Part shown: positions 1-37,270 of the stretch, one piece after another
How positions within the stretch are numbered: position 1 is the stretch's first letter
Layout of the letters: the number at the start of each line of letters is the position of its first letter
Source of the DNA: a virus
DNA length: 37,270 nucleotides
Reading direction: 5' to 3' (one strand)
Virus record (IMG/VR): IMGVR_UViG_3300001865_000265
Translations under genes and position numbers: made by a program
The notes under the pieces: generated by a model
Databases searched by the model: none
What the model saw: the letters and a program-made list of their open reading frames with translations, nothing else
Told to the model about the DNA's origin: nothing

Positions 1-6971: not shown

Positions 6972-7262
6972 ATGGTTTATGAAACAACAACAGAGGTAAT
7001 GCTGGGTGTTTACGTTAAATTACAAAAACAGAAAGATAATGCCATGAAAAGAATGCAAGAATTAACATTCCAGATACGATTACTTGAGATTAATGATGGT
7101 GATCCTTTTTTAATTAAGGATTTGGTTAATAAAAAATCTTCAGCTGAATCTAAGTATAATGAAGCTAAGGAACAGTTAGATTTGATACAAGAAAAACGAA
7201 ATGGTGGAGCTTCATTAGACCCCTTTTTGAAAAAAGAAGTAGAATTTGCAGAGAATAAATAA
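6972..7262 (+). CDS. Hypothetical coiled-coil protein (96 aa)
   Basis: GGAGGT RBS; ORF track. Confidence 0.7.
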   Translation: MVYETTTEVMLGVYVKLQKQKDNAMKRMQELTFQIRLLEINDGDPFLIKDLVNKKSSAESKYNEAKEQLDLIQEKRNGGASLDPFLKKEVEFAENK

Positions 7263-7296
7263 CTCTCTGTTACACTTTTATTGAACTAAAAAGGAG

Positions 7297-9366
7297 GTGA
7301 ACACCATTAACACTACTGAAGTAGAGGAAGAAATTCTACTGCCAGAGATCGGGACCAGGGATCTGTCAGAGGATGACATAACAAAATTAAGACTTGCTTT
7401 AAAAATTGTTTATGATGGTCCTTTTGACTTTAAAACAATGGATAAATTTTCATTGAAACTAGCAGGAATGTTAAGGACTGAAGATATTAATTTTGAATCT
7501 GCATTAAATCTTTGGGGAAATTTACAAGCTGATATAGATATTTTAAGAAATGTTTATACAGATCCAGAATCTTATCAAACAAAACTATCATTTAATGAAA
7601 TTTTATCAGAAGATAGTGGAGTAGAATTTGACCCACGAAAGATACGAAAGCTAGAAAAAGATATAAAATCATTAATTGAACTACCTAGACACCATGGAAC
7701 AATAACCAGATCTATGGGTACTGATAAATACATGGTTATAGACCCACGTAGACAACAAACATTATTTGAAAAAGTGTCTTACACTCGCAAGGGTGATGAA
7801 TTAATAGACACTACGGTCGTGATTGAAGGGTTCCTGGATAAATTAATTGTATACGATAATCCTATAGGGGATGACATCAGAAAATTTAAGGCTACTTTTA
7901 TATCTAAACAAAAAAATTATCCACAAAAGATAGGTCCAGGTACAATTTCAGAGATATATAATTTCCTTGTTGAATCAGGATTAATAGAAAGCTCACGATA
8001 TGGTAAAGACATTACAACAGTTGCAATAAACACATTTGTTCGTCAAGGATTAGCTGAAGTCAAATCAGAAATAGAAAGTCCAGGATTTTATAGTTCACCT
8101 GAAGATGACAAGATCATGGTAGTTAAATTAGAAATTGAAAATCAATCCACTGACCAACTCAAAAATGCTTTAGATCTTCTAAAAGAATTTATGGAATGGT
8201 TCCCAGGACACGAACGAAAATTAATCACTATTTTTAAATGGGGGTTAATTAGTCCATTTATTTTTGCAATGAAACAGAGAGGAGCTGATGTACAGTGGTT
8301 ATATCTTTATGGTCGTGGAGGTTCAGGAAAAACAACCATGGGAAAGATGGTCCTTTATATGTGGGGCCAACCTGATGAAAACAATGATATTGGTGGTTCA
8401 GGATTTAATAGTGAATATCGTATAGGAAACCGGCTGCAGCAAAGTACATTACCTATTGTTGTAAATGAACCTGGAATGATATTTGAAAATATCAATACTA
8501 GAGATATGTTAAAAACAGCTTCACAGCAGACAACTAGTAGAGGAAAACAAGTGAATGGTAGATATACTACTATACCTGCACTTGCACCTGTAATATTCAC
8601 AAGTAATCAACCTTTACCAATTATAGGTGATGATCAGGAAGCATTACTAAGACGTTTCTCAAATCAAAGCTTTGGATATGATGAGAAAAAAACTAAAGAA
8701 GAACAGGAAGCATTTAGACGGGCATTTGATATTAAAAATATTAAAAACTGTCGACTTCATGGACTTAAACCATTTGGTCAATTTGTAGCTGATGAAGTTG
8801 TGAATGATCCTACATTAATTGATATGGACTGGAAAGAACTAGCAGATCTTATGATTCTTAGGATCTGCATAGATATTGGAATTGAAGTTCCTGACTGGCT
8901 TAAAGGATGGAGTGAAGTTGAAAGTTTAGATGACTTTGATGATATGCAAAGAGAACGTATCCGAGCATTTTTACAGAAGGAAATTAACAATGCTTATGGT
9001 AGAATTGAAATATTAGATGAAGAGGGAAGACATCAAAAAAAATACAATAATGAAATTGAAGTTAAAACAACTAATGATTTTAATCATCGTGTATGGGTTG
9101 TTTTAAATGAACGTGCTATTCCATGGGCTATTCTTGATTCTAAAGATAAAGTACATTTAACTTATGGATTCATTGAAGCCGTACATAAAGGAACTTGTAT
9201 AAAAGATTCAATGAAAACTATGGCTGAACTATTAAACTGGAAAGTTCCAAAAGGTGGAAGCACAGTAAGATCTGCAGGATTTCAAGGAAAAAGTATTACT
9301 GTAAGTAGGGCTAAATTCACTGAATTTATATTTCCAATATGTACTGCAGAAGTATGTGAAGACTAA
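7297..9366 (+). CDS. Replication protein with SF3/AAA+ helicase-like ATPase domain
   Basis: Walker A YLYGRGGSGKTT, Walker B-like PIVVNE, motif C VIFTSN; PriCT-1-like N-terminal helices (KLAGMLRTEDINFESALNLW); start uncertain. Confidence 0.8.
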   Translation: MNTINTTEVEEEILLPEIGTRDLSEDDITKLRLALKIVYDGPFDFKTMDKFSLKLAGMLRTEDINFESALNLWGNLQADIDILRNVYTDPESYQTKLSFNEILSEDSGVEFDPRKIRKLEKDIKSLIELPRHHGTITRSMGTDKYMVIDPRRQQTLFEKVSYTRKGDELIDTTVVIEGFLDKLIVYDNPIGDDIRKFKATFISKQKNYPQKIGPGTISEIYNFLVESGLIESSRYGKDITTVAINTFVRQGLAEVKSEIESPGFYSSPEDDKIMVVKLEIENQSTDQLKNALDLLKEFMEWFPGHERKLITIFKWGLISPFIFAMKQRGADVQWLYLYGRGGSGKTTMGKMVLYMWGQPDENNDIGGSGFNSEYRIGNRLQQSTLPIVVNEPGMIFENINTRDMLKTASQQTTSRGKQVNGRYTTIPALAPVIFTSNQPLPIIGDDQEALLRRFSNQSFGYDEKKTKEEQEAFRRAFDIKNIKNCRLHGLKPFGQFVADEVVNDPTLIDMDWKELADLMILRICIDIGIEVPDWLKGWSEVESLDDFDDMQRERIRAFLQKEINNAYGRIEILDEEGRHQKKYNNEIEVKTTNDFNHRVWVVLNERAIPWAILDSKDKVHLTYGFIEAVHKGTCIKDSMKTMAELLNWKVPKGGSTVRSAGFQGKSITVSRAKFTEFIFPICTAEVCED

Positions 9367-9367
9367 A

Positions 9368-9601
9368 TTGTCACTTTGACAACCAAAATTTCCAGGGTGA
9401 CAACCACTACAAAGGTTGTCAATCTAAGAATATTCTATACTATTTTTAATTATTTGACTATTTTTAATGGAGTTTTTTTTTGACAACCATTTCCAAAAAA
9501 GACCCCCCTTAATTTGTAGGATTTACATGAAATTTAGGTGGTTGTCACGGTTGTCACGGTTGTCAAAAATTAGGTGGTTGTCAAGGTTGTCAAGGTTGTC
9601 A
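9368..9601. repeat. Iteron-like GGTTGTCA array, probable replication origin
   Basis: 10 exact copies: TGACAACC at 9377, 9398, 9481; GGTTGTCA at 9414, 9540, 9549, 9558, 9576, 9585, 9594; AT-rich spacer 9422-9480. Confidence 0.75.
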
Positions 9602-9626
9602 GTATTATTTGAAAGGAGGTATTATT

Positions 9627-10061
9627 TTGACCAAAAATAAGTTCAAAATTAATGACAATTTAAACGTTATTATTCAACCAAGAGTTGGAAAAGGTGAAGG
9701 AAAACTTATATTATCTGTTTTTGGTATTAAACCAGAGCTGGTTGAATTAAGCACTAATGATGTAGTTGAATTAGTTGATGTATGTTGTGCCCAAATTGGA
9801 CGGATAGCTTATCGTAACCCTGATAAAGAGATGTTACAAGTTAAAGTTTACTTAAATGGAGAATGCAAAACAGTTAAATATGGTCCTTATGGTTTTAGTG
9901 AACTTGTTGAACTTGTACATGGTAAAATGAGATTTCCTGAAGATTTTACAATAACTGTTACTGATAAAAATGGAAAAAATCCTAAAATCTACTCTTTTGA
10001 TGATAAAATTGAGTTAAAAGAGGGAATGCAGATTAATGTAGATAGAACTAATTCAGCTTAA
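9627..10061 (+). CDS. Protein with C-terminal multi-ubiquitin-like (beta-grasp) domain
   Basis: VYLNGECKTVKYGPYGFSELVELV...FTITV...KIELKEGMQINVDRTNSA matches the Multi_ubiq pattern; TTG start after GGAGGT. Confidence 0.6.
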   Translation: MTKNKFKINDNLNVIIQPRVGKGEGKLILSVFGIKPELVELSTNDVVELVDVCCAQIGRIAYRNPDKEMLQVKVYLNGECKTVKYGPYGFSELVELVHGKMRFPEDFTITVTDKNGKNPKIYSFDDKIELKEGMQINVDRTNSA

Positions 10062-10073
10062 CTTGGTGATTAA

Positions 10074-10619
10074 ATGACTAAAAAAAGGCTTGAAACTCCT
10101 AAAGATCTTGAAAATGCTAAATGCTTAGATTGTGGAGCTGAACTAGTAAGATTTGGTGACAGGTCCCAAATTAATTTTAAATGTACTAATAGGAAATGTA
10201 ATTCTTTTTTTTCTGATGATAAATTAGATGAACTGGAGGGTAATCAAATGGAGCTTGATATTAAATATGGAGTTAAATGTGCAACTTGTACAGGTGAAAT
10301 AGATCATGAAGAGGGATATTCTCTTTTATGGGTTGTTGTTGATTTTAAGAAAGAGGTCCCAGATGAATTAGATATGTTTATTTATGATAGAATTTTGGAT
10401 ATTGGTGTTGATAATGGTAAAAAACCAATTCCAGATTTATCGCTTGAAACTGGAAGACTACAGGACCCTAATTGTTTATACATCAGTATGGGAAGGCACG
10501 ATACGGAATATGATTATTTTGAAGACTATTTTGAAGGTATTGAATTTACTGAATGGATGCAAGAAGCCATTAAAGATTTTATAACCAAAAATCCGGAACT
10601 TTTGGAAGTGGAACCATGA
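10074..10619 (+). CDS. Zn-finger protein
   Basis: CLDC, CTNRKC and CATC motifs. Confidence 0.7.
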   Translation: MTKKRLETPKDLENAKCLDCGAELVRFGDRSQINFKCTNRKCNSFFSDDKLDELEGNQMELDIKYGVKCATCTGEIDHEEGYSLLWVVVDFKKEVPDELDMFIYDRILDIGVDNGKKPIPDLSLETGRLQDPNCLYISMGRHDTEYDYFEDYFEGIEFTEWMQEAIKDFITKNPELLEVEP

Positions 10620-10957
10620 TGGAATTCAATGATAAGTTGGTTGAAGAATTAAATTTTGATGAAATAGACATGGGCGAATTATTTATGTATGGGAAGAAAA
10701 AGAACGGAATTACCGTATTAAAGGGCCATAGTTCTTTTTTTAAAGTAGGACGGCAGTTTATTTTTAATCAGAGGTTTAGAGTTCCTGAAAAATATAATCA
10801 CACAACAAAACTAAACTTTGGTAAAAAACGAAAAGGAATTGTGTTTAGCTGTTCTTTTGATGATTTAATGCAAGCTCCTAACACTTTAAGATATTGTTAT
10901 GAAATGCAAAAAGAACAAATTAAATGTTTAAAAGCCTATGCATCTGGTGATTATTGA
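10616..10957 (+). CDS. Hypothetical protein (113 aa)
   Basis: Coupled ORF. Confidence 0.7.
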   Translation: MMEFNDKLVEELNFDEIDMGELFMYGKKKNGITVLKGHSSFFKVGRQFIFNQRFRVPEKYNHTTKLNFGKKRKGIVFSCSFDDLMQAPNTLRYCYEMQKEQIKCLKAYASGDY

Positions 10958-11160
10958 TGAAAGAAATCCAAGAATGCCATGGGTTAAGATTAGATAATCA
11001 TGAATGGTTTCCACAGGGTTTAATTTTAATTTTTAGAGATTCCAAAGGTAATGAAAAAACACTATTCCTTGATAAAGAGAAATGGGATGAAGGGATAGGT
11101 GAAGGGCATAAAGAACACGCAGTTTCTTTAATGGAACACTATGGGGGTCCATACAGATGA
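10954..11160 (+). CDS. Hypothetical protein (68 aa)
   Basis: Coupled ORF. Confidence 0.65.
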   Translation: MMKEIQECHGLRLDNHEWFPQGLILIFRDSKGNEKTLFLDKEKWDEGIGEGHKEHAVSLMEHYGGPYR

Positions 11161-11324
11161 ATGAACTAACCCACATAATTAACGATGAAAATCTTCGTGT
11201 TCATGACTTATTTTCTTTTGATGAAGATGAATCTGAAGACGCTGAAACCTGTCCTTTTTGTGGAACTGTGTTAAGTCCTTTAAATCCTGATAGGTGTTTA
11301 AACTGTGGACGGTTGATAAAATGA
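11157..11324 (+). CDS. Zn-ribbon microprotein, 55 aa
   Basis: Hand-translated ...ETCPFCGTVLSPLNPDRCLNCGRLIK; ATGA overlaps. Confidence 0.7.
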   Translation: MNELTHIINDENLRVHDLFSFDEDESEDAETCPFCGTVLSPLNPDRCLNCGRLIK

Positions 11325-11464
11325 AGTACAAAATGATTGATATTGAAGAGGAATATGAATCAGTTAATTTCTGTCCTTTTTGTGGTTCTAAAAATATTGA
11401 AATGCCTAATGATTTATGTGAATGGGTTTGTAACAGCTGCAAAAGATGGTACACAATTGGGTGA
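11321..11464 (+). CDS. Zn-ribbon microprotein, 47 aa
   Basis: Hand-translated ...NFCPFCGSKNIEMPNDLCEWVCNSCKRWYTIG. Confidence 0.7.
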   Translation: MKYKMIDIEEEYESVNFCPFCGSKNIEMPNDLCEWVCNSCKRWYTIG

Positions 11465-11469
11465 TTAAA

Positions 11470-11745
11470 ATGTCTCAATCTAAATTAGTGGATTATATTA
11501 CAGATAAATATGCTATTGAGCATTGCCCAAAATGCCTAAAACCTTTAACGCCGTACTGGCATACTGTTCTGATTGAACCTTATGAAGACTCTGACAAGGC
11601 TGTTCTGACTCAAGAGAGAAAATGTGATAATTGCGATTACACTGAACAGACGCAGGTTGAACAGTTAAAATCTATTGTTTGTCAAGGTTCCAAAGAAGAT
11701 ACTTGTTTTATATGTGTTAAAGGATGTAAAGGTGGATGTAAATGA
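11470..11745 (+). CDS. Cys-rich Zn-finger protein
   Basis: CPKC, CDNC, CFIC..GC motifs; GGTGA RBS. Confidence 0.7.
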   Translation: MSQSKLVDYITDKYAIEHCPKCLKPLTPYWHTVLIEPYEDSDKAVLTQERKCDNCDYTEQTQVEQLKSIVCQGSKEDTCFICVKGCKGGCK

Positions 11746-11848
11746 AAATTAAAGAATTTAAATATTTCAGTTTTTAAAGTTTTTTCTTAAAAAAATATTG
11801 GGAATTATATGTATGAATTGCTAATTTTATAATAAGGAGGTTGATTAT

Positions 11849-12082
11849 TTGGAAGTTGAAAGTGTTGTTATAAACCATCTAGATGGAACAGTAAATAATT
11901 TTAAAAAAGGGGACGGTTTTATGTTAAAAACAATTGAGTCAATTGAAATTAATGAAAAACTGCTTCAAATTAAATTAAAATTAGAAAAAAACGAATTTCT
12001 TGTTTTTCCAATGAGTAGTATGATTAGCTATTCATATTTTAAAGAACCCCTTCGACCTCAAATAGAAAGTATTCAATTATAA
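11849..12082 (+). CDS. Hypothetical protein (77 aa)
   Basis: AAGGAGGT RBS, TTG start. Confidence 0.65.
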   Translation: MEVESVVINHLDGTVNNFKKGDGFMLKTIESIEINEKLLQIKLKLEKNEFLVFPMSSMISYSYFKEPLRPQIESIQL

Positions 12083-12148
12083 TTATATTTTTTTTAAATT
12101 TTTTTTTAGTTTTGTAAGTACCGAATTAAATCTATATTAGCGGAGGCT

Positions 12149-12847
12149 ATGAACTTGTCTGACAAAACAGAAGGTATAGAAATTTATAACAAACTATTTA
12201 AAGGAAAAGAATTTAGATTACCTCAAAGTAAGCATGAAAGACCTATAATTGAAAGTGAAATAGAAACACGAAAGGATCCCGAAACTGGAGAAATAAAAAA
12301 AGTAGAAGTGAATGAATATGGAACTTGTCTAGAATGTGGATATCCATTAGTGGCCCTGGACAGACACCATGCTGAACGTGTATGTGAATGTGGAGTAACC
12401 AATAAAAAAGTGATTTTACTCCATGATACTGACATAAAGCAGCAACAAAGCTCTGAAAAACTAAGAAGTAGCAAAGATACTGGTTATACTGATGATGAAA
12501 TAAGATTCTTAAAATCTCGAAAGAAAAAAGTACCACAGACCCGGACACCCAAAACAGACTGGAGAAAATCCCAATATTACTTGACACTTGGTAATATCAG
12601 TTCACAACTAATGATGACAAAAATTCAGAAAGACAAAGTAAAAGAAATAATCGACCAACATTCCCTACACATGATACACAGTAGGGTAGATGCAAGGACA
12701 ACTATTGCAGGAATTTGCAGGTATATACTGAAACAAGATGGAAGAGGTAGAGAATTACAATATAATAAATCTGCTTTTAAATTTGTAGGACTTAATAAAT
12801 CTAATTATGATGTAATAGAGCGTAATCTTAAACGAATTGGGATATAG
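12149..12847 (+). CDS. Truncated TFIIB/TFB-like transcription factor (Zn ribbon plus one cyclin-like repeat)
   Basis: TCLECGYPLVALDRHHAERVCECGV resembles the TFB Zn ribbon; LGNISSQLMMTKIQKDKVKEII...TIAGICRYI resembles TFB cyclin helices. Confidence 0.65.
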   Translation: MNLSDKTEGIEIYNKLFKGKEFRLPQSKHERPIIESEIETRKDPETGEIKKVEVNEYGTCLECGYPLVALDRHHAERVCECGVTNKKVILLHDTDIKQQQSSEKLRSSKDTGYTDDEIRFLKSRKKKVPQTRTPKTDWRKSQYYLTLGNISSQLMMTKIQKDKVKEIIDQHSLHMIHSRVDARTTIAGICRYILKQDGRGRELQYNKSAFKFVGLNKSNYDVIERNLKRIGI

Positions 12848-12881
12848 CCTAATATTAATTATTTTCGTTAATTTTTGTAAG

Positions 12882-13001
12882 CCGTACTGTAATGGTAAGA
12901 CAACATACTATTTTGTTGTCTTAATGCTGCGAGGCACTACGGGAATTTCTACCATATTAAATAACCTCGGAGACTGCAAACCTGGGACCCTTGCAGTCTC
13001 C
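12882..13001 (+). other. Structured RNA or terminator at the early/late boundary
   Basis: CCGTA 12882/TACGG 12938 encloses AAGACAAC/GTTGTCTT and TGCT-GCGA-GGCA hairpins; 11-bp hairpin GGAGACTGCAA 12969 / TTGCAGTCTCC 12991 followed by a T-rich run. Confidence 0.5.
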
Positions 13002-13056
13002 CAATTTTCCATATTATTTTTTTTATATAAAATTTTCTAAATCGGAGGCGGACATT

Positions 13057-13278
13057 ATGTCAGTATTTGAAAATATAGACCATGGAGAACTATCAACAAT
13101 TTTTGTAACATTTGGAATACCTCTACTTTTAGCGTTAGGGGCTTATATCCAACTACATCCTGAAATAGTTAATAACTATTTAGGGGCGACAGACGGAGCT
13201 TTTGTACTGTTTATCATCGGATTTTTAATCTATAACTACCAAAATCCAAGAACAAATCCAGAACCCCCAATGGAATAG
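13057..13278 (+). CDS. Holin-like membrane protein (2 predicted TM segments)
   Basis: Two hydrophobic segments; TTATATAA box and GGAGG RBS upstream. Confidence 0.5.
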   Translation: MSVFENIDHGELSTIFVTFGIPLLLALGAYIQLHPEIVNNYLGATDGAFVLFIIGFLIYNYQNPRTNPEPPME

Positions 13279-13287
13279 GTACACACA

Positions 13288-13515
13288 ATGTCAGAATTAG
13301 AAATGCTATTTGCAATCCTAGCACCAGCTGTAGCAATTATTTTATTCCTTTTAGGATTAACCTTTTCCGTACTACAACGTATTACAAAAGTTGAAACAAA
13401 TGTATCTCTTTTATTACAATGGGTAGCATGTTTAAATGGTAATATGAGTACAGAGAAAGAATTTAGAGACTTTTTAAAGAAATTAAAACAAGTAAATAAA
13501 GAAAATTGTGGCTGA
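13288..13515 (+). CDS. Membrane protein (1 TM plus coiled coil), holin/antiholin-like
   Basis: N-terminal hydrophobic helix followed by a heptad-like region. Confidence 0.55.
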   Translation: MSELEMLFAILAPAVAIILFLLGLTFSVLQRITKVETNVSLLLQWVACLNGNMSTEKEFRDFLKKLKQVNKENCG

Positions 13516-13663
13516 TATTATCCCAACAATTTATAACCCATATCAAAAACATCCTTGGTACTTCCAGGGATCACCTCCAACCAAATTGGAAGTTGAAACA
13601 GCACTAAATTACCTTAGACACAAATGCACTAAAAAGTGCACTAAAAAGTTCAGAAGTGCATAG
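13508..13663 (+). CDS. Hypothetical protein, 51 aa
   Basis: Hand-translated from a GTG overlapping the upstream gene; fills the gap to terS. Confidence 0.4.
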   Translation: MADIIPTIYNPYQKHPWYFQGSPPTKLEVETALNYLRHKCTKKCTKKFRSA

Positions 13664-13665
13664 AA

Positions 13666-14337
13666 ATGACAACATATAATACACTAACTCCAGAACTCGA
13701 AGACACCATAGAATTAGAAATGATCCATGGATATCGTGATGAAGACGGAAAAAAAGAATATCCAACATTAAAAAGTTCTGCAACATGGTACAATGTAAGC
13801 TACAACTCATTAAAGAAAATTGCTCCAAGTTGGAATTGGAAACAAAAACGAGAAGATCAGAAAGTTAAGGTAGCACGAAAAACTGCTCAAAAAAAGAAAA
13901 GTGAAGATATTAGTGCAGCTGAAATTGAAGAACTTGTTGTTGATGATTTTAAACATAATAAATCTGCTAATAGATTAAGGCGTGGTGTGGATTTAGAACT
14001 TGAAAAGATTATCAATGAAGATGTTTATTTATATACGGATAACAAGACTGGTGAGGCCGTTTATGGTTATCCTTCCAATGCTGCTTATCGTTTAATGAAT
14101 TTGGGTAAAGCTCTTGAGTCATCTCAAAAGGTTGCGAAGACTGCTGCTGGTGAACCTTCTGATATTGCTAAGATTGAAGGTTCTGTTCAGAAGTATAAAG
14201 ATGAGTTTGATGGTATTATGGATAGTGCCCTGGAGAACTTGGAATCTGATGAAGGTAACTCTGAAAAGGTTGAACCTGTAGTGGCTAAACCTGCAGGTAT
14301 TGCTAGGGGTACACGAAGAAAAATAAATCTTGGATAA
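13666..14337 (+). CDS. Terminase small subunit (putative)
   Basis: Directly upstream of and overlapping terL; N-terminal HTH-like segment YPTLKSSATWYNVSYNSLKK. Confidence 0.7.
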   Translation: MTTYNTLTPELEDTIELEMIHGYRDEDGKKEYPTLKSSATWYNVSYNSLKKIAPSWNWKQKREDQKVKVARKTAQKKKSEDISAAEIEELVVDDFKHNKSANRLRRGVDLELEKIINEDVYLYTDNKTGEAVYGYPSNAAYRLMNLGKALESSQKVAKTAAGEPSDIAKIEGSVQKYKDEFDGIMDSALENLESDEGNSEKVEPVVAKPAGIARGTRRKINLG

Positions 14338-15748
14338 TGGGGCCTTTACATTGGCAGATCTAAATCTGGGATCTATAACTCCATATGATCGGGATATGCT
14401 GGACCTGACATTAGTTCAAAATCCATATATTCCTGATAGGATTAAAAAAGGGGTATTGGGTTATCCTCTACAATTAAAATCTCTTATTTATTTAAATCGT
14501 CCTATCCCTAATGATTATCATCGTATACTTATAGGTGGAGAAGCCTATGGAGGTAAAACCTTAATAGGTGCTGTAATATCTTTAAGATTTATACATATTA
14601 AAGGATTTAAAGGATTGGATACTCGAAAAAATTATGATGATTTGACGTCTGAAAGTGTTGACAGTATATTTGGTTATATAGGATTATGGAATGAAGAACT
14701 AGATAAAAAAGATAGATTAAGAATTAAACAACATCCTCCAAGCATCAAGAGTAAAGAAGGAGGATTACTTGATTTCAGAGCCTTTGACCATATTAAGAAG
14801 AAAGAAAAGACACGTTCTAAAACTTATCAACAGATTTGTAATGATGAAGCACCTGAAATTGAGAGACAGATATTAACTTTCCAGGGTCGAAGTCTTAGAC
14901 AAGATATAGACTCACGATTCCCAAAGGCTATTGTGAACTTTGGAAACCCTGAATATGACCCTAAAACATTTGAATTAAATGAAAGCAGTAAAAGGTTTTT
15001 AAATGAATATGTTGATGGGAAATATGTCTATGTTCCAATGGGATGGAAAACAAATCCTTACATTAATCAAATTGAATATGAGGCTAGTTTTGAGGATTTA
15101 GATGAAATTGATAAACAGAGTCAGCAACATGGAAACTGGCATTATACTTACACTAAAGGTAGTTTAATTGACATATCACTACTTAAAAATTATTTAGCAT
15201 CAAACATATTAAATCGTTCTGCTTCTATTTTGAGTATTGACCTTGCAGGACGTGGAAAAGATAAATTTGCTGTTTCTACATTAACACTGGACCTACAAAC
15301 CAATAGGATCCAAATTGATAATATCAGTCAAACTGTTGGAACCAATACAGAAGCATTAATTGAAAATCATGTTCTTGAAGACCATAACCGAGGAGTTTAT
15401 CCTTCAGCGGTTCTACTTGAAATAGAACCTGGCTCATGGATTGATACTGAAAAGTATTGGAAACAGTTCTTTAATCAAATGGGTATTAAAGTGTACCCTA
15501 TAAAACCAATAGGTAATAAATTTAACAGAGCACGACCTTTAATCAGAGAGATGAAGCAGGGACTTGTTACAATTAATGAATTTTTAACTAAGAAGGTTTA
15601 TGAGGAATCTCGTTACGAGGAAACTTATTTTGATTTATTCAAAGGTGAGGTACACAGGTTAGCACCTGTGATGAAAATATCACCTAACATATTGGATACT
15701 CTTAGCCAGGGCTTTAACTATCTCAGAAAAGTAAAAATAAAAGGATGA
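14330..15748 (+). CDS. terL: Terminase large subunit
   Basis: Walker A GGEAYGGKT, Walker B ICNDEA, motif NFGNP, RNase H-like nuclease SIDLAGRGKDKFA and C-terminal D-x-L-S. Confidence 0.92.
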   Translation: MDNGAFTLADLNLGSITPYDRDMLDLTLVQNPYIPDRIKKGVLGYPLQLKSLIYLNRPIPNDYHRILIGGEAYGGKTLIGAVISLRFIHIKGFKGLDTRKNYDDLTSESVDSIFGYIGLWNEELDKKDRLRIKQHPPSIKSKEGGLLDFRAFDHIKKKEKTRSKTYQQICNDEAPEIERQILTFQGRSLRQDIDSRFPKAIVNFGNPEYDPKTFELNESSKRFLNEYVDGKYVYVPMGWKTNPYINQIEYEASFEDLDEIDKQSQQHGNWHYTYTKGSLIDISLLKNYLASNILNRSASILSIDLAGRGKDKFAVSTLTLDLQTNRIQIDNISQTVGTNTEALIENHVLEDHNRGVYPSAVLLEIEPGSWIDTEKYWKQFFNQMGIKVYPIKPIGNKFNRARPLIREMKQGLVTINEFLTKKVYEESRYEETYFDLFKGEVHRLAPVMKISPNILDTLSQGFNYLRKVKIKG

Positions 15749-15754
15749 TTATCT

Positions 15755-17209
15755 ATGGTTAAATATGTAGGGAACGCTGGAAACTTCATTATTAGTAATG
15801 CTGTTCAACAAATTAACACTGAATTAGCAACTGACGTGAAAAAACAACTTAACTACAAAAAGGAAGGAAGTTATGTTAAACGACCTATAAAATCTGCACA
15901 AGCTGAACTATACTATGATAACAATGAGGCATTGGCTAATGTTGTAGATATTAAACAAGAAGATATTGTAAAGACTAATTATATTCACATTGAATCAGAA
16001 CTTTCACATGATATCGTTGAGTTTTATGAAAAGATATTGAATGATAATAAAAAGGATTTAGCTTTACTTATTGCCGATCATACTCTTTATGGTGCAGGTG
16101 CGGGTGAGATCCTTGTTGTTGATGAGAACACTGTTGAAATAGATCATGTACCTCAAAGGCTGTTAGAAATTATTTTAATTAAAGATAAAGAAGGAACTGA
16201 ATATCCACTTGTAGAAGTAAAGGACTATAATAATAAAGTAGTTGGCTATAACAGGTTATTCTCATTCTTCTATCCTGAAAACTTTTATACTGAATATAAG
16301 AAGTTTGAAATAGGATACATGTTCTGGTATGGTGGAGGACAGTTCGATGACTTTTATGACAAGCCATTTTATCTTCAGTTAGTACAGGACATATTAAGCC
16401 AAATATCTGTTAAAGAGTTAGATACTAAGACATTTAACAGTGGAAACCAATTATCCGGTATTGTTTATATTAATAAGTCAGGTGTACAATCACTGAACGT
16501 TAATCCTCCTTTTAAGGATGTTGAATTTGATCCAGATAACTTACCTGAAGATGATGAGGATCCAGTAACAAGTCCTGTGTTACCGGCTAATGTTGAAACA
16601 TTAAAAACGGAACTAGGAAAAGCAGGATTTGGAAATGCATTCTTCTATGAAGAAACAGATGATCCCATGGAAATGGGTTATGTCAATTTAACTAATAACA
16701 ACCAAGATTACGTTATTAAAAAATTAGAGAGCTATAAAACAGAGGTTTATCGTAGGGCTAAGATTCCACAGGAACGATTAATGGATTCAAGTATTAAAGA
16801 ATCTATGAACAGTCAGAAAACAGTTGCTATCTGGACTATCTATTTAAATAGTTTGAATTCTGCTCAACAGGACTTTGAACAGCTACTTAATGATTACCTA
16901 TTTTTTATTTATGATGAAACTTTGGATGTCAGTATCGATGTTCCGGAGTTTGAAGAATTCAAGATTGCCAGGGCACAACTTGCAATGGATCTTTTCAAGA
17001 ATGGTGGTTTAACTCATGAAAACTATGTTAAACAACTCAACAGTATCTATGAATGGGTTGAAACTGATAATCTTAACGATTGGTATAGTAAAGAATATTT
17101 CTTCAATGGTAAACTCTTATCTGACTTAACAACTGATAATTCAACTTCTGATTCTGGTTTAGATTTAGGTAGTGCAATGGGTGGTCTGCTTGGAAACAAT
17201 AACGGATAG
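15755..17209 (+). CDS. Portal protein
   Basis: Follows terL; 484 aa; DHTLYGAGAGEI and YRRAKIPQERL portal-like segments. Confidence 0.85.
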   Translation: MVKYVGNAGNFIISNAVQQINTELATDVKKQLNYKKEGSYVKRPIKSAQAELYYDNNEALANVVDIKQEDIVKTNYIHIESELSHDIVEFYEKILNDNKKDLALLIADHTLYGAGAGEILVVDENTVEIDHVPQRLLEIILIKDKEGTEYPLVEVKDYNNKVVGYNRLFSFFYPENFYTEYKKFEIGYMFWYGGGQFDDFYDKPFYLQLVQDILSQISVKELDTKTFNSGNQLSGIVYINKSGVQSLNVNPPFKDVEFDPDNLPEDDEDPVTSPVLPANVETLKTELGKAGFGNAFFYEETDDPMEMGYVNLTNNNQDYVIKKLESYKTEVYRRAKIPQERLMDSSIKESMNSQKTVAIWTIYLNSLNSAQQDFEQLLNDYLFFIYDETLDVSIDVPEFEEFKIARAQLAMDLFKNGGLTHENYVKQLNSIYEWVETDNLNDWYSKEYFFNGKLLSDLTTDNSTSDSGLDLGSAMGGLLGNNNG

Positions 17210-17999
17210 GATCATCAGAAATGCTATTCTCCAAAATAGGATCAGGATCCAAAACACCTGGAAACCAATCACTGACAAACTACTCAAGTATAACAAAAAG
17301 ATTATTGACGGCGTAGTAACCAAACAGGCCGATATTAACCTTGATACAGTTAAGACAAATGTTGAAACACTTTTTGAACCTGCTGTTTTGAAGAGCTATC
17401 AAGCTATCCTTAAAAGTCCTATGATTCCATCCACTGCTACTAATAAAATTTGGCTTGAAGGTCAAGCTAAACAGATTACCGATATGTTAGGTGTACAATA
17501 CTCTGATAGAATCGGTAAGAATATTGAAGCAGTCCAGAAAGTCCTACAAGACACAGATGTGAATATATCCAAATATGAACGGATGGCTACAGAATTTCCT
17601 AAAGCTGATCGACTTAAAATTGTAGAGAAATGTATGGAACGTGGAGAAAACTGGAAAGGCCACACTTACAGCTACAAAGAACTTGACCGGATGAATCAAG
17701 GTATGACTAAATACATCGATAACCGAGCCCTGCAGGATAAATATGAATTAAACCATGATGAAGCAATTGAAAATGGAACAGATCCTACTAAGACACAGAA
17801 GGCATGGGTTTGGAGTGGCCTTGAGAACACAAGACATAGTGAAATGGATGGACAGACTGTAGAACTTAAAGACACATTCACAGTAACTAATGAAATCAAT
17901 GGAGACACTGATGAACTACTTTTCCCTGGAGACTTTAACAACGACACTAATAACTGTTCTAATGTCTGCAATTGCCAATGTGAGGTGATATACTTATGA
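17172..17999 (+). CDS. Head morphogenesis protein (SPP1 gp7/Mu gpF-like)
   Basis: KAWVW...TRHSEMDGQTVEL...LLFPGD...NCQC motif. Confidence 0.85.
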   Translation: MQWVVCLETITDRIIRNAILQNRIRIQNTWKPITDKLLKYNKKIIDGVVTKQADINLDTVKTNVETLFEPAVLKSYQAILKSPMIPSTATNKIWLEGQAKQITDMLGVQYSDRIGKNIEAVQKVLQDTDVNISKYERMATEFPKADRLKIVEKCMERGENWKGHTYSYKELDRMNQGMTKYIDNRALQDKYELNHDEAIENGTDPTKTQKAWVWSGLENTRHSEMDGQTVELKDTFTVTNEINGDTDELLFPGDFNNDTNNCSNVCNCQCEVIYL

Positions 18000-19321
18000 C
18001 ATTTAAACTCTTTAATTCCTGTTCAAAGGAATATATCAAACTCCACACACCTAACTACTCAAAATCAGAATTTAGACAGAACAATAAAGGTAAAACAAAC
18101 ATTGTAGGAACTACTAATTTTGGTGCAGGAATAACAGCTAAAATGGGATTACTTAAAGGCAATGGTAGAAGTGTTCCGTATGTATATCTTTTTGATAGAA
18201 AGAAATTCTCAAATCAGACTGCTAAGGAATGGTTGAATAAGAAAATAAATAACAATCAACCTAACGATTTCAAATTATTTAAGGAAAACAAAGAACAGGG
18301 CCTATTCATTAAAACCTGTGTATTGCCGTGTAGTACAGATGAAGAACAATATCCAGATTGCAGAGACCAAGTATATACGAGTGAGGAAATTGCCACTTTA
18401 TTAAGTACAGAGGCTAATAATTGCTATTTTGATTTTAATCATAACAATAAACGGTTAGACCAGATTCATACTGTTCAGAACTACCAATCCAAAACCGAAG
18501 AAACAATTAACGATACTAAAGTCCCTGTTGGTAGTTGGATTAAGATTATTTTTAGTGAAAACTCTTTTTTAAACAATAAAATTACTAATGGAACAGTCAG
18601 GGGTGTTAGTAATGATTTCTCGATAGACACAACTAAAAATTATTGTAAATGTAATGGGGATCTTCCATCTGGAACAAATACGTTTCTGTATGAGGATGTT
18701 CCTGAAAAGGAATGTATTATTCAAACATTTCTTAGTTTTGTTGATTATCCATGTAATTATATGCCAATTGAAGCTTATGACTACGAAGAATATAAATTAA
18801 ATAATGGAGATGAAGCCATGAAATTAAAAGACGCATTAAAGATATTTAATAAAAAAGAAGACGTAAAACAGAAGGAATACACTATTGAAAATGCTGAAGA
18901 TGTAGTGAACATTGTTAATGAAATCACTGCAGACCAGATATCAAAATTCCAAGAACAAATTACAGAGCTATTCCAAGCAGTATCTGATGACATTACTCAG
19001 TTAAGCACAGATTTAAGCTCTGTTCAGGATTCAATCAGTGAAGTTCTTGGAAAAGATGGAGATGGATCAGGTGATGGATCCTCTGGTGATGGAGATTCTG
19101 GAGTACAGAACAATGATCCTAAATCAGATCCAAAGAAAGAGGATCCAAAAGAGGATAAACTTGACAAGATATTGAATAGCGTTACTGAAATAGGGGAACG
19201 TGTTGATAAACTTGAAGAAACAGTTGAAAAGGCTAAAAAACAGCCTACTGTCAAAAATAAGGCATTCATAAAAAATTTAAATAAAAATAAGGAAAGAAAG
19301 GGAATTTTTAACCGAGAATGA
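17996..19321 (+). CDS. Prohead protease (XkdF-like) fused to a scaffold-like C-terminus
   Basis: FNH...VPVGSWI...ITNGTVRGVS; acidic/coiled-coil tail; position before the MCP. Confidence 0.7.
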   Translation: MTFKLFNSCSKEYIKLHTPNYSKSEFRQNNKGKTNIVGTTNFGAGITAKMGLLKGNGRSVPYVYLFDRKKFSNQTAKEWLNKKINNNQPNDFKLFKENKEQGLFIKTCVLPCSTDEEQYPDCRDQVYTSEEIATLLSTEANNCYFDFNHNNKRLDQIHTVQNYQSKTEETINDTKVPVGSWIKIIFSENSFLNNKITNGTVRGVSNDFSIDTTKNYCKCNGDLPSGTNTFLYEDVPEKECIIQTFLSFVDYPCNYMPIEAYDYEEYKLNNGDEAMKLKDALKIFNKKEDVKQKEYTIENAEDVVNIVNEITADQISKFQEQITELFQAVSDDITQLSTDLSSVQDSISEVLGKDGDGSGDGSSGDGDSGVQNNDPKSDPKKEDPKEDKLDKILNSVTEIGERVDKLEETVEKAKKQPTVKNKAFIKNLNKNKERKGIFNRE

Positions 19322-19336
19322 GGAGGATATGATAAA

Positions 19337-20578
19337 ATGGTAGTGAAAGTAAACGAAACTCCAAAGTTTTTAACAGAACAAGAGGCAACAGAGTTATTCT
19401 CAAACTTACAGAATGATGCAAGTGTTGCAGACAGTGAAGACTTCATTGAAGTTGATATCAGTGACAATACTTATACAAATCTATTACTCCAAAGTCCTTT
19501 CTTTGATTTCCTTAAAACCAAAGGAAGAGTAATACCAACAGATTCAGCAGAAGGAGCATTTAGAAATATAGTTGTTCCAGAGGAAGCCAGATCTAAATTT
19601 AGTGATAATGAAACAGCATCAGATATAATAAACACTTCAGTAGAGTTTACAGCACCAAAATACAGTACAACTGTTGTAGCAAGGAGAATATCTGTAACAG
19701 ACATGTTCCAGAATGGAAATCCTGGATATGATCCAATGCAGGTATTAAGAGAACAGGCAACTCTTGATAACTACACTGCAGTTGACGAAGGAATGTTTAA
19801 CAAAAGCATACCTAACAAATTTGATGGAATAGGTGAAACTACTAAAAACCTGATCAATGCTGAAGCCGAACCGGTAACAATGGAACTCTTAGCTAGGGGA
19901 GTACGTCAAGTAATGAATAATGGTGGACGTGTTGATGGAATTATCGCAACTGGTGGAGCTGTTGAACAGCTAATAATGAGTGATGATCCACAAAATAAGA
20001 AGGTTTATCCTAACAGTGCTGATGTTATCCTTGGTAAATGGAGTACACAGGTAATGACTGCTAGTGGGCTTGTACCTCTCATAGTTGATCCTAACATTAA
20101 TAACAGATTTCTTAAAGCACCTTCAGCATTGTCCGATGCAATATTCATAATTGACAGTACTGCAGTTGAAGTGAATGTATTACAAGATTCAATTAGTAGA
20201 GTCCTTGGAGTATCAGATTTCAGTGATAAAGAATTAACAGGTACATTCCTAAGAATGGGAAACCTTCAACCTAAACGTAACGCTAAAATCGGGAACATAG
20301 CCTCTACAGATACACTCCAATCTGTTATATTCAACTTAACTAACAGTGTTAGTCACGCACTCATAGCAGGAGCTACAATTACAGTAACTCAAACAATAAA
20401 TAGCGTACCTATTACTAAAACAGCTGTTACAGATAATAACGGCCGTGCATCTATCAATGTGAACAGTGAAATAGACTATTCAATATCTATTGCTAAAACA
20501 GGTTACACCACATACACCCACAATTACACTGCAGGTGGAGCTGACTCATTTGATGTACAGTTAGTACCATCAACATAA
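19337..20578 (+). CDS. Major capsid protein (HK97-like) with C-terminal Ig/prealbumin-like domain
   Basis: Position and size; FDGI and VDGIIAT segments; last ~85 aa GATITV...TDNNGRASI...IAKTGY. Confidence 0.85.
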   Translation: MVVKVNETPKFLTEQEATELFSNLQNDASVADSEDFIEVDISDNTYTNLLLQSPFFDFLKTKGRVIPTDSAEGAFRNIVVPEEARSKFSDNETASDIINTSVEFTAPKYSTTVVARRISVTDMFQNGNPGYDPMQVLREQATLDNYTAVDEGMFNKSIPNKFDGIGETTKNLINAEAEPVTMELLARGVRQVMNNGGRVDGIIATGGAVEQLIMSDDPQNKKVYPNSADVILGKWSTQVMTASGLVPLIVDPNINNRFLKAPSALSDAIFIIDSTAVEVNVLQDSISRVLGVSDFSDKELTGTFLRMGNLQPKRNAKIGNIASTDTLQSVIFNLTNSVSHALIAGATITVTQTINSVPITKTAVTDNNGRASINVNSEIDYSISIAKTGYTTYTHNYTAGGADSFDVQLVPST

Positions 20579-20593
20579 ATGGGTTGATGCAGC

Positions 20594-20983
20594 TTGATAA
20601 CTGTTAAAACTGCAGAAAAGGTACTAAATAAAATTCCAGGATGGGTATTAAAGAACTCTGAAGAGGATCCAGATGAACCTCTTCCAGATTCCACTAAAAT
20701 CATTACTCTTGAGGAAGTTGATGATGTTTGGAGATCTGCAAATTCTAAAGCCAGACTCCACATCAGAAACAATCCTACTGTTTTTCATACAAAATTAATT
20801 AATGATTTTGTCGAAGCAGTTATATTTTGGACAGCCAGTGATCTCTGGAGGAAATATAATAGTAAAGTAGAATCTCCAGGTCAAGAAGGAACTTCGATAG
20901 ATAATAAGGGTAAAGAATTGTACTGGAGTGGCCGTAATATCTTAGATAATTTACGTACTAGTAAGTTGCAAGGTTTAAGCTGA
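20594..20983 (+). CDS. Head-tail adaptor (putative)
   Basis: Follows the MCP; helical, EAVIFWTASDLW. Confidence 0.65.
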   Translation: MITVKTAEKVLNKIPGWVLKNSEEDPDEPLPDSTKIITLEEVDDVWRSANSKARLHIRNNPTVFHTKLINDFVEAVIFWTASDLWRKYNSKVESPGQEGTSIDNKGKELYWSGRNILDNLRTSKLQGLS

Positions 20984-20990
20984 AAGGGAG

Positions 20991-21344
20991 TTGTTATTTT
21001 TGAAATTATCTGATATAACTGGAGTGGGTAAATCCACTGCAGAAAAACTTGAAAAACATGGGTATCAAACTGTTGAATCTCTTAAAGAAATTACAGTTGA
21101 AGACTTGACTAAAATAGGTATTCATTCTAACACTGCTGAAAAGATTGTTGATTCAGTTAAGGAACTTGAAGAGGTTCATGAGAATCTTACTTATCATGTC
21201 GAAGATGCTAATGAGTTTGAACTATTTGCTTTCAAAAAGTCTGAAGACTACAATGAAGATCACCTGGAAGAAAGTTTTGATTCATGGTATAAAAAAGTCT
21301 TAAAGGCAGATTCAAAATTAAAACAAGTTGAGGCTGATGACTGA
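20991..21344 (+). CDS. Helix-hairpin-helix domain protein
   Basis: LSDITGVGKSTAEKLEKHGYQTVESL...LTKIGIHSNTAEKIV tandem HhH; start may be the TTG at 21000. Confidence 0.75.
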   Translation: MLFLKLSDITGVGKSTAEKLEKHGYQTVESLKEITVEDLTKIGIHSNTAEKIVDSVKELEEVHENLTYHVEDANEFELFAFKKSEDYNEDHLEESFDSWYKKVLKADSKLKQVEADD

Positions 21345-21765
21345 AAGTGATATAACCACCCGAATAACTGTTAAAAGTGATACCAGTGAACTTGACAACC
21401 TAAAAGGGATATTTCCCACATTAGACAATGTAGTAGAAGATCTGACATCTAGACTTAATACGGCCTGCGGAAACCTATCACAAAGAATTGCAGTAGAACT
21501 ATTAAGTTTTGAGCAAATGGAATTTAACTACCACAAACACCCTTATGAAACTGGTGTTGGTGGTAACTCTTTTTATGCTAAAGATGATGGGGATAACTCA
21601 TGGATTGTAGATAACAGTGCAGAGAACAACGGATTTCCTTACATGGTTACAGAGGAACTTGGAAATAATCCAGGACGTAAACTACCACCACACCCATTTG
21701 CAGCTCCAGGACGTGAAGTCGTTAAAGATGAAATAAACGATTTATGGAAGGAGGTGTGGGGATGA
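21337..21765 (+). CDS. Neck/tail completion protein (HK97 gp10-like)
   Basis: PYETG...YMVTEELG...PPHPFAAPG pattern; position. Confidence 0.65.
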   Translation: MTESDITTRITVKSDTSELDNLKGIFPTLDNVVEDLTSRLNTACGNLSQRIAVELLSFEQMEFNYHKHPYETGVGGNSFYAKDDGDNSWIVDNSAENNGFPYMVTEELGNNPGRKLPPHPFAAPGREVVKDEINDLWKEVWG

Positions 21766-22268
21766 CTCTTGACTTAAGTATGGATGATCTGTTTAGTTCT
21801 GACATTTTACTTTTTGAACATTTAAAAGAAGTTAAAGATTCAAATCCAATTTTATCAAAATTTTTCCTTAGTTTTCCATCAGAAAGTCAAATCGAAAATG
21901 GACAATATGGGATATTCATAGGTAATGCTCGAAATGTCTTAGATGAACAAACAAGTCATGGAGATAAATATGTAGCAAGTGTTATTGTTCTGATAACAAG
22001 TAAACAGACTGACTATAAACTAGCAAAGATAGGAATCGACCTAGCAACAAGGGAACTAATCAAAGAAACCAAAAAATCTGATTTAGCTAAAAGGGGATTT
22101 AAATGGACTGAATCTCAGATTGTGTATACTGACAGTTTAGATATTAAATATCGTTCCATAACTTTCCTATTTAATGAGATGTACAGTTGGGAAGATGTTA
22201 ATTATGATGAACGTGTTTTAAAACTTGTTTTTGAGGATGTTGAACTTACAAAGGGAACGGAGAATTAA
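21762..22268 (+). CDS. Tail terminator (putative)
   Basis: Position before the sheath; size. Confidence 0.55.
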   Translation: MTLDLSMDDLFSSDILLFEHLKEVKDSNPILSKFFLSFPSESQIENGQYGIFIGNARNVLDEQTSHGDKYVASVIVLITSKQTDYKLAKIGIDLATRELIKETKKSDLAKRGFKWTESQIVYTDSLDIKYRSITFLFNEMYSWEDVNYDERVLKLVFEDVELTKGTEN

Positions 22269-22270
22269 AA

Positions 22271-22447
22271 ATGGTAACTAAAGAACCAAAGAATGCTAAA
22301 AAAGAACCTGAATTTAATTTAGATAATGAAAATCGTTATCTGGTTTCAGGATTTAAAGCATCAAAATATTATAATCCAAAACTGAAGGGTAATGACTTAA
22401 AAAAGGCTTTGGAAGAATTTAAAGAGTTAGGAGCTGATCCAACATGA
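22271..22447 (+). CDS. Hypothetical protein, 58 aa
   Basis: Hand-translated MVTKEPKN...ELGADPT; ATGA overlap with the sheath gene. Confidence 0.6.
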   Translation: MVTKEPKNAKKEPEFNLDNENRYLVSGFKASKYYNPKLKGNDLKKALEEFKELGADPT

Positions 22448-23574
22448 GAGGAGAAGTAAAACTAAATTTTATTGAAAAACCATATAGGGCAGTGAATAAC
22501 AATTATAGGAACATCATTGCCTTAGTAGCACCATTTAAAGATGCAAGCTTTGTGTTTAAATCTTATAACACGTTAGCTGAAGCAGTTGAAGGTGAGAAAA
22601 CATCTGTTAGTGAGGCAGTAGGATATGCTTATTTACAATTATTGTACAAGTATTTCCCAGACATAGATGAGATTGTACTATGCAATTTAACAACTAATAC
22701 AGCAACATCAGGAGATCCTGTCTATGATTACACTTTAACAAATGTAAAACTGGCTGCAATACTTGAAGAGTTAGATGAAGTAGGAATATCATTCCTAGTT
22801 ATACCTAATGAATTATCTGTAACACAACATCCAATTTACAAAGCATTCTATGATGAACAACGTGCCAAGATGAATGCATTTGGACTAATAAGTCCAGTTA
22901 CGCCAACAGCAACCAGTACAACTGATTTTGCAGGTACAACAATAACATCAACCAAGATGTTAACATTGCTTGATACCTATTACAAGGATGGAGGGTTCTG
23001 GGAGAAAATAACCACGGCCTTAAAATTAGTTGAAGAAGAGGACAATTTTAGTTTAGCTGAAACTACAGTTTATCTTGCAGGACTCACAGCTTCACTCGCT
23101 GAAAATATTAGTTTAACCCATTATATTCTTGATGGTGTAGAAGGACTGATTACAAAAGAAGCATACAGTACAGCTGATTTTGACTTGATTAATAACACTG
23201 GAGCACTTGCAACTAACTATCGTGATAAGATCCATAAAGTTGTACAGATCTATAACAGTGGAACATCTACTGTGAATGAAAAAATCAATAACACACTTGA
23301 CCTCAAAATAGAACGAGTTCATGCACTAATAATAAATGAATTCAGGATTGCACTTCTAAATGCCATGGGTGACGATAACGACACATTAACATACGATAAC
23401 TTTGGAAGCATAGCCAGGGCAATACGTGATAAATACATGATTGCAGGTTATATAACTGGACTAGACTGGACTGTGGATAAAACAGGTACAGCAACAATTT
23501 TAGTACCTATACAGGAACAGCAGAATAACATCATAACTGATATTGAAGTTGCAGGCGTATTAATCGTAGACTAG
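22444..23574 (+). CDS. Tail sheath protein
   Basis: 376 aa upstream of the tube; C-terminal IERVHALIINE...AIRDKYMIAGYI sheath-like region; baseplate genes present. Confidence 0.75.
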   Translation: MRGEVKLNFIEKPYRAVNNNYRNIIALVAPFKDASFVFKSYNTLAEAVEGEKTSVSEAVGYAYLQLLYKYFPDIDEIVLCNLTTNTATSGDPVYDYTLTNVKLAAILEELDEVGISFLVIPNELSVTQHPIYKAFYDEQRAKMNAFGLISPVTPTATSTTDFAGTTITSTKMLTLLDTYYKDGGFWEKITTALKLVEEEDNFSLAETTVYLAGLTASLAENISLTHYILDGVEGLITKEAYSTADFDLINNTGALATNYRDKIHKVVQIYNSGTSTVNEKINNTLDLKIERVHALIINEFRIALLNAMGDDNDTLTYDNFGSIARAIRDKYMIAGYITGLDWTVDKTGTATILVPIQEQQNNIITDIEVAGVLIVD

Positions 23575-23587
23575 GAGGTGTAAGGTT

Positions 23588-24046
23588 ATGGCAGTATTTG
23601 ATTTTATAAATCCAACACTATTAATTAAATTGAAAGAAACTGACAAAGACTATGTTGAATTTAAATTTTTAACTAGTTTTGAACCAAGTAATCAGGATGA
23701 CACAGATACATTATCTACAAGTACAGGAACTGTTCAGGTAGGTAACGCTGCTACAGGTGCAGAGATTAAAATAGAAGGAATTGAATTACCAGATGATGCT
23801 GAACATGCTAAACAACAGCATAGAGTTATTACACAGGGACGTAGAGGATTTTATGAGGCTAAGTTCAAAGGTGAGGCCAATACAGCAAATAATGAAACTG
23901 TTACTGAAGAATGGTTGATGCGTAATGGAACTTTCCTTGCTGATGACAGCTGGAGTCCTACTGACAAAATGAAACGTAAAGCAACTATCAAGGTAAGTGA
24001 AATTATAAAGACTGTAGATGGTTATGATGGAACAAAGGACCTGTAA
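23588..24046 (+). CDS. Tail tube protein
   Basis: 152 aa beta-rich ORF after the sheath. Confidence 0.7.
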   Translation: MAVFDFINPTLLIKLKETDKDYVEFKFLTSFEPSNQDDTDTLSTSTGTVQVGNAATGAEIKIEGIELPDDAEHAKQQHRVITQGRRGFYEAKFKGEANTANNETVTEEWLMRNGTFLADDSWSPTDKMKRKATIKVSEIIKTVDGYDGTKDL

Positions 24047-24075
24047 ATAGGTTCCTTTTTATTAATTTTTAGAAG

Positions 24076-24453
24076 GTGATTAATATTACAGAAGAAATTG
24101 AAAACAAACCCATTACATTAAATGAACTCGCAGAACAGAACGCAGGTAAACTATTCCAAGATGACTCGGTAAGGGATAGTATTGTTAAAGTTGCAGATAA
24201 AACTGTACAGTTCTCATTTAAGCCTATAAGGAAAAAACATTTCATTAAAGGGCAAGCAACACAAGATGAAGAAAAATTCATGAACTATATCTTGACTCAT
24301 AGTTTGTGGAATAAAGAAAAAGGTGAGAATGGTGATTTCTGGACTTTAGAAGAATTAAATAAAGGTATCCCTGATGCTTGGCAAGTACTTCTATTTGGTC
24401 AAATAATCGTAGAGTCAGGATTTAAATTTGACCCGAAAGACTTGGGGTTTTAA
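24076..24453 (+). CDS. Tail assembly chaperone
   Basis: Between tube and tape measure; start uncertain. Confidence 0.7.
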   Translation: MINITEEIENKPITLNELAEQNAGKLFQDDSVRDSIVKVADKTVQFSFKPIRKKHFIKGQATQDEEKFMNYILTHSLWNKEKGENGDFWTLEELNKGIPDAWQVLLFGQIIVESGFKFDPKDLGF

Positions 24454-24632
24454 AACAGCAACTAGACTTTGAAAGAGGCGAACTAGCATCTATTACTCGA
24501 TTATTTTGTAGTGGTGTTTTAACTGTTACTAAAACAGAGTATGAAGAATGTTCTCCTTTTGCTCAAGTTGCGTTATCTGTAATTAGTGAGGAAGTTATCA
24601 GATATAAAAGTAAAATGGCTGGAGTAAAATAA
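24432..24632 (+). CDS. Startless -1 frame ORF, probable frameshift extension of the chaperone (G-T-like)
   Basis: Open 24432-24632 (...QQLDFERGELASITRLFCSG...KMAGVK); no ATG/GTG/TTG until the last few codons. Confidence 0.6.
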   Translation, partial: PERLGVLKQQLDFERGELASITRLFCSGVLTVTKTEYEECSPFAQVALSVISEEVIRYKSKMAGVK

Positions 24633-24644
24633 AAATAGAAGGAG

Positions 24645-25388
24645 TCATCCAATGCCATTAGGATTGCTAAATTTATATCCATGAGCTATGTAGTCATCTT
24701 TAGTCCATCCTTCATGATATGGGGCTTCCTCTCCTTCTTTTAAATATTTTGTATTAGTACTTGTGCTACTCTCTTTTGATTGTGTATTTTGTGTTGTGGT
24801 ACTTGCAGATAAATTTTCAATATTTTGTACTGGATATCCTGATGCTTTTAACCAAGCAGTTAAAAAAGCTTCCAATGCAGTTGTATTTTGGTAGTAAATA
24901 GTGTATGTGGTGTTGTTAATTACAAAGTAAAAAGTATCGTATAGATCCACGTTTCCTTGTTTAATACCTGTTTTACTAATTGTGTTAGTTGTTAATCCTG
25001 TAATATTCCCAACTTTAAGTTCAGTGTAATTAGAGTTATTTAATAATTTTTTATATCCATCAATTGTCTTTGTTTCAGAAAGCATTTCTATTGTTGTATT
25101 TGAAGGAATGTGGTACACATAAACATCTTTTGAGTTATCGTGATACTTATCATAACCTTTATTAGATTCACTTATTCCTATCATTGTATTATTTTTACTA
25201 ATATTCACGGCTGTAAAATCTGTGTTAGATAATTCAACATTATTCACACCTGCAACTTCATTGATACTTATATTTGAACTATTCTTTGATTGACCAATCC
25301 CATATTGAGCTAACACTACAATACCTATAAAAAATACCACTAAAACAATAACGCTTATCGTTAGATTTCTTTTCGTTTTTTTATCCAT
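24645..25388 (-). CDS. Membrane-anchored surface protein (moron, antisense)
   Basis: N-terminal TM helix, many N-x-S/T sequons, GGAG RBS, opposite strand within the tail operon. Confidence 0.8.
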   Translation of the reverse strand: MDKKTKRNLTISVIVLVVFFIGIVVLAQYGIGQSKNSSNISINEVAGVNNVELSNTDFTAVNISKNNTMIGISESNKGYDKYHDNSKDVYVYHIPSNTTIEMLSETKTIDGYKKLLNNSNYTELKVGNITGLTTNTISKTGIKQGNVDLYDTFYFVINNTTYTIYYQNTTALEAFLTAWLKASGYPVQNIENLSASTTTQNTQSKESSTSTNTKYLKEGEEAPYHEGWTKDDYIAHGYKFSNPNGIG

Positions 25389-25468
25389 TTAACTCCGTCC
25401 AAATATTTCTATTCTTATTATTACTGACCATTTTATTAAATTTTTCTAAAAAAATAGGAGCATCACTT

Positions 25469-27538
25469 ATGGCTGATGATCAAAATATAGATGTCAATAT
25501 TAACACTATTGTAGACCGAGAATCACTCGATCAACTCAATGGAGACTTAACAGAGTTAGAAGATAAATCTGTTGATTTAGAAGTTGATCCTTCTGGACTT
25601 GATGACTTAAATCAAAGTGCTGATGATGCTAAAGAAAATGTTGACGAATTGGATGAAAGTCTTGACGGTGTAGATGGGGGGGGAGCAAGTGAGGCCTCAA
25701 ATGATATTAATCAAGTTGGAAATAGTGCAAATGATGCCACATCATCTGTAAGTGATTTAACTAGCGTACTTGGATTAATTGCTGGAGCCATAGCTGTCGG
25801 GGGTGTAGTTGCAGGTATAGATTCTATTGCAGGTAGTGCAGCTTCTGTTAATGATGAAATGGATGCTATGCGAATTAACTTTGATTTAGATCCCTCTGGA
25901 ATTTCTGCAGCTACTGCTGATATTGGTACATTAAATAATGAAACTGGTGTGGCTAAAGGAAGTATAAGAGGTCTTGACAATGCTATGGGGATGGCGGGAG
26001 TTTCTAATGTTAAACTTGCAGATGGAGTTATACAAACAGCCGCTCAACTATCATACTTAAAAACTGGTGGAAATGATGCAACAGAAACCCTTGCTTCTAT
26101 GTTTACCAAAAGCATTACAAGTGGAAAAATGGCTGAAAAAGCCTATGCAAGTAATGGGGTATCATTAGATCAGATGGCTGCAAGGGCCGGTATGACCAAG
26201 GATCAGATGACAGATCTATTTGCAACTATGACTCCAGATGAACGTGCAAGCTTTTTATCAAAATATGCTATTGATGCAGGTAAAGCAGAAGAAGCTAATG
26301 AAGGATTAAAAGAAAGTTATGATGTATTGAAAGATAAATTTGACCAAAAAATAGGTGCACTTGGAACTGCTTTTGGTCAAATGGTTCTTCCAATTCTTAT
26401 ACCGGCTATTGGTATAGCAATTAGTGCTTTAACAGGATTGGCAGGAGTTATCAATAGTTTACCAGACTGGGCTAAAACTGCCATAGGTGCAGGGATTCTT
26501 GCAGTTGCTTTACTTGCAATTGGAACTGTACTTTGGACCACTGTGATTCCTGCAGCATCGGCTGCACTAATTGGATTCTTAAATATGATCCCATCAATGT
26601 TAGGTGTTGCAGGTGCAGCAGTTCCCACTACCATGGGAATGGCAGGAGTTAGTGCAGCATTTTGGAGTGCTGCTGCAGCTATATGGGCAGCTATTGCTCC
26701 ATTACTTCCGTTTATTGCAGCTGCTTTAGCAATTGCTGCTGTAGTTTATCTGGTTGGTCAATATTTTGGATGGTGGAAAGATATTCCTTCAATGATGCAA
26801 GCCATCCAGGCCGGAGTAATGAGACTTTGGGAAGCATTTATTAATAATGCTCAGGTTCAAGCTGTGATTGAATGGCTTAAAGCAGCATGGCAAGGAGTAT
26901 TAGATTTCTTACAACCTATCTTTTCAGTTATTACTCAGTTATGGAATGCTATTTTTCCTCCACAAACTGGAGGATTTGATATTGTAAATAGTATTATAAT
27001 GTTGTTTGGTTGGTTAGGGAACAGTATTGCATCTCTAATTGCATTTATACAATCAATGTGGCCTTTGGTAACAGTTGCCCTTGCACCTGTTCTTGTACCA
27101 CTCAGGGCAGTTATTAGTGTACTACAATTGATTTACAGTAATTTTGGTACTGTTGTCAGATGGTTCCAAAGTGGAGCTGCCCAGGTCAGGGGATTTATTG
27201 ATGGATTAAAAGCAGCCTGGAATAGTTTTGCAACTAGTGTAACAAGTGCTTATAACACATATATTGCTCCGATTATTTCTGCTATGCAGTCAGGGGTTAA
27301 AACTGCTCAGGATATATGGAATGCTATAACCAATGGTGGAGCTGGTGGAGCTGGTGGAAGTGCATCAGGAGGTTCAGCTGCAGGTGGACTAACTACTGAT
27401 ATCGTTCAGAAAATTGATTATCCTAATCAGAATTATTATGAGATTAATCTGAATGGCTTAGTAACTGAACAAAGTGTAATTGATTATTTATTGGAGTTAA
27501 TCAAGAAAGGCAATGAGCAAGATGATATGAGGACCTGA
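25469..27538 (+). CDS. Tape measure protein
   Basis: 689 aa Ala/Gly-rich with hydrophobic W-repeat C-half; after the chaperones. Confidence 0.9.
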   Translation: MADDQNIDVNINTIVDRESLDQLNGDLTELEDKSVDLEVDPSGLDDLNQSADDAKENVDELDESLDGVDGGGASEASNDINQVGNSANDATSSVSDLTSVLGLIAGAIAVGGVVAGIDSIAGSAASVNDEMDAMRINFDLDPSGISAATADIGTLNNETGVAKGSIRGLDNAMGMAGVSNVKLADGVIQTAAQLSYLKTGGNDATETLASMFTKSITSGKMAEKAYASNGVSLDQMAARAGMTKDQMTDLFATMTPDERASFLSKYAIDAGKAEEANEGLKESYDVLKDKFDQKIGALGTAFGQMVLPILIPAIGIAISALTGLAGVINSLPDWAKTAIGAGILAVALLAIGTVLWTTVIPAASAALIGFLNMIPSMLGVAGAAVPTTMGMAGVSAAFWSAAAAIWAAIAPLLPFIAAALAIAAVVYLVGQYFGWWKDIPSMMQAIQAGVMRLWEAFINNAQVQAVIEWLKAAWQGVLDFLQPIFSVITQLWNAIFPPQTGGFDIVNSIIMLFGWLGNSIASLIAFIQSMWPLVTVALAPVLVPLRAVISVLQLIYSNFGTVVRWFQSGAAQVRGFIDGLKAAWNSFATSVTSAYNTYIAPIISAMQSGVKTAQDIWNAITNGGAGGAGGSASGGSAAGGLTTDIVQKIDYPNQNYYEINLNGLVTEQSVIDYLLELIKKGNEQDDMRT

Positions 27539-27542
27539 AACT

Positions 27543-28322
27543 ATGAAGCTTGAATCAAATAATCCAGGACATGAAGTATACATTGATGGCTTCCCACTGC
27601 TTGGAGATTTCATACCTTATAACACTGGTGTAGATAGGGACAGTACTATTAATCAGGTAACAGCTGAATTAACGTCAGGTAAGAGTTATACTAAATATTT
27701 GAATGAGTTAAGTGAAAATTTATCTTTTAAAACAGTTCTTCCTGATGCCATAGCTGAATCAGGTTATGAAAATGTTTTAAAGAGTGTTGTTGCTAAAGCT
27801 AAGAAAACACCTGTGAAAATAAGATTTAATGGAACTTCTTTCATGGGAATGGTTCAGGAATTTAGTATATCATTTCCAACTGAGTCTTATAGGGAGTATA
27901 AATGGGTTATTGTTGAAAGTGATAATTTTAAGGCTGTTATTAAAAAATTTAATACATTTAATTATAAAAAAGCTGCAACAACAACAAAAAATACACCTGC
28001 TAGTTCTCTTATGGCAACTCTTAAAATGTTATTGGATTGTAAGCCTGTGTATAATTGTAGTAAAAAGAATGTTGCATGTGTTAAAGCATGGCAAAAGCAA
28101 TTAAAGACTGATGGTTATTATTTAGGATATTCTGTTGATGGTCAATTTTGTAAGTACACTCTGAAAGAAACTAAAAGATGGCAGGCTCATTATAAGGTTA
28201 AAGTTACTGGTAAAGTAGATAAAGCCACTAAAATGGCATTACTCACTAGATATGTGAATAAAAGTACATATAATGCTGCATATCGTAAGACAATTTTACA
28301 AGCGTATTCTAACAAATTATAA
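27543..28322 (+). CDS. Tail tube initiator-like protein with C-terminal PG_binding_1-like domain
   Basis: VKAWQKQLKTDGYYLGYSVDGQFCKYTLKETKRWQAHYKVKVTGKVDKAT; follows the tape measure gene. Confidence 0.7.
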   Translation: MKLESNNPGHEVYIDGFPLLGDFIPYNTGVDRDSTINQVTAELTSGKSYTKYLNELSENLSFKTVLPDAIAESGYENVLKSVVAKAKKTPVKIRFNGTSFMGMVQEFSISFPTESYREYKWVIVESDNFKAVIKKFNTFNYKKAATTTKNTPASSLMATLKMLLDCKPVYNCSKKNVACVKAWQKQLKTDGYYLGYSVDGQFCKYTLKETKRWQAHYKVKVTGKVDKATKMALLTRYVNKSTYNAAYRKTILQAYSNKL

Positions 28323-28338
28323 GGGGCCGTGTTAATCT

Positions 28339-29037
28339 TTGACTGTCAATTTGTATTATAACAAAGCTAAAAATAATAATTTCACATCTGCCCCTATTTT
28401 TTCAGATTGGAAATATAAAAGCGAACCTAATAAAGCAGGTCTATTAACATATAAAAGTCCTAGTTCATTTATAGCAGGGGATCATCTGAAATTGGTTGTT
28501 GATAATGAAGCAATCTTTGGAGGACAGGTTATAAAGCGAACTGATAAAAAAAATGATTTCTATAGTTATGAAGCCCTTGACTACAAACATTATCTTTTAA
28601 AAGAAGTTACGATTGATAAAAGAAATATTAGTGCTAGTAGTCTTCTTAAATTACTTTCAAAGAAGACTAGTGTTCTTAAATGGAAGATCGGAAATACAAA
28701 AAAGAAATATATTCGGTTAGCATTTAAAAATACAACTATTTTGAGTATTATAAATCAGTTGATATGGCTTGAATATAAACAAGCACATAATCTTATCTTT
28801 TTTAATGTAGATTACAATGCAACATTAACGTTTAAACCATATCCACAAACAATGGCAGGTTACATATTTACTTCAGCACTTGATTACAGTACAAGCCTGG
28901 ACTATAACGATGTAAGAACAGGATATGAATTAGTTGATAGTACAGGTAAAGTTCTTTATCAAGCTAACAGCAAAACCCTACAAGCAATTTGGGGAGACAT
29001 AAGAATTCAGGAGGTATTTGATGAGGATAGCTCCTAA
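28339..29037 (+). CDS. Baseplate hub (XkdQ/gp27-like), N-terminal part
   Basis: IFGGQVIKR...YEALDYKHYL...TILSIINQL pattern; short for a full hub. Confidence 0.65.
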   Translation: MTVNLYYNKAKNNNFTSAPIFSDWKYKSEPNKAGLLTYKSPSSFIAGDHLKLVVDNEAIFGGQVIKRTDKKNDFYSYEALDYKHYLLKEVTIDKRNISASSLLKLLSKKTSVLKWKIGNTKKKYIRLAFKNTTILSIINQLIWLEYKQAHNLIFFNVDYNATLTFKPYPQTMAGYIFTSALDYSTSLDYNDVRTGYELVDSTGKVLYQANSKTLQAIWGDIRIQEVFDEDSS

Positions 29038-30076
29038 TGAAGAAATAGACCAAATTGTCAATAGTATAAATGAATCATTACAGGTTTATTCAAGTGATGA
29101 TACTACTGTTGAAGAGTTAAGCCAACTAATTTTTACTAAACTCACTGGAAATGGTGTTAGTGCTCGAATAATTCAGTACACATTCAATGGTAAATCATTT
29201 CAGAGTGTTCAATATTATAAACAGAAGACCTGGTATAATTTTGATTATTCAGGGTTAGACATGTTCTTCCAACCCATTTATAGTCGAACATTGGATCCTC
29301 AAAATATTGTGAAAGAAGAAATGGTTGATGTTCAATATGCCATACCTGATACATCTGATGAGGATGAGGGTGAAGACGTTGATGTTACCCAGGAACAGAT
29401 TAATACCGGAGTTACTAATTGGATTTCAAATCATCTATCTAATTTTACCTCAATAATAACTACTGCCGTAAATAATTATCTTGCAGCACATACCGCAGAT
29501 TTTAAAGGAGAAAAAGGTAATGATGGGGCAACTGGTGCAACAGGTCCCCAAGGTCCAGGATTTACAAGTGGAACATATCAGATTAAAAAATTGATTGAAA
29601 AGAAAACTCTTAATAATGTTGCTACAGCTTCTTTTTCTAATTTAGATGGGGACACTGATGAAATATATGTTATTTTTGCAGATGTGAATTTGCAGTATTT
29701 GTCTGGAGATACTCAATTAATGTTAGTTCCAAATTCATCAAATTCTAATATGGGAGGATTAGAATACTGTTTTTATGATAACGCTGGACGTGGATATATA
29801 AATCAAACTGTACTTCAATTATGTCGAACCCACAACTCAGAATCTATAAGAGCAATTGTTGATACTGCTGTATTTTATGCCAAATCTGGAAAAAAAAGGT
29901 TATTCAAGTCCAAATGGATAGGAAAAACAGCTAATTATTTTATATCTGCTGATGAAATAGAATTTTGGGCTAATACTGCTGATAATGTTACTCGTATAGA
30001 TATAAGTACAAACAATAATACAACTTTTTCAGGTACAATTAAACTTTATAAATTAGTTGATATGGTTGTTTCTTAA
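29021..30076 (+). CDS. Collagen-repeat tail/baseplate fibre protein
   Basis: GEKGNDGATGATGPQGPG G-x-x repeats; beta-rich C-terminal domain. Confidence 0.7.
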   Translation: MRIAPNEEIDQIVNSINESLQVYSSDDTTVEELSQLIFTKLTGNGVSARIIQYTFNGKSFQSVQYYKQKTWYNFDYSGLDMFFQPIYSRTLDPQNIVKEEMVDVQYAIPDTSDEDEGEDVDVTQEQINTGVTNWISNHLSNFTSIITTAVNNYLAAHTADFKGEKGNDGATGATGPQGPGFTSGTYQIKKLIEKKTLNNVATASFSNLDGDTDEIYVIFADVNLQYLSGDTQLMLVPNSSNSNMGGLEYCFYDNAGRGYINQTVLQLCRTHNSESIRAIVDTAVFYAKSGKKRLFKSKWIGKTANYFISADEIEFWANTADNVTRIDISTNNNTTFSGTIKLYKLVDMVVS

Positions 30077-30140
30077 ATTTTTAATTCTATTTTTTTTGAT
30101 TTCATTTTATTTTTAAATTAACTTGTAAGGAGAGCATCTC

Positions 30141-31202
30141 ATGGCAAGTATAGTATCATATAAAGGATATAGGGTTTTAACTGGAGTAAACTGGGTATAT
30201 GATAAAACCACACTCACTGTAACCATGTATCCTTCAAGACAATATCCTAAAAGTTTGGCATATAAACTCTATAAAAAAGTATGGAAAAATAAATGTCCAA
30301 ACTGTCATAAAGAAGGAGTACTAAGGGCAATTGGTGCAAAAGGAAGAAAAACAGCAGTTGAAGGGGAAATAAATTGTACTGCTTGTGACACTGACATTGA
30401 TGGTGTTCAAGGATATGTGAAATTAAATGGTTCGACTAAACATTTAGAAGCCGGTTCTAGTTCTTCTAAATCTACAACATCTAGTACATTATCTAATTTA
30501 AAAGATAAGGAAAAAAAAGCATTGAAAACTCTTCAGACAGAATATGATACTGCTAAGGCTCCTAAAAAAGATATGACTCTTAAAATTCCTCCATTACCCC
30601 ATATTAAGGACGGATATTGTCATCAATTAAGTAAACCTCTGGTTTCTAAAAGCACGATTGTTTTTGTTGAAAGTGTGGAAATAACTCAGGACCTTATAAC
30701 AATGAAGGTAAATGATACATTAGAACCTCCTGGAGAGGAATATACACCTCCTTCTAGTACAACTAAAACCAGTACTACTTCTAATTCAAATACAGCTGTA
30801 AATTACACAGCCGGAAGTGATATTGAAAAAAAGATAATGGCAATTGGGAACAGCTTAAAAAAGAGTACGGACTCTTCAAGCATTAATGCAATCTATAAGT
30901 ATCTTGAATGTCACGGTACTGGAGGTTTTCATTATAGTTATTATTGGGACTGGCCTGGAGGAACCATAAATAAATTAAATACTTCCGTATTATCTAAACG
31001 ATGGAATATAAAGAGTGGAAACTGTGTATTTTTTGCATGGGCTTTTTATGTGATGTGTAAAGGTGCAGGTATAGCCGGAGTTAAAGTTATTCACAATAGT
31101 GCTGGTCATTTGTACAACAAATACAATGGGAAAAAATATGATTGTACTCATGCAGGTAGCAGATGGTTTGCAGGATCAGAGAGGGTAATAACAACAAGTT
31201 AA
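30141..31202 (+). CDS. Baseplate protein with Zn ribbon and C-terminal transglutaminase-like (Cys-His-Asp) hydrolase domain
   Basis: CPNC/CTAC; GNCVFFAWAFYVMCKGAGI...GHLYNKYNGKKYDCT. Confidence 0.7.
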   Translation: MASIVSYKGYRVLTGVNWVYDKTTLTVTMYPSRQYPKSLAYKLYKKVWKNKCPNCHKEGVLRAIGAKGRKTAVEGEINCTACDTDIDGVQGYVKLNGSTKHLEAGSSSSKSTTSSTLSNLKDKEKKALKTLQTEYDTAKAPKKDMTLKIPPLPHIKDGYCHQLSKPLVSKSTIVFVESVEITQDLITMKVNDTLEPPGEEYTPPSSTTKTSTTSNSNTAVNYTAGSDIEKKIMAIGNSLKKSTDSSSINAIYKYLECHGTGGFHYSYYWDWPGGTINKLNTSVLSKRWNIKSGNCVFFAWAFYVMCKGAGIAGVKVIHNSAGHLYNKYNGKKYDCTHAGSRWFAGSERVITTS

Positions 31203-31215
31203 TGGGGTTTAAACA

Positions 31216-31578
31216 ATGGACTATGGAACTGATTTTGATAGTACAGGAAAACTAGATAGTAAAGGGCAGGTGGCTCTTGTTTCTGGTACTGATAATGTTA
31301 AACAAGCAATAAAAAACCGATTAGCTACTGAGCTTGATGTGTATATTGAATATTGTGATGACTACGGAACAACATTACGTGATATGTTCAAAGAAGGTTT
31401 AACCGATAATTCTATTGAATGGATTAAAACGGAAATCCAGATGAATGTTTTAAAAGAATCTAGGGTTGCTAGTTGTGATGTAGAATATATTGGAGGACAT
31501 GGATTTAAATATACTTTCAGGTTGATTGATGATGATACCGAATACACTGAAGAGGTGAATGTTGAAGATGCCGATTGA
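31216..31578 (+). CDS. Baseplate wedge/sheath initiator (gp25/XkdS-like)
   Basis: GTDNVKQAIKNRLATE...DYGTTL...ESRVASCDV. Confidence 0.8.
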   Translation: MDYGTDFDSTGKLDSKGQVALVSGTDNVKQAIKNRLATELDVYIEYCDDYGTTLRDMFKEGLTDNSIEWIKTEIQMNVLKESRVASCDVEYIGGHGFKYTFRLIDDDTEYTEEVNVEDAD

Positions 31579-32662
31579 AGAACAAAGCTTTACAGACATT
31601 AATGGTGCTGAAAACCTTTTATCTGAAGAGATGGATGCCATAAAAGAATGGATTGTAAGTCAGGAATATGATGGTTTAAACACTGTTACTGATTTTACAG
31701 AAGGAGCAATGAATTATTTCTTACTCTGTTATGCTGCAACATCTAAATTTGACCTTAAATCATTTGCAGATGAATTGATAAGATTAGCATTTATTAACAG
31801 TTCCAAAGGGAATTTCTTAGAACGATTATGTGCTAGAAATGGAGTATTCCGAATTGATGGGACTTATGCTACAACCATGGAAAAAATAACTATTCCGGAG
31901 GCATTATCTTTTGATGTTAAAATTGATGCAGGAACAGAGGTTGGAACTGATGAAGCTATTTTATATTCATTTATAAATGATACTATAATTCCAGCAGGAG
32001 AAACAAGTGTTTACAGTCAGATTCAATGTTCTGAATCTGGGTTAGTTGGTAATGTTAAAGCAGGAACTATTATCAATGTATTTTCAGAGTTAAATCTGGA
32101 ATTAACTGTTACTAATGAGGATGATGTAACAGATGGGAAAGATGCTGAAAGTGAGGATTCATTACGTGAACGTGGAAGTATTCCCGGTGTAGGTACAGAT
32201 CTATGGATTGAAAATATTGCTAAGACAGTGGTTAGTGATGCTTTGTGTCTTAATTTGGAACAATCCCTTAAATTGTTAGTCTTCAAACCTACACCAAATG
32301 TGGTTAAACAGGATTTAGAGGATTTGTTTCAACAGAAAATGTATCGTACAAGAAATAATATCATCATACAAGAAGCTACTTCATTTAACGTTATAGATGA
32401 AACCAAATCCATAACATTAGTTATAAAGGATGGTTATGTTCCTGACACTGTAATGAATGTAATTAAGAACCGTATAACCAGTTATGTTAATAATTTAACT
32501 GTAGGTGGAGTATTTAAAGAGATGTGTATTAAATACTTATGTGAATCCACTGAAGGAGTACTATATGCTAATCTAGTTAATTTTGAGGATATTGATTTAA
32601 CAAATGAACAATATGCAACCATAGATGGTGAATTACAAATAGTTAATGGTGTTGCAACATGA
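31559..32662 (+). CDS. Baseplate J-like protein
   Basis: SKGNFLERLCARNGVFR...CSESGLVGNVKAGTI...DGKDAESEDSLRER. Confidence 0.9.
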   Translation: MLKMPIEEQSFTDINGAENLLSEEMDAIKEWIVSQEYDGLNTVTDFTEGAMNYFLLCYAATSKFDLKSFADELIRLAFINSSKGNFLERLCARNGVFRIDGTYATTMEKITIPEALSFDVKIDAGTEVGTDEAILYSFINDTIIPAGETSVYSQIQCSESGLVGNVKAGTIINVFSELNLELTVTNEDDVTDGKDAESEDSLRERGSIPGVGTDLWIENIAKTVVSDALCLNLEQSLKLLVFKPTPNVVKQDLEDLFQQKMYRTRNNIIIQEATSFNVIDETKSITLVIKDGYVPDTVMNVIKNRITSYVNNLTVGGVFKEMCIKYLCESTEGVLYANLVNFEDIDLTNEQYATIDGELQIVNGVAT

Positions 32663-33267
32663 GTTATGGAGATAATCCCCTTGATACAAGTTTATTTTAT
32701 GGGGATCTACTGGTTGATTTTTTTGACCAGGATAATAATATGGTTAATCCTCCTTCTGATTCTGGTTTCTTCTTATACAATCTTTTTGGACGTGCATTTG
32801 ATGATGCCCAGGAAATTATCAATGAAATGTTATTAAACTTGGATCCTGTAACCTGCAAATTACCCTACCTTAATATCATTGCCATGGAGTTCAAGTTAAA
32901 AAGAGATCCATCCTGGAGTGATGATAAATGGAGAGCAGCTGTAATAAGCTATTATTATAATTTAGAAACCATTGCAGGGATTGAATTTGTTTTAAATTTA
33001 ATTAATGAATATTACAATAAATCAGAGGATGAAGAGACAGAACTTGAAAGAATCCTTGTTGATGGATTTTATGGAGGATTTTATCTTTCAGATAAATATG
33101 ATGCCTTCAGTCGTTGCAGTGACAAATTCGATGAGTTAGACTGTGTCAGCAACTATGATGAAGGAACTTTTAATATTGATTTTCAAAACAATCCAAGCAA
33201 TGGAATTATAGAAGAATTAATTCTTATAATTGAAAATGGACTTAGTCATAGTCAACAATCGGGGTAA
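32659..33267 (+). CDS. Baseplate wedge protein (P2 gpI-like)
   Basis: After J; LDPVTCKLPYLNIIAMEFKLKR...SDDKWRAAV. Confidence 0.7.
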   Translation: MSYGDNPLDTSLFYGDLLVDFFDQDNNMVNPPSDSGFFLYNLFGRAFDDAQEIINEMLLNLDPVTCKLPYLNIIAMEFKLKRDPSWSDDKWRAAVISYYYNLETIAGIEFVLNLINEYYNKSEDEETELERILVDGFYGGFYLSDKYDAFSRCSDKFDELDCVSNYDEGTFNIDFQNNPSNGIIEELILIIENGLSHSQQSG

Positions 33268-33273
33268 ATAAGT

Positions 33274-33507
33274 ATGTCAATTGATATTGAAAAATTTAAA
33301 GAATCTATCTTGGCTTCTAGTGAAGTTGACATTGATTTCACAGAATTAATCCAGAATATTCAAATTAACTCTGATGGCAATATTGAAAGCCATGGAACTA
33401 ATTTAGAAGTGATCATGTCTCCTGATTATGAAATACTTGTTATGGCTGGAGGGGTAAGCGCCCAAGCTAGTGAATTGATTATGAATAGCTCTAATGGATG
33501 TGATTAG
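33274..33507 (+). CDS. Hypothetical protein (77 aa)
   Basis: ORF in operon. Confidence 0.55.
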   Translation: MSIDIEKFKESILASSEVDIDFTELIQNIQINSDGNIESHGTNLEVIMSPDYEILVMAGGVSAQASELIMNSSNGCD

Positions 33508-34696
33508 GATGGTAAACAATGATTATGTAGATGAAGATCCTTTTGTATTGAAAGGTGAAGGACTCCCTGTTGAATCAATAAATAATTTCCTCTTGATGGG
33601 GGGTCTTTTAGAGGGTGAAATTGATATAAAAGTTCCTGACAGATTTTCTAATCAAATTTGGAGTAATGTTGAAGCCCAACAAAAAGCTCGTTTCTGTAAA
33701 TTTACTCTTCAAAATATGAGTGGAATTAACAGTGGAGGAACATTACAATTTAATAATGGTCAGGGCTGTATTATTAAATCTGAAATTTTCATACAAATGT
33801 TAGATCAAGTTGAAAAGTTACAATTTGATGGTACAACCTTGGAAGGATTGACTGTTAATGTATTGAAAAATTATCCTGTTGTTACTGCAGATGATATTTT
33901 AATTCAAAATTTGGATTTAAGCGAACCAGTTGTTAATTTACTGCATAGTAACTTAATTAATGATTCATTTTATTTTGAACTGATATCTGATAGGGATGAT
34001 GTTATACTTGAAAGTATAACTTTGACAGTTAAAACAAAAAAACTCGATGGTATTGGAGATTTCGGAATTAATCGTGCAGCCCTTGAAGGTGGAGACTTAT
34101 TCCCACTTCATGAAACAGATTTAGACAGTGATTTACAAACCAAGGTAAATATTGGAGGATCTGGAACAACTGTTAATCCTTACCCAGTAGGATCCATTTA
34201 CTTGAGTGTTAATAATACAAATCCTGCAACATTATTCGGTGGAACATGGGAACAACTAAAAAATCAATTCTTACTTGCTGCTGATGACGCAACAAATGGT
34301 GCACATGGTGGAGACACTGGTGGAGAAAAGGAACATACACTTAGTATAAATGAAATGCCTATACATAAGCACGATGTAGATTCAGCAACACAACCTGCAA
34401 CTAACACAGCAAATACAAGTCCAGGTACAAGTTCAAATGGTTCACATACACATGACATGCCTTATGGTGCTAAAAGAACTAATGGTCCTGACGATGTAGG
34501 ATATGGTGTAAATCCTGCAGGATATTGGGGCAATGTTATTCCTGCTTCAGGAGCACATGCACATACTGTGAATGCTCATGCTCACCAAGTCCCTGCTCAC
34601 GATCATGCAATTCTTGAGCAGAATAAAGGGGCAGATGAATCACATAACAACATGCCACCATATTTAGCAGTTTATATGTGGAAGAGAACTGGATAA
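33494..34696 (+). CDS. Tail fibre/baseplate protein with T4 gp10/gp12-like C-terminal collar and HxH repeats
   Basis: YPVGSIYLSVNNTNPATLFGGTWEQL...GGEKEHTLSINEMPIHKH...HNNMPPYLAVYMWKRTG. Confidence 0.8.
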   Translation: MDVIRMVNNDYVDEDPFVLKGEGLPVESINNFLLMGGLLEGEIDIKVPDRFSNQIWSNVEAQQKARFCKFTLQNMSGINSGGTLQFNNGQGCIIKSEIFIQMLDQVEKLQFDGTTLEGLTVNVLKNYPVVTADDILIQNLDLSEPVVNLLHSNLINDSFYFELISDRDDVILESITLTVKTKKLDGIGDFGINRAALEGGDLFPLHETDLDSDLQTKVNIGGSGTTVNPYPVGSIYLSVNNTNPATLFGGTWEQLKNQFLLAADDATNGAHGGDTGGEKEHTLSINEMPIHKHDVDSATQPATNTANTSPGTSSNGSHTHDMPYGAKRTNGPDDVGYGVNPAGYWGNVIPASGAHAHTVNAHAHQVPAHDHAILEQNKGADESHNNMPPYLAVYMWKRTG

Positions 34697-34718
34697 AAAT
34701 TAGCTTTTTTTGAATATT

Positions 34719-34928
34719 GTGAGGATGTTCCTCTAGAAAAGAAGAATTTATAAACATTTTAGGGGGGTTATAAAGTAGTCTTTCGAAGAGATTGGAACAT
34801 CCTCATCAATTGTTAATTGAACCAGTATAAATCACTTATTAAATTTTTTTGGGGGTGAGGATGTTCCTTTAAAATAAGATGAAATAATTTTTTTAAGGAG
34901 TGACTTGCAAACCACTCGGAACATCCTC
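34719..34928. repeat. Four copies of GAGGATGTTCC arranged as two inverted pairs
   Basis: 34721(+), 34794(-), 34857(+), 34918(-). Confidence 0.85.
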
Positions 34929-35094
34929 TAAATTTACTATTGTTTTTTAATTATAAATACTATTTGTTACTAAAATATTTCCTTTTTTAAATTCATTTAG
35001 TGAACACTATGGAGGCATAAAAAACCATGAGATAACTAAAAACAGTCGAAAAATTGCAATTTAAACATTTAAATAAATTAGCGGAGGCGTAATA

Positions 35095-35796
35095 ATGGCA
35101 CAGAGGAATGTAGGAGGCTTAACAGCAAAGTTAAGTCCTTCGGTATATAAATTCATGAAAAATCAGTATGATACTGATAAAACAGCAACAAAAATATTCT
35201 TGAGTTCTAAAAAGCAGGATTATGTAATGCGTAGTAAATTTGAGGAAATTGAAGGTAGATGGGATGCTTTTGTAAAGAAGAATGGTAGAGATCCAATTTT
35301 TATTTATATCACCACACCAGTGACAAACAAATCAGCATATCACTTAAAAGTAGAATCTTATCTAGGATTTGCTTATTCAACTGCAATGGGATTATTTAAT
35401 GGTCTTGCTAATTTTGGATATTTACTTTACGACGACGATAGATATCCTGAATGGGTGGCATGGGAACGCTTAAAAAAACATTTAGGACTTAACTGTTCTG
35501 ATGTATGCCAATGCATGTATAAAGCTTTGATAGATCTTGGCTATGAAGTAATGTTCGGACACTTAAAATGTCAGAAAGGAGGCCATATTGTACTTCTAGT
35601 AAGGGGCCTAGATATGTTAGAACATGGATTCCCTACCATAACGGTTAATGGTAAAAAATGGGTTGTTCTAGACTTTGCTAAAAAAATTGATAAAAACAGT
35701 AGCATAGCAGTTCCTGGAGAATATTGGTGTCAAAGTACAGGATACTTTATCAGTTTTAATGACAGCTGGTTAATGTCAGACGATGGGAGAACCTAA
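35095..35796 (+). CDS. pei: Pseudomurein endoisopeptidase (PeiW/PeiP-like endolysin)
   Basis: Pseudomurein-binding-repeat-like RWDAFVKKNGRDPIFIYI; GLNCSDVCQ (Cys), GGHIVL (His), VLDF (Asp). Confidence 0.85.
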   Translation: MAQRNVGGLTAKLSPSVYKFMKNQYDTDKTATKIFLSSKKQDYVMRSKFEEIEGRWDAFVKKNGRDPIFIYITTPVTNKSAYHLKVESYLGFAYSTAMGLFNGLANFGYLLYDDDRYPEWVAWERLKKHLGLNCSDVCQCMYKALIDLGYEVMFGHLKCQKGGHIVLLVRGLDMLEHGFPTITVNGKKWVVLDFAKKIDKNSSIAVPGEYWCQSTGYFISFNDSWLMSDDGRT

Positions 35797-36274
35797 AATG
35801 CCCAGAATGGTTATAATGAACTCAGACCTTATCAAAGATAAGGTTACAGACCTTTCTTTTTTACAAGAAATAGGCAAATACCTTGACTTTTGGGGAATTT
35901 CATATAAAGCATATAGCTACGAGGCCACACCACACGCTTCACTTATGAATCATGTAAAACTAACTGATGACGTTGTATTTATGCATAACAGTTTAATGTG
36001 CCCTGGTACAATCGTAGATGTGTGTAAATCATGGTTTCAAAACGTAAAAGCAAAAAGAAAATATTTATGGAACTATTACACCCCAACAGAAGACTATGCA
36101 TTTACGCAAGACTACATAAAACGTTCAAAAGATGACAACTTTAGCCCTGCATCATTCAAAGGCCTATCTCAGCCTGTACGATACCAGGTTCAAAACGGAG
36201 CATTTCACGTAAACAGTACCATTGATGCCAGGAAAGTAGCTCGAAGGTTAGCCATGTTGGCCTATGAAAAGTGA
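35783..36274 (+). CDS. Uncharacterised protein coupled to the endolysin
   Basis: Coupled to pei; motifs MCPGT and RSKDDNFSPASFKGL; start may be the ATG at 35798. Confidence 0.75.
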   Translation: MGEPKMPRMVIMNSDLIKDKVTDLSFLQEIGKYLDFWGISYKAYSYEATPHASLMNHVKLTDDVVFMHNSLMCPGTIVDVCKSWFQNVKAKRKYLWNYYTPTEDYAFTQDYIKRSKDDNFSPASFKGLSQPVRYQVQNGAFHVNSTIDARKVARRLAMLAYEK

Positions 36275-36350
36275 GGGATATGGGATATCTTATGTGAGGT
36301 CCTACTATTTTTTTTCAAAAAATATTTAATCATGATTAATCAAACTAGAA

Positions 36351-36488
36351 ATGATGTATCAACGTAACAAAGTAGAAAAAATATGTATTGAATGTGAAGA
36401 ACCATTTGAGGCAAAAATAGCTACTCAAATCTACTGTTCAATGAAATGTTCAAGAAAACATCATTATCATAAAAATAAGAAAAATTAG
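36351..36488 (+). CDS. Zn-finger microprotein, 45 aa
   Basis: Hand-translated KICIECEEPFEAKIATQIYCSMKCSRKH. Confidence 0.65.
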   Translation: MMYQRNKVEKICIECEEPFEAKIATQIYCSMKCSRKHHYHKNKKN

Positions 36489-36823
36489 TGATTATCTTCC
36501 CAAAAATCTAAAATCTTAGACAGGGCCATATTTGCTGTTTTGTCGATCTTATTAAGTCTAATTTTGTTTTCATCAGTTACTTTAATAGATTTAAGTTCAT
36601 CCTTCTTAGTTCGATAGATCCTGAGAACCTGTTCAATAGTTTTCAGAATATTGGCAATCTCATGAGCTTCATCAATTGTTGCACTAGCTAACTGTTTTTC
36701 TAAGAGTTCCTGTTGATATTCTATTTGGTCTAAGCTACGTTCAGAAGGTCGTTTTTTATTTAAAATTTCATCAAGGATTATATTTAAATCATCCTGTGCA
36801 TTTTGAATAATCATTCTTTGCAC
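36485..36823 (-). CDS. Hypothetical helical protein
   Basis: ORF track; reverse-strand operon. Confidence 0.65.
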   Translation of the reverse strand: MQRMIIQNAQDDLNIILDEILNKKRPSERSLDQIEYQQELLEKQLASATIDEAHEIANILKTIEQVLRIYRTKKDELKSIKVTDENKIRLNKIDKTANMALSKILDFWEDNH

Positions 36824-37026
36824 CTGTCAAAAAATTCAATTAAATTAACATCTTTAAATTCTTTCATTAAATTCGTTGCGTTAATATTACTTGTTAAATT
36901 GAATAGATATTCTCCCCTTTCTTCTAAAGGTTCTACATCTAGTTCAAACAATTCTATGTGATTATTTATTGCTTTAACTTGACTTTTATTTAAAAACGTT
37001 GTTTTTCTTAATTGTTTTGTTGACAT
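36811..37026 (-). CDS. Hypothetical protein (71 aa)
   Basis: GGTGA RBS; reverse-strand operon. Confidence 0.65.
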   Translation of the reverse strand: MSTKQLRKTTFLNKSQVKAINNHIELFELDVEPLEERGEYLFNLTSNINATNLMKEFKDVNLIEFFDRCKE

Positions 37027-37030
37027 TTTC

Positions 37031-37270
37031 TCACCTTTGTAATTTTGATTCTAAATCTGCAATCAATTCTATAATTTCCTCATTTTCCTCATAGAACGCA
37101 TCATATTGTTTGTTTGTCATTAAAGTGTAGTCCTCGTTGAAAAAGGTTAAGTCTGTGTATAAATATTTTTTATTTTCTACTTCTTGAAATGAATGAGATT
37201 TGATTATGCCCTCCTCAACAATTATTTCCACATTTTCCTTTTCAATGCTAAACATTATTTTTCCTATCAT
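37031..37270 (-). CDS. Hypothetical acidic protein (79 aa)
   Basis: ORF starts at the window end. Confidence 0.6.
   Translation of the reverse strand: MIGKIMFSIEKENVEIIVEEGIIKSHSFQEVENKKYLYTDLTFFNEDYTLMTNKQYDAFYEENEEIIELIADLESKLQR

What the first reader, a model, noticed from the sequence alone, without database searches (positions are those of the whole stretch)
9627..10061. Archaeal virus encodes a bacterial-type multi-ubiquitin domain without C-terminal Gly
Seen: the C-terminal ~75 aa follow the pattern NG..KTV....F.ELV.L...FTIT...K..LK.GM..NV..T, which I recall from Multi_ubiq-family Ubls, and end in TNSA. Established: such Ubls occur in prokaryotic E1/E2/JAB operons, some antiviral (Bil type), while archaeal SAMPs end in GG. 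No E1, E2 or JAB gene is present here. Inference: an early-expressed non-conjugatable decoy/inhibitor of host Ubl-conjugation defence, or a protein-interaction module; the N-terminal ~70 aa are unassigned.
Basis: partly seen in the sequence, partly recalled or inferred. Interest (0 to 1): 0.75.

Follow-up and report, generated by a model that had tools for sequence, protein, structure and literature searches.

The report
Methanogen virus carries orphan BubA ubiquitin-like domain
A tailed virus of methanogenic archaea encodes a small protein whose second half was captured from BubA, the ubiquitin-like tag of the prokaryotic 'Bub' protein-tagging system. The virus lacks the tagging enzymes, which suggests (untested) that it interferes with or exploits a Bub system, whose biological role is still unknown.

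Summary
Window 9627-10061 (+) is a 144-aa ORF with a TTG start and a GGAGG ribosome-binding site. Residues 70-144 are a beta-grasp domain ending in TNSA. No E1, E2, JAB or BubE gene lies in the window.

Pfam's PF14452 model does not score the protein directly. Homology is nevertheless solid. phmmer matches 72-83-aa Multi_ubiq proteins at E 4e-7 to 3e-4, tblastn against an operon-encoded BubA gives 1e-17, and the best fold match is E. coli Type II BubA (9cd2, Z 10.8).

Those relatives are BubA of Type II Bub operons (BubA, BubBD E2-E1 fusion, BubE), not Bil or JAB systems. The nearest ones (46-49% identity, tree split 96/94) are from Methanobacteriales, the virus's host order.

The family's native C-terminus is ...INVDxTxx[S/G/A], with Ser in 76 of 93 rows and also in the conjugation-competent E. 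coli BubA. The viral tail keeps this register. The missing Gly is therefore the family norm and is no evidence of non-conjugatability.

The N-terminal 68 aa form a virus-specific domain that stands alone in related viruses, so the gene is a fusion sitting in a variable accessory slot.

The function is inferred only. I favour a competing or decoy substrate for Bub enzymes. Earlier notes of this scan reported orphan BubA-like genes in two other viruses.

The parts
9615..9619 (+). Shine-Dalgarno-like GGAGG, 7 nt before the TTG start
   Evidence: Read directly from the sequence.
9627..10061 (+). 144-aa ORF including the stop codon: a fusion of a virus-specific N-terminal domain and a BubA-type beta-grasp domain
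   Evidence: An identical protein is called on two other public contigs.
9627..9830 (+). N-terminal domain, residues 1-68. Fold unassigned: four strands plus a helix are predicted at low confidence.
   Evidence: 68% identical to the stand-alone 77-aa protein P0004 of related viruses. pLDDT is about 50. No Pfam, PHROG or Atlas hit.
9834..10058 (+). Single beta-grasp Ubl domain, residues 70-144, homologous to BubA of Type II Bub operons (Multi_ubiq)
10032..10058 (+). C-terminal tail INVDRTNSA, in register with the family tail INVD-x-T-x-x-[S/G/A]-COOH. This is the part of a Ubl that an E1 adenylates.

Best explanation
Shown or strongly supported. The gene encodes a two-domain protein. Residues 1-68 are a domain private to this group of Methanobacteriales viruses. 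Residues 70-144 are a single ubiquitin-like beta-grasp domain descended from BubA, the Ubl of Type II Bub operons. It is most closely related to the BubAs found in Methanobacteriales chromosomes and proviruses. The virus carries no BubBD (E2-E1) and no BubE (protease). The domain has diverged very fast, yet it keeps the family's exact C-terminal tail.

Inferred mechanism. The protein is made from the replication/early module. In cells that carry a Bub system, chromosomal or on a resident provirus, its BubA-like domain docks on the BubBD adenylation site, and perhaps on BubE, in competition with the cognate BubA. It would then act either as a sink (a dead-end or mis-directed substrate whose bulky N-terminal domain is what gets attached) or as a plain competitive binder, blunting Bub-mediated conjugation. 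In this reading it is a captured-substrate counter-measure against Bub. It is not a 'Gly-less, non-conjugatable' decoy, because its tail looks as conjugation-ready as that of genuine BubAs.
For: - Homology and fold.
- In every genome context examined, the relatives sit first in BubA-BubBD-BubE operons.
- The nearest relatives are Methanobacteriales BubAs at 46-49% identity, against 39-43% for the Bacillota genome hits. A labelled tree splits the virus plus four archaeal BubAs from 14 Bacillota BubAs with support 96/94.
- The host order does carry the machinery. There is a complete operon beside fibrillarin, Nop5 and Hjc in Methanobacterium, and another beside a psiM2-like terminase.
- The tail is conserved despite a branch about 30 times the median length. 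21 of 31 family-conserved positions are kept, including N137, V138, D139, T141 and a small last residue at the same length. That argues the E1- or BubE-docking function is still under selection.
- The family's near-invariant VEKR patch has become VKYG, and G125 has become D. This fits a changed or lost downstream interaction.
- The gene sits in a variable accessory slot. The closest provirus has an unrelated 119-aa ORF there, and other relatives carry the N-domain alone.
Against: - There is no functional data of any kind.
- Bub has not been shown to be antiviral; its authors found no phage protection in E. coli.
- Bub is rare in the host order: BubE occurs in 3 (plus 1 weak) of 328 Methanobacteriales genomes. 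It is absent from the four genomes that hold the nearest proviruses.
- The actual host strain is unknown.
- The protein is a singleton: one 100%-identical sequence on the few contigs found, with no other fused form detected. Selection therefore cannot be measured.
- The loss of the conserved VEKR patch could equally mean the domain no longer deals with Bub enzymes at all.
Confidence: 0.45

Rival explanations
1. Productive hijack. The viral protein is a genuine alternative Ubl substrate. The host's or a resident provirus's BubBD conjugates it, N-terminal domain included, to viral or host proteins to the virus's benefit, much as some eukaryotic viruses encode their own ubiquitin.
For: - The tail is in the family register and looks conjugation-ready.
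- An N-domain plus a single beta-grasp is a normal BubA architecture.
- Bub loci can hold a second, divergent BubA gene (P0085, ending in Ala like the viral one) beside the operon. One BubBD may therefore serve several Ubls.
Against: - Bub is rare in the host order. A virus function that depends on Bub would rarely be available.
- The conserved VEKR patch is lost.
- No target is known.
Confidence: 0.2
2. Bub-independent module. The beta-grasp domain was co-opted purely as a protein-protein or protein-nucleic-acid interaction module. It might act in replication or early regulation beside the primase/helicase and the iteron cluster, with the N-domain carrying the ancestral function.
For: - The gene lies directly downstream of ten GGTTGTCA boxes and of the primase/helicase gene.
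- The N-domain alone is a complete gene in related viruses.
- The branch is very long and the conserved VEKR patch is lost.
- Beta-grasp domains are widely reused (established knowledge).
Against: A flexible C-terminal tail with no E1 or protease to meet should drift in length and sequence. Instead it keeps the family's length and its N-V-D-x-T pattern, and it stops at the same position.
Confidence: 0.25
3. Lysogen-side defence part or relic. The gene is what remains of, or an accessory to, a virus-borne Bub operon used for superinfection exclusion.
For: A psiM2-like Methanobacteriales provirus region carries a complete Bub operon plus an extra BubA. The window's virus is temperate, since it encodes an integrase.
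Against: - No trace of BubBD or BubE is found anywhere in the window.
- The gene is an intact in-frame fusion inside the co-oriented replication module, not in a cargo or defence region. It is identical on independent contigs.
Confidence: 0.1

Closest known systems
BubA of Type II Bub (6E.2) operons, e.g. E. coli ZDHYS365 BubA (PDB 9cd2) and the 75-81-aa 'multiubiquitin domain-containing proteins' of Bacillota and Methanobacterium (WP_286472803.1)
   Same: - Homologous beta-grasp domain.
- Best structural match, Z 10.8.
- Same C-terminal tail register with a small last residue.
- An N-terminal extra domain plus one beta-grasp is a known BubA layout.
   Different: - Not in an operon: there is no BubBD or BubE nearby.
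- Virus-encoded, and fused to a virus-private N-domain.
- Branch about 30 times longer than the median.
- The VEKR patch and G125 are lost.
- Does not reach Pfam's PF14452 model.
Bil (bacterial ISG15-like) antiviral systems, whose Ubl is BilA
   Same: A prokaryotic Ubl with a beta-grasp fold. Bil is the case where Ubl conjugation is shown to be antiviral (summarised).
   Different: - Bil operons have separate E1, E2 and JAB genes and use thioester chemistry. Type I BilA has two beta-grasp domains.
- All the relatives found here sit in Bub operons, not Bil operons.
Archaeal SAMPs and the ThiS/MoaD sulfur carriers
   Same: Small archaeal or bacterial beta-grasp proteins activated by E1-like enzymes. 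Structural Z is 6-7.
   Different: Those end in Gly-Gly (established knowledge). They show no significant sequence match here, and their structural scores are lower than those of BubA structures.
Virus-encoded ubiquitin homologues of eukaryotic viruses (e.g. baculovirus v-ubi) and phage anti-defence proteins that mimic a defence component (from my own knowledge, not checked here)
   Same: A virus carries a copy of the host pathway's tag or substrate without the enzymes.
   Different: Different host domain and pathway. No activity has been shown for the present protein.

Membership tests
Multi_ubiq / BubA domain family (PF14452) | Significant sequence homology to bona fide members | tested here: met
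   - phmmer E 4e-7 to 3e-4 to P0007-P0012. P0007 passes Pfam's own cut-off, 27.5 against 24.5 bits.
- tblastn 1e-17 to an operon-encoded BubA.
- The family profile matches 9cd2 at 2.2e-5.
Multi_ubiq / BubA domain family (PF14452) | Direct score over the Pfam gathering threshold | tested here: not met
   No PF14452 hit even at E <= 1. This is an operational criterion. Of the six relatives found by phmmer, five also fall below the cut-off or get no PF14452 hit at all.
Multi_ubiq / BubA domain family (PF14452) | Beta-grasp fold | tested here: met
   Predicted, not solved. pLDDT is above 90 for residues 70-140. Best match 9cd2_B, Z 10.8, rmsd 2.7 A over 74 aa; other multi-ubiquitin structures score Z about 8.
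Multi_ubiq / BubA domain family (PF14452) | Family C-terminal tail ...INVD-x-T-x-x-[S/G/A]-COOH ending the protein | tested here: met
   The viral tail is INVDRTNSA. Among the 93 rows tallied the last residue is Ser in 76, Gly in 11 and Ala in 4, two of the Ala rows being the viral protein itself. E. coli BubA ends ...TDKS in the same register.
Type II Bub system (BubA-BubBD-BubE) | Encoded together with the E2-E1 fusion BubBD (DUF6791+ThiF) and BubE (DUF6527) | tested here: not met
   tblastn of BubBD and BubE against the window gives nothing better than E 2. Pfam on 48 ORFs finds none. The gene is therefore an orphan homologue of one component, not a Bub system.
Type II Bub system (BubA-BubBD-BubE) | Adenylation and conjugation by BubBD; cleavage by BubE | not testable with these tools
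   Needs biochemistry.
Bil system Ubl (BilA) | Operon with BilB (E2), BilC (JAB) and BilD (E1); C-terminal Gly | tested here: not met
   No such genes lie in the window. All relatives' contexts are Bub, not Bil. The tail ends in Ala.
Archaeal SAMP / ThiS / MoaD | C-terminal Gly-Gly and sequence membership | tested here: not met
   The protein ends in Ser-Ala. No sequence hit to these families. Only generic fold similarity, Z 6-7.

The most novel reading that the evidence does not exclude
The protein is a natural anti-Bub factor: a virus-captured, fast-evolving BubA that jams or diverts the BubBD ligase. If so, it would be the first viral counter-measure known against Bub. By implication it would also be the first evidence that Bub systems, whose role is still open, act in virus-host or virus-virus conflict, and that they do so in archaea. 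Orphan BubA-like genes noted in two other viruses by this scan (e1-3286507, e1-5408378; unchecked) would make this a recurrent strategy.
Probability: 0.35. Interest if true: 0.8.

Novelty: new variant of a known kind. Interest (0 to 1): 0.58.

Why it matters
Bub (6E/DUF6527) operons are a recently described ubiquitination-like pathway that works through oxyester intermediates. Their biological role is unknown, and their discoverers could not show phage protection.

A virus that has captured only the Ubl, fused it to its own domain, kept the E1-docking tail and let the rest evolve fast gives a concrete, cheap experimental handle. One can ask whether this protein binds, is charged by, or inhibits BubBD. 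A positive answer would tie Bub to virus conflict and supply a first inhibitor.

The work also shows that complete Type II Bub operons exist in Methanobacteriales chromosomes and beside a psiM2-like provirus. That extends the system to methanogenic archaea and their viruses. I found no paper in the held library that reports either point.

Tried and rejected
- Direct Pfam and PHROG scans of the protein gave no family.
- tblastn of the protein against 50,697 phage records gave no match.
- Single-sequence AlphaFold2 was unusable, pLDDT 38.
- Foldseek on the whole model gave only weak E-values, 3e-3 and worse. The superantigen-like (OB plus beta-grasp) rows rest on the low-confidence N-domain, so I do not trust them.
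- Two large phmmer hits, P0005 (Calx-beta repeats) and P0006 (Big_9/subtilase), are rejected as repeat or composition artefacts around 'TVTD.NG'.
- P0003, a cupin N-terminus joined to the last 39 residues of this protein, is a 742-bp contig at 1.3x coverage. It is 100% identical to the window from a sharp junction onward, so I read it as an assembly chimera.
- The ESM Atlas feature search on residues 1-68 gave no usable hit.
- A profile search for longer proteins (147-2000 aa) carrying the domain found none. This is weak evidence.
- An IMG/VR scan found only the complete-operon provirus region L010 and no other orphan.
- Complex prediction, with a Methanobacterium BubBD dimer and viral residues 67-144, returned no verdict (score 0.00). 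It counts neither for nor against binding.
- The first genome contigs attempt with alignment A2 failed because no stretch was conserved enough. I repeated it with A4.
The genome sizes of the hosts of related proviruses (2.2-3.5 Mb) and the window's 33% GC are compatible with Methanobacterium, but that is a guess.

Full report
**1. What is at the coordinates**

Window 9627-10061 (+) is an open frame of 144 codons. It begins with TTG, seven bases after GGAGG (9615-9619), and ends with TAA. Gene callers on two independent public contigs give the identical 144-aa protein. The related protein P0004 begins at the equivalent position.

**2. What kind of genome this is**

The window has about 33% G+C, and nearly all genes lie on one strand. 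Its gene content is:
- a tyrosine integrase at the left end;
- an ERF recombinase and a DUF5906/primase-like helicase;
- many zinc-ribbon ORFs;
- a head-tail-baseplate module (Baseplate_J, Gp10_C, sheath initiator);
- a Pei pseudomurein endoisopeptidase.

Its large terminase matches only Methanobacteriales viruses in the phage collection: PhiF3, MSTV1, psiM2 and psiM100. It also matches proviruses in Methanobacteriales genomes at up to 83% identity. 'Archaeal virus' is therefore correct: this is a temperate tailed virus of Methanobacteriales.

**3. Is the C-terminal half a Multi_ubiq domain?**

Pfam's PF14452 model does not score the protein even at E <= 1, and PHROGs gives nothing. The other evidence is consistent and strong.
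- An exhaustive phmmer search of 1.84 billion representatives matches residues 71-143 to six proteins of 72-83 aa, at E 4e-7 to 3e-4.
- Four of those six hit PF14452, one of them above the gathering cut-off. They align with the viral domain from first strand to last residue.
- A profile of these sequences retrieves 94 proteins. Most are about 81 aa, and many are named 'multiubiquitin domain-containing protein' by their sources.
- With the alignment, AlphaFold2 gives pLDDT above 90 for residues 70-140 with beta-beta-alpha-beta-beta-beta topology.
[quoted passage not shown] It stands above the other multi-ubiquitin structures (Z about 8) and above ubiquitin, ISG15, MoaD and ThiS (Z 6-7).
- The family profile also matches the 9cd2 sequence at E 2.2e-5.

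**4. Which system the relatives belong to**

In every context I fetched, the small relative is the first gene of a three-gene operon. It is followed, with overlapping stop and start, by a 387-392-aa DUF6791+ThiF protein and a 123-150-aa PF20137/DUF6527 protein.

This is the Type II Bub (formerly 6E.2) operon of Ye et al. (bioRxiv 10.1101/2024.11.21.623953) and Gong et al. (10.1101/2024.11.21.623966). Its parts are BubA (Ubl), BubBD (E2-E1 fusion) and BubE (serine protease). It has no JAB peptidase and works through tyrosine and serine oxyester intermediates. It is not a Bil operon.

**5. The 'missing glycine'**

In the 93 rows tallied the protein ends ...MRINVD[S/L]T-x-x-[S/G/A]. The last residue is Ser in 76, Gly in 11 and Ala in 4, and two of the four Ala rows are the viral protein itself.

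E. coli ZDHYS365 BubA forms ATP-dependent conjugates that need the BubBD adenylation, E1-Tyr and E2-Ser residues. It ends ...GMIFYVTQTDKS, aligned residue for residue with the family tail.

The viral tail ...GMQINVDRTNSA has the same length and keeps N137, V138, D139, T141 and a small terminal residue. So the lack of Gly is the norm of Type II BubA. It cannot be used to argue that the viral protein is non-conjugatable.

**6. Where the viral domain came from**

Among one genome per species (185,579 species), the best match is a Methanobacteriaceae MAG at 46% identity. The other nine matches are Bacillota at 39-43%.

The 90% cluster of P0036 (48% identical) includes WP_286472803.1 of Methanobacterium sp. 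CWC-01 / M. aridiramus. There the operon lies beside the fibrillarin, Nop5 and Hjc genes, which marks it as an archaeal chromosome.

P0016 (47% identical) heads a complete operon, with a second convergent BubA paralogue (P0085, ending in Ala). That operon lies next to a terminase 40% identical (1e-92) to that of psiM2, inside a region IMG/VR calls viral.

A labelled maximum-likelihood tree separates the virus plus the four Methanobacteriales BubAs from 14 Bacillota BubAs, with support 96/94. The viral terminal branch is 2.1 changes per site against a median of 0.07. The domain was therefore most likely captured from a Bub operon circulating in Methanobacteriales and then diverged rapidly.

Of the 31 positions conserved at 85% or more in the family, 21 are kept. 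The losses include the near-invariant VEKR patch (now VKYG), G125D and R135Q. The Q at position 135 is also present in the Methanobacteriaceae MAG BubA.

**7. The N-terminal half and the locus**

Residues 3-71 are 68% identical to P0004, a complete 77-aa protein of related viruses. Those viruses have a terminase 79% identical and a TFB-like gene 47% identical to the window's. Their P0004 gene is also followed by a zinc-ribbon gene, and P0004 ends exactly where the beta-grasp begins in the window protein. The window gene is thus a fusion of a virus-private domain and BubA.

The N-domain has no family, Atlas or confident fold assignment.

In the closest provirus (terminase 83% identical), the slot between the primase/helicase gene and the zinc-ribbon gene holds an unrelated 119-aa membrane-anchored ORF. 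This is a variable accessory slot.

Just upstream lie ten of the window's eleven GGTTGTCA octamers, against 0.75 expected by chance. They are probably the origin or an operator.

**8. Does the virus or its host have the enzymes?**

The window has none.

In 328 Methanobacteriales species genomes, BubE is found in three, plus one weak hit. One copy carries an in-frame stop. The viral protein finds only the operon BubAs of two of those genomes. The four genomes with the nearest proviruses lack BubE.

Bub is thus present in the host order, but sporadically. That is typical of mobile defence-like cargo. It also means the virus would meet Bub only in some cells.

**9. Mechanism**

The following are shown:
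- the homology and the predicted fold;
- the orphan status of the gene;
- its fusion architecture;
- its archaeal BubA ancestry;
- the conserved tail and the fast divergence.

The rest is inferred. Because a flexible tail with no partner should decay, I think the domain still meets a Bub enzyme. The most economical reading is a competing or dead-end substrate that ties up BubBD, and perhaps BubE, so that it counters Bub (confidence 0.45).

The rivals are:
- productive use as an alternative Ubl (0.2);
- a Bub-independent interaction module tied to replication (0.25);
- a lysogen-side defence remnant (0.1).

An attempt to predict the BubBD-viral domain complex gave no verdict and is not used as evidence.

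**10. Novelty**

The BubA family and the Bub pathway are known. New here are a virus-encoded orphan BubA fused to a viral domain and the presence of Bub operons in methanogen chromosomes and proviruses. I found no report of either in the held literature.

Earlier notes of this scan describe orphan BubA-like genes in two other viruses (e1-3286507, e1-5408378). I could not check them. If they are right, the theme recurs.

I rate this a new variant of a known kind, interest about 0.58. It is a solid, testable lead on an open question, but it rests on a single sequence with no functional evidence.

Noticed in passing
window 9367-9601: Ten of the window's eleven GGTTGTCA octamers cluster in the 260-bp gap between the primase/helicase gene and the target gene, against 0.75 expected by chance. 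Three minus-strand copies and one plus-strand copy come first, then two plus-strand triplets at 9-bp spacing. This is probably a replication origin or an operator.
   Followed up: partly
L010 7974-9727; L012 6001-7957 (also L011, L013): A complete Type II Bub operon (BubA, BubBD, BubE) plus a second, convergent BubA paralogue ending in Ala. It lies next to a psiM2-like terminase (40% identity, 1e-92), TFIIB-type zinc-ribbon genes and an MmeI-like restriction-modification gene. Bub appears here as cargo of, or neighbour to, a Methanobacteriales provirus.
   Followed up: partly
L019 8001-9745 (also L020-L022); G023:C1 about 1157600-1159215: A complete Type II Bub operon in a Methanobacterium chromosome, beside the fibrillarin, Nop5 and Hjc genes. 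Its BubBD is 84% identical to the provirus-linked one and 53-66% identical to the other BubBDs compared, most of them from Bacillota, which suggests recent inter-domain transfer. BubE occurs in only 3 (plus 1 weak) of 328 Methanobacteriales genomes.
   Followed up: partly
L023 4197-5667; G105:C2 735381-735545: Some Methanobacteriales Bub operons look decayed. BubBD is split into three ORFs of 173, 103 and 104 aa in a Methanobacteriaceae MAG, and BubE has an in-frame TAG in G105. These could also be assembly errors.
   Followed up: no
L001 1-742: A 742-bp contig at 1.3x coverage joins a cupin-like gene start to the last 39 codons of the target gene and the following gene, with 100% identity after a sharp junction. 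It is most likely an assembly chimera, and it produced a misleading 'homologue' (P0003).
   Followed up: yes
window 10074-10619 versus L047 7943-8478: The 181-aa zinc-ribbon protein downstream of the target corresponds to two separate genes in the closest provirus: a 51-aa zinc ribbon and a 126-aa protein ending ...ELLEVEP. This is either a second gene fusion in this virus's early region or a split in the relative.
   Followed up: no
L047 8441-8800 (minus strand): In the closest provirus (terminase 83% identical), the slot occupied by the target gene holds an unrelated 119-aa ORF with a C-terminal transmembrane segment. The position is a variable accessory-gene slot.
   Followed up: partly
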